From: Phyllobates terribilis
Taxonomy: Eukaryota
DNA: 64,000 nt
Reading direction: 5' to 3'
Assembly: GCF_046119375.1 (NCBI RefSeq)
Contig: NW_027362763.1
Location: 61,318,001-61,382,000, forward strand
The translations under genes and the position numbers were made by a program. The notes beneath the pieces are model-generated. The model was not told where the DNA came from and searched no databases. It worked only from the letters and a program-made list of their open reading frames with translations. Positions 1 to 64,000 of the stretch are shown here, in pieces. Each line of letters begins with the position of its first letter. The stretch's first letter is position 1.

Positions 1-112
1 CACCGCTGGAACAGAGCCGACACTGGTGGCGAGACTAGGTTTATGTGATCAGGGCCAAACATTTAGCTTAAGAAGGAGGTTGTCCTAGTAGTGGACAACC
101 CCCTTAAGTTGA

Positions 113-327
113 GGGTGCCAGAAATTTTGTCTGACCCATTTTTGGTGTTATATGTGAAATTATGTCCAATTTCCCCTTTTTTCTGTTTTTTTTGTGTTGT
201 TCCAATATACACAAATGAAATAACCATGAGTATAACAAATCATATGTAATTGCAATAATTTTTGGGGAGAAATACTTCATTTTCTGGAACAATGTCAATG
301 GTGCCAACACTTTCAGCCATGATTATA
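113..327. mobile_element. Terminal fragment of a Tc1/mariner-type element
   Basis: Two GGTGCCA-core direct repeats (gagggtgccagaaatttt at ~113; ggtgccaacactttcagccatgatta at ~300) ending in a TA-rich site, resembling an IR/DR Tc1 end; no coding part seen. Confidence 0.45.
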
Positions 328-332
328 TTATA

Positions 333-1615
333 CAGGGCTGCTCACCATTATTGGCACTCCTTCATTTTTTTCATAGGCTGTACTATATATTTTAAAATAA
401 ATGTTAATATACCAAAATTATATCCTCAGGATTTTTTAATTAGTGGTCCAAAGTAATACAATAATACAACGTTGTTTTTCAACTTCCATGTTGCAATTTC
501 AAAAGAAAAAAAAACAGAATAAACAGCATGTGCAGCAATAAAAGGCTCCCCTAATTAATACTTGGTTGCACACCCTTTGTCACTGATGACAACCTCCAAA
601 TGTTTCTTGTAGCCATCTATAAGCTTCTTGCACTTCTCAGCTGGAATTTTCTCCCACTCTTTGAGGTTTATCCAAGCTAGAGTCCATTTTTTCTTTTTCA
701 ACCATTGTCTTGCTGGAGGACCCATGATCTTCGACTCAAACCAAGTTTTCTTACACTGGGTAGGACATTTCACTCTAAAATCTCTTGATAATTCTCTGAT
801 TTCATGATTCTTGTGATATGGTTAAGCCTTCCAGTACCAGATGCAGCAAAGCAACCCCACAGCATTATGGATCCTCCACCATGCTTAACTGTTGGTAAAG
901 GTGGTCTTTTCCTTATCAGCTTCATTGCACAATCTGTAAACAAACTATTGCTTTGCATTGCCAAAAAGCTCTATTTTTGTATCATCTGTCCACAGAACAT
1001 TTTCTCAGAAGGATTATGGTTTTTCAAGGTACTCTTAGGCAAAGATCAGTTGTTGCTTCTTATGTCTTTTCTTCAGCAATGATTTCTTCCTTGGTTTTCG
1101 CCCATAAAGCTCTGCTTGGTTTAGTGTGCGGTGAATGGAACCATGACCCCAGACTATTCCAGGTTGGCCTTCAGGTCTTTGAATGTTTGACATGGTGTTT
1201 TTTTCCTCCATTCGCACCAACCTTCGAAGACATCTCGTCTATTTTCCTCTTTCCCCCACGTCCAGGGAAGTTCTTGACGGTTCCATGCTTAGCAAATTTC
1301 TTAACATTGTGCACTGTTGAAACTGGTATTCCAAGGTCTTTGAAGATGGCCTTATATCATTTGGAAGTTGTGTCTGCTAATAATAGCAGTTCTGATGTCC
1401 TCAGACAGCAAATTTGTCTTCACCATTGTGACATAGGAACAGGCGCTTCACCATATGGCTTTTTATAACACTGAGGTCATCATTCATTGGCGAATTCATG
1501 TCACATGGGCACTGACAATTAATCACAGGTGAATCTCTTGTGATTTACCACAGGCGAGTCAAAATGTGTTTCCATACTAAATTAATGTAAAGGTGCCAAT
1601 ACCAGAGACACAGCA
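333..1615 (-). mobile_element. Degenerate Tc1 DNA transposon (broken transposase)
   Basis: Minus-strand ORF pieces carry Tc1 motifs: LYGRKPRKKSLLKKRHKKQQLIFA (1035-1220), [21 protein letters not shown] (770-964), EWEKIPAEKCKKLIDGYKKHLEVVISDKGCATKY* (555-773). Starts TA|cagggctgctcaccattattggcac, with a partial inverted match ggtgccaata near 1592. Frameshifts, and the WPSQSPDLNPIE region is missing. Confidence 0.85.
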
Positions 1616-3779
1616 AGCTTCAGGTTTTTCTATTTTTCCCTCCCATTGTTTTTTTTGTTTTGGGGTGATGTATGCTTAGATTCAAAAGTAGTTGTTGCAG
1701 GTAGGCAATTGCTTAAATTTCCCTTGAATGTTGACAGCTATGCCTTTATAGATAATAACCCAGACTTAGATAACTGTGCCTCTAGCTCCGGAAATCAACA
1801 TGATGCCTCAAATCATAGAAAATTGCCATCCGGAATCCCTCTCTCACTATACAAAGGGGTGAACCCAGTAAGGACAGCCTCTGCTCCTAATGTAGAGCCA
1901 TGGATTACTATCGAAAGGAAATGTTGCAAAAAGAAGAATTTATACAGTAGCCATTCAAAGGAAAAGAGCAGTCAAGTAAGACATGGTTATGCCAAGTCTT
2001 ACAGAGCCCCTCACTACGGCAGATCCTCCTTGAGGGTAACATCCATAGTCGTCATTTCCCTAGTTGTACTGAGGAGACAACCCCCAAGTCATACAACAGG
2101 TAAGATTAGGACGAGCCAATCTAACCAATTATGGACCCACAATCTAAATCCAATGTAGGAAAATATTAATAAATATAAAAGAAATAGATGGTGGAGCCAT
2201 AGCTCATAGTTGTGGGTAACCAAATCTTTGGATAGATTATAGAAGTAGACTGAAGGAGAAAAAAGTTTTAATCCGCGGTATCGGTCCGGCAAGTGCCATT
2301 GAGGTGGTCTTTGATGCTACGGTGCTTTCTCTACACATAACCCTCCTTTAGCAATGGCTGTAGCAGGCTCCTGGTTAGACTCAAATATTTAAAAGATTGT
2401 ACCGAAAATATCCCCTGTCTGTAGGAAATCAGACAACTTCCTAATCACTGTGAGTCCAACAGTAAGGACCCCCAAAATAGGGTTCTCTTAGCCCTGTCTG
2501 ACTAGAGCGGTATTTATCTATGCGCTCGGCAATCTCCAGCTGTCCCACAGATTAGAAGGGATGCTGTATCCAATGGTTATAAAAGTAATATCCCAGATGT
2601 TGGCTTTCGACCACGGGGCTCCTCAATGAATGTGGCTCTGTTAAAATTCTCTGCCCAACTCAAGGAATGAAGCAGTACTATGCAAAAAAAATGCCAAAAA
2701 AGACTGCATTCCCTTTGATTAGGTGATCTGTGGAGGTCCCCAAATAAGCCACTGCCTTTCCCTTACCTGGGGTTCACGCCGATACCCCATAGGTGGGGGG
2801 AAAACTACTGTTTCGGCAAACGGCAGTGCTCAGAAAAGAAGGAGCATCGCTGGACTTTTTGAATGTAAAATTTCCTGGAATCCTTAACAGACGCCATGTC
2901 GTGTTTGTAGAGCCCCTGATGTGCCTAAACAGTGGAAACCCCTCAGAAGTTACCCCATTTCGGAAACTAGACCCATCAAGGAACTTATCTAGATGTGTGG
3001 TGAGCACCTTGAACCCCCGAGTGCTTCACAGAAGTTTATAAAAGAGCTGAGAAAATGGGTGGTGGATTCCCACAAAAATGTTCTTTTAGACCCAATTTTT
3101 TTTATTTTCCCAAGGGTAAGAGGAGAAATTGCACCATACAATTTGTTGTGCAATTTCTCCTGAGTACAATACCCCATATGTGGTCGAAAACTACTTTTGA
3201 GGCACAGTGTAAAGCTCAGAAGGAAAGAAGCACCATATTGGAGTTCAGATTTTGCTGGAATGGTTTGCAGGTGCCATGTCACATTGGCAGAGCTCATGAG
3301 GTATCAGAACAGCAGAACCCCCACCCCCCAATAAGGGATGCCATTTTACAAACTACACCCCCCAATGAATTCATCTTGGGGTGCAGGTGTTGACATCACA
3401 TACGTCTCTCAGGAATTGATACCATTGGGCGGTGAAATGCTGTTTTAGCCCCAAATATTTAATTTTTATAAGGGCCAGTAGGAAAAAATGGACCACACAG
3501 TTTGCTATGCAATTTCTTCTGACACATCATGTAAGTAATCGGGAAATACTTTTGAGGAACAGTGCAAAACTCAGAAAGGATGGAGCGGCATAATTTACGG
3601 TTATGGTTTTATGGTGCCATTACCCACTGGAAGAACCCCTGAGGAGCCAGAACACCCTATAAATTACCCCATTTTACAAACTACACCTCACAATGAATTC
3701 ATCTAAGGGTGCAGTGATCATATTGACACCACAGGTGTGTCACAGAACTTTATACCATTGGGAAGTAAAGAAAAACTAA

Positions 3780-5240
3780 TTACCGTATTTTTCTGACTAT
3801 AAGACGCATTTTTTTTCCTCCAAAATTTAGGAGGAAAATGGGGGTTGCGTCTTATAGTCCAAATATATATGTACACTATGGCTGTGGGTGCTGGTGGGTG
3901 TGGGGGGAGCGGCGGAGGAGTGGGGCACAGTAGGCAGCAGATGCCTGCTGCAGCCTACACTGTGCCCGCTGCTAAAGAAAATGAATATTCACTGCTCCCC
4001 ACACCCAAAATATTAATTTTCCTTAATAGCGCGCACACTACCCGCAGCGTGGCTCCTGCTGCGCTCGGTGGTCAGGTGCCCGCTATTAAAGACTTTGAAT
4101 ATTCACTTAAAGCCACTCCCATGGGGAGTAATGAATATTCATGCTCTTTAACGGCAGGCACACAGACCACAGACCCGCAGCAGGAGCCGTGCTGCGGCTA
4201 CAGTGTACGCGCTATTAAAGGGGTTGTCAACTACTTTTTATTATCCCCCTAATGTATTCCCCCGAGGCCCATTGTAAATACCTTGCGTTGCAGTTGCTGC
4301 CTGTGAGCGGCGCTATCACTGGCCACTCACAGGCATCACGTGACCCCCGGCTGCAGCCAGCTCTGACATCCGCTGATGTCACGTCAAGTTCTGGCTGCTG
4401 CCGAGGGTGACTTACTTTGAGTTCCACGGTAGATGCTGGGTTACCCCGCGCGTCACACCCGGCATCCACCGTGCACTCTCTCTCCTCATTCACTGGGAAA
4501 GCGCGCGGTGGATGCTGGGTGTGACGCGCAGGGAAACCCCGCCCACAACCCGGAGTCCACAGCGGGGACCGAGTCACTGATGTCACGCTTCACTTGACAT
4601 GACATCATTGGCGGGTCACGTGAAGCCTGTGAGCAGTCAGCGATAGCGCCGCTCACAGGCAGTGACTGCAACGCAAGGTAATTACAAAAACTCTTATGGG
4701 CCCGAGGGAATACATCAGGGGGATAAATAAAAAGTAATGGACATCTTCTTTAAAAGGAGAGTGAATGGTTACTGCTCCCCACACACACAGTCCGGGCGTG
4801 GGGAGCAGTGAATATTCCGGCAGAGCATCTCACAGTGTGAGGGCGCATGGCAGTGACAACATGAGCGGCTCACACAGCGAGATCCCTGTCAGCAGCAGAG
4901 CAGGAAGCAGCGAGGAGGGGAGTATAATTGTTTATTTTTTTGTGTGCAGCGTGATGGGGATCAGGGGGTGCCAAGCATACCAGGAAGAGGGATGAGGGGG
5001 TGCCATACATACCAGAAAGAGGAATGAGGGGGGGGGCCCATACATACTAGGAAGAGGGATGAAGGGTGCCATGCATACCAGGATGGGGGAGGGGGGGGGG
5101 TGTGCCATGCATGCCAGGGATGGGGATGAGGGACACATAACCGGAAGGAGGGGGTCATATATACCAGGATGGGGGATATTCACAGAATTGGGGGACATTA
5201 CCCCTATAACCGTGTCAGCAGCAGACCCCCTCCCCCTTAT
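3780..5240. mobile_element. Non-autonomous pogo/Tigger-like element (truncated)
   Basis: Begins taccgtatttttctgactataagacgca. Its internal blocks (gaatattca hairpins; acattacccctataa..gtcagcag) recur at 29290-29843, which ends in the complementary aaaaatacggta. Confidence 0.45.
4215..4753. mobile_element. Palindromic TTAA-flanked MITE (T2/Kolobok- or piggyBac-type)
   Basis: TTAA at both ends; long nested inverted arms (ggggttgtcaactactttttattatccccc..gaggccc / gggcccgagggaatacatcagggggataaataaaaagta; ccttgcgttgcag / ctgcaacgcaagg). Confidence 0.75.
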
Positions 5241-7591
5241 TTTCACACTGGTACAAATGGCACCAAAATTTATCACACAATTTCTGCTGAATGTAGAAAT
5301 ACCCCATATGTGGCTGCAGAGTACTGCTTAGCCACATGGCGAGACTCGGGAGGGACGGTGTGCTATTTGCCTCATGGAGAACAGATTTTTCTAGAATAGT
5401 ATGCGGGCTCCATATACAGAGCCCCTAAGAGCTAGAAGAGCAGAATCCCCCCTTTGGGAATTTATCTACAGGTGTAGTGACTATTTTGACTCCATGGGTG
5501 TTTTCCAGAAACAAGCAGTAATGGATATTGCTGAGTGAAAATTGCAAACTGCTGTTGTAGTGCCCATTATGTTGTAGTGCCCAGCTTGTGCTTCTGGAGA
5601 CATGCACCTGTAAGTTAGGAGGGCTCTCATCACTAAAGAAATGCCAAACATGTGGGCAATAAACGTGGTTTAGGCACACTGTGGGGCTCAGAAGGAAGAG
5701 GGGCAAACGCATTTGGGAGTGTAGAATTTGCTGAATTTCTTTTGGGGGGAGCGAGGAGTCCAAGTGCTTTTCCAGAGCCTTTGTGCTACCAGTTACGTGG
5801 AAGCCCCCTATATTTCCATTGACAGATGACGGCCCTGAGTGGGAACATTTTACATAAAGTTTAGGATCACAGTTATCCAGCGCCGCTCTACGCTGAGCAC
5901 TTATATCGGATTTTCCCTCTGAATCTGAGTGACGTGAATCAGATGAAACCCCCGAGGAATCCACTCCCTATAATGTGGCAGCAGAGATACTCTAGCCTTT
6001 GTCTGGCAGGATAAATGTGTGCCAAGCCTTACTGTGATCTTTGGGAGGCAGAATGAACAAATCAGCAGCAGGTGAAGAATTGGGTTTATTTATTTTTTAT
6101 GCCGTTCCTCGTGCGGTGTAAGTGATTAGATGACTTTATTCTTTGGGTCGGTGCGATTACAGCGATACCAGATTTCTATCAGGTTTTTACGTTTGGCTGT
6201 TGTCACACACACTAAAAGACGCTTTATTTTTTTGCAAAAACTAGTATTTGCATCGCCATATTTTGAGAGCTATAATTTTTCGATATTTTGTCTTGTCTTT
6301 TGTGGGATGAGTTGACATTTTTAATTGGTACCATTTTCAGGCACATGAAATTTTTTGATTACTTTTTATAGCGATTTTTGGGAAGCAGAATGAACAAAAA
6401 ACAGTAATTCAGGACTTGTTTTTGGAGGGCTGTTTATGCAGTTTCGCATGTGGTAAAATTGATAAGGCAGCATTATTCTTCGGGTCAGTACCATTACAGC
6501 CATACCTCATTTCTATAGTTTTTTTATGTTTCGGGGCTTTTACACAAAAATTTAAAATTCTAGAAAATATTTTTTTTTTGCATTGGTTTACTCTGAGAGC
6601 TACAACTGTTTTATTGTTCAGCTGATGGAGATGTATGGAGGCTTGTTTTTTTGCGGAACAACATGTTGTTTACAGCGGTACCATGGTTCTTTACATTTGC
6701 CTTTTTGATCGTGTTTAATTCCACTTTTTGTTCGGCCATATGATGAAAAGCATAATTTGCCGTGTTTTTTTTTTTTTTGTACAGTGTTCACCTATTGGGA
6801 CAGTTTTATAGGTTGAGTCGTTCAGGTTGCGGTGATACAAAAATGTGTACTTTTTTTCCCTAAAAATATTTATTTATGGGTACAATATTATATATATATC
6901 GTGATTTTTTTAAAAATATTTTTACAATTTGTTTATTACTTAGCCCCACTATGGGACTTTGACAGCTTTGATGGCAGTTATAAATGATAGCAGTGCTGGA
7001 GCATTGCTATGCTTTATAACCTGACAGTGCTGCAGACACAAGTTAGTTAGATCATGCACTGCACATGATCTAACTAACTTGCTAAAGCCTGGTGACCTGG
7101 ACATCGGTCACCATGGCACCATGACGCCAATCGGAGGGCAGAGGGCGCTCCCTGTTGATATGGTGTGACTGTTGTTGACATGTTGTGACTGTCCATGTCA
7201 TGCTAACTGACAGTCGCCTCCCTGCCTAAATGTTGAGAGGCGGCTGTCAATCAGCATAATGTCAGCAGTCACGTCCTGTTGACGGAGCAGCCCAGAAGAA
7301 GAAGAGCTGCTCTGTTGACATGCGGAAGCTGCAATGCCAGCAGGAGCGATCAGTGACTGTTGTGAGCCAGCGCTGGGTAGAACCGGCAGGTAGTTGCCCC
7401 TGTTAGCAACTGTTAGTAAAAAATAAACAAAAAACAACTTATGGGCCTAAAACTAATTGTCTTAGACAACCCCTTTAAACCACTGAGGAAAAGGTCTAAA
7501 AAAAGACAAATTAAAGGGGTAAAATGCAAGAAAAGAAAAGAACTAACGCGTTTCAAATGGATAGCCCTGCCCACAGTATTTCTCTGCGTTC

Positions 7592-7873
7592 GGGCTCTTT
7601 CACACGTCAGCGTTTCCGGTACGTGGTGACAGTTTCCACACGTACTGGAGACACTGACACACGCAGACGCATGCATACGTCCGCGTGTTTTCACAGACCG
7701 TGTGTCCGTGGGCAAAACACGCTGACCGGTCAGGTTTTTTTTACACCCTGCACGGGCCGCAAAACGTCCCACACTGAAGACATCCGTGTGACACCTATCG
7801 GCGCTTGGGAATCAGTGTACAGTTAGTACTGGTTTTTCCAGTACCGGAAATATCAGGACGTGTGAAAGAGCCC
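7592..7873. mobile_element. MITE, probably PIF/Harbinger-type
   Basis: TIRs gggctctttcacacgtc / gacgtgtgaaagagccc; a related copy lies in the opposite orientation at ~39530-39753. Confidence 0.7.
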
Positions 7874-7964
7874 TTATACATCATGGCCGCTTACCTGTAC
7901 GTGGTGCTTTGTACGTGGATTGTTTGTATGTGCATTGAAGGACAGACCGAGCACAAGAAAAGGA

Positions 7965-8645
7965 AAAAAACAGACCCAGAGCGAGAGTGGGCGCAAGAAA
8001 GAGGCAGACCCAGAGCGAGAGTGGGCGCAAGAAAGAGGCAGACCCAGAGCGAGACCGGGCGCAAGAAAGAGGCAGACCCAGAGCGAGACCGGGCGCAAGA
8101 AAGAGGCAGACCCAGAGCGAGACCGGGCGCAAGAAAGAGGCAGACCCAGAGCGAGACCGGGCGCAAGAAAGAGGCAGACCCAGAGCGAGACCGGGCGCAA
8201 GAAAGAGGCAGACCCAGAGCGAGACCGGGCGCACGAAAGAGGCAGACCCAGAGCGAGACCGGGCGCACGAAAGAGGCAGACCCAGAGCGAGACCGGGCGC
8301 ACGAAAGAGGCAGACCCAGAGCGAGACCGGGCGCACGAAAGAGGCAGACCCAGAGCGAGACCGGGCGCAAGAAAGAGGCAGACCCAGAGCGAGACCGGGC
8401 GCAAGAAAGAGGCAGACCCAGAGCGAGACCGGGCGCACGAAAGAGGCAGACCCAGAGCGAGACCGGGCGCACGAAAGAGGCAGACCCAGAGCGAGACCGG
8501 GCGCACGAAAGAGGCAGACCCAGTGCGATAGTGGGCGCAAGAAAGAGGCAGACCCAGAGCGATAGTGGGCGCAAGAAAGAGGCAGACCCAGAGCGATAGT
8601 GGGCGCAACAAAGAGGCAGACCCAGAGCGAGACCGGGACCAACAA
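7965..8645. repeat. 34-bp purine-rich minisatellite, ~20 copies
   Basis: Unit gcaagaaagaggcagacccagagcgagaccgggc repeated in tandem. Confidence 0.95.
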
Positions 8646-9390
8646 AGACAGAAAAAGGGCAGGAAGTGCAGAGAAAGGGAAGCACAGAGAAAGTATCGAA
8701 GCAGCAAAGACATACTAAGAGAGAACAGAAAATTCTGAAAAAAATATATTTGTCAGCCCAGCGATTCTTCATATCATGGCAGGTTGTATTACTTAAAAAA
8801 AAATGCTGGATTGGTACTTTATGTCACCATTTGTTAGTCATCAGTAATATAAGTCCAGTGTGTGCACACAATAAAATGATTGCCGGTCACTGTCCTCTGC
8901 CGTTTCCAGCGCGGCTCCGGTCCTCTCCCAGATCAGGTAACCATCTACCAACCTGTAGCTATGACCATCCGGTTTGGAGCGTTTAGGTGTAGACCGGAAG
9001 TAACTCATTAAATTAAGTCTATGAGACTGAGAAAGGAGTATATTAAAAAAGGCACCAACAGTCCGTGGTGTGAGCCGCTTAGTCAGAGCTGTACTCACAA
9101 GATGCAGGAGATGGACCAAAGATGGGGACCGTTAAGTATTTTCATGGACACACTGAACATATATTACTGATAGCATTAGCTATAAAAAAGCTAAAAAAGC
9201 TAGAAAAAAAACTTCAACACAATTCAAGAAGTGTGAAAAAAAAGAGAAGTAGTGTGAACTGTGCCTAAAAGCAAAGGGAGAATATATTCTGTTCTTACAG
9301 ATGCAGTCAGGATGCCATATACGTGCTTTACACCAGGCCGGCATTCTGTCCATTACAACTGAGTCCTATTACCAACAATACAAAACTCCA

Positions 9391-9396
9391 TTTATT
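9391..9396 (-). terminator. Candidate TDRD6 polyadenylation signal AATAAA
   Basis: tttatt on plus, ~100 nt downstream of the TDRD6 stop codon. Confidence 0.55.
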
Positions 9397-9498
9397 TAGA
9401 AAGAGATACAATAATTCCAGGAATAAAAAAAGTTGTGCAGCTTGGAAAGTCAACACGACAAACCAACAAAGACTTTACAATCAAGGAAATTGGACAAA

Positions 9499-9587
9499 TC
9501 ATGAATAACCTTGTTGACGAGAGGACTTCAGGTCAGGAAACCGATCGTAGGCTCTGAGCGAAGAGTGGTCTGACTCGACGTCACCAC
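9499..9587 (-). CDS. TDRD6: TDRD6 exon 4 (terminal coding exon)
   Basis: Acceptor tgttttgctag, phase 1 matching exon 3; reads (G)GDVESDHSSLRAYDRFPDLKSSRQQGYS* followed by AATAAA. Confidence 0.7.
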
Positions 9588-9824
9588 CTAGCAAAACAGA
9601 ACCAAGACTCAATATGGAACCTGGTGCTTCTGTACGTGTATTACAGCAAACACTTAGAACAGGGCTGAATGCAGCGCTCAAGTGACAGCCGCATCCCTTT
9701 CACAATGCTTCATATTTAATTGGCATTGCAGCTTCTCAACAACAAGTGTACGGCAGTGTGACTGGTAAAAAATAAAGATGACCCAATGCAGACTGCAGTG
9801 CTACACACTAAAAAAATAAAACGG

Positions 9825-9901
9825 ACGTTTCACCAGGTGGCTTTCTCAAGGAATATGTACTCCTTTGATATACTCCTTGAGAAAGCCACCTGGCGAAACG
9901 T
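9825..9901. repeat. Short near-perfect hairpin
   Basis: acgtttcaccaggtggctttctcaagga ... tccttgagaaagccacctggcgaaacgt; 28-bp stem with one mismatch. Confidence 0.85.
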
Positions 9902-10063
9902 ACATCAGAGTCCTGGAGGGTTCTTATCCTGTGTTATTCCCTGTACATATGGTATGTCTGCTCGTTTGATATTTGCTGAAATTCTCTTATACTTATAATT
10001 TATCTATCCACTTGGATTTTTTTTTTTTTTTTTATATATTTAATGATCCTGCTGCTATATCTA

Positions 10064-10745
10064 CAGTACAGATGAAAAGTTTGGACACACCTTCTCATTT
10101 AAAGATTTTTCTGTATTTTCATGACTATGAAAATTGTACATTCACACTGAAGGCATCAAAACTATGAATTATCACATGTGGAATTATATACTTAACAAAA
10201 AAGTGTGAAACAACTGAAAATATGTCTTATATTCTAGGTTCTTCAAAGTAGCCACCTTTTGCTTTGATGGCTGCTTTGCACACTCTTGGCATTCTCTTGA
10301 TGAGCTTCAAGAGGTAGTCACCGGAAATGGTTTTCACTTCACAGGTGTGCCCTGTCAGGTTCAATAAATGGGATTTCTTGCCTTATAAATTGGGTTGGAA
10401 CCATCAGTTGTGTTGTGCAGAAGTCAGGTGGATACACAGCTGATAGTCCTACTGAATAGACTGTTAGAATTTGTATTATGGCAAGAAAAAAGCAGCTAAG
10501 TAAAGAAAAACGAGTGGCCATCATTACTTTAAGAAATGAAGGTCTGTCAGTCCGAAAAATTCTCATCAAGAGAATGCCAAGAGTGTGCAAAGCAGTCATC
10601 AAAGCAAAAGGCGGCTACTTTGAAGAACTTAGAATATAAGACATATTTTCAGTTGTTTCACACTTTTTTGTTAAGTATATAATTCCACATGTGTTAATTC
10701 ATAGTTTTGATGCCTTCAGTGTGTCCAAACTTTTGGTCTGTACTG
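10064..10745 (+). mobile_element. Internally deleted Tc1 element
   Basis: TA|cagtacagatgaaaagtttggacac ... gtgtccaaacttttggtctgtactg|TA; transposase start MARKKQLSKEKRVAIITLRNEGLSVRK fused to C-terminus LIKRMPRVCKAVIKAKGGYFEE; long TIRs overlap the ORF 3' end. Confidence 0.9.
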
Positions 10746-11043
10746 TATATACAGACTTATAATTTTATGTTGAAGAGAACATTGCTATTTTTATTACACC
10801 CATTCTCCATCAGTTTCACTGTGAAACTTCCCTTCTGTATGGCCCCCTCAGATCTTTTCAAGTGTTTTTTTTTTTTTTTTATCTTTATGTACCAATAAAA
10901 TTACATATTTTATCAAGAAAACCATTTTTTTGGTTGTGGTTATTCACGTTTATTGGTAAGATATAGTATTTGTATATTGAATATCCACATATGCAATGTT
11001 ATGCTAATCATTTCTGGTGTCGTATTTACAGATTATACATTAC

Positions 11044-11121
11044 CTTGCTCTCCTGGAACGTATACAGGAAGATTTTGAGGAGACACATCGTCCGCCATTT
11101 CGTCAATCGCCTCACCCGAGC
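11044..11121 (-). CDS. TDRD6: TDRD6 exon 3 (78 nt)
   Basis: Polypyrimidine acceptor ttttaacttttctttctag and donor G|gtaatg; phase 1-1; open frame GSGEAIDEMADDVSPQNLPVYVPGEQ. Confidence 0.75.
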
Positions 11122-12638
11122 CTAGAAAGAAAAGTTAAAAAACACCATGCGATTACCTTATGATTTAATTAGGAAGTAGCCTTTTTATTCATGAAGAAAT
11201 AATAAATAAAATAGAGGGTTCGTTAGAAAATAGTCACTGCAGCAGTACAAGAAAGGTTGGAGTGAACTCTTTCTCCGGACCATCGTCCACGTCGGCGATC
11301 TGTAGCCGCTATACAGGAGACCTGCGAACGGCCTCTTACTTGACGCCATCCGCGGCTCTTCATTTGATTAGTTGGCCTGGAGCGTCATGCAGCAACAATG
11401 ACGTCGCACCAGGCCTGCTAATCAAGAGAAGAGCTGTGGATGCCATCAGTTAAAAGAAACCAGACAGCTGATTCATGCTGTCGGATCCACGGGCACAGAT
11501 GACTAGTCAGGAAGAAGAGTCCCCGGCGGCTTCTCCCTGCCCCCACCTTCTTCAGAAAAGTCACAGTAAAAAAAAAATAAAAAAAAAAATAAAAAAATAA
11601 AAAAAAAAATCACACAGCCACTGCCCGTGGATTAGGTGGCATGTATCAGCTGTCAGGTTTCCTTTAAGAAGCAGTTCTCAGGGCTCCCATACAGCGATCA
11701 CCGACATGGCCGATGGTCCCGGTTTTGCAAAACTATTCACACCAATTTCATGCAGATAGTTTACCTGCAGTGACACTCAGGTCAAGTATGTGATCACTTT
11801 TTTTTTATTTATTTTTTTTAACCATGTTCACCAAATGCTAAAACTGACCAGCCATTATGATTCCCCATGTCATTACGAGTTCTTACATATCAAACATGTA
11901 TAGGTTCATTTTTTTTTTTATTGGTGGAAAAAAAATCCACAGTTTAAAAAAAAAAAAAAAAAAAAAAGTGCCATCTTCCGAGACCCGTAGCGTCACCATT
12001 TTTCGGGACCTAGGACGGGTGAGGACTTAGTTTTGCACATCGAGCTAATGTTTTTATTGATACCATTTTGGTGTAGATACGATCTGTTGATCACCTGTTA
12101 TTGCAATGTTGCAGTGACCCAAAAAACGTAATTCTGGGGTTTCGATTTTTTTTTCTTGTTGCGTCGTTTACGGATATTTTTATATATTGATAGATCGGGT
12201 GATTCTGAACGTGGTGATACCAAATATGTGTATATTTTACCAAATATGTGTATATTTGATCGGCGGGGGTGCCGAGTGCGGGACCCAGGCCGATCAAACA
12301 GTAGTGGACAACTTCTTTAACAAAAGTGCTCATCTGCTACGAACACCGACCGCTGGGCGGCGCTCATAGCAGATCGGCTATGACAACCGCAGGGGTCTCC
12401 TGCAGACTCCGGATTGTCATGCCAACCTGCAATCGTAAAGGGGTTGCCGATGGGTGGAGCTAATGACGCGCTTCTGGCGCGATCATGTTAAATGCCGCTG
12501 TCAGAGATTGATGTGCCTAAGTATGTAGTGTCCACTACCAGGTACTGCCGAATAGCTCCATTCTGTTGAATAGGGGTTGATCTGCAGTACACGTCAGCGG
12601 CCGCTGAATACTGAAAGGCGCTGCACAGTGCTTCAATG

Positions 12639-14879
12639 TTAACCCCTTACTGACGTGGGCGTATTAGTATGCATAACGACGGTACCCCGGGTTCAGTGTG
12701 GGCTCCGGCGCTGAGCCCGCACTGAACCGGGCACGTCAGCTGATATATACAGCTGACATGTGCCCGCAACAGCTGCGGGTGGAATCGGGATCCACCCGCA
12801 GCTGTTAGCCAGTTAAATGCCGCTGTCAATCTCTAACAGCGGCATTTAACTTGCACTTCCGGGAAGCGCGTCACTGACTCCACCCATTGGTGAAACCGTC
12901 ACGTGATCGTGGGGTCTGCTGCAGACCACGGGTTGTCATGCCCAGATTGCTATCAGCGCCACCTATCATTGCAGAAAAATACGCAGCATGTCCATTAATT
13001 TTGCGGACACGCAGCGTAATTGCCGCCATTGACTTGCATTGAATCGCATAATATCTGTGTGAGCACATGTGCACAAGCGGATATTATGCGATTCTATGTG
13101 AGGATGGTACCCGGGTCTGGAGAAGAGGAGACTCTCATCCAGACCCGGGTACCATAGAAACTGTATAAAAAAAAAAAAAAAAAGTAAAATAAAAAATAAA
13201 GATTATACTTACCTTCTGATGGCCCCCGGTCTTTTCTCCACTGAGTCCATATCTTGTATGGCTCGCAGTGGTGTGAAAGGACCTGCCATGACGTCATTTA
13301 GTCATGTGACAGGTCACGCGACTGCCGACTTCAACATGACTAAATGAAGTCATGTAAGGTCCTTTCACACCACTGCGAGCCATACATTTTTTTTTTTTTT
13401 TTTAACTATTACTTGGTCACACTATATCAATCCATGCCGGTTGCATGGATTTATATAGTGTGACCAAGTTGTCAAGCGATGCTAAAATCGCTTGGAAAAG
13501 CGCTTGATAACTCGCATGCAGAAATGCATGCAAAAACGCGTGACAAACGCTTCGGCTGTGTGCCCACGTAGCGTTTTTCAAGCGTTTTTGATGCGGAATT
13601 TCCGCAGCGGAAACGCTTGTAAAACGCTTGGTAACCCGCACCCCATGGTCCCCAATGGGATTCCGCAAGTTCTATGCACATGCTGCGGATTTTTCCGCAG
13701 CGTTTATGCTGCGTTCAAAAATCCGCAGCATGTCAATTAATTTTGCGTTTCCGCAAGCAGAATTGCCATAGTCCAATGCATAAAAAACGCAAGGCAATTC
13801 CGCATGTGGAAAACGCGTGATAAACGCGCGAAAAACGCGTGCGGAATTCCGCATGCGTTTTTCCGGGAGAGGACTTGCATTTATGCAGCAGAAATTTTCT
13901 GCTTCATAAATGCAACGTGGGCACATAGCCTTCTACCTGGCGGGAAAAACGCATGTAAAATCCGCATGCGTTTTTCCTGCCAGGGAAAAAGCGTAAAAAA
14001 TATGCAGCATTTCTGCATCGTGGGCACTTTGCCTCTGTTAGGCTATCAGATAACTGCTGCTTCTAGTCTCCCATGGAGACTATTGAAGCAAGTAGAAAGT
14101 GTAAAAAAAAAAAATGTTTTTAAAAGTATTAAAAAAATAAAAAAAATATAAAAAAAGTTTAAAATCTCCCCCTTTTCGCCCCAATCAAAATAAAAAAAAA
14201 ACCCACATGCATATATTTGGTATCGCTGTTCACAACTGTTTGATCAATATAAAAAAATGAATCCGATCGGTACATGGCGTAACGAGAAAAAAATAATAAT
14301 TCTAAAACGCCAGAATTACGTTTTTTTGGTTGCCGCAACATTGCAATAACGGATGATCAAAACATTGGATCTACCCCAAAATGGTATCAATAAAAACATC
14401 AGCTCGGCACGCAAAAAATAATCCCTCACCCGGCCCCAGATCCCGAAAGATGGAAGAGCTACGGGTCTCGGAAAATGGCGTTTTTTTTTTTTTTGTTGGT
14501 TTGTTTTTTTAAGCAAACTTTGGATTTTTTTTCACCACTTAAATAAAAAAAGAACCTGGAGAATAAGAATGGCAGGTCAGTTTTAGAATTCAGTAAACAT
14601 GGTAAAAGAAAAAAGAAAAAAACAAAAAAAAAACAAAAGACAACTGTGGCATTGCACTTTTTTTGCAATTTCACCGCACTTGGAATTTTTTTCCCCGTTT
14701 TCCAGTACATGATATAGTAAAACCAGTGATGTCGTTCAAATGTACAACTCATCCCGCAAAAAATAAGCCTTTACACAGCCATATTGACTGAAAAATAAAA
14801 AAAGTTCTGGCTCTGGGAACAAGGGGAGCAAAAAGTGCAAATGCAAAAAAGGAAAATGTTCCGGTCATTAAGGGGTTAA
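12639..14879. mobile_element. TTAA-flanked non-autonomous DNA element with nested Harbinger-like MITE(s)
   Basis: Ends ttaaccccttactgac ... gtcattaaggggttaa. Nested part ~12960-14030 is an inverted homolog of 47401-48318 (shared gatggtacccgggtctgga hairpin; cgtgggcacatagcct terminus). Confidence 0.7.
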
Positions 14880-15213
14880 AATCCAGCATCTGCCGATAGG
14901 TTTTGCAGCTGATCGGTTTGAGAGTCTATATTACACTGTACAGCATTAAATGGCTGCTGACCGGCAATGTATTTGACGATCACTTACTAGTCTGTTCACA
15001 CAGGTAAACCGCACTTCAGACGCGTAGTAAACGATCAGTAAGAGATCGTTCCGTATGCATAGGCCGCCTTTGTTCTCACAGGACGATGGTCGGATAATCG
15101 GCAGCCTGGTTTTGATTCCGGGTTATTGTGAAAACTAAAGGGCTTAGGAACGCTCGTTTGAGATAATCGCGCCCTGTAAATGGATATCAAATGCCAGGTG
15201 TCGGACCCCTTAC

Positions 15214-15348
15214 CCAAACTATCCAGAGAAAAACCTGAAAGTACATTACCAAAGTCCTCACTGCCACATGGTATCCCATCCATCAAAGCATGATCCAGGA
15301 CTTCTTCATCCAGGTCATCAAGTTCTTCAGAATATAAGTCCATGGTGT
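15214..15348 (-). CDS. TDRD6: TDRD6 exon 2 (135 nt, acidic)
   Basis: Acceptor ttttttaacag and donor G|gtaagg; phase 1-1; DTMDLYSEELDDLDEEVLDHALMDGIPCGSEDFGNVLSGFSLDSL. Confidence 0.8.
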
Positions 15349-15779
15349 CTGTTAAAAAATAACATCAAATCAATATAATGCAAAAAGTAGAACTAAATCA
15401 GAAAAGAAAATCAAAATATATGTTCTGTGTAAAATAAGAAGGAAACCTAAAAATCTGCAGTTTATAAAGCTTCCGCTTTTGGACATGTTCAGACAAACTT
15501 TGGGAGCCCCACAAAATCCAAGGATAGTACAGCTTGGCTATCTTCGGCAGTACCAGTAAGGATGAATGGAGCATAATTGAAAAAAAAAAAAACCAGACAC
15601 CTACTCCATTCATACAAGGCTCCAGGAAGCCAGCTTTGGTAGGAGTTTCTTAGGATAGGGGATAATATTCAATATTGGTACAAGACTAGTACCAGAGTTT
15701 AAATAATGTATGCTCTACATTAAAAAAAAAAACCTAGAAGACAAATTAGGATTAGTTTACAAGAACCAGTTCATCTCAC

Positions 15780-18700
15780 CTTTAAACCCATCTGTGGCAC
15801 TTTCTTGCTCTTCGCTATGATAGGGGTAGACATCATCACTCATCATATCCTTCTGTATGGGGTGGTCTTCTCCAGCAAGACTTGTGCGAGGCTGATCGGC
15901 TTTCATTAAGTCAACGGAGCTCAGGTCGTCCGGCTCTAGGTCCATACTCTGCACACCTTGCCAAAAGTTTTTCATTTCTTCGTTAATATTTAGTTCTTTA
16001 TATTTAATGGTTACAATTGCCATCGGTATCTGGCACCATCCGCTTTCTTGCACTTCACAAACCGTTAATTCCAGCGCATCTTCAGTAAACCTCTCATAAA
16101 AATATTGTTTGCCTTCCGAACTCCAGGTTCCCCCTTTCATGTCGAAGTTCGCCAGGCAGCACGAGAACGCTTGGGGAGGGAAGTTTACCAAGGATTCAGG
16201 AAGTTGCCGGATTTGGTCTCGCCCCACCGAGTCTTCGTTACCGTAGTCGATAAATCTGACGGTCACCAGATCTTCTTCCATTTTGGTAATGATAGCCCTG
16301 TACCAATTGTGATCCTCGCTAAACATGACATTGCAAGGGCTGCCGATCTTAAGGGAACCAGTAAAGTTGTCATCCTTGACATACTGTTCTCCAGCCACTT
16401 GGACTTGTGACGCTAAAGTGTCCATATCCACAGACGACAGCTGACACCAGAAACATTCAGGGCCATCTGCTGTACTGATATACACTTTTATGGATACTCC
16501 AGTTGGAGGCAACCTCCAAGCAAAGGACTGAACAGAAGTTTCTTCCTCCCTCGCAATCCTCATCTTCATGACCATTCTGTTTGCCTCCTCGACATTTTTC
16601 TGCTCTTCATTCAGCAGGTCATTAATGCAACCCAGGTTATCTTTAAGAACAACGTCCCACTTCAGACCATCTTGTTTCAGAAACTCACAATCTAGAACAT
16701 CACTCGTTCTTTTGGAAAACTCTGCCAGCATCTCCTCCAGGTTCGGTGCGGACAATGCGTTCTCAGGTTTATTTAAAGAGCAGTGAATGCTCATTATGGG
16801 AATGGAGAGACACTTCTGTGGGAGTCTGTAGTTCTTACAGTCAGAGACGATAGAAACGTTCCCGTAGTCTATGTACTCTATGCATAACCCTTGCTTGGTC
16901 GTTTCTTTCACCACTCCTCGATAGTACAGGCCATCATCGGGAAAATAAGCACAAATAACGTTTCCTTTGCTCACATCATCATCTCCAAGGTTCTCAAAAG
17001 AACTAGTTTTGCTGTTCAAAATGTCGGATATCTCATCCAGCCTCCTGTCTTCAGCAACCTGCACATAAAAGTCAAAAATAGAGTTGGTCTGGGAAACGTA
17101 CACATGTTCCTTCATTCCAGGGAAAATTTTTCTAATGGGAATATCCCTCAACGTCACCACAGGTAGTTTTGCTTGAGATTTGTGCTCAGATGCACTTACT
17201 GAGGTCTGTTTTTCTGAAGAGGTCTTGTTTCCAACTTGTTTGGGGTCTCGCCCTTGATAAGAACCGTTGGTTGATATTCTAGGGACGATTTCTGTCTTTT
17301 TTTGAGAACTCAAGTCATTAAAACGAGAATTGCAGTCTTTCTTTTCCACTTTATTTTGAAAGGTTGGGTTCCTTCTGTAATGTGGTGGTTCCGGTTCTCG
17401 ATCCATCTCCGAATGGCTATGAAAATTGGATTCTCTGCTTTTAACAGTTTTACCTACGGAGAAAGAAGTTGTTCTTTCTTGGTTGCTTGCATTATCAGGC
17501 AATTTTGTGAAATGATCCTGCTGGAAACTCATGAACTTATCAGGTGCCGAATGATCGGCCTTCTCTTTTGGAACCTTGAAACCCATTTTGCTTTTGAGGG
17601 TGGCATTAATTTGCCAGTCATCATCGTACAGTTCTACCAATAGCATTCCAGCCGAGTCTTTGGAAACAACCCGAGCTCTCAAGGCTTTATCCAAAACGAC
17701 ATCTTTAAACCAGGATACGATTTCTTTAGGAACCTTGGTTGGGATATCTGACAAGGAACATTTTATTGCCTGCATTGGCACCATTAAAAGTTCGCATTCA
17801 GTAGATGGAATGGGTAACAGGTACTTGTTTGAAACTTTTTCAGTGTTGCCAAAGTCGACAAAAAATATCTCGTTGCTTTCATCCTTAGACAGGATAAGAC
17901 CTCGATACCACCGTTGGTCCCTGGACTTTGCCAGACACAGAGCTCCATTGATAGGGGGCAATTTTCTCTTTTGTGATTTTTCTATAAACTTTGTAATATT
18001 TGATGAAATTTGTTTTATGGTATTGCCGCTTCTGGTTAGCTGCCCATAAAACATTAAAGAAGAGTCGACGTGCCTGATATAGATCTCCTCGTCGTTCCCG
18101 TATTTAATGCCATGCATTGAATAGTAGTAGGAGTGAAGCTGTACAGATGGTGACAGGCTTGTGTGATGAAGAGGTGTTGCAGAACCACTTTTCACCAGGG
18201 TATCGCTAGCACTGGAAAATGGGGTCATAAGATCCACAATATTAAACAGCTCGTTGTCCAGGTTGGCAGTTGCGTAAACTAAACAGTGGAATTCGGCCCC
18301 CTTGGAACCATTATGAACAAAATCCAGAAAAACCTTAGTGGCTTTATCATCCCAAACAAAAGGATTGTTCCCAGGAGGGGTAACGATATTGTAGACACTG
18401 CACCTAAAAGCCTGGGCCTTTAATTGGAGAAATTCGCTGTTTAAGGCACGTAGATTCGCAACAGGGACTGTTTCTCGATTGCCATAGTCCACATATAAGA
18501 CCTCAACGGTAGATGTTTGTGACAGGCTTGCCAGATCCTCGATGATGAACCCTCTGTACCATACTCTATTCGACGTACTTTTTGCAAGGCAGGCAAATGA
18601 GTTGTCGTTGTACGGACTATTTGTCGACTTGCAATGGCTCTGTATAGCGTTCATCAAAGCGTTAAGGTCTTGTTTAAAGGCGGCATCCTGACACCAAAAA

Positions 18701-20415
18701 TATCCAGGGTGGTCAACGCTTGACACCACAATCTCGATTGTTGTGCCGGGTTCAAATAACTGTTCTTCAAAGGGACAATAGAGCAAAGTCTCTACATTTT
18801 CTTCATTGTGATCAGCAGCAGCGGTCTCCTGCCCCTTGGTCACGTAATCTGCTGCAGCCGGATTTAAAGCAGTCTTACCTGACTCAACGTGTGCATCTTT
18901 CCCGTTGCTGGCATGGTTGTGAACGGAATCAATCTCCTCAAACCTGGCAAGTCCTACTTTTGTGAGTAGTTTTCCAACATTTGTCTCGTGAATCCTGGAT
19001 TGGTCCATGACCTCTATGGTATACTCGTCCGCATCTTTTGATACCACGTAAATGACAAGTTTTTTGTCAGCGACTGCTACTTTAAAGGCTAGGATGGCTT
19101 CCTGGCTCCAAGCGTTTTCTAGAGGGTACGTGTCGGCAAGGCAGCACCTATTTGCCAATGCTGGAAGTTTAGAAAATCCTGTGGGCAATTCCTTAATGTT
19201 GTACCAGTCCACCGTCTCCAACATCCCATTATCCAGAAAGTAAACTTTCACCTGCTTCTTAGTATCGACAGATATTACTTCAGCGCGGTAATACAAATCT
19301 TGATACCGAGCGCAGCATAGCTGTCCTGGTTTCGGCTCGGTTATGATACCTTCCAATTTAGAGGCTTGGGAATACAGCGTTGTCATCCCGGTAATCATTT
19401 CCTTATGTTTCGCCGCAAATTTTTCAATACGAACCCAAAAATTGAAAGGATCGATGACGAATTCCACCACCGCGTCTTCGAAGATGTCAGTCTTAAGTTC
19501 CACAGGAGGATATTTGGGATTATAGGGAGTGAGTTGAGGTTTTTTTGCAGGAATTTTCATATTACTCTCAGGTGGCAGCTCCGTCGTGCCGGTCGGGTTA
19601 ACCTGGCTTGATCTAAGGATCTGCGACCGCATTCTCACTAAGCCATTGAGGTTCATGCCATCTTCAGCAAACAGGTCGACCACGTACAAGTGTTCGAAGG
19701 AATTGTAGCACTCGATCTTGGCCACCACGTGCCTTTGGAGAAGCAAAGCATGCACATCGGATACAAACATCGGGTCCCAGTTGAAATCGCTGTTGGAAAT
19801 GCCGTACATCGTGCAAGGGAACGTAAACACGGGCAAGCGGAAGAAATCGGGGGCGAGGTTTCGCAGTCGGTTCGCAGGTATAACTTCTTTTTTACCCCAG
19901 TCGACATGGATGACCAGAGCTTGCTGTTTCTCCGGGAAGAACTCCTGCAGCAAGGAGCGGTGCCATCGGCCATCTTCGCCGCAAGACGCACACGGCTGCC
20001 CTAATGTTATCGATAATCGAGATGCCTGGTCTCCGCAGCTTTGCTGCTGGACTTCGTAATACTGGTGCATGCTCTCCGACAGGCGCTGGATTTCGTGAGA
20101 CATGCTCCGGAGCTGGCAAAAGAGGCGATGCGGGTCCAGTACCTGGGTCACCAGCACTGGTTCGGAGACGCCAATCTGAAGACGTGGGCAGAAGTATTCC
20201 ATGGTCACCATGCTAGGAGGCTGGCATGGATTAGCTGCCTGCTGGCGTGGATTGGCTGCCAGGGAGCCTTCAGGGCGTGTAAGGAGCGGATTTGCGCCGG
20301 CGGCCATATTGCTTGTGTCCGGAGTGGAGCTTTGGGGATATCTGTTGGCCGGTCCCGTGTTGGCGGCCATACTACTTGCAGCCTGAGAATATCTGTAGGG
20401 CTGTAGGCCGGACAT
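15780..20415 (-). CDS. TDRD6: TDRD6 giant exon 1: multi-Tudor germline (piRNA/germ-plasm) protein
   Basis: 1560-codon ORF with six extended Tudor repeats (WYRG..YVDYGN, WYRG..FVDFGN, YYRG..YIDYGN, WYRA..FIDYGN etc.). YFCPRLQIGVSEPVLVTQVLDPHRLFCQLRSMSHEIQRLSESM matches a human TDRD6 segment as I recall it. First ATG at 20415 with in-frame TAA upstream at 20467-20469; donor AAAG|gtgaga at 15780; synteny with SLC25A27/CYP39A1. Confidence 0.93.
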
Positions 20416-20559
20416 AATGTCAGGCAGGCCTGGATTCAAGTAGTTTACCAGGTCCTGGACCCTGCCTTAGTGGAGGAAACACAAAAGCCGGGAAGTCCCG
20501 CTTCTATGGCTCTCAGGGTCTTCCTTTTACCGTGACCAGTTGTTGTTTTTTTATCCTCC

Positions 20560-20725
20560 TCCACCCGTATTCCGCCCAACGGTCCCGCACAAACAGCCGC
20601 ACGACTCGGCCGCCGCTGAAAAAGAAGCGTTCTGAGGAAACCCCGCCCTAATGACGTCTGCGTAGCGTTAAGCGAGGGCCGCTCATCGAGATGACGTCAC
20701 CAAGCGGCGACCGCGCTCACAGACG
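20560..20725 (-). promoter_or_regulatory. CpG-rich TDRD6 promoter with CRE and GC box
   Basis: CpG-dense; perfect TGACGTCA at 20692-20699, TGACGTCT at 20652-20659, CCCCGCCC at 20641-20648; 150-300 bp upstream of the ATG. Confidence 0.7.
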
Positions 20726-20842
20726 TGAGGGCAGAGTGTGGGCAAAGTAGCGGAAGGTTCGGCAAAGCAAACTATAGAGCGCCCTATATAAGTGGACAGA
20801 ACCCAGGCCCAGAAGTCCAGGCCCTGATGCAGTTTATGTTAA

Positions 20843-21221
20843 AACTGTCTCAAATTAAGACAATTGTGTTGTCCATAGCAACTAATCACAGCTGCGATTT
20901 CATTTTATTAAAAGCACGTGGGACATGAAAGCTGCGCTGTGATTGGCTGCACTTGCTATGGACAACATTAACTGTCGCAAATGAAGACAATTGTGTTGTC
21001 CATAGCAACCAATCACAGCAGGGCTTTCATTTTATTTAAAGCACTTAGGACATGAAAGCTGCCCTGTGATTGGTTGCACTTGCTATGGACAACATTAACT
21101 GTCGCAAATAAAGACAATTGTGTTGTCCATAGCAGCCAATCAAAGCAGGGTTTTCAGTTTATTAAAAGCACTTGTGACATGAAAGCTGCGCAGTGATTGG
21201 TTGCTATGGACAACATTAACT
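20843..21221. repeat. Three tandem 127-bp hairpin (MITE-derived) units
   Basis: aagacaattg at 20857, 20984 and 21111 (period 127); each unit has arms gttgtccatagcaaccaatcacagc / gctgtgattggttgc..tatggacaac. Confidence 0.9.
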
Positions 21222-21299
21222 CTGACCCTAGTAACCAAAGCCTAGAGGGAACTACCCTACCCAGGATTCAACCTGTGCTTGTACAGATGTATGCACTGT

Positions 21300-24200
21300 G
21301 TGTATGAACTGGGCTCAGGTGCTGACAGCTCCATACAGGGAGCACACTCTAGATGCTGAGATCAGAGCTAGCTCTGATCCCAGCAGTTTAACCTTTTAGA
21401 TGCTGCAGTCAATACTGAACAGCAGCATCTAAGAGGTTGCAAATGAGGGAGGTGTCCATTAGCCACTTGCAATATAATTGCAGGATCCAATTGCATTTTC
21501 ATAGCATAGAAGGACAGACGGAAGGCCCCAATGGCTGCCATGTTTGTAGAACTACAAAGTCCAGCCCATACTACATCTACAGTATGGACGTGTAATGTAC
21601 AGGTTCAAGTTCCCTAGAAAGACCTATAGACAATGTAAAAAAAATAAAAATTATAAAGTGAAAAAAAAGTTTATGTAACACCCACTAACCCCCTTTTCTA
21701 AAAAAAAACCAAATAAAAAATAACATATTTGGTATCGGGCGTGCGCAATGCTCCGATCTCATAATATTTATCCTATACAGTGACTGCCGAAAAGAGGAAA
21801 AAAAATAAAAATGGCAGAATCGATCAGTTTTTATCTTTTGTATAATTTTATTTTCAAACAGAATAAAACAAAAGATCAGAAAGTCATATGGAGCTCAAAA
21901 TGGCGACCTCAAAAACAATAGTTTAAACAACTAAAAAATAAGACTCACACAACGCCATTGATCGAAAAAATAGAAAAGTTAGAGGTCTTGGAAGGTGAAG
22001 AGGAAAAATCATCCAAGGGCCTGCAGCAACCTGGCCCTGCTGGTGACCTCAAGGGCTTGTTCACACTTAGCCTTTTTATATGCGTCTTTTAAGTGTTTTT
22101 TTTTTCATGCGGAAAAAAATAAAAGTTTTTTAATAGCAAAATAAATTCGGTTTCTAAATTGTCATTTACATGATGCTTTTTTTTTCTTTGCATTTTTTTC
22201 ACCTGTGATTTTTAGCACCATATTTTTGTGTCTTCGTTTTTCTTCTTCTTCCCAGAGCCAGAACTCCTTTTATTTTTCTGTCCACATAGATGTATGAGGG
22301 CTTGTTTTTCACAGGACTAGTTGTACTTTTGAATAACACCATTCATTTTACTACATAGTGTACTGGAAAGCAGGAAAAAAAATCCCAAGTGAAGTGAAAT
22401 TCTGAAAAAAAATGCAATTCTGACATTGTTTTTGGAAATTGTTTTTACGGTGTACATCTTATGGTAAAAATGACCTAGTGTATAATTCTAATCATCTGTA
22501 CGATTATGACGATACCAAACATAACAATTTTTTTTATTATGCTAGTGGTGAAAAAATAGATCAGAACTTTGTAAAAAAAAAACGAAAAAAAATTTTTGGG
22601 GGGGCTGTGCCATCATATTCCGAGACCTGTAACGTTTTCATTTTTTGGTCAATGGAGCTGTGTGCGGCTTATTTTTTGTGGGACGAAACAACACTTTTAT
22701 TGATATCATTTTGGGATGGATATGACATTTTGATCGCTTGTTAGAGCATTTTTTGTGGTATTGCAGATACCAAAAAACAGTAATTTTGACGTTCTTGAAT
22801 TTTTTTCATTTATGGTGTTTACCATAATTGTTATATTTTGACAAGATTGGACTTTCCAGAACACGGTGATACCATATATGTGTATTTTTTTATCTTTAAT
22901 GGGGGGGAAAAGTGGGTGATTTAAACTATGGTTGTTTTTTTTTACTTTTTTCAAATTTTGTAAAACTTTTTACATTTCTCACTGCATTTGTTAGTCCCCT
23001 TAGGGGACTTGATCATGCGATCATCTGATCTCTTGTGCTATGTACAGCAATACCACAGTACTGTCGCTCAATTATAGTAAAAATCACGGTGTCCTTTGAA
23101 GCTCGGCCACAGGCAGGATTTCAATGGAGCTCTGTAATGACAAGCATGGAGGTCTTCAGCAGACCTCCGGCTGTCATAGCAAGCCATCGGTGACCCACGA
23201 TCACATCATGGTCACACCAATGGGCGCATGTTATAATGCTCTACCATGCCGGCACGATGATAGTGTCGCTGTCAAGAGTTTGACAACGGTATTAAACAGA
23301 TTAACAATCACGGGTGGCGCTTCACAACAACTGCAGTTGTTAGAGGCCGGTCCTGGCTGTAATACACAGCCATTACCTCCTGGGTATGGGGCGGGCTCAC
23401 CACATGAGCTTCCTCCATACACCTGCTACCGACTTGCAGCGTAAAGGGTTAAACAATGCCGCATGTCAATTCTTCCAAAGTCCTTACTGCATTTTTCCTT
23501 GTTGATCTCAAAATGGCTTAGTGCCAAAAAACACACACACACAAAAAAAAAAAAAAAAATCACCAAAGAAACATGCGGAATTTATGCTAGTTTTTTGACC
23601 ATGAGTTTTTCATGCCGGAATAAAAAAAAGCCTAAAAAAATGTGTGACCATAAAATTATAATAGTTCATAACAAGTTAGCACACGTGTTGTACCTCACAT
23701 ATGTTCTTCATCCCACCTTTCTTAGTGACTGTTTTTCAGAGTAGGTCCTCCTTATATGTAACCCAAATCCATCAGTCCTTTTAGGCTGTGTGCACATGGT
23801 GCGTTTTTTATGTGTTTTTGATGCAGTAAATCCATGCGAAATTGGCCCCAAAAACGCATTGCAAACCTTATCCCAGCATTTTCTATGAGATTTTGCAAGA
23901 TCTGTGCACATGATCAGGATGTTTCCTTACAGAATTTCATGTAAGTTATAAGAAGCACCATGCCCATTCTTTGTGCGTTTTTGCATGCATTATTCCTATA
24001 CGATGCATTGGAAAAAACGCATGGCAAATCCGCAGACAAAAAAGCATGAAAACGGATCAAAAATGCTGCGGATTTTCCGCTGCGTTTCTGCTGCCAAGAG
24101 GTGCAGAACCTTGCAGATAAGTGCTGCAGAAATTTCTGCAAGCAAATCCTGCACAAAACTTTAGGCCATAGTCACACGTTCAGTTTATGGAAGCCAAAAT

Positions 24201-27200
24201 CAGGAGTGGGTGATAAATACAGAAGTGGTGACGTGTTTCTATTATACTTTTCCTCTGATTGTTCCACTCCTGATTTTAGCTTACAAATACTGATGTAAAA
24301 TACTGACCAAATACTGAATGTGTGAACGTGGCCTTTTGGTCCATTCAGATATCCATGCTTTTCACGGAGAGAACACCCACACCTATTATACTCTATGAGC
24401 ATCTTCATGTGTCTGTTTTATTTTTGCAGACCGATTGTCCACAGAACCATGTCCATTTTTAACCCGATTTGTGGAGTCCATGGAAGAAGGAAAAAAAACA
24501 TTTTTTTTATTTTTGCATACAAGAAAAACAAATGCCACACTGATGATAAAAGCGGACACAGATCAAAAACGGATGAAAATCAGACCCGTAACAGTGATGA
24601 AACGGTCTGTTCTCGTACTCAGAAAGAAAAAAATAATGAAAGTTTAAACGAGGCCTATCGGCTAGGGCTAGACTTTGGTCGGGTGGTGTGAAGGTCACAT
24701 GCTAGGGTTATACTGTGACTTTAGATGCAGAATATGGAGTCTCGGACAGTACTGAGTTCAGCTTGACCGACAATTATTCTAGAATTCCCAAATTCTTCAA
24801 CAGTGTAAAACCACAAAGTTAAAGGACCATACTCAAATTATTGATCGTATCAGATGGGAGAAATTTATGAAGGATTTTGTTCCTGAAAAAAAAAAAGGTT
24901 TTGCAATTTTTCTCTTCTATAAATATTTTATTATGAGGTTTAGAGCCTCCACTGCCTTGTAAAAATTCCATATTTTACATCAGAAATTGTCAAATTAAAG
25001 CCGGGTCTCTGGCTTACAGACAAAGATCTGATTTATTTATTCGGAGACGTGCATTTCTTTAAAGGGGTTGTCCACGAAATTCTGCAAGCGCTGTGAGGCC
25101 TCTCTGAGACCAAGCAGTCGTGTGACCACAAGTATGTGATATGCGTACTTTCAGCCACAATAAGACTTCACTTCATTAGCAGTGAGCATGGCCACACATG
25201 TCTAGTTGGAATGTGACCGGAAGTACACGTCACATACCTGAGGTCACATGACCGCTCTTCCGCCGCCGGCATTGGAGAATCCACCGTACACAATGGGAGG
25301 ATGCCCAAGTCTGCAGTCACAGAGTGAAGGGGTTGTTCAGGTTTTTCACGAAAATCTGCGTTCAAACCCTAGCGTATGAATTATTGCAACAGCCTAATTT
25401 TAAACTGCACCAAATTGATCAAAATACCTGGAGGTGGTTAATAAACCTGGAGCAACTTTAGACTCTCTAGTCCACATTTATACTATTTTGTTAGCTTATT
25501 TAGGTCCACACTTACAACAGATTTTGGTGCACTGTGGCATGATTTAGGCTACACCACTTTCCAATAAACAATGTGTGTAGAGTCTTTTGGTGTAAGTCTG
25601 CTCAAAGAAATGTCAGAAGAAAAAAAAGACTTTCTTTTATAAAACCACTTCTTGGGTCATACAGTATATTCTGTATTTTGAGCATTTTTATTCACTGGTT
25701 TTTTTTTGTTGTTTTTTTTTAAAAAACAAACGCTGGATGGAAGAAAAAATAATATAAATAAAAAAATTCATGTCACTTCTTTAAAGCTGATCCTGATGGA
25801 AAACGCTCCAAATTAGGCTAGAAAAGACACTTCAGGCAAAAAAAAAAAAAAAAAACTCCTCCAAAAACTCTGTATACAAGACTCATTTCCTAAGACGATT
25901 TCCACTAGCAAACTCGTTTTTGACCACCTTAAAAAAAAAACTGTGTGCACATATCCTAAAGAATAGAGCCTACCTTCATTGTGCCGACACATTCCAGGTC
26001 TCCCCTCTCTATATATACACAGAAACCCCATTCTCTGTTATCAGCCATTTCAGGCAAATTATCAAATACCCGAAGCAACATGAAGATCAGACCACTCGCA
26101 CCCTAACACTGCTCTGCCTTATTTCGCTGCAGACCTCAAGTTTGGTGACCCTTTAAAACTCCATAATTGAATCAAAAATAAAAAAATCACAATAAAAAAA
26201 AAGGTAACAATTATGCCCTCATAGAATAATTTGAGTTTTTTATATGTAAAAATAATTTAATATTTTGTAGCAAATCAGTAGCAGGAAATTTGTCTTTTCT
26301 TTCTGTCTCTGTGGCGTCACATAGTGAGAGCAGTACGGCACGGCTTCGGGTTTGGGATTTTCACTCCGGGACTTCATCTCTGTAAGAAACAACATAAAAG
26401 CGCAAGTAAATAATGGAGCGTATAACAAATAGTTCTACAGCAAAAGGTATTCAGGAAATTGATCGGAATAATCCGCAATAAACCAGCTGAGATTCTCCTG
26501 TAAAATCCATGTTTGCCTTTTCTGAACATTGCCTTATTTTTCTAGATCCGTTATCTAACAAGAGCAAAATAAAAAAAAAAATGAACCCCTTAATGACATC
26601 ACAAGTCACATGCAGGGTGTATAAGAGCCTGCTCTATACTGGGCAGACGCTGGCTGTGATGCACAGACAACATCGACCTCTAACAGCAGTGACCGGAGAC
26701 ACTTCCAATCGCCGCACTTTAACCTTTCAAACGTCGCTATAAATCACTGACGGCAGCATTTAAAAGGCTCCTGTACCGTAGCACACGCACCGGCTACCAT
26801 CGCCCCCCCCCCTCCCCAGTGATCATGGGCAGCCAGTGGGTCACCATGGCAGCTGTGGTTCAATTGAGGACCCAAATGGCTGCCAACCAGGGCCGGAGTC
26901 AGCACCCGGCGCACCCAGGCAAGTGCCGGGGCCCTGGACCATCAGGGGGGCCCACTCGTTGTCGGGGCCCAGGCCGCTTCCCCGGCATGTGTGCAGCCAG
27001 GACAGATGGCGCTGCTTGATTGCCAGCACTTCACCAGACATGGCCGCGTGCAGTGCGCTATGTTTGGTAGTAACGATACGGCAGGCGCGATACTGCGCCT
27101 TTAATTTTGCTTGTGTGTCACTCCTGCCGCGTCATTGCTAGCAGACACAGCCGCACAGCGCACTGCCATGTCTGAAGTGCCGGCAATCAAACACCGCCGG

Positions 27201-27380
27201 AGGTCCTGCACAGATGCGGGGCAGCAGCCCAGGCCCCGACGGAGAGTGGGCCCTCCTGATGGTCCAGGGCCCCATGTCTGTGACACGCCGGCAGCCCTGC
27301 ACAGCTACATGGCAGAGGAGCTGGGCTGGAGACAGGACCGGGGACAGATGAGCGAGCTTCCCCAATCCCCACATTAAAAA
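21300..27380. mobile_element. Intergenic cluster of non-autonomous DNA elements (TTAA-type, Harbinger-like, hAT-like)
   Basis: Termini such as aagggttaaa (~23445), aggctgtgtgcaca (~23783), aggccatagtcacacgttcag/ctgaatgtgtgaacgtggcct (~24163-24333), aaccccttaatgac (~26584) and cagggccgg (~26888); no credible ORFs. Confidence 0.55.
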
Positions 27381-27385
27381 TATTT

Positions 27386-28230
27386 CTAATGTGTCAGCAT
27401 GTGCATGTATGNNNNNNNNNNNNNNNNNNNNNNNNNNNNNNNNNNNNNNNNNNNNNNNNNNNNNNNNNNNNNNNNNNNNNNNNNNNNNNNNNNNNNNNNN
27501 NNNNNNNNNNNNNNNNNNNNNNNNNNNNNNNNNNNNNNNNNNNNNNNNNNNNNNNNNNNNNNNNNGCATGTGTGCATATCTGTGCGCGCATGTGTGTNNN
27601 NNNNNNNNNNNNNNNNNNNNNNNNNNNNNNNNNNNNNNNNNNNNNNNNNNNNNNNNNNNNNNNNNNNNNNNNNNNNNNNNNNNNNNNNNNNNNNNNNNNN
27701 NNNNNNNNNNNNNNNNNNNNNNNNNNNNNNNNNNNNNNNNNNNNNNNNNNNNNNNNNNNNNNNNNNNNNNNNNNNNNNNNNNNNNNNNNNNNNNNNNNNN
27801 NNNNNNNNNNNNNNNNNNNNNNNNNNNNNNNNNNNNNNNNNNNNNNNNNNNNNNNNNNNNNNNNNNNNNNNNNNNNNNNNNNNNNNNNNNNNNNNNNNNN
27901 NNNNNNNNNNNNNNNNNNNNNNNNNNNNNNNNNNNNNNNNNNNNNNNNNNNNNNNNNNNNTGTGTGTGCGCGCATGTGCATATCTGTGCATGTGTGTGTG
28001 CGCATGTGTGCATATCTGTGCATGTGTGTGTGCGCATGTGTGCATATCTGTGCATGTGTGTGTGCATATCTGTGCATGTGTGTGTGTGCATTTGTGCATA
28101 TCTGTGCATGTGTGTGTGTGCATGTGTGCATATCTGTGCATATTTGTGTACCATGTGCATGTGCGTGCGCCTGTCTGCGTACCGTGCGCGCATGTCTGCG
28201 TACCGTGCGCGCGCGCATGTCTCCATATGT
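27386..28230. repeat. TG/CA-rich low-complexity satellite interrupted by N-runs
   Basis: tgtgcatatctgtgcatgtg repeats; Ns at 27412-27565 and 27598-27960. Confidence 0.9.
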
Positions 28231-28776
28231 GAAGGATGAGGGGGCAGGCTGGGCCCTGTGTTGTATACTTATATTTCTCTGCCGTATCTGTGCATCATGA
28301 ATGGTGGGATGTGTTAAAGGGGCCACTGAGACTCTTTCGCCCGGGGCCCACGAAAACCTGGAGACGGCCCTGATGCCAACTTTATTTTCCAGTGAAGCGG
28401 AGCCTCAGAAAAGAGAAGAATTAACTGGGTAGAAAGGGAAAATGAGCAATTGTAAGTACACAGTGCCGTATAATATGATGCTTGTAATATATTACGGCCT
28501 CCTGCTTTAGCCCGATGGTCCAACTATCCACCCTTGTAAAGTGAGAAGATGGGCAGCTGAAAGGTAATGACAGCAGGAAGAGAGAAGGCGGATGGACCTG
28601 GTGAAAGCGAGTCGTTCCGACATTGTTTTTTTTTTTTTCTGCGGGAGGAGCTGTGTTTCTTATTAGTACCATTTTGAAGACCACTCAACTTTCAAATCTC
28701 ATTATTCCATATTTTTTAGGGGGTGCAAAGAAGCAGAATAACAGGGAATCGGCTACCGGATCCTGTTTAGTTGTAT

Positions 28777-28782
28777 TTTATT
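28777..28782 (-). terminator. Candidate SLC25A27 polyA signal AATAAA
   Basis: tttatt on plus ~140 nt past the stop; lies in AT-rich, repeat-like DNA, so uncertain. Confidence 0.35.
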
Positions 28783-28922
28783 TTGAAATTTTATATTTTT
28801 AAAATAATTGTTTAATACTTTTTTCATTTGACATTTTTAGTTAGTCCCTTATTTTTCTAGTTTTCTACATTTGGAGCAGATTTATGAATCCTCCAGCACA
28901 ATGACTTACCCCACGATGAGAA

Positions 28923-28994
28923 TCAAAATGAACTCACTCCCACAATTCTCCTGATCTGCTCGTAAGTCAGCCAGAAAACCAGCGACCAGGGGGC
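28923..28994 (-). CDS. SLC25A27: SLC25A27 (UCP4) exon 9
   Basis: Acceptor cattttgcag; APWSLVFWLTYEQIRRIVGVSSF*; 72 nt, phase 0. Confidence 0.95.
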   Translation of the reverse strand, partial: APWSLVFWLTYEQIRRIVGVSSF

Positions 28995-29380
28995 CTGCAA
29001 AATGCACCAAGCAACACCACGTCCGTAAAGAGCACAGCTCATCTCATGTTCTTACGGTACACTGTTTTTATACTATTGGAGTACCCCTTTAATTCAAGTC
29101 ACTCAAGTAGCAGTTCAAACCTAAGAAATATATATACTGTATAATAAAAAAAAATGATGATATATTTTTCTTATACAGTATATTATATATATATATATAT
29201 ATATATATTATACAGTATATTATATTTTTTATACAGTATATATTTTCATAGTGTCTTTAATAGTAGGCACACATTTCAGGTAGCCCACTATTAAAGAGTA
29301 TGAATATTCACTACTCCCCAATCCCATGGGCGTGGGGAGTAGTGAATATTCATGTTCTTTAATATATAAATATATATACA

Positions 29381-29640
29381 CAGTACAGACCAAAAGTTTG
29401 GACACACCTCATTTAAAGATTTTTCTGTATTTTCATGACTATGAAAATTGTACATTCACACTGAAGGCATCAAAACTATGAATTAACACATGTGGAATTA
29501 TATACTTAACAAAAAAGTGTGAAACAACTGAAAATATGTCTTATATTCTAGGTTCTTCAAAGTAGCCACCTTTTGCTTTGATGACTGCTTTGCACACTCT
29601 TGGCATTCTCTTGATGAGCTTCAAGAGGTAGTCTGTACTG
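29381..29640 (+). mobile_element. Minimal Tc1 derivative (same family as 10064-10745)
   Basis: cagtacagaccaaaagtttggacac left arm joined directly to the last 10 bp (gtctgtactg|TA) of the right TIR. Confidence 0.85.
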
Positions 29641-29941
29641 TATATATACACACACACACCAGGATGGGGGATACAGATACAGAATTGGGGACATTACCCC
29701 TATAAGCCTGTCAGCAGTAGACCCCCTCCCCCATAACAGAGCATCATGACCACATTTTTTATTCATTTTTTTTCTATTTACCTCCTCTAAAACATAGGTT
29801 CGCCTTATGGTCCGGTGCATCTTAATGGTTCAAAAAATACGGTATATATTATTTTATTACTCCATAGTATATATATTAACAAGAAAGAAATCTTGAAAAT
29901 ACAGTGATTAAAATGGCAAATATTCATTAGGGAGACGTTAC

Positions 29942-30044
29942 CATTCTCATCCATGTGGGAATAAAGCCCTTATAGAGGGACAGGAAGCCTTCACCGCGCA
30001 CAGCTTGAACAAAGCAATCTGTAGAAGACTTGTACAATATCCCC
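29942..30044 (-). CDS. SLC25A27: SLC25A27 exon 8
   Basis: ttacag|...[34 protein letters not shown]|gtaacg; 103 nt. Confidence 0.96.
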
Positions 30045-30322
30045 CTGTAAAATATAGAGAGACCACACATTGCACACGCAGTAGGACAGCACCAGCACCC
30101 TACAAGGCTGGACAAAGAATATAAAAAAGGNNNNNNNNNNNNNNNNNNNNNNNNNNNNNNNNNNNNNNNNNNNNNNNNNNNNNNNNNNNNNNNNNNNNNN
30201 NNNNNNNNNNNNNNNNNNNNNNNNNNNNNNNNNNNNNNNNNNNNNNNNNNNNNNNNNNNNNNNNNNNNNNNNNNNNNNNNNNNNNNNNNNNNNNNNNNNN
30301 NNNNNNNNNNNNNNNNNNNNNN

Positions 30323-30554
30323 TTTGGAAAGAGACAACATTTTTCTAATTTTGGTTCTAGACATTACCACAATGAATTTTAAACAAAACAATTCAGATGC
30401 AGTTGAAGTTCAGACTTTCAGCTTTCATTTGAGGGTATCCACAATAAAATTGGATGAAGGGTTTAGGAGTTTCAGCTCCTTAACATGTGCCACCCTGTCT
30501 AGAACCAAAATTAGAAAAATGTTGTCTCTGTCCAAATATATATGGACCTAACTG
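30323..30554. mobile_element. Tc1-derived MITE, left end inside an N-run
   Basis: Inverted arms gagacaacatttttctaattttggttctagaca / tgtctagaaccaaaattagaaaaatgttgtctc; ends tatggacctaactg. Confidence 0.75.
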
Positions 30555-30582
30555 TGTGTGTGTGTGTGTGTGTATGTATATA

Positions 30583-30622
<40 letters not shown>

Positions 30623-30947
30623 TGTTCCAAATTATTATACAAATAATATTCTCAGATTTTCCCAAATTACCTATATGAATTGCAGTCATTGTAATTTTCC
30701 AGTCAAATAACTATTAGAGTACAATTGAAAGGTTTTTGTACAAACTGCCTGTGATAACAGTATATTTTTAAAAAAATAAAAAACTCAAACTGCACTCAAA
30801 ATGCATGTTCCAAATTATTATGCACAGCAGAGTTTTCAACCTTTTCATTTTAATAAAAAAAGGTCATTTTTGAAATTATAAGCATTAGCAGGTTATTACA
30901 AACTAAAATCAAACAGTTTTTAACTCAACTTTATTCTAGGTGATGTT

Positions 30948-32642
30948 TGTAACGGGTCTGGGAGGCGGAACCTCTGAGCAACTTATACAAGGGGGCAATC
31001 CTTGTAAGGAAGCGGGTGGCGACCAGGGAAGACAGGCAGGCGGTCACAGCAGGTGACCGGGACAGTCTCTGGGTAAACGGGCAGGAGGTCACAGCAAGTG
31101 ACCGGGACAGTCTCTGGGTAAACGGGCAGGAGGTCACAGCAAGTGCCCGGGGCAGTCTCTGGGTAAACGGGCAGGAGGTCACGGCAAGTGACCGGGGCAG
31201 TCTCTGGGTAAACGGGCAGGAGGTCACGGCAAGTGACCGGGGCAGTCTCTGGGTAAACGGGCAGGAGGTCACGGCAAGTGACCGGGGCAGTCTCTGGGTA
31301 AACGGGCAGGAGGTCACGGCAAGTGACCGGGGCAGTCTCTGGGTAAACGGGCAGGTACGACCTGTGACGGCTGAGCCTCCAGGTAGGCTAGCAGGCAGAT
31401 GGCAGATGAGTGCTCCCAGGTGAGCAGGCGAGAGTCTCAGGATAAGCAGGTGGTCACAGCATGTGACGGCGGAGCCTCCAGGTAGGCTAACAGGCAGGTA
31501 GCAGATGAGCGCTCCCAGGTGAGCGGGCAAGAGTCTCTGGACTGGCAGGTGGTCACAGCACGTGACGGCGGAGCCTCTAGGTAGGCTAACAGGCAGGTAG
31601 CAGATGAGCGCTCCCAGGTGAGCGGGCAAGAGTCTCTGGACTGGCAGGTGGTCACAGCACGTGACGGCGGAGCCTCTAGGTAGGCTAACAGGCAGGTAGC
31701 AGATGAGCGCTCCCAGGTGAGTGGGCAAAAGTCTCTGGACTGGCAGGTGGTCCCAGCACGTGACGGCGGAGCCTCCAGGTAGGCTATCAGGCAGGTAGCA
31801 GGTGAGCGCTCCCAGGTGAGTGGGCAAAAGTCTCTGGACTGGCAGGTGGTCCCAGCACGTGACGGCGGAGCCTCCAGGTAGGCTATCAGGCAGGTAGCAG
31901 GTGAGCGCTCCCAGGTGAGCGGGCAAGAGTCTCTGGACTGGCAGGTGGTCCCAGCACGTGACGGCGGAGCCTCCAGGTAGGCTATCAGGCAGGTAGCAGG
32001 TGAGCGGGCAAGAGTCTCTGGACTGGCAGGTGGTCACAGCACGTGACGGCGGAGCCTCCAGGTAGGCTATCAGGCAGATAGCAGGTGAGCGCTCCCAGGT
32101 GAGCGGGCAAGCTGGTCCATAGACAGACTGACAGGTGTCGGAAGGCAGACCGTCGGACCTCAGGCTAGCAAGCAGGAAAGCGGATGACAGGCAGGAATCA
32201 GGCAGCAAACTGGCAGGAGACTGGCAGCAAACTGGCAGGAGACTGGCAGGTAACTGGCAGGAGACTGGCAGGTAACTGGCAGGAGACTGGCAGGTAACTG
32301 GCAGGAGACTGGCAGGTAACTGGCAGGAGACTGGCAGGTAACTGGCAACGGGACCTGAGGGCTGAAGCAGAGTAGTGAACAGTGCAACAACATTGCTCGG
32401 GCACCTCCATTTTGGAGGAGGTGCCTTATATATGGAGGGATCCTCCGGCCATTGGCCGGGGACTCCTTAGGGCGACGCGCGCGGCCCCTTTAAGAGAGGG
32501 GGAGCGCGCGCGCGCCCTAAGCACAGTGACCGGGGGAGAGCGGGCGCTGCAAGCAGAGCGGGAGGAAGCCGCCGGGCACGGAGCAGAGAGGTGAGGGGAA
32601 CAGCGTTCCTGCCTAGCAGGAGGCAGGGACGCCGACGCTACA
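30948..32642 (-). repeat. 3' LTR (1695 bp) with 45-bp x7, ~99-bp x8 and 22-bp tandem arrays and an intact TATA/CCAAT module
   Basis: tgtaacgggtctggg ... gccgacgctaca; homologous to 36796-37982. Confidence 0.95.
32393..32455 (-). promoter_or_regulatory. LTR core promoter: CCAAT (32451-32455), TATATAAG (32425-32432), predicted TSS ~32402 starting GCCCGAGCAA
   Basis: TATA box lies 30 nt upstream of a decamer complementary to the PBS. Confidence 0.75.
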
Positions 32643-32644
32643 GT

Positions 32645-32676
32645 ACCCCCCCCTTTAGGCCCCCCCTTTTTTAGGC
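32645..32676 (-). other. Polypurine tract
   Basis: Minus strand AAAAAAGGGGGGGCCTAAAGGGGGGGTA immediately before the 3' LTR. Confidence 0.9.
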
Positions 32677-35600
32677 CAGACAAAAATTTAGCAAGGATGA
32701 GAGGGGCATGGATGTTCTCCCGGGGCTCCCATGTTCTCTCCTCAGGACCAAACCCCTTCCAATCCACTAGAAAAAAGGTCTTTCCTCTTACCCTTTTGGT
32801 GGCCAGAATGTTCTCTACCTCAAACTCGTCTTCAGCAGAAACCGGAGCAGGAGGCGTACCTGTAGACTTGGAAAAGGAGTTAAGTACCACGGGTTTGAGA
32901 AGAGATACATGGAAGGAGTTAGGAATCCGTAAGTTGGCCGGGAGTTTCAATTTATAGGCCACCGGGTTGATCTGTTTGATAACCTCCAGTGGGCCGATGA
33001 ACAGAGGCCCTAACTTATAGGAAGGAATCTTGAGCCGGACATATTTGGATGAGAACCAGACTTTATCTCCGGGACGAAATTGTGGGGAATCCAGGCGTTT
33101 TTTGTCGGCGTGTCTCTTCATCCGCTCGGACGACTGAAGGAGTGCGGATCGGGTACTCTCCCAAATGGAGGAAAATTTGCTAACGAGAGATTCCGCAGCC
33201 GGGTTGTCCACAGAGGTGGAGACAGGAAAAGGGATCCGAGGATGCTGACCGAAGACTACAAAAAACGGGGATTTAGAAGAAGATTCGCTCTCGTGATTGT
33301 TGTAAGAGAACTCGGCCCATGGTAGGAGATCCACCCAGTCTGAATGGTGGGCATTAACGAAGTGCCGGAGGTAACTGGTCAAATTCTGATTGATCCGCTC
33401 CACTTGACCATTGGACTGTGGGTGGTAAGCGGAGGAGAAGTCCAGGGTGACGGCGAGCAGTTTACATGTGGATCTCCAGAAGCGTGAGGTGAACTGAACC
33501 CCACGATCCGACACGATGTGGAGAGGCAGACCATGGAGACGGAAGATGTGGCGGATAAAGTCTTTAGCTAGCTCGGGAGCAGACGGGAGGCCTGGCAGGG
33601 GAATAAAATGAGCCATTTTAGAAAAGCGGTCAGCGACCACCCAAATGACCGTACAACCGGCAGAGACGGGGAGATCTGTTATGAAGTCCATAGCTATATG
33701 TTGCCATGGGGCAGCAGGCACAGGCAGAGGAAGAAGGCGGCCGGTAGGCAGGTGTCTCGGAACTTTGTTACGGGCGCAGGACACACAGGCAGAAACGAAG
33801 TCAATTACATCCTTGTGCAGGGTAGGCCACCAGTAGTGCCGGGTAATAAGCTGGAGGGTCTTTTCCTGACCGGCGTGCCCAGCTAGCTTAGACGAGTGAC
33901 CCCAGTGTAGAATCTTCTCCCGATCGGACACCGTTACGAACGTCTTACCGGGAGGGAGACGATTTAGGCCCACGGGGGCTACCTGCATTACTCTGGCGGG
34001 ATCGATGATGTGTTTAGGCTCCTCCTCAAGATCAGACACCAGAAAGGATCGGGACAGGGCGTCAGCTTTGATGTTCTTGTCAGCCGGACGAAAATGAAGA
34101 ATGAAATCAAAGCGGGCAAAAAACAAAGACCACCGGGCTTGGCGCGGGTTAAGTCTCTGGGCGCTCTGGAGATATGCCAAGTTCTTGTGGTCAGTGTAAA
34201 TTATTACCGGGTGGAGAGCCCCCTCGAGCAGGTAACGCCACTCCTCCAGTGCCATCTTAATGGCCAACAATTCTCGGTCTCCTATAGAATAATTGCGCTC
34301 AGAAGAGGAGAAAAGTTTGGAGAAAAAGCCGCAGGTTACCTTTCTTCCGGAAGAAGATTTTTGGGTAAGTACCGCCCCAGCTCCGGAGGAGGAAGCGTCA
34401 ACTTCTAGGAAGAATTGTTTGTTGCCGTCCGGACGATGCAGCACTGAGGCGGAGAGGAAGGCCTGTTTTAAGGAAAGAAATGCCTCCTCTGCTTCGGGCG
34501 GCCATTCTCTGGGGTTCGTACCTTTATGGGTGAGAGCACAGATAGGGGCGGTCCGGGAAGAGAAGTGCGGTATGAACAGGCGGTAATAGTTGGCGAAGCC
34601 CAGGAACCGCTGAATAGCCTTCAACCCCTCTGGTCGGGGCCACTTCTGGATGGCAGACAGTTTCTCAGGATCCATTTGTAGACCTGTCTGAGAGATTATG
34701 TAGCCCAGAAATGGAAGAGAGGTCTGCTCAAAGATGCACTTCTCATATTTAGCGTAGAGGTGGTTCTGCCTGAGCAGGACCTGACGAACGTCCCTCCGGT
34801 GAGTAGGAAGATCCGGAGAGAAGACCAAGATATCGTCCAGGTACACCACCACGCAGGAGTAGAGAAGATCACGGAAAATGTCATTGACCAACTCTTGAAA
34901 GACGGCAGGAGCGTTACAGAGACCGAAGGGCATCACAAGGTACTCATAGTGGCTGTCCCGGGTATTGAATGCCGTCTTCCACTCATCCCCCTGACGGATA
35001 CGGACCAGGTTATACGCCCCACGGAGATCCAGTTTGGTGAAGATTCTAGCCCCCCTCAGACGGTCAAATAATTCAGGAATAAGCGGAAGGGGGTATTTAT
35101 TCTTCACTGTAATCTGGTTTAGGCCTCTATAGTCTATACATGGACGGAGTGAGCCGTCCTTCTTTTTGACAAAGAAGAAGCCTGCTCCCGCCGGGGAGGT
35201 AGATTTCCGGATAAATCCCCGGGCCAGGTTCTCCTCAATATATTCAGACATGGACCGGGTTTCAGCAGCGGACAAAGGGTAGATTCGCCCACGGGGAGGA
35301 GTAGAGCCGGGCATCAGGTCGATTGGGCAGTCGTATGGTCTATGAGGAGGTAAAGTCTCTGCCTCTTTTTTATTGAAGACATCCGCATAAGACCAATAGG
35401 GAACCGGAAGACCGGGCAGATTGGCTGGGGTAGGAGAAGGACGGGCAGGACGAACGGGAACTAGACAAGTCTTATGGCAGTCCTGTCCCCAGCGAAGGAC
35501 CTCTCCGGTCTGCCAATCAAGCACGGGTGCATGTTTCTGGAGCCAAGGCAGGCCAAGCAATAGTGCGTGAGAGAGTCCAGGCAGAACATGAAAGGAGATG

Positions 35601-35859
35601 CTCTCAGAATGCAGCATTCCCACCTGTAGAGTCAGAGATTCGGTGAGGAGTTGGATGGGATGTGGTAAGAGGCCCCATCCACGGCGGCGACAGATAAAGG
35701 TACGGCCAGAGGTTTGGTGGGAATGTGGTATTTTTCTACCAGGGATTGAGAGATGACATTTCCAGCAGCTCCAGAGTCAAGTTGAGCCAGTTCAAAATAG
35801 CGGTTCTCTCCGCAGAAGATAGAAACAGACAGCATCAGGGATGGAGAGGGTTTACTTTT

Positions 35860-35904
35860 GTCTAGGGCGACCTCTCCGAGCGATCCTAGACACAGGCGTT
35901 TCCC
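35860..35904 (-). other. -1 ribosomal frameshift signal (G GGA AAC plus stem)
   Basis: Slippery heptamer at 35904-35898, five codons before the gag TAG; downstream stem GTCTAGG/CCTAGAC; the -1 frame leads into the protease. Confidence 0.8.
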
Positions 35905-36782
35905 GACCTCTCAGGACAGGAACGGATCCGGTGCTCCTTACTGCCACAGTAGAAACAGCTCCCCTCGGCACGACGTAAGTCTTGACGGGTCTTGACCATC
36001 TTGGTCTGGTCGACCTGTATAGGCTCAGGTGAGTGTGCCTGGAGAGTGACGGGTCTCTGAGAGGTAGGGACTAGACGTGGAATCCTCCTCTCACGGGTGA
36101 CCTCCCTAGCGCGCTCCTGGAACCGGATGTCAATCCGAGTGGCAAGTGTAATCAAGTCGTCGAGAGTGGTAGGAATGTCCCGACCAGCGAGTTCATCTTT
36201 AATACGGCCGGACAGACCCTCCCAGAAGACGGACACCAGGGCGTCGTTATCCCAGGCCAGCTCCGAAGCAAGGGTACGGAACCGTATGGCATATTGGCCC
36301 ACGGTGAGACTCCCTTGACGGAGGCGTAGCAGAGATGAGGCGGATGAGGTCCTCCGTCCGGGTTCGTCGAAGACCTTCCGGAAAGCCGTGAGAAAGGCTG
36401 GCAGGTCGGACACCAGAGAGTCTCCTCTCTCCCATAGAGGATTTAGCCAAGCCAGTGCCTCTCCCGTGAGATGGGACATGATGAAGGCTACTTTGGCCCG
36501 GTCGGAATTAAACTGGTGGGACTGGTGTTCAAAGTGCAGGGTGCACTAGTTAATGAAGCCCCGAGCTTGAGCGGAGTCGCCTCCGAAGCGAGGAGGTGCA
36601 GAAAGCCGGATTCCAGAGCAGGATACTATGGTATTGGTGGTTGCTGGTGGGGCAGTCAAAGTGTCCAGGCGAGTATTGACTTTCCGCAGGTGACCCAGGA
36701 TGGACTCCTGTTGGGACCTCTGTCGGGACAGTTCATGACAAAGGTCCGAGAGCGAGGGAGCTTGGGTGCCACCGGGTTCCAT
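35886..36782 (-). pseudogene. Retrotransposon gag with premature TAG at 36546-36548
   Basis: MEPGG..PPRFGGDSAQARGFIN*CTLHF..AFIMSHLTGEALAW..LRQGSLTVGQYAIRF..CFYCGSKEHRIRSC (CCHC knuckle); the two ORF-track pieces are in the same frame. Confidence 0.92.
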
Positions 36783-36783
36783 G

Positions 36784-36793
36784 GCCCGAGCAA
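36784..36793 (-). other. Non-tRNA primer-binding site TTGCTCGGGC
   Basis: 2 nt after the 5' LTR CA end; lacks the TGG start of tRNA PBSs; complementary to 32402-32393. Confidence 0.8.
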
Positions 36794-36795
36794 AC

Positions 36796-37982
36796 TGTAA
36801 CGGGTCTGGGAGGTGGAACCTCTGAGCAACTTATACAAGGGGGCAGTCCTTGTAAGGAAGCGGGTGGCGACCAGGGAAGACAGGCAGGCGGTCACAGCAG
36901 GTGACCGGGACAGTCTCTGGGTAAACGGGCAGGAGGTCACAGCAAGTGACCGGGACAGTCTCTGGGTAAACGGGCAGGAGGTCACAGCAAGTGACCGGGA
37001 CAGTCTCTGGGTAAACGGGCAGGAGGTCACAGCAAGTGACCGGGACAGTCTCTGGGTAAACAGGCAGGAGGTCACGGCAAGTGACCAGGGCAGTCTCTGG
37101 GTAAACGGGCAGATACGACCTGTGACGGCTGAGCCTCCAGGTAGGCTAGCAGGCAGATGGCAGATGAGTGCTCCCAGGTGAGCAGGCGAGAGTCTCAGGA
37201 TAAGCAGGTGGTCACAGCATGTGACGGCGGAGCCTCCAGGTAGGCTAACAGGCAGGTAGCAGATGAGCGCTCCCAGGTGAGCGGGCAAGAGTCTCTGGAC
37301 TGGCAGGTGGTCACAGCACGTGACGGCGGAGCCTCTAGGTAGGCTAACAGGCAGGTAGCAGATGAGCGCTCCCAGGTGAGCGGGCAAGAGTCTCTGGACT
37401 GGCAGGTGGTCACAGCACGTGACGGCGGAGCCTCTAGGTAGGCTAACAGGCAGGTAGCAGATGAGCGCTCCCAGGTGAGCGGGCAAAAGTCTCTGGACTG
37501 GCAGGTGGTCCCAGCACGTGACGGCGGAGCCTCCAGGTAGGCTATCAGGCAGGTAGCAGGTGAGCGCTCCCAGGTGAGCGGGCAAGAGTCTCTGGACTGG
37601 CAGGTGGTCACAGCACGTGACGGCGGAGCCTCCAGGTAGGCTATCAGGCAGGTAGCAGGTGAGCGCTCCCAGGTGAGCGGGCAAGCTGGTCCATAGACAG
37701 ACTGACAGGTGTCGGAAGGCAGACCGTCGGACCTCAGGCTAGCAAGCAGGAAAGCGGATGACAGGCAGGAATCAGGCAGCAAACTGGCAGGAGACTGGGG
37801 GACTCCTTAGGGCGACGCACGCGGCCCCTTTAAGAGAGGGGGAGTGCGCGCGCGCCCTAAGCACAGTGACCGGGGGAGAGCGGGCGCTGCAAGCAGAGCG
37901 GGAGGAAGCCGTCGGGCACAGAGCAGAGAGGTGAGGGGAACAGCGTCCCTGCCTAGCAGGAGGCAGGGACGCCGACGCTACA
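36796..37982 (-). repeat. 5' LTR (1187 bp) lacking the TATA/TSS block
   Basis: Matches the 3' LTR except for 5 vs 7 45-mers, 6 vs 8 ~99-mers and a ~233-bp deletion at ~37797 (90+185+233 = 508, the full length difference). Confidence 0.95.
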
Positions 37983-39529
37983 ATGTTACATTTGCACATA
38001 GGACCCCTTGTTCGAAAGGAGCTTCTGAACTCTCTCGTCCATTGAATTTGTCAGGTTTTGGATGGTTTCTGCTTCAATTGTTTTGCATGAGGACAGAATA
38101 CCCTCCCAGAGCTATTGCTTAGATGTGAACTGCCTCCCGCCATCATAGACACTCCTTTTGATGATGCTCCAGAGGTTCTCAATGGGTTTGAGGTCAGGGG
38201 AGCATGGAGGTCACACCATAAGTTTGTCCCCTTTTATGCCCATATCAGCCAGAGATGCAGATGTGTTATGTGCAGCATGAGACGGGGCATTATCATGCAT
38301 GAAAATGATCTCGATGGTCCAGATGGATGGAGTGGAGGATGGCTGGTTGATGGACACCCCATGCAAACATGGCTACGACGCTAACAAGGAGGAGGTGGAG
38401 TAATGTTTTGGGCTGGAATCATGGGGAGAGAGATTGTCGGCCCTTTTAGGATCCCTGAAGGGGTAAAGATGAACTCCATAATGTATGTTGAGTTTCTCAA
38501 ACAGCACTTCCTGCCATGGTTCAAGAAGAAGAACCGTGCATTCCGCAGCAAGATCATTTCATGCATGATAATGCCCCGTCTCATGCTGCACATAACACAT
38601 CTGCATCTCTGGCTGATATGGGCATAAAAGGGGACAAACTAATGGTGTGACCCCCATGCTCCCCTGACCTCAACCCCATTGAGAACCTCTGGAGCATCAT
38701 CAAAAGGAGTGTCTATGATGGCGGGAGGCAGTTCACATCTAAGCAACAGCTCTGGGAGGGTATTTTGTCCTCATGCAAAACAATTGAAGCAGAAACCATC
38801 CAAAACCTGACAAATTCAATGGACGAGAGAGTTCAGAAGCTCCTTTTGAACAAGGGGTCCTATGTGCAAATGTAACATCACCTAGAATAAAGTTTTGAGT
38901 TGAAAACTGTTTGATTTCAGTTTGTAATAACCTGCTAATGCTTATAATTTCAAAAATGACCTTTTTTTTTTCTTTATTAAAATGAAAAGGTTGAAAACTC
39001 TGCTGTGCATAATAATTTGGAACATGCATTTTGAGTGCAGTTTGAGTTTTTTATTTTTTTAAAAATATACTGTTATCATAGGCAGTTTGTACAAAAAACT
39101 TTCAATTGTACTCTAATAGTTATTTGACTGGAAAATTACAATGACTGCAATTCATATAGGTAATTTGGGGAAATCTGAGAAAATATTATTTGNNNNNNNN
39201 NNNNNNNNNNNNNNNNNNNNNNNNNNNNNNNNNNNNNNNNNNNNNNNNNNNNNNNNNNNNNNNNNNNNNNNNNNNNNNNNNNNNNNNNNNNNNNNNNNNN
39301 NNNNNNNNNNNNNNNNNNNNNNNNNNNNNNNNNNNNNNNNNNNNNNNNNNNNNNNNNNNNAGGGGACATTGTTGAAAGTTGTATTCTGCCCCCGCTGTCT
39401 CCAACAAGTGTAAAATTAAGAATGTCAACATTGTCTCCTGCACACGCCGATCTCAGCGCCGGCGCTTGGGAGCAGTCAGAACTGTACCACTTGTTTCCAA
39501 GTGCCGGTATGTGTCACACTGATGTCATC

Positions 39530-39753
39530 TGTGTCTCATCAGTGTACACGTGTGTGGGACGTTTTGCAGCCCATACGGCATGCAAAAAATGGACATGTCA
39601 GCGTGTTTTGCCCACAGACACACGGTCCGTGGAAATACACTGACATGTGCACAGACCCAGTCATTTGAATGGGTCTACGTGTGTCAGTGTCTCCAGCGCG
39701 TGTGGAAACTGTCACCACACATACCGGACACACAGACGTGTGAAAGAGCCCTA
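39530..39753. mobile_element. Harbinger-like MITE fragment related to 7592-7873
   Basis: Inverted homology to 7600-7800; ends gacgtgtgaaagagcccta. Confidence 0.65.
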
Positions 39754-40395
39754 AGACAGTTGTGATATCAAATTCTAACCTCTAGACCACTAATATCCCT
39801 CCTGGCCAAAGGTAAGTTAGAATTTCATACCCGATAATCCTGGTGATCTAGAGTGGGTTTAGAAGTTCGGATCCAATATCACTTTTGGTTTAGTTGGGGT
39901 TAGAAATTAAGAAAAAAAAAAATTCATCCACCCTAATCCAGCTGGAACATCATAGTTTAACCTCTAACCCACCATACACCACCAAGGATATTAGATCTTA
40001 ACCTCTATCCAATTCTAAATTAGGAGGAATAAGAGGTCTTGCCCACTAGCCCACTCGTGATATTAAATATTAAAAGGGGTTGTCCGGTTAAAACAAATGA
40101 TCACCTATTATGGATAGGGTGATATTTTTTTGATTGGTGGGGGATCGGACCGGTGGAAATGAGAAATGGTTATACCTGTTGAAAGAAGCGTCAGCGCACA
40201 TACGCGACCTGCATTCCAGTCACTCCCTGACCCGTCGTGCCATGTTATAATGGGGATAAAAGTCCTCAGTTCTCCTGTACGGTGAGGATTTCAGTGGGGC
40301 ACCCACCAATCCCCAAGTTATCACCCATCTTGTGGATAGGTGATAACTAGTTTCAACCGGACAACTTTAATTTTATACCACCGTAGATTACATAA

Positions 40396-40715
40396 AATAT
40401 TAGATCTTAACCTCTAGCCCACCAGGAATATTAGATCTTAACCTCTAGCCCACCAGGAATATTAGGTTTTAACCTCTAGCCCACCAGGAATATTAGATCT
40501 TAACCTCTACCCCACCAGGAATATTAGGTCTTAACCTCTACCCCACCAGGAATATTAGGTCTTAACCTCTAGCCCACCAGGAATATTAGGTTTTAACCTC
40601 TAGCCCACCAGGAATATTAGGTCTTAACCTCTACCCCACCAGGAATATTAGGTCTTAACCTCTACCCCACCAGGAATATTAGGTTTTAACCTCTAATCAA
40701 CTCTAGACCACCAGG
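40396..40715. repeat. 31-bp minisatellite, ~10 copies
   Basis: Unit aatattagatcttaacctctagcccaccagg; degenerate copies at 39770-40070. Confidence 0.92.
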
Positions 40716-40801
40716 GATGTTGGGTCTTAAAGGGATTTTCAATTTTCAACAAGGTGGCCTATAAACAGGATTTGGACATATTAGCAGGAAAAGGTACTCA
40801 C

Positions 40802-40894
40802 CGGCCACACTTGTCCCTTGGCTGGTTCATTATCCTGGTCTTGATCACATCAGCGGGGGTCCCTAAAGTAGCAGCTACAAGTCCTGAACATATG
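40802..40894 (-). CDS. SLC25A27: SLC25A27 exon 7
   Basis: taaaag|..[31 protein letters not shown]|gtgagt; third carrier signature PxDxxKxR; 93 nt. Confidence 0.96.
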
Positions 40895-41220
40895 CTTTTA
40901 CGAAAGATGAACACGGATGTCAGACATTAGGACCATATAGTAGATAAACTTACAGAATAACAAATACCCACAACTAAATAGCTCTAAAATAATGTTTTTA
41001 ATTGTATAAATAAAAACGTTAGGTCAATTAGCCAAAAAGTGCGATCAGAAGCAGAGATGAGCGGATAAATTCACAGGACTCTGAACCAGTAGCCACATCA
41101 GTGGTCCGTACTCGCTGGACGGAAGCCTTGCGGACCACCTCCTACCTGCAGTCATCAGGGGGCTCCTCATTTGATTAACAGGCACGGTATGATGTCATGT
41201 GTGCATTACGCTGCAACAAC

Positions 41221-41735
41221 GTACAGGAGAAGGAGGTGAGCTGTGACATCACCTATTGTGAATGGTGGATCCTGTGTTCTCTACTGTATATAGAGATGTT
41301 ATCAGTCATTGTACAGGAGGAGGAGGTGAGCTGTGACATCATCTATTGTGAATGGGGGATCCTGTGTCATCTGCTGTATATAGAGATGTTATCAGTCATT
41401 GTACAGGAAGAGGAGGTGAGCTGTGACATCACCTATTGCGAATGGTGGATCCTGTGTTCTCTACTGTATATAGAGATGTTATCAGTCATTGTACAGGAGG
41501 AGGAGGTGAGCTGTGACATCATCTATTGTGAATGGGGGATCCTGTGCTATCAGCTGTATATAGAAGTGTTATCAGTCATTGTACAGGAAGAGGAGGAGGT
41601 GAACTGTGACATCAGCTATTGTGAATGGGGGATCCTGTGTCATCTGCTGTATATAGAGATGTTATCAGTCATTGTACAGGAAGAGGAGGTGAGCGGTGAC
41701 ATCACCTATTGTGAATGGTGGATCCTGTGTTATTT
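41221..41735 (+). repeat. 90-93-bp minisatellite array A (~5.5 copies)
   Basis: Unit gtgagctgtgacatcacctattgtgaatggtggatcctgtg..tatagagatgttatcagtcattgtacaggaggaggag. Confidence 0.93.
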
Positions 41736-42491
41736 ATTACATACAGATGTGTAATCTTACATAGTGATCCTGTCTGCGACAATAATGAGACCGCTGAAAA
41801 GTCATTTGCACACAACAGGAAGTGTGTGTCCAGAACATCGCTTAGTGGCCAGTGTGAAAATTCCAAGGTAAGATTTTTTTTTCCAATATAGAAAGTGATA
41901 TGAAACAAAAAAGTTGAGGAAAAAAAAAAAAAATTCTGAAAACATTTTCAACCATTTAAAAAAAAATAAATAAACACATGTAACCTATAAAACAGATGTG
42001 AATAATCATTTGGTTTCTTATCACATTTTGTCTGTAAATTACAATTAGAACATCCTTGTATGTCCAAAATGAGGAAAGGGCTAAAAAGTTTCTACACTTT
42101 GGAACTGACTGTTCTCTTGGTCAGCTCAATAAAAATGGGAGAAAAGGATCCGGAACCTAGAAAACATTTACAACACATAGGGGACAACCTCATGTTAACT
42201 GCTCAATTGCCCCATGCAAAATAACAAATTACCTCCTGGGCCGGTGCCCCTCCTGCAATCTCAGCAGGTATGTGACCCTTATGTGACCACTGCAGCCAAT
42301 CAGTGGATGCTGATGGACGGCAACCTTCAATATTCCACAGGGACAACTGCTCTGCTGGATTACGAAAAGGCTGCAGACGATCAGCGGCTGCCGATTGGCC
42401 GCAGCGCTCGTGTTCCCAACCCATAATGTGACTTCACAGCGCCGATTATTTTTGGACCCCCCCCCCGCCGAACATAAAGCGAGGACATTAC

Positions 42492-42576
42492 CTGGAAATA
42501 CTGTGACAGAAGCTGTTGTCCTGCAGGTTTGTGTTCCGCAGTAGAAAGTGTTTCACAGAATCATAAGTGGTCAGAT
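42492..42576 (-). CDS. SLC25A27: SLC25A27 exon 6
   Basis: ttctcctttcctcag|DLTTYDSVKHFLLRNTNLQDNSFCHSISS|gtaatg; 85 nt. Confidence 0.95.
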
Positions 42577-43299
42577 CTGAGGAAAGGAGAAAAGGTACAA
42601 AAAGGAATTCTGGGTTTCCTGTTAATAGGATGGGGCCATAGACACCTATGGAACACCTTCTAGGACGCAGACTTTTGAGAAAACAGTTCCCTTTGTTACC
42701 GAGACAAAGTGGCCAATGTGTGAAGGTAGCGATGAAGAGGAGAAAAGCCCGGGAATATACGCAGCTCTCTCCATTCAGGCCCATGAAGGTCAGAGAGAAT
42801 GTGTCATCAGAAAATGTCCCACTGTTTAAATAAGATTTTATGTTAAAAACATTTTATTTGTTTTTCCAGTTTTCCATATCGGAATCTGAATTAAAAAAAA
42901 TAAATAAAAAGAAGATCTAAAATCTTGCACTTTTCACACTGACCACTAGACTTTCCACTAGGATCATACAGACGCTTCAGCAGTCTCATTATCAGAAAAG
43001 ACAGGATGATAATAAAAGGCAACAAAGACAATAGGTAGAGATAGTGCAAATCCAGGGGCCAGGACGGGAGCCATGCGAACCACCTATTGCCCAGGCTCCG
43101 CTTCTGATTAGCAGACCTGGTGTAACAGCATCGTTGCGTCGTGACACACGAGTGATGCTACGGCTGACCGGTAAATCAAAAGAAGGCGGATGCTGGCAGG
43201 TTGGAGGCAGTTCTCAGAGCTCTCGTCTGAAGAGATACAGAATACTGACCTGGCCACAGAACCAGTACCTGACAATTGATTTGCACCAGCTCTAGTAAC

Positions 43300-43862
43300 C
43301 AGTAATGTCACAGCTCACCTACTCCTCCTGTACAATGAGTGATAACACCTCTATATACAGTACAGAATCCACCATTCACAATAGCTGATGTCACAGCTCA
43401 CCTCCTCCTTCTGTACAATGACTGATAACACCTCTATATACAGTAGATAACACAGGATCCACCATTCACAATAGGTGATGTCGCAGCTCACCTCCTCCTC
43501 CTCCTGTACAATGACTGATAACACCTCTATATACAGGAGATAACACAGGATCCACCATTCACAATAGATGATATCACAGCTCTCCTCCTCCTGTACAATG
43601 ACTGATAACACCTCTATATACAGTAGATAACACAGGATCCACCATTCACAATAGGTGATGTCACAGCTCACCTCCTCCTCCTGTACAATGACTGATAACA
43701 CCTCTATATACAGTAGATAACACAGGATCCACCATTCACAATAGGTGATGTCACAGCTCTCCTCCTCCTCCTGTACAATGACTGATAACACCTCTATATA
43801 CAGTAGATGACACAGGATCCACCATTCACAATAGGTGATGTCACAGCTCACCTCCTCCTCCC
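43300..43862 (-). repeat. 90-93-bp minisatellite array B (~6 copies), inverted relative to array A
   Basis: Reverse complement of the array A unit (cacaggatccaccattcacaataggtgatgtcacagctcac). Confidence 0.93.
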
Positions 43863-44434
43863 CCTCACTTTCATCCTTTCCCAGATTAGAGCATGTCTAG
43901 GTTACACTGTTATACAAAGGAGGCCTGAGTCCATCTGTGGCACATAATATCCATGTGCCGTACAGGATGCAGGGGTCCAGTATTGAGACTAGTTTGAAAA
44001 TTGAAAGATTTTTCATTTTTTAATATAGTAACATAAAAAAAAAACATTTAACATAAAAACCCGATTTTAACAATAGGCCATATTCTCATAGCACATTCAA
44101 TCTCCAGTAAAGATGGGAGTCAGTAGTTGGCTTACATTGCAGAATATGGGCTACAGGACCACTGGTCATCTTATAGGCTGGGGTCTCAGAAGTGGGACCT
44201 TTATGCATCATATTCATGTCTTTGGTGTAAAAAAAAAACAAAAACAAAAAAAAAAACAACAACCCTTTAATTGCCAATTAGGTATACAATGGGAATGAAC
44301 TCAGTGCCAGCGACCATCAAACTCCTCTACGCCATGGCCATCAGCTGTCAGACCACCACCGATGGATAGATAATAATGGCTATAGGCTGTGTACCCTATT
44401 CAGGATGTGTCATACAGTATAATCATTCATTTAC

Positions 44435-44547
44435 CTCCCATATTTACCAGTGCAGCTCTCTGGACATTTGGCACCCAACCTGCCCACAAGCCACGAATTC
44501 CTCCTTTGGACAAAATGGTCACAAACGCATGATAAACCCCCCGAACC
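44435..44547 (-). CDS. SLC25A27: SLC25A27 exon 5
   Basis: ccattttag|[37 protein letters not shown]|gtaaat; 113 nt. Confidence 0.96.
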
Positions 44548-44609
44548 CTAAAATGGATAAGAGAATGGTCAGAATAATCTAACAGTTCCAGTATACCTAT
44601 AAATATACT

Positions 44610-46465
44610 ATTTACTTATATTCTTGTACATAGGGGGCTGTATTATAGTAGTTATATTCTTGTACATAGGAGGCAGTATTATAGTAGTTATATTCTTGTA
44701 CATAGGGGCAGTATTATAGTAGTTATATTCTTGTACATAGGGTGCAGTATTATAGTAGTTATATTCTTGTACATAGGGGCAGTATTATAGCAGTTATATT
44801 CTTGTACATAGGAGCAGTATTATAGCAGTTATATTCTTGTACAGAGGAGCAGTATTATAGTAGTTATATTCTTGTACATAGAGGCAGTATTATAGTAGTT
44901 ATATTCTTGTACATAGAGGGCATTATTATAGTAGTTATATTCTTGTACATAGAGGGCATTATTATAGTAGTTATATTCTTGTACATAGAGGCAGTATTAT
45001 AGCAGTTATATTCTTGTAAATAGGAGCAGTATTATAGTAGTTATATTCTTGTAAATAGGAGCAGTATTATAGTAGTTATATTCTTGTACATAGGGGCAGT
45101 ATTATAGTAGTTATATTCTTATACTGTACATAGGGGCAGTATTATAGCACTTATATTCTTATACATAGGGGGCAGTATTATAGTAGCTATATTCTTGTAC
45201 ATAGGGGCAGTATTATAGTAGTTATATTCTTGTACATAGAGGCAGTATTATAGCAGTTATATTCTTGTAAATAGGAGCAGTATTATAGTAGTTATATTCT
45301 TGTACATAGGGGCAGTATTATAGTAGTTATATTCTTGTACAAAGGAGCAGTATTATAGTAGTTATATTCTTGTACATAGGAGCAGTATTATAGTAGTTAT
45401 ATTCTTGTACATAGGGGCAGTATTATAGTAGTTATATTCTTATACTGTACATAGGGGCAGTATTATAGTAGTTATATTCTTGTACATAGGGGGCAGTATT
45501 ATAGTAGCTATATTCTTGTACATAGGGGGCAGTATTATAGTAGCTATATTCTTGTACATAGGGGGCAGTATTATAGTAGCTATATTCTTGTACATAGGGG
45601 GCAGTATTATAGTAGCTATATTCTTGTACATAGGGGGCAGTATTATAGTAGTTATATTCTTGTACATAGGGGCAGTATTATAGTAGTTATATTCTTGTAC
45701 ATAGGGGGCAGTATTATAGTAGTTATATTCTTGTACATAGGGGGCAGTATTATAGTAGTTATATTCTTGTACATAGGAGCAGTATTATAGTAGTTATATT
45801 CTTGTACATAGGGTGCAGTATTATAGTAGTTATATTCTTGTACATAGGAGCAGTATTATAGTAGTTATATTCTTGTACATAGGGGGCAGTATTATAGTAG
45901 TTATATTCTTGTATATAGGGGCAGTATTATAGTAGTTATATTCTTGTACATAGGAGCAGTATTATAGTAGTTATATTCTTGTACATAGGGTGCAGTATTA
46001 TAGTAGTTATATTCTTGTACATAGGGGCAGTATTATAATAGTTATATTCTTGTATATAGGGGCAGTATTATAGTAGTTATATTCTTGTACATAGGGTGCA
46101 GTATTATAGTAGTTATATTCTTGTACATAGGGGCAGTATTATAATAGTTATATTCTTGTATATAGGGGCAGTATTATAGTAGTTATATTCTTGTATATAG
46201 GAGGCAGTATTATAGTAGTTATATTCTTGTACATAGGAGCAGTATTATAGTAGTTATATTCTTGTACATAGGGTGCAGTATTATAGTAGTTATATTCTTG
46301 TACATAGGGGCAGTATTATAATAGTTATATTCTTGTATATAGGGGCAGTATTATAGTAGTTATATTCTTGTATATAGGAGGCAGTATTATAGTAGTTATA
46401 TTCTTGTACATAGGGGGCAGTATTATAGTAGTTATATTCTTGTACATAGGGGGCAGTATTATAGC
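44610..46465. repeat. 35-36-bp AT-rich minisatellite, ~50 copies
   Basis: Unit gtattatagtagttatattcttgtacataggggca. Confidence 0.96.
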
Positions 46466-46510
46466 ATTTCACAGAGGGGCAGTTTTAGGATTACTTTCTA
46501 GTATATAAAG

Positions 46511-46690
46511 CAGTCCTCAAGGTCCACCAACCTATCATTTTCCAGGATTTCTTAGTATTGCACATGTGAAAGAACCTGTGGTAATTGCTGACGCCTTGAT
46601 AATAATATTATCACCTATGCAATACTAAGGAAATCCTGGAAACAAGATCTGTCGGTGGACCTTGAGGACTGGAGTTGATGAACACGGATA
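46511..46690. mobile_element. hAT-type MITE remnant (family of 52710-52889)
   Basis: cagtcctcaaggtccacc / ggtggaccttgaggactg inverted arms; aatactaaggaaatcctg core. Confidence 0.7.
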
Positions 46691-47400
46691 TAAGGAGCAG
46701 CGCTGTATATTCCTGTCCACTCAGCAATATTAGATTAATTGGCAATAATTACTTACTGTTAACAGGTGTAAGAGTGCATTGTTGTTCCAAGTGGAAAGAG
46801 AACATGAACCCTAAAGACATGCTGTCTGAAATATTACTATTTTGCAACAATCATAAATAAATATATATTATTTTTAATACAAAGTGAGTACAACTACGCA
46901 CATAAACAAAATTGTTAGTACCTTCTGTTAAAGCAAGAAAAACCAACAATGTTCACGGAAACTGACAAAAGTAATTAGCAATTTAAATTTACTGAATTGT
47001 CACTAATGAGAATCAGACATTGCTTTAAAATTGTGGATCAACAGAATAATAAAAAAACAAAACTAATGAAACTTCTCAACTTAAGTTTATGAGGGCCAGA
47101 ATATTACCTCCGGATTCAGGTCATTTAGAAGTTGAGGTCACAAGATGGCGGCGCAGGACCGGAGCGGCGCCAAGAACAGCTGAAGACGGCGGCTGGAGAG
47201 TACAATACTAGGGTCAGGGAACTTACATTAGTGCCACCACTCCAGCGCTGAAATAAGAAAAAACACTGGTGTTTTAAGGGTACCACCATTTTTGTCTAGG
47301 CCATGTTCATTAGTTATTTTTTTCTCTTTTTTATTTTTATTTTTTTCAGTTAAACCAATGTCTGATTTTCATTAGTTGATATTGAGTAAATTTACATTGA

Positions 47401-48318
47401 GGCTATGTGCCCACGATGCAGAAATGCTGCAGATTTTTTCCACATCTCCCTAGCAGGAAAAACACGTGCGGATTTTACATGCGTTTTTCCTGCCAGGTAG
47501 AAGTGTTTGCCAAGCGTTTTTGCAGCATTTCTGCATGCGGGTTATCAAGCGCTTTTCCAAGCGATTTTAGCATCACTTGGAAAAGTGCTTGACAACTTGG
47601 TCACACTATATAAATCCATGTAACCGGCATGGATTTATATAGTGTGACAAAGTTAATAGTTAAAAAGAATGGTAAAAAATAAAAAAACATTATACTCACC
47701 TTCTGATGGCCCGCGGTCTTTTCTCCGGTGCGTCCGGTCTCCCTGGTGGCTCGCGGTGGTGTAAAAAGACCTTTTATGACGTCATTTAGTCATGTGACAG
47801 GTCATGCAACAGCCAACGTCAGAGGTTGCGTGACCTGTCATGTGACTAAATGATGTAATGGAAGGTCCTTTTAGACCATCGCGAGCCGCCAGGGAGCCAG
47901 GACGCATCACTGAGGAGACCGGGGACCATCGGAAGGTGAGTATAACGTTTATTTTTTATTTTAAATTCTGGATGGTACCCGGGTCTGGATGAGAGTCTCC
48001 TCTTCTCCAGACCCGGGTACCATCCATACATTGAATCGGTTAATATCCTCATGTGCACATGTAGTCATGCGGATATTAAGCGATTCAATGCTAGTTAATG
48101 GCGGCAACTACGCTGCGTGTCCGCAAAATTAATGGACATGTTACATATTTTTCCGCAATGAGAATCCGCAGCAAAAAATTTCCGCAGCATGTGCACAGCA
48201 CATGCGGATTATCATTGGGAACTATGGGGCACGTATTACCAAGCGTTTTTTAAGCGTTTTCGCTGCAGAAATTCCACGTCAAAAACGCTTGAAAAATGCA
48301 TAGTGGGCACGCAGCCTG
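47401..48318. mobile_element. Harbinger-like non-autonomous element
   Basis: Termini aggctatgtgcccac / gtgggcacgcagcct; inverted homolog at ~12960-14030. Confidence 0.7.
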
Positions 48319-48616
48319 AAAATTACTTTTGTAAATTTCGAGTTATTTCAGTGACCATTGAGGGTTTTTCTTACTCTACTAGAAAGGTGTCAACAATTTT
48401 GTCCCAAGTTCTGTGCTATACAAGTGAGCAGGAGAGAGCCGCGGTACTATTTACGACAATGTATAGAGCGATGCCACTTCCGATGAGCTGCGGCACCGTA
48501 AACCGGCTGATCGTTGAGATGACCAGGAGTCGAACCCCAACCGATCGGATTCTGATGACCTATCCTGAGGACACATCAATAATAAGGTCCCAGGAACCTC
48601 ACCTATCGGCACTCAC

Positions 48617-48739
48617 CTGGGTGGTTTTCCTTCGAGCCCCCTCTTTCCTTCCATCTGCATCTGGACCTTTACCAGGTCTGTTGGACTAGCAAAAAACTGT
48701 CCGATTGCTCCAGCAGTCATCCCCCCGATCACAGCCTTC
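48617..48739 (-). CDS. SLC25A27: SLC25A27 exon 4
   Basis: ccatttttag|[41 protein letters not shown]|gtgagt; second carrier signature; 123 nt. Confidence 0.96.
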
Positions 48740-49559
48740 CTAAAAATGGAAACCATTCGAGGGTGTAGCATAAATATTGCTGAATCTTATGAACCAGAAA
48801 CTTTAATATCGGACAGCCTAACTGCATGGCAGCCGGTCCGGTTACCAAAAACTTGAGCACCATGTACAGAGCCACTCAGCAGCCTCAACAACTTCTCCGT
48901 GATCTTTGTGTCTTCAGCACAGAATACCTACCCTTGTGTCAATCGGGTTTGGATATTTTTGGCGTCTGACTACTTTAACTCATCTCGCCAAGTAGAATAA
49001 AGATAGTGGCTTATGTGAACTAAAATTCAGATATCTTATCAGACATAAAACCAAAGTGTAAGCGGAGACTCGGCCAAATTACTTTATCCTACTCAGCACT
49101 AAATCAATGTGCAGAGAAGCTAAACCCGGTCACTGCCCCTAGAAGACCTCCGGGAGGCGAGCAGCGCGCCAGCCGTGACCATGACCGGCACACAAGTCTG
49201 ACGGCACAGAACAGTAAGCCAGGTACAGAAGCAGTTGTTTCATCCTGGCACCAAGGGACCAGATAAGTGTTGGATTATCAGACTGTGCGGATTATTCAAC
49301 AATCATGGAAAACTTGTAGTTTTAATTTCCATTTTTGTAGTTGTTTCTACTGGAGTGCTTCCCCCAGAAATCCTCCTCAGGGTAGGCAAAGTACTAGTAA
49401 TCAATCAATGGAGGTCCAAGTGATGGGCACCCCACTGATCGTACGAACATGAACGGAGCAGCAAATGTGAGGCCACAACTCCTATAACTTCAATGGGCTT
49501 ATGGATGACCATATAAGTCGCCTTTCCCCACTTCCCACATTTCCCCCAGTGTATGAGAA

Positions 49560-50575
49560 CAGTTGCCCGTCGATTTCCCCCCCCAGGTGTATGACAGCCG
49601 CCTTCTTCCCCCCTTCTCCCCAGTGTATGACAGCCATTACCCGTCCCGGTGTATGATAGCCGTCGCTCCCCCCTCCCCCTCATGTGTATGACAGCTGTCT
49701 CCTTCCCCCACCTGGTGTATGTCAACCAGCATCATCGCCTCCCCCCCGATGTATGCCATCCTCACATCCGGCCCCATCGTCTTCCCACCCCCGCGGTGTA
49801 TGACATCCGGCCCCATCGCCTCCCCACCCCTGCGGTGTGTGACATCCGGCCCCATCGCCTCCCCACCCCTGCGGTGTGTGACATCCGGCCCCATCGCCTC
49901 CCCACCCCCGCGGTGTGTGACATCCGGCCCCATCGTCTCCCCACCCAAGCGGTGTGTGACATCCGGCCCCATCGTCTCCCCACCCCCGCGGTGTGTGACA
50001 TCCGGCGGCCCCATCGTCTCCCCCCCCCCCCCCATCGTCTCCCACCCCCCCCCCCCGGTGTATGACATCCGGCCCCATCGCCCCCCCCCCCCCGGTGTAT
50101 GATACTCGGCCCCATCGTCCAGTCTCCCCCCCCGGTGTATGACATCCGGTCCCATCGTCTCCTTCCCCCGCGGTGTATGACATCCAGCCCCATCGTCTCC
50201 TTCCCCCGCAGTGTATGACATCCGGCCCCATCGTCTCCCCACCCCCGGTGTATGACATCCGGCACTATCGTCTCCCCACCCCCGCGGTGTATGACATCCG
50301 GCCTCATCGTCTCCCCACCCCCGCGGTGTATGACATCCGGCCTCATCGTCTCCCCACCCCCGCGGTGTATGACATCTGGCCCCATCGTCTCCCCACCCCC
50401 GCGGTGTATGACATCTGGCCCCATCGTCTCCCCACCCCCGCGGTGTATGACATCTGGCCCCATCGTCTGCTTCCCCCGCAGTGTATGACATCCGGCCCCA
50501 TCGTCTCCTTCCCCCGTGGTGTATGACATCCGACCCCATCGTCACCTCCCCCCTCCCGGTGTATGACATCCGGTG
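49560..50575. repeat. ~39-bp GC-rich minisatellite (C-rich plus / G-rich minus)
   Basis: Unit gtgtatgacatccggccccatcgtctccccacccccgcg, ~25 copies with degenerate edges. Confidence 0.93.
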
Positions 50576-50867
50576 TCAGGAGAATGTTACCGCCTGACTG
50601 CCTTGTGCCCGCTGTACAGTTTGGTGGAGGAGGGATGATACTATGGGATGTTTCCAGGGTCGGCCTCAGCTCTTAGTACCAGTGATGTGAAATCTTAATA
50701 CTTAAAAGCTATAGGTGTAATGTGACGGGGGCACATACACTACATGGACATCATCATTATCAGGACCCATCCCATCACAAGTCTCTTTTACCCCAGTCTT
50801 CCCATGTCGTATACTAATGAGAGGAACATGAAAAGTAACAGAATAAGGTGAATATTTTCCCACCTAC

Positions 50868-50952
50868 CACAGCGGAAAGGTCTCGCTCGCCCCTTTTCCA
50901 AGTGGAGAATCGCGAAGTTGCTCATAAACTACCATGCGGACTCCGGAGTACA
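50868..50952 (-). CDS. SLC25A27: SLC25A27 exon 3
   Basis: tcttccctatccgcag|VYSGVRMVVYEQLRDSPLGKGASETFPLW|gtaggt; 85 nt. Confidence 0.95.
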
Positions 50953-51270
50953 CTGCGGATAGGGAAGAGAGATCATTGTACTGTCAAATACCAGAGGGCA
51001 AAACAGAACAAAAAATGGGGTAAATACAAGGAATAAATATCCTCAGTATCTGCTGTGTGATGTGATAAAGCCATGGATAGGAGTAGGAAAGGAATATATG
51101 GAAGGAGCAGCCACATCAATGTGTAAAAGTGTCCCAGAGCTGCCACCACTAAAGAGTCAGGATGTGAGATGCTGGTTTGGTGGCCACTGTGCACAGGGGC
51201 ATGTAACGCTTCTCCCCTTGTGGGTCCTCACTTTCTCGGACCTCCCCCAATCACTATATGAACGTTTTAC

Positions 51271-51459
51271 CAATGTGACGATACACCGCTGGCGTCGCTC
51301 CCTGCCAAAGCTTCAGCACGCCTTCCTCCTGTACGATACCAATGGCCGTGCGCACCATGCCTCTGTAGGGCGCGGCAGCACCTCCTTCTCCGAAGCGTTT
51401 CAGTGCCGCCTCTCCTTGTATCTGCAGTCGCGTTTTGGTGAGATCCAGAGGGAATGTCA
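51271..51459 (-). CDS. SLC25A27: SLC25A27 exon 2
   Basis: tctgtcaccag|[63 protein letters not shown]|gtaaaa; first carrier signature; 189 nt. Confidence 0.97.
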
Positions 51460-51608
51460 CTGGTGACAGAGATAAAATATTGTAACGGGCAGCGACACAT
51501 CATCTACAGGGCACTGTAGACATGTCTAGACCTGGAGATGCCAATAAAGAAGAGACAATTACAGAATTAGCGCCATCAATTCCAGATAACCACCAAATTG
51601 CCTAAAGG

Positions 51609-52501
51609 GCAAACCAGGCTCATCCTCCGCACCTCCTGCAGTCCGTGCATACAGGACAAACCAGGCTCATCCTCCGCACCTCCTGCAGTCCGTGCATACA
51701 GGACAAACCAGGCTCATCCTCCGCACCTCCTGCAGTCCGTGCATACAGGACAAACCAGGCTCATCCTCCGCACCTCCTGCAGTCCGTGCATACAGGACAA
51801 ACCAGGCTCATCCTCCGAACCTCCTGCAGTCCGTGCATACAGGACAAACCAGGCTCATCCTCCGCACCTCCTGCAGTCCGTGCATACAGGACAAACCAGG
51901 CTCATCCTCCGCACCTCCTGCAGTCCGTGCATACAGGACAAACCAGGCTCATCCTCCGCACCTCCTGCTGTCCGTGCATACAGGACAAACCAGGCTCATC
52001 CTCCGCACCTCCTGCTGTCCGTGCATACAGGACAAACCAGGCTCATCCTCCGCACCTCCTGCAGTCCGTGCATACAGGACAAACCAGGCTCATCCTCCGC
52101 ACCTCCTGCAGTCCGTGCATACAGGGCAAACCAGGCTCATCCTCCGCACCTCCTGCAGTCCGTGCATACAGGGCAAACCAGGCTCATCCTCCGCACCTCC
52201 TGCAGTCCGTGCATACAGGGCAAACCAGACTCATCCTCCGTACCTCCTGCAGTCCGTGCATACAGAACAAACCAGGCTCATCCTCCGCACCTCCTGCAGT
52301 CCGTGCATACAGGGCAAACCAGACTCATCCTCCGTACCTCCTGCAGTCCGTGCATACAGAACAAACCAGGCTCATCCTCCGCACCTCCTGCAGTCCGTGC
52401 ATACAGAACAAACCAGGCTCATCCTCCGCACCTCCTGCAGTCCGTGCATACAGAACAAACCAGGCTCATCCTCCGCACCTCCTGCAGTCCGTGCATACAG
52501 G
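51609..52501. repeat. 47-bp minisatellite, 19 copies
   Basis: Unit caaaccaggctcatcctccgcacctcctgcagtccgtgcatacagga. Confidence 0.96.
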
Positions 52502-52709
52502 GCACTCTACTTCTTTCTGAAGTGGATAAAGACCCCTGCACACCCCACTGTCCCTACAGAGGTGGCCACTGATCAGAATTGTGCATGCGGTGGGATTCAG
52601 CTGATGCTCGGCACATGCGCTCAGGACAGATAATTCCACTGCGCTACAGAGGGCTGTGCATATACGCATGTGCCGAGCGTCAGCAGAATGGTGACCGCAC
52701 AGGACAGAC

Positions 52710-52889
52710 CAGGGTTCCCCAACTCCAGTCCTCAAGGCCCACCAATAGTGTTCAAGATTTCCTTAGTACTGCCCAGGTGATGCGATTATTGCCTGTGCAG
52801 GTGATGTAATTATCACCTGTGCAATACTAAGGAAATCCTGAAAACATGGCCTGTTGGTGGGTCTTGAGGACTGGAGTTGGGGAACCTTG
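52710..52889. mobile_element. hAT-type MITE with 8-bp TSD
   Basis: TIRs cagggttccccaactccagtcctcaag / cttgaggactggagttggggaaccttg; flanks ggacagac / ggatagac. Confidence 0.85.
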
Positions 52890-53229
52890 GGATAGACCGT
52901 TGTTGCTTGTCATCACAGCTGTGGAGTCAGACTAGTAGCTAATGTAACCCCCTTTCCCACCCTGCACTCAATGTAAGTATATGGCATGTGCAGGCCGATC
53001 TCATGTACAAGATGTCACCATGCTGCTGCAATGGCTGGGATTACAGCAATCACGGATCGTTTCAGGACCTTTCATTGTTTTTGTTTTTTTATTTAGACTC
53101 CTCTAATTGCTGCTACTCCACAGATTTTTATTTTTTTTTGGTCTGTGCATCGCCATTCCAAAGTTATGGCCCTTGGGTAATGAAGATGCAAAGTTAAAAA
53201 AAAATTAAAAAAAATAGAAATTATTTATG

Positions 53230-53483
53230 AATAAGAATAATAGGATGCGCTGCAATGCCACTTGGTTAAAATGGTGAAATTAATCCTACCTGAGGAGGAT
53301 GATGAGAGTTACCAGTCTCTGCAGTATGATGGAATAATAGACCAGGCTTATCTGTCCAACGTCCACCTAAATGGATTATTCCATCATACTGTAGAGACTG
53401 GGAACTCTCATCATCCTCCTCAGTTAGGATTAATTTCACCATTTTAACCAAGTGGCATTGCAGCGCATCCTAGTATTCTTATT
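53230..53483. repeat. Near-perfect 254-bp palindrome (~108-bp arms)
   Basis: aataagaataataggatgcgctgcaatgccacttggttaaaatggtg... / ...caccattttaaccaagtggcattgcagcgcatcctagtattcttatt. Confidence 0.92.
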
Positions 53484-53559
53484 TGTTTTCTTCCAAGATT
53501 GGCACTCGGGCACATAGTGCTATAGGAGTGCAGCTCTTTGTCATCACACATTTTCAGGC

Positions 53560-54300
53560 AGCAGCGCTATTGCATATTGTCCTTATATTAGAAATTATAT
53601 ACATTTCATTTTTTTTTGTAACTCGAATATAAATTTATATACAAATTACAAAGAGAATTAAAAATATATACACTTTTTATTTTTTGTAACTTGCATATAA
53701 TTTTATTTATGTAAAAGTTTCGAAAATTCTAAAAAAAGAATAAAAACATTATTTTGATTACTTTGTGACTTGTATATAACTATTTATTGTATATTATGAT
53801 TACTATTTTTTATTCTCTTTTATATATGAATTTATACAAGTTAGAAAGAAAAAAAAATAGTATATATGTATACTATTTAATTATTTTTAGTAACTTGTAT
53901 ATAAATTATGTATTTATAAACAAGTGACAAAAAAAATGAATATATTATATAAATATTTAGACTTTATTATTTTTGTAACTTGTATATAAATGTATATACA
54001 AGTTACTATAAAAAAATAGTATATGTATACTATTTTTCTTTCTTTGTAACTTGTATAAAATGTGTATACAAGTTAGAGAAAAAAAAAACAAAAAAAAAAC
54101 AGTAAATATATTTACTTTCTTTTATTACTTTTTGCATAACATTTATATACAAGTTACAGAAAAAGTAATACAAGTAAATATATTTACTATTTTTTTCCCC
54201 TGTAACTTGTATATAAATGTTATACAAAGTACAGAAAAAGTAATAAAAAAATAATAATTATATATATATCTCTATATATCTTTACACATTAAGAGTCGTT
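53560..54300. repeat. AT-rich degenerate repeat (tttgtaacttgtatataaat in both orientations)
   Basis: Motif and its reverse complement atttatacaagttacaaa alternate. Confidence 0.8.
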
Positions 54301-54606
54301 GTCTCCTTTGCAGGCTATAAAACCATTAAGTGATTTTATGTGTAAATGCACCAAAGTATATAAAAAAAAAATAATAACAATAATATTAACCCTTTATAAA
54401 TCTGTTATCACCGTAAGGGTTAAACCTGCCATAGAAGTGACTGGGAGTTGCTCTTACCCACGTGACATTACACAAGTACTATACTAATCAGCAGTGGCAC
54501 CACAAATACCAGCATTCCCCTTGAAGAGTAACTATAGCTAGGGGACATGCTGGGAGTTGTAGTCCCATACGTGCTCTGCAAGGACAGGACACCGGTCTAT
54601 AGATAC

Positions 54607-54697
54607 CTAGCTCGGCCACACTGGCAGCACAGGCGGACAGGACAAACTTGCTGAGCTGGGGCCATGTGTCCGGCAGAGCCCGTTCCTCCGGTGCCAT
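54607..54697 (-). CDS. SLC25A27: SLC25A27 exon 1 (start)
   Basis: ATG at 54697: MAPEERALPDTWPQLSKFVLSACAASVAEL, donor G|gtatct; the nine exons sum to 954 nt = 317 aa plus stop. Confidence 0.95.
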
Positions 54698-55003
54698 CCC
54701 GGGCACAGCTTATTGCTGCAGCGACCCCAAATCTCCCCCACCACATGGGGCAATGACGTCACGCCACCCGCAGCGTGTGCCGGGAAGTGTAGTTTGGATT
54801 CGCACTGTACAGACAAGAGTTGGAGCTGTCAATCAATAAACCACGCCCCAGCCCCGAGCCTCCAATTCTGATTGGCTGCCTTTCAAGGTAAGCAGACGTT
54901 GATTGGCTGCGTCGCTCTCTCCTGTCACACAGCGGTGGACACGCCTCCTGCCCAGCTCCCTGATGCAGGTACCAATGCCAGGCAGGTGGCAATAAGCTGC
55001 AGG
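54698..55003. promoter_or_regulatory. Bidirectional CpG promoter SLC25A27/CYP39A1
   Basis: 306 bp between divergent ATGs; TGACGTCA at 54754-54761; ZNF143-type AACTACACTTCCCG (minus, 54781-54794); CCACGCCCC at 54841-54849; two gattggctg CCAAT boxes (~54870, ~54901). Confidence 0.85.
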
Positions 55004-55207
55004 ATGCTGGAGGGGATCGGTGGGCTGCACACCCTGCTCGGGCTATTCCTGGCCCTTCTGGCCGGATTGTTGGCTAGAAGTTACCTCTCCCGAAACGGCC
55101 GGAGCCTTCCTGCACCTCCCTGTATCAGGGGCTGGATACCATGGCTGGGGGCTGCGCTAGAGATGGGCAAATGCCCCCTGGAATTTATAGAACAAGCAAG
55201 ACAGAAG
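55004..55207 (+). CDS. CYP39A1: CYP39A1 exon 1 (oxysterol 7-alpha-hydroxylase)
   Basis: Hydrophobic anchor followed by PPCIRGWIPWLGAALEMGKCPLEFIEQARQK|gtaaag; P450 proline cluster; synteny. Confidence 0.93.
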
Positions 55208-55228
55208 GTAAAGAGCATTTATACTACT

Positions 55229-55846
55229 AGTGCGATAGTCTACAACCCCTGTCTGCTGTGGAACTGCAACTCCCAGTACCTGATACTCTCTGGGCATGCT
55301 GGGGGTCGTAGTTTTCTTGTAACTCAGGTCACACACTGCATTTCTACCCAGTGCATTAGTCTACAACCCTTCCTGGTGAAGAACTACATCTCTCAGCATG
55401 CCCCCAGTAACTGATGCTCTCTGGGCATGCTGGGGGTTGTAGTTTTCCTGTGACTCAGGTCGCACAAAGTATTACTGTTCAGTGCAATAATCCACACCCC
55501 CTGACTGGTGAAGAACTAGAACTCTCAGCATGCCCCCCAGTAACCTGATGCTGTCTTGACATGCTGGGGGTTGTAGTTTTCATGTGGCTGAGGTCACACA
55601 AAGAATTACTGTTCAGTGCAATCATTTGTATCCCCTGCCTGGTGTGGAACTACAACTCTCAGCATGCCCCCAGTAACTGATGCTGTCTTGGCATGCTGGG
55701 GGTTGTAATTTTCGTGTGACTCAGGTCACGCAAAGAATTACTGTTCAGTGCAATAATTCACATCCCCTGACTGGTGAAGAACTAGAACTCTCAGCATGCC
55801 CCCCAGTAACCTGATGCTGTTTGGGCATGCTGGGGGTTGTAGTTTT
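55229..55846. repeat. Five 120-134-bp tandem units, each with an inverted pair of ACTACAnnyCyCAGCATG motifs
   Basis: gaact starts at 55261, 55381, 55513, 55647 and 55779, each followed by catgctgggggttgtagt. Confidence 0.9.
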
Positions 55847-57129
55847 AAAGCAGTTGCATGACTTAGACATGATGATACATCAGTGATGATACTCAGTTGG
55901 GTCAGCTTTATAACCAGGTTAAGCTCCACCCACTTGTCTTTTTTTTTTTTTTTTTTTTAAGTATTAGAGCATCTTTTTCCATTGAATTGTACATTGTGGC
56001 ATTCCTCTGTTACACCTCCTGTAATTTTATGAATAAATTGACCACTGGATGTTATTATTCGGAGGAGCGTTCCCTCACGGTTTGGCATCGTCATCTGTGA
56101 TTGGACAGTATCGGAAGTGCCCTCAACTGGTAATGCTCAGTTTATACATTTCCAGTAGGAATAACAGAGGAACGGCGCAGTTTTAACACCTGGGTGACGT
56201 ACGCGCTTAAGTGTATGAAATGGGAACTGAGCACAGTTCATACAGCACAGGTGCCGGCTGCGTTGTACAGTCGGCACCAAAGAGTAACTGCAACCAAAAA
56301 AGTCAAGAATAAAAAAGCTACCGTTCTTGCTGTAAGAATTAAGCCCTGATACAATTCTCTTATTCTGGTAGCCATAATTTTATTATTTTTTGACTGTGAA
56401 AACTGAAGGCAATTTTTTATTTAGATTTTTATATTTTTTTTTTTCTAAATAAACATAATAATTTTAAAATAATACAATTTCTTATCACAACTGAACTGAC
56501 CCATAAAATTTAGCTGCTAAGTAATTTTCACTGCAAAGTGAACATCATAAAAAAAAAACAATGGGGCATGTGTCCAAAGGGGATGCCAAAAAAAATAATC
56601 ACATTGCCTTGAGCAAGGTACAAGGACAAGACAGTAAAGTGAACCTTGGCTCCTGAGTCGGCCGCGGCTCTACGTGCGCCACCTTGTGGCACGTCTCCAA
56701 TCCTGGCTGTCAAGTTCTAGTTCTGAACTGCGCTATTCATTTTTCCATATAATGAGCTGAAAAACAGGAGAGAAAAAATGCAGTGAAAAGCAAAAAAAAT
56801 CTGATTCCACCACTGTTCTAGTATTTTTACGACGTTTATTGTGACTTTTTTTTAGTTTTGCGAGACTCGTAACTTTTCTTTTCCCTTCGATGGAGCAGTG
56901 TGACGTGTTTTTTTTAAAATTGTACTGATATCATTTTTGGGTCCATACAACATTTCTCATGCTTTTTATAGAATCTTTTTGGAGAGGATCGGTAACCCAA
57001 AATTTGCAAATCTGTTATTTTTCACTTTTTTGTGCTTTTGTTCTTACATCCTCTTCTTCCAAGACCCATAACTTTTTTTTATTTATCCATCTACATAACT
57101 GTACAAGCCATACAGGATTAAAAAAATAA

Positions 57130-58040
57130 TACAATTTTGATAATACTTTTGACTAGCGGAATTGTGTACATGGTGGCAATACCAAATATGAATATTTTAT
57201 TTAATTTTTTCTACGGGGAAAAGAAAACTGATAATTTTGTAAAATTATTATTATTATTCTATATTTTGTATTATTATATTTGTTATTATAATTATCATTA
57301 TTGTTATTATTTATTTTTTATCTATTTTTTTCTACTGGGAAAAGAGAACTGATAATTTTTTACAATTATTTTTATTATTATTATATTTATTATTATTTTA
57401 TATTTTGTATTATTATATTTGTTATTATAATGATCATTATTGTTATTATTTATTTATTTTTCTACTGGGAAAAGAGAACTGATAATTTTGTAAAATTATT
57501 TTTATTATTATTATTATTATTATTATTTTATATTTTGTATTATATTTGTTATTATAATGATCATTATTGTTATTTATTTATTTTTCTACTGGGAAAAGAG
57601 AACTGATAATTTTGTAAAATTATTTTTATTATTTATTATTATATTTATTATTATTTTATATTTTGTATTATTATATTTATTATTTGTTATTATAATGATT
57701 ATTATTGTTATTATTTATTTGTTCATGTTTTTCTACTGGGAAAAGAGAATTTTGTAAAATTATTATTATTATTTGTTATTATAATGATTATTATTGTTTA
57801 TTATATGTATTATTATTCTATATTTTGTATAATATTTATTATTATATTTGTTATTATAATGATTATTATTGTTATATTTATTATGATTCAGTATTTTGTG
57901 TATTTATTATTATATTTGTTATTATAATGATTATTATTGTTTATTATATTTATTATGATTCAGTATTTTGTATTGTTATATTTATTAGATTTGTTATTAT
58001 AATGATTATTATTGTTATTATTTATTTATTTTATTTTTTT
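57130..58040. repeat. ATT-rich low-complexity repeat with recurring ttttctactgggaaaagagaactgataatttt
   Basis: Direct inspection. Confidence 0.85.
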
Positions 58041-58479
58041 AGTTCCTACAGGGGAATTGAACCTATATACTTGAATCCATGTACTGCATTACTTCAATAT
58101 TAACGTTTTATAGTGAAATTACCGCGACCCGATAGCCAAGAGATAAATATCACTTGTTTCTTCTTTTTATGGGGGCCCGTCAGCCCCTACTGATATTATA
58201 AACTAAACACATATTTTTGCAGGGGATACGGACCCTGTAAAAGTCGTACCTTTAGTTCTCTAATTATTTTCTCAGTACTGCAGAAGTTTAATCAGATATG
58301 TTAATTAGCGTTCTTGATGCACCTCCGAGCTCCTCTCAGCCCACTGGTCATACATGTCTCCCCACCTCCCTCGCTGGTGATTGACAGCACTGCTCCAGAC
58401 TACCCTATCAGTCACCGCTGCGGGAGGCTATACACTAATCTATAAGAATAACATGTACAATATGGTTTCCTCCGTTCAG

Positions 58480-58615
58480 CACGGTCCGGTCTTCACAGTT
58501 CTGGCGGCCGGGAACAGGCTAACCTTTGTGAACGGAGAAGAGGCCGTGTCCAAGTTCTTCACCTCCAAACAGGTGGATTTCCAGCAAGCCGTGCAGAAGC
58601 CGGTCCAGTACACAG
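58480..58615 (+). CDS. CYP39A1: CYP39A1 exon 2
   Basis: tccgttcag|HGPVFTVLAAGNRLTFVNGEEAVSKFFTSKQVDFQQAVQKPVQYT|gtaacc; 136 nt. Confidence 0.95.
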
Positions 58616-58803
58616 GTAACCTCTTACTGGGTCAAGAGTGACCAGTTTTTGCTCTTCTTTTATGCCCACTGCTCTCCTTGGTATTCCACTTTTTTTTTTT
58701 AATCCACCATACGGTTCCAGAGATATGAGCCTTATAGGTTTTATTTTTTATTTGTTTTTACAAAAAAGGGGTGTGGCTCTGTTTAATGCTAATTTCTACA
58801 ATC

Positions 58804-58892
58804 TTTACGAGAAGGCGTGGTTCAGTGGATCCTCAGGGATGTGCCCTTAGGCTGCTCCCCTGAGGATCCATTGAACCACGCCTTCTCGTAAA
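58804..58892. repeat. 35-bp-stem hairpin
   Basis: tttacgagaaggcgtggttcagtggatcctcaggg / ccctgaggatccattgaaccacgccttctcgtaaa; one G:T pair, 19-nt loop. Confidence 0.9.
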
Positions 58893-59298
58893 ATTTAGCA
58901 CTAAACAAAAAGGCCCATATCTTTGGAGCCGTATGGTGGATATAAGGAAAAAAAAAGAAAAACTGATTACTCTGCAGAGCAGTGGGATTAAAATAGGAAC
59001 AAACACTGGCCCCTTTTTTTCTTACTGAGGGTCCTCTTTAATATGATACATGCCCTTAAAGTATCTTTTTGGTACCTGTATTGATCCATTTTGAGGGTCC
59101 CTTAAAAAACAAAACAAAAGTGTAGTTGCAGGGTATTTCTAATTTCTAAAGCATGTAAGGGGGTGATCCTATGAATAGAACTGCTCAGTGGACACCTAAA
59201 TCCAAATGAGCAAGGTTTCTGATCCCCCTCAACGTTCCTATATATCTGATCAGCTCTCCCTGCCTTCTCGCCTGCTGCCCAGAGACTGCAAAGAGTTT

Positions 59299-59860
59299 TG
59301 TCACAGGTGTATCAGGTTTGGCAGACAGTCGTTCTGGATCCGGCTGTAGAAGGTCGCTGCGCTTGGCTTTACAGACACCTTCTTGATTCTTTCATCTCTG
59401 TAGTGTAGAGGTATCCTTCTCTCACTGGGACTCAGTAGTGATATCCACCTTCTGCTGCTAATTGACACTCCCTTGCTTGATACATAAAAACCCTCAGTGT
59501 CTTTAGAGAGTCTCCGATGATAGTTCTATTTTCCACTGCTCAGGCCTGGAGTACTAGCAGTCGGCTAGTTTCTTGGTGGATTATTGTCGTCTTCTCTGTG
59601 GTGTCTTATGAAGCGTTTCCCTTTGTCTGTTTACCTTGTTGTCTTTAGTTGCAGTGGGGACTGACTAGTGCTCACCCCTTCCCCTCCCTATCCAGGGCCT
59701 AGCTCTAGGGGCAGTTAGGGATTAGGTATCCTGCTCAACGATAGGTGCGGAACCTATTTAGGGACAGTAGGGGAGTTAGGGTGTTATAAGATCTGCTTAG
59801 GGGTCTTCACTCTCCCTTTCCGTAGTTGTACACTTGGTCCTCCCCTCACCTAGCGTGACA
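59299..59860. mobile_element. Probable solo LTR
   Basis: 562 bp bounded by tgtcac...gtgaca inverted termini; no coding content; flanks agttt/cattt give only a partial TSD. Confidence 0.55.
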
Positions 59861-60772
59861 CATTTCTGAGCTTGCATGTTCCCTTTAAATTTACCTAAAA
59901 TGTTAGCCCCCTCCCACCAGGAGCTGAGCATTCACCATACACATATTCTGATGCCATAACCTGCCTCTAATAGCAGAAATCACTGCTTTTTAACCACTTC
60001 AATGCCACTGTCAATCTCTGGTAGTGGAATTTAAGTGGCACAATCCAAGTGAGGCGTCCATTCCAGAAGCCTCATCGGCCCCCCAGAAGCACTGTGTGCA
60101 GATGAGCTGCCGGAACAAGACTTTTATACATTGCATAGTAACACTAATAAAAAATTGTAGGTACAGAAAAAAATAGTTAAAAAAAAAAATAGAAAAAAAA
60201 CCCCAAAAACATACATTTGAATAATCAGTATTGCACGATCCACAACAGTCCGGTCTATGAAAAAGATTTAATGGTAAATGCTGTGAAAAAAATAAGATTA
60301 AAAAAAAAAAAAATGATGCAATTCCCTCCCAAATTAAATCAAAATATTATTTCTTCCACAAAATGGCATCAATCAAAATGACAGCTCGCCATGCAAATAA
60401 CAAGCTTTCATACAGTTCCATCAATGGGAAAAAAAAAGATATCAGAAAATTGCCAAAAAGGAAAAAAAATAATATATATATAAATATATTTTTTTATTTC
60501 TTTTTAAATATTTCAGATTTTTATTTTAGACATGTTTGACATCACTGTAATTGTACAGACCTGGAGTTGTCAGGTCATTTTTACTGCACAATTAACATTG
60601 TAAAAAGCAAAACCCACAAAACATTAGTGGAATTGATTTTTCTTTTTTCCCTAATTTCTTAGTCTGTTTTTCACACTTTTTTTGTATATTGTATAGTAAA
60701 GTGAATGGTCTTATTCAAAGCTACAATTATTCCCGCAAAAAAAACAAGCTCTGATACAGCTATGTGTATATA

Positions 60773-60775
<3 letters not shown>

Positions 60776-60844
<69 letters not shown>
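60776..60844. repeat. (TA)n microsatellite, ~34 units
   Basis: Direct inspection. Confidence 0.97.
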
Positions 60845-60849
<5 letters not shown>

Positions 60850-61108
60850 AAGGTTATGTTTCTTGGAAGAATGGGAGGGAAAAAAAGCGCATAATAATTG
60901 GCTTGGGCGGAAAGGGGTTAATCAACGTTGCTTAAAAAAAAAATTCTCATTTTTCATTCATCGGTCACATCCAGAGCTGCATTTTAGAATTTTGCAGTTT
61001 GGAATCTTCTGACTTGGACCTTTACGAATCAGCTCCAGATGTGACTGGAGGAGAAGACAATCGTCTCGTTAACAGTATACGATCTCTTTCTCCTCTTCTT
61101 TTGTAAAG

Positions 61109-61283
61109 CTTCCATTGAAAAGAAAAACTTCTACAAGTCGCACAGCGCAATCCACGAGATGATGAAGTTGCGATTGTCACAGAACAGACTGAACCCCTAC
61201 ATCCCACGTCTGTGCAAGGCGTTGAATGCACAACTGGGGCAGCTGGGGCAGCAGGGCACCGCCGATCTCTACGACCTGGTAAG
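61109..61283 (+). CDS. CYP39A1: CYP39A1 exon 3 (missed by the ORF track)
   Basis: Long polypyrimidine tract ..cttcttttgtaaag|ASIEKKNFYKSHSAIHEMMKLRLSQNRLNPYIPRLCKALNAQLGQLGQQGTADLYDLVR|gtaaga; 175 nt, phase 1-2; the gene continues beyond the window. Confidence 0.92.
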
Positions 61284-62309
61284 GTAAGACCATTGGAATA
61301 TTGGTCACAAGCTCCAATCTTCTACAGTCTGATCTGTCAGAATCTAGAATTATGTAACCCATAAGGTAAAAGCTGTAAAAATACGATTTTTTTTTTTTTT
61401 TTTTAACTTTGATCCTCCCCCCAAAAATTAAATACAAAGTGATCAAAACTTCATATGTAACCTAAAATGTTAGCAATAAAAACTACACCCTGAGACGCAA
61501 AAAAACAAGCCCTGACAACGCGCCATCAAATGTGAAAATAAAAAAGTTTTAGAACTTGGAACCAGGTTTTTTTTTTTTTTTTTTTTTTTTACAAACTTCA
61601 GAAATTTTTTTTTTAACTTACTAAAATAATAAAAACCTGTACAAGTTTGGTATCGCCGTAATTGTACCGGACTGGAGAATCAGGTTGTCGAGTCATTTTT
61701 ACCATCCAATGAACACTATGAAAACAAAACCCCCGACCCCCAAAAAACAATAGGGGAACGAGGGTTTTTTTTTCACTATTTCACCACCATTTTCATTTAT
61801 GGTAAAGCGAGTGGTGTTGTTAAAAACTACAACTCGTCTTGCAAAAAAACAAAACCTCATATGGCTATGGGGACTGAAAAATAAAAAAGCTATGGTTCTT
61901 GGAAGAAGGGGAAAAAAATACAAAAGTATAAAAAAAATTGGTCACTTTATTAAAGGGTTAACACTGGAAATTTGGCACGAGAGTTTATTGTTAATATTTC
62001 CCTAAGCAAAGGTGTAACGATTGCGCTGAATGATTGCACACGCCGCCGGCAGCTGGCGTCTGTGTGCCCATAATGAGTGGCACATGGCAGTGACATCATG
62101 TGTCGCCCATGGCTGGCATGCTGAAGTCAGCTGCAGGCTGCAGAAGAAGACGCCGCATGTCATGAGAGCAGAAGAAGAAGAACCTTTTTTTTTCAATGTG
62201 TTAGAAAAGAGCAGCAAAAAGGACATTATGCCAGAAGCTGCCTAAAGGGTGCACGCATCTGGGGTAGTTGCACGCGTCTTCTTGTGCAAAGTGTCTTCGG
62301 CGATAAGTG

Positions 62310-64000
62310 GCAGTTATTTCAGAGGCAGTTAGTCAGGGCAGGAGTCAGGTAACTCAGACTTTGACTGCTTACTCTCTTTTAACTATGTTTTTGTTAGTTT
62401 CCACTCTTTCCCCTATAGTCCTCCACTTTGTACTAACCCCCTTAATTCCTACACCTAGTAATGAACTCTTCATCTCTCCCTCCATCCTCCCCATCTATCT
62501 CACCTCCCCCTCAGAACTAATCCTCAACATTCAGTCCTGTGTCTCCAAACACAGACAGCCACCTCATGCCCTCTCCTGCTCCCACTTCTACCTCCTATCC
62601 ACGATCTACCACAAACTCTCGCAACCTTTCTAACCTCATACCCATCCACCCAGTCCCCTCTTCCCCAGTTGCCCTAACAGGAGCTGTATTTAACGCTCGC
62701 TCTGTCTGCAACAAACTTTCCTACACTCATGATCTTTTCATTACTAACAAACTTTCCTTCTTCGCCACCACTGAAACTTGGCTCACCCCCTCTGACACGG
62801 CCTCTCCAGCCGCACTTTCTTGTGGCTTATTCCACCTTTCCCACACACCCCGCCCCAGCGGCAAACATGGTGGAGGTTTAGGTTTTCTCTTGTCAGATAC
62901 CTGCGCCTTCACCCAAATCCCACTACCGCCCTCCGTTACTCTCCCTTCTTCTGAGGTGCACTGTGTGCACTTCTACTCCCCCTCCAACTGGTTGTCATCT
63001 ACCGCCCCCGAGGGCCATGCACCACTTTCTTCGACCACTTCACCACCTGGCTGCTTCACTTCCTTTCCACTGACATCCCCACTATCATCATGGCCGACTT
63101 CAACATCTCCATTGACATTTCCCACTCATCTGTCTCTAAGCTCCTATCCTCACTTCCTCCTTCTGCCTAGCTCAATGGTCTGCTGCAGTCACTCTGTTCC
63201 TTATGTAACCTCTCTAACTCTCCTCTCCCTCTTTCTGACCATAACCTACTTACATTCTTTGCCCTCTCGTCTCCAGGTCCACATCCCCACTCCACAAACT
63301 TGCAGACCTTCGCAGAAATCTCAAAAGCGTTAACATACACTCTCTGAATCCCTGCTCCCTCGTACAGACATAAATTCCTTACACAATGCAGATGATGCTG
63401 ATACTTTATATAACGCCACAACAACTGCAGCTCTCGATTCATTCGCCCATCTCACACATACCAAAGCTCGCGCATTCAATAGGCAACCCTGGCTCACCAA
63501 CTGAACTAAAGAACTGCGACAGGCCTCCAGGGTTGCTGAGCGGAGATGGAAAAGGTCTCACTACAATGAACACTTCATCGCATTCAAACAATCCCTCACT
63601 ATTTTAAGTCCGCACTCACTGCAGCAAAATAAACATACTTATCATCTCTCATATTCTCCCTGTCCCTCCACCCCCAACAGCTATTCAACACTTTCAATTC
63701 TCTCCTCCGTCCCCCAGCGCCTCCTCCCTCTCCTCTCATCTCAGCTGAAGAGTTTGCCTCATTCTTCAAGCAGAAGATCGACAACATCAGACAAAGCTAT
63801 TGCCTAAAGTCCCCTCAACCCCTCCTCATATCTACTCAACCCTCCTCTTCCAAAACCAACTTCTCCACCATCACAGAAGATCAAGTTTCCTCTTTATTCT
63901 CCAAATCACACCTCAGCACCTGCGAATTTGACCCATCCCCTCCCATCTCATCCCTAACCTTACCAAAGTTTTCATCCCAACCCTAACCCACCTCTTCAAC
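62310..64000 (+). mobile_element. L2/CR1-clade LINE, 5' part, frameshifted
   Basis: APE endonuclease motifs NARSVCNK, TETWL, HGGGLGFLL, then IYRP and DFNI in shifted frames; PWL..ELRQASRVAERRW; LFNTFNSLLRP..FASFFKQKIDNIR; runs off the window. Confidence 0.9.

Follow-up and report, generated by a model that had tools for sequence, protein, structure and literature searches.

The question raised by this locus is whether an LTR retrotransposon of the frog Phyllobates terribilis primes its reverse transcription with the 5' end of its own RNA and not with a tRNA, by a mechanism of the kind that was worked out in fission yeast. The initial annotation of the window (the whole 64,000-nucleotide stretch of DNA analyzed here) had proposed Tf1-like self-priming for the interval 32393..36795, which does contain the primer-binding site (PBS) together with its complement, but the element itself spans 30948-37982. 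Our comparisons of related sequences lead us to conclude that a large family of sushi-like chromoviral elements in this frog very probably primes reverse transcription with its own RNA 5' end, and that the element in the window is a defective member of that family. The proposal thus stands for the family, on the strength of covariation and of the lack of TGG sites in 50 elements, but not for the copy that gave rise to it.

The element lies on the minus strand as a full but defective Ty3/gypsy chromoviral copy (30948..37982), delimited by its TG...CA LTRs, flanks and Pfam domains and bordered by 5-bp target-site duplications, ATGTT, that were recognized by flank comparison on the 5'-LTR side (37983..37987) and the 3'-LTR side (30943..30947). 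The domain order PR-RT-RNase H-IN between LTRs, together with the target duplication, identifies it as Ty3/gypsy, and the integrase C-terminus carries a chromodomain (PF00385, E 4.4e-11). The gag gene (35886..36782, minus strand) encodes a capsid that resembles the PEG10 capsid (PDB 7lga, E 3.8e-9) and a CCHC knuckle of the form CX2CX4HX4C, with a DUF4939 match in the Pfam search, and is interrupted by an in-frame stop at 36546-36548. The pol region (32426..35900, minus strand) specifies protease, RT, RNase H, integrase, SH3 and chromodomain by Pfam, and is damaged at two points: the protease frame is broken near 35670, and the RT is 2 residues short in a gap relative to P0038. At the gag end lies a G GGA AAC heptamer (35898..35904, minus strand), a motif that PEG10 also has; the protease follows in the -1 frame, and a -1 ribosomal frameshift is predicted here, the kind of gag-pol junction typical of the Tf1/sushi group except in fission yeasts. 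The fold downstream of it was not significant (z -0.69), and an Rfam scan of 30900-38000 returned zero matches. In an RT tree that did not include sushi-ichi, Amn-san or Tf1, the window RT is placed among frog and fish proteins and apart from fungal ones; the RTs labeled L244, L246, L256, L258 and L259 in this tree are from nested elements.

The two LTRs differ in what they have kept. The 3' LTR (30948..32642, minus strand, 1695 bp), directly preceded by one or more polypurine tracts (32646..32672, minus strand), has an intact promoter and carries 11/22-, 99- and 45-bp tandem repeats, all of them 3' of the predicted start, and neither AATAAA nor ATTAAA was found in its 1695 bp. The 5' LTR (36796..37982, minus strand, 1187 bp) has fewer tandem-repeat units and lacks a 234-bp promoter and primer segment equivalent to 32225-32458, with the deletion junction near 37798; over the 1187 aligned positions it differs from the 3' LTR by 15 mismatches, all transitions. 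Among the 40 scored of 982 candidates, a full-length match to the deletion junction was seen at the window locus only.

The sequence immediately past the 5' LTR is as first described: on the minus strand the LTR ends in ...TTACA at 36796, GT follows, and the 10-nt PBS TTGCTCGGGC occupies 36793-36784 (36784..36793), 2 nt past the LTR and with a single C between it and the gag ATG at 36782-36780. This PBS does not begin with TGG, the mark of the tRNA-primed class. Its exact complement, the putative self-primer GCCCGAGCAA (32393..32402, minus strand, predicted +1 at the G at 32402), begins exactly 30 nt past the first T of the TATA box TATATAAG (32425..32432, minus strand), which is the sole TATAWAW in the 3' LTR. 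The spacing claimed for these two elements is therefore exact, but both belong to the 3' LTR; the 5' LTR has lost them, with no TATAWAW in 36796-37982 and three mismatches in the closest primer match. With neither promoter nor primer in its 5' LTR, and with both gag and pol disrupted, the window copy is unable to self-prime, and we rejected the idea that it does so. The loss from its 5' LTR probably came after insertion.

For the family the complement is found where a self-primer would be needed. In 30 loci selected by their PBS/gag side alone, the element's own 5' LTR pairs with the PBS at 10/10 positions in 26; of the other four, two have one mismatch, one is the window copy and one is ambiguous. 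A non-tRNA PBS complementary to 5'-LTR sequence is thus a property of the family, but not of the 5' LTR of the window copy. A wider set of 88 loci was reduced to 76 with both anchors (12 lacked one) and then to 64 by collapsing 12 near-identical copies, the one-base register of L121 and L146 being set by hand in the alignment. Perfect pairing occurs in 34 of these 64 loci; over 5000 shuffles the mean was 15.4 and the highest value 26. All 64 are paired at primer position 6, by A:T in 34 and by T:A in 30, and the pairs at position 4 are C:G (53) and T:A (8). The remaining 30 copies have one to three non-Watson-Crick positions that are one-sided, which we read as decay. The gag tree supports only 2 and 3 independent changes, numbers at which a sign test cannot reach significance, and recombination could render some of the covarying changes non-independent. 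The pattern is nevertheless what would be expected if pairing had been maintained through compensatory change, in few independent events.

Evidence from other families extends this picture. These were represented by 58 elements, of which 50 had a located LTR end (that of L037 is doubtful) and 8 did not. Perfect self-pairing was seen in 31 of the 50, and 41 have at most one mismatch together with a TATA-like box 26-34 nt upstream, by a TATA pattern drawn up after the boxes had been viewed; a TGG-type site was found in none of the 50. The genome holds ten distinct primer/PBS types, each self-pairing and together varying at 8 of 10 positions, so that the covariation named beforehand as a check on the proposal is indeed present: from one subfamily or family to the next, the paired sites change in concert. 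Self-pairing, over 9 and 10 bp, is also seen in two nested families whose discovery did not depend on the PBS. Across types the distance from LTR end to PBS is 2 nt (1 nt in a single case), the G at primer position 5 is invariant, and 9-10 Watson-Crick pairs with the LTR are fixed, the 11th being variable. In 11 representatives of the ten types, selected as perfect pairs, -1 is T and +1 is G, the AT-richest 7-mer of the interval -60..-10 includes one starting at -29 to -32 in all 11, and the helix cannot be extended upstream of +1 in 10. The queries P0003 and P0005, tried as sources of new families, returned only the window's wider family, and the PF03732 profile was abandoned as a route to further ones, its top matches being plant-like gag on small contigs.

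From these observations a sequence of steps can be proposed, in which the RNA start site and the primer cleavage are both inferred. RNA polymerase II would start at the G about 30 nt past the TATA-like box, and the first ~10 nt of the RNA would fold over a loop of 170-1450 nt onto the PBS. By analogy with Tf1, the RNase H of the RT would cut after about nt 10-11, and the freed 3'-OH would prime minus-strand DNA. A 2-nt end would remain for trimming by the integrase; the window copy ends AC/TG...CA/GT. In several families a U5-leader duplex may assist the folding of primer onto PBS. In the window such a duplex, which would enclose the PBS, is possible at 36775..36820 (minus strand); each arm has 7 bp, and the one on the 3' side overlaps the gag ATG in the predicted fold. 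Of 16 elements in which a U5-leader duplex was compared with shuffles, 8 had one that was better (0-6 of 300), whereas the window's subfamily (72 and 130 of 300), L247 (58 of 300) and L259n (175 of 300) gave no significant result. By predicted folds, the duplex downstream of the PBS is strong in several related families and weak in the window's subfamily, and the one upstream is short and variable among elements. Under equilibrium folding the primer:PBS helix was favored (P of at least 0.79) in no more than 9 of the 17 leaders predicted, and in 5 its P was at most 0.12.

Covariation demonstrates pairing, not priming, and a helix that is real might serve a structural role in packaging, dimerization or the control of gag translation, with another primer in use or with the RNA starting further upstream. 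The gag ATG 1 nt from the PBS makes translational control conceivable, and for several families folding predicts rival hairpins in which the PBS or the ATG would be hidden. We nonetheless consider this improbable: the paired segment occupies the exact position of a primer (LTR+2 or +1), no alternative priming site was seen among the 50 elements, and the 5' edge of the helix is sharp and keeps a constant spacing from an AT-rich box. Less probable by some way is priming by a small RNA of the host, whether a whole tRNA, half of one or another kind, with the LTR complement incidental. Half-tRNA priming is known from other retrotransposon lineages, and our host comparison covered the tRNA-Lys(TTT) genes only, the sole tRNA set obtained from the RF00005 search, whose longest match to the PBS was 5 nt. 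Yet the PBS lacks a TGG start, and its ten sequences would call for up to ten host primers, each coinciding with the LTR at TATA+30. Moreover, control elements with PNMA-type gag (12 fetched, 7 without an LTR pair) behave in the opposite way, with a TGG site in 4 of 4 that had a clear LTR end and no self-complement with fewer than two mismatches in any of the 5 with an LTR pair. That the complementarity is due to chance or to faulty assembly can be dismissed almost entirely, for although 0.1-0.3% of internal 10-mers in five other families have an LTR complement by chance (4-12 of about 4100-4500), the single one of 4144 that does so in the window element (1695-bp LTR) is the PBS, the match sits at the PBS in every LTR-pair family examined (exact 10-mers in the window family, L221, L238, L260 and L259n; 9 nt in L246n), and the pairing recurs in dozens of dispersed copies.

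Self-priming by the frog family, as we favor it, is not categorically new, and we rejected any claim to that effect, since self-priming is already in print, in the accessible text of reviews, as a feature of the Tf1/sushi group; what the family adds is unusually good comparative support for a known mechanism. Covariation over ten types turns a lone suggestive match into comparative evidence, and the exact nucleotides to be sought in host RNA, +1 and +10/+11, can now be named. That vertebrate self-priming is here for the first time systematically proved by comparison and reduced to rules (ten types, with a start between T and G ~30 nt past a TATA-like box) is a claim that we put forward only tentatively and would sooner doubt than assert. 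A first look at the 10.6-Gb assembly gave 46,492 sushi-like gag candidates, which is not a copy number but gives the family a bearing on genome size. If the mechanism is true, tens of thousands of gag-bearing candidates would copy themselves without a tRNA site on which a tRNA-fragment defence could act: LTR elements primed by tRNA are blocked at their PBS by 3' tRNA fragments (PMC7599909, in the part available), a block that self-priming elements would evade.

Among known systems, reviews in their accessible text treat self-priming as common in the Tf1/sushi group and, for vertebrate elements, as proposed or implicated, in agreement with the initial annotation; a literature search that had primary papers, including Butler 2001, outside its scope found no vertebrate test of it. 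The frog family is like the vertebrate V-clade, sushi-type elements in its chromodomain integrase, PEG10-related CCHC gag, predicted -1 gag-pol frameshift and non-tRNA PBS complementary to the LTR, but it forms a frog family apart from these relatives, in which the primer has a sequence of its own and the LTR is long (0.8-1.7 kb) and full of repeats. In another frog, Silurana, Amn-san is reported to be the most abundant type of LTR element (PMC4131045, available text). In Tf1 and Tf2 of S. pombe, Tj1, Tosmo1-3 and Tcry1 the RNA 5' end is complementary to a PBS directly past the 5' LTR, and Tf1-type duplexes that flank the primer:PBS helix form a 'pretzel' (both PMC10085805, available text). 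The frog family, known from sequence alone, likewise has a predicted RNA 5' end complementary to a PBS adjoining the 5' LTR, but of the flanking duplexes just one finds support, which is weak in the window's subfamily. Tf1 lacks a CCHC motif and is encoded in a single ORF, in contrast to the CCHC gag and -1 frame junction of the frog family, and its RNase H cut falls between bases 11 and 12 (PMC7175516, available text), as compared with a frog helix of 9-10 fixed pairs and a variable 11th. For Tcn1-clade chromoviruses of mosses and fungi, self-priming was predicted wherever a complement began 0-5 bp past the LTR and was 10 bp or longer (PMC6317226, available text). Those elements have other hosts, and the blastn rule applied to them is given, in the text available, with no mention of TATA anchoring or covariation. 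PEG10 and RTL1 are sushi-derived domesticated mammalian genes without LTRs. Their capsid is similar to that of the frog elements (PDB 7lga), but the frog family is mobile and present in high copy.

The minus-strand Ty3/gypsy chromovirus at 30948-37982 is flanked by a 5-bp duplication (ATGTT) and carries a 5' LTR at 36796-37982 and a 3' LTR at 30948-32642, both on the minus strand; the two LTRs differ at 15 sites in 1187 aligned bases, every one a transition, which marks a young insertion. It occupies, in the sense direction, an intron (between exons 40801-40896 and 29942-30046) of the gene for mitochondrial uncoupling protein 4 (UCP4, SLC25A27), nine exons of which fall at 28926-54697 on the minus strand, and sits inside the rearranged remnant of an inverted-repeat DNA element (30646-30928 and 37983-39184) whose transposase-like remnants we take, by motif, to be Tc1-like. 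A minus-strand open frame of 1569 amino acids with six Tudor domains (15760-20466) is presumably TDRD6-like. The gag contains Pfam domains PF03732, PF19259 and PF16297, with the PEG10 capsid as its sole PDB match, and the pol side encodes RT, RNase H, integrase, SH3 and a C-terminal chromodomain, with Ty3 as top match; named relatives reach 95% over RT in entries labelled dendrobatid frogs, 68-73% in Xenopus and near 60% in fish. The best PF03732 matches in the assembly fall on small unplaced contigs (e.g. L061-L090), resemble plant gypsy gag and are likely plant DNA within the assembly. The gag is interrupted by an in-frame stop (36546-36548), the pol reading frame is broken near 35670, and the RT has a gap of 2 residues relative to P0038. 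Gag ends in a G GGA AAC heptamer, presumably a frameshift motif, and the protease is read in the -1 frame, a combination that suggests a programmed frameshift; the fold downstream of the heptamer is unremarkable, and neither AATAAA nor ATTAAA is present in the LTR at 30948-32642.

The PBS (36793-36784, minus strand) follows the 5' LTR after a 2-nt spacer, and the gag ATG starts one base past it. Its complement, the candidate self-primer (32402-32393, minus strand), lies 30 nt from the first T of TATATAAG; among 4144 internal 10-mers, the PBS is the only one with an exact complement in the LTR. A hairpin with 9-bp arms, kept across the family, lies between the TATA box and the predicted start. 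The initial annotation, which proposed Tf1-like self-priming here, placed the PBS, spacer, ATG, complement and TATA distance correctly, but overlooked that box and complement are both in the 3' LTR. The 5' LTR is without the corresponding 234 bp and has no TATAWAW, and therefore no self-priming RNA can come from this copy's own 5' LTR. Self-priming by the named copy itself is ruled out, and it is a dead exception within its family; its deletion junction had a full-length match at this locus only, among 40 scored of 982 candidates.

Perfect primer:PBS pairing within the locus's own 5' LTR was found in 26 of 30 loci, which were selected on the junction of PBS and gag as the best among 40 scored out of 655 candidates; two more had one mismatch, one was the named copy and one ran off its locus. 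For covariation, 88 loci were drawn from three gag searches, with LTR end and promoter placed via flanking sequence only; both anchors were present in 76, and collapsing near-identical copies left 64. Three natural primer types turn up repeatedly (GCCCGAGCAA, GCCCGTGCAA and GCCTGTGCAA), and every one is matched by a complementary PBS of its own. Primer position 6 is paired in 64/64 copies (A:T 34, T:A 30) and position 4 in 61/64 (C:G 53, T:A 8). Pairs are perfect in 34 copies, against a mean of 15.4 and a maximum of 26 with PBSs shuffled without regard to relatedness; the other 30 show one to three one-sided departures, often C>T or G>A, as decay would be expected to leave. The gag tree holds only 2 and 3 changes, with equal counts for primer and PBS, too few events for a sign test to reach significance. 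Near-identical copies across many small contigs (L173-L176, L183-L190) suggest that one copy was amplified as part of a larger repeated unit.

A DUF4939 search of the genome gave 46,492 first-look candidates. The cross-family sample comprised 58 elements, with the LTR end fixed in 50 by transferring, through alignment, the ends of LTR pairs of reference copies (4 by motif). Of these 50, 31 carry a perfect complement preceded at 26-34 nt by a TATA-like box, under a pattern defined post hoc from the same data; the complement has at most one mismatch in 41 and at most two in 43, and TGG is at the PBS in none. Two sushi-like families met by accident, nested inside older copies (L246 4510-9481; L259 3311-8745), self-pair as well, the first over 9 bp at offset 2 and the second over 10 bp at offset 1. 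Primer/PBS types total ten and vary at 8 of 10 positions, only G1 and G5 being invariant, and -1 is always T. Among 11 representatives selected as perfect pairs, the AT-richest 7-mer in -60 to -10 has starts that include -29 to -32 (with some ties), -1/+1 is T/G, and in 10 the helix cannot extend upstream of +1, a sharp edge of the kind that an RNA 5' end would produce. The covariation that the initial annotation had put forward as a check is borne out by compensatory types within the family (64 copies) and ten types across families, with few independent changes. A related young family (L221-L233, L237), in which the identity of paired LTRs reaches 100%, has a single open frame of ~1499 aa, in contrast to the split gag/pol of the window family.

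As a control we took 12 PNMA-gag elements, 5 of them with paired LTRs. In the 4 whose LTR end is clear (one family), a TGG site stands at +1, and across all 5 the best self-complement still carries at least 2 mismatches. Priming by tRNA fragments is excluded by argument rather than by search, because the tRNA genes retrieved from the genome were tRNA-Lys only. Large tRNA gene clusters lie on C1 (816.9-817.9 Mb) and C11 (574-576 Mb) of the assembly, where all scanned members are tRNA-Lys(TTT), some spaced about 1050 bp.

At the level of sequence, the layout and its covariation are established, and the window family very probably self-primes. In Tf1, according to PMC7175516, bases 1-11 of the RNA form the duplex with the PBS, and RNase H cleaves the strand between bases 11 and 12. 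Here transcription would start at the predicted G, the RNA 5' end of 9-11 nt would serve as primer after cleavage by the element's own RNase H, and a putative 2-nt extension past CA would match the symmetric AC/TG...CA/GT ends of the named copy. If plus-strand synthesis copies the primer into the PBS, the covariation may be partly made by the mechanism. Tf1 requires three duplexes, a "pretzel", as summarized in PMC10085805. The duplex tested, which joins the final 55 nt of the LTR to the post-PBS leader and usually covers the ATG, beats shuffled leaders (0-6 of 300) in L260, L231, L040, L103, L221, L238, L253 and L246n (nested in L246), is moderate (9-22 of 300) in L128, L117, L159 and L107, and is not significant against 300 shuffled leaders (58-175) in L247, L006, L130 and L259n (nested in L259); by inspection, its arms vary between families in complementary fashion. 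In whole-leader folding of 17 leaders, the primer helix has P of at least 0.79 in 9, 0.3-0.5 in 3 and at most 0.12 in 5, and so is not always the equilibrium state.

PMC6317226, PMC4600332 and PMC10085805 treat self-priming as described or implicated in the Tf1/sushi elements of hosts ranging from fungi to vertebrates, and credit Lin and Levin 1997 and Butler et al. 2001; a literature search, with the contents of primary papers (including Butler 2001) outside its scope, found no vertebrate test. In Silurana, Amn-san chromoviruses are the most abundant LTR elements, according to PMC4131045. Self-priming has already been described or implicated for elements of this kind, and the family itself is a new member, to which the present analysis adds comparative support and exact positions open to test. 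The window family has the sequence features that were tested for the vertebrate Tf1/sushi group, a likeness drawn from those features and not from placement against reference elements, and it is predicted to work as Tf1 does, by self-priming.
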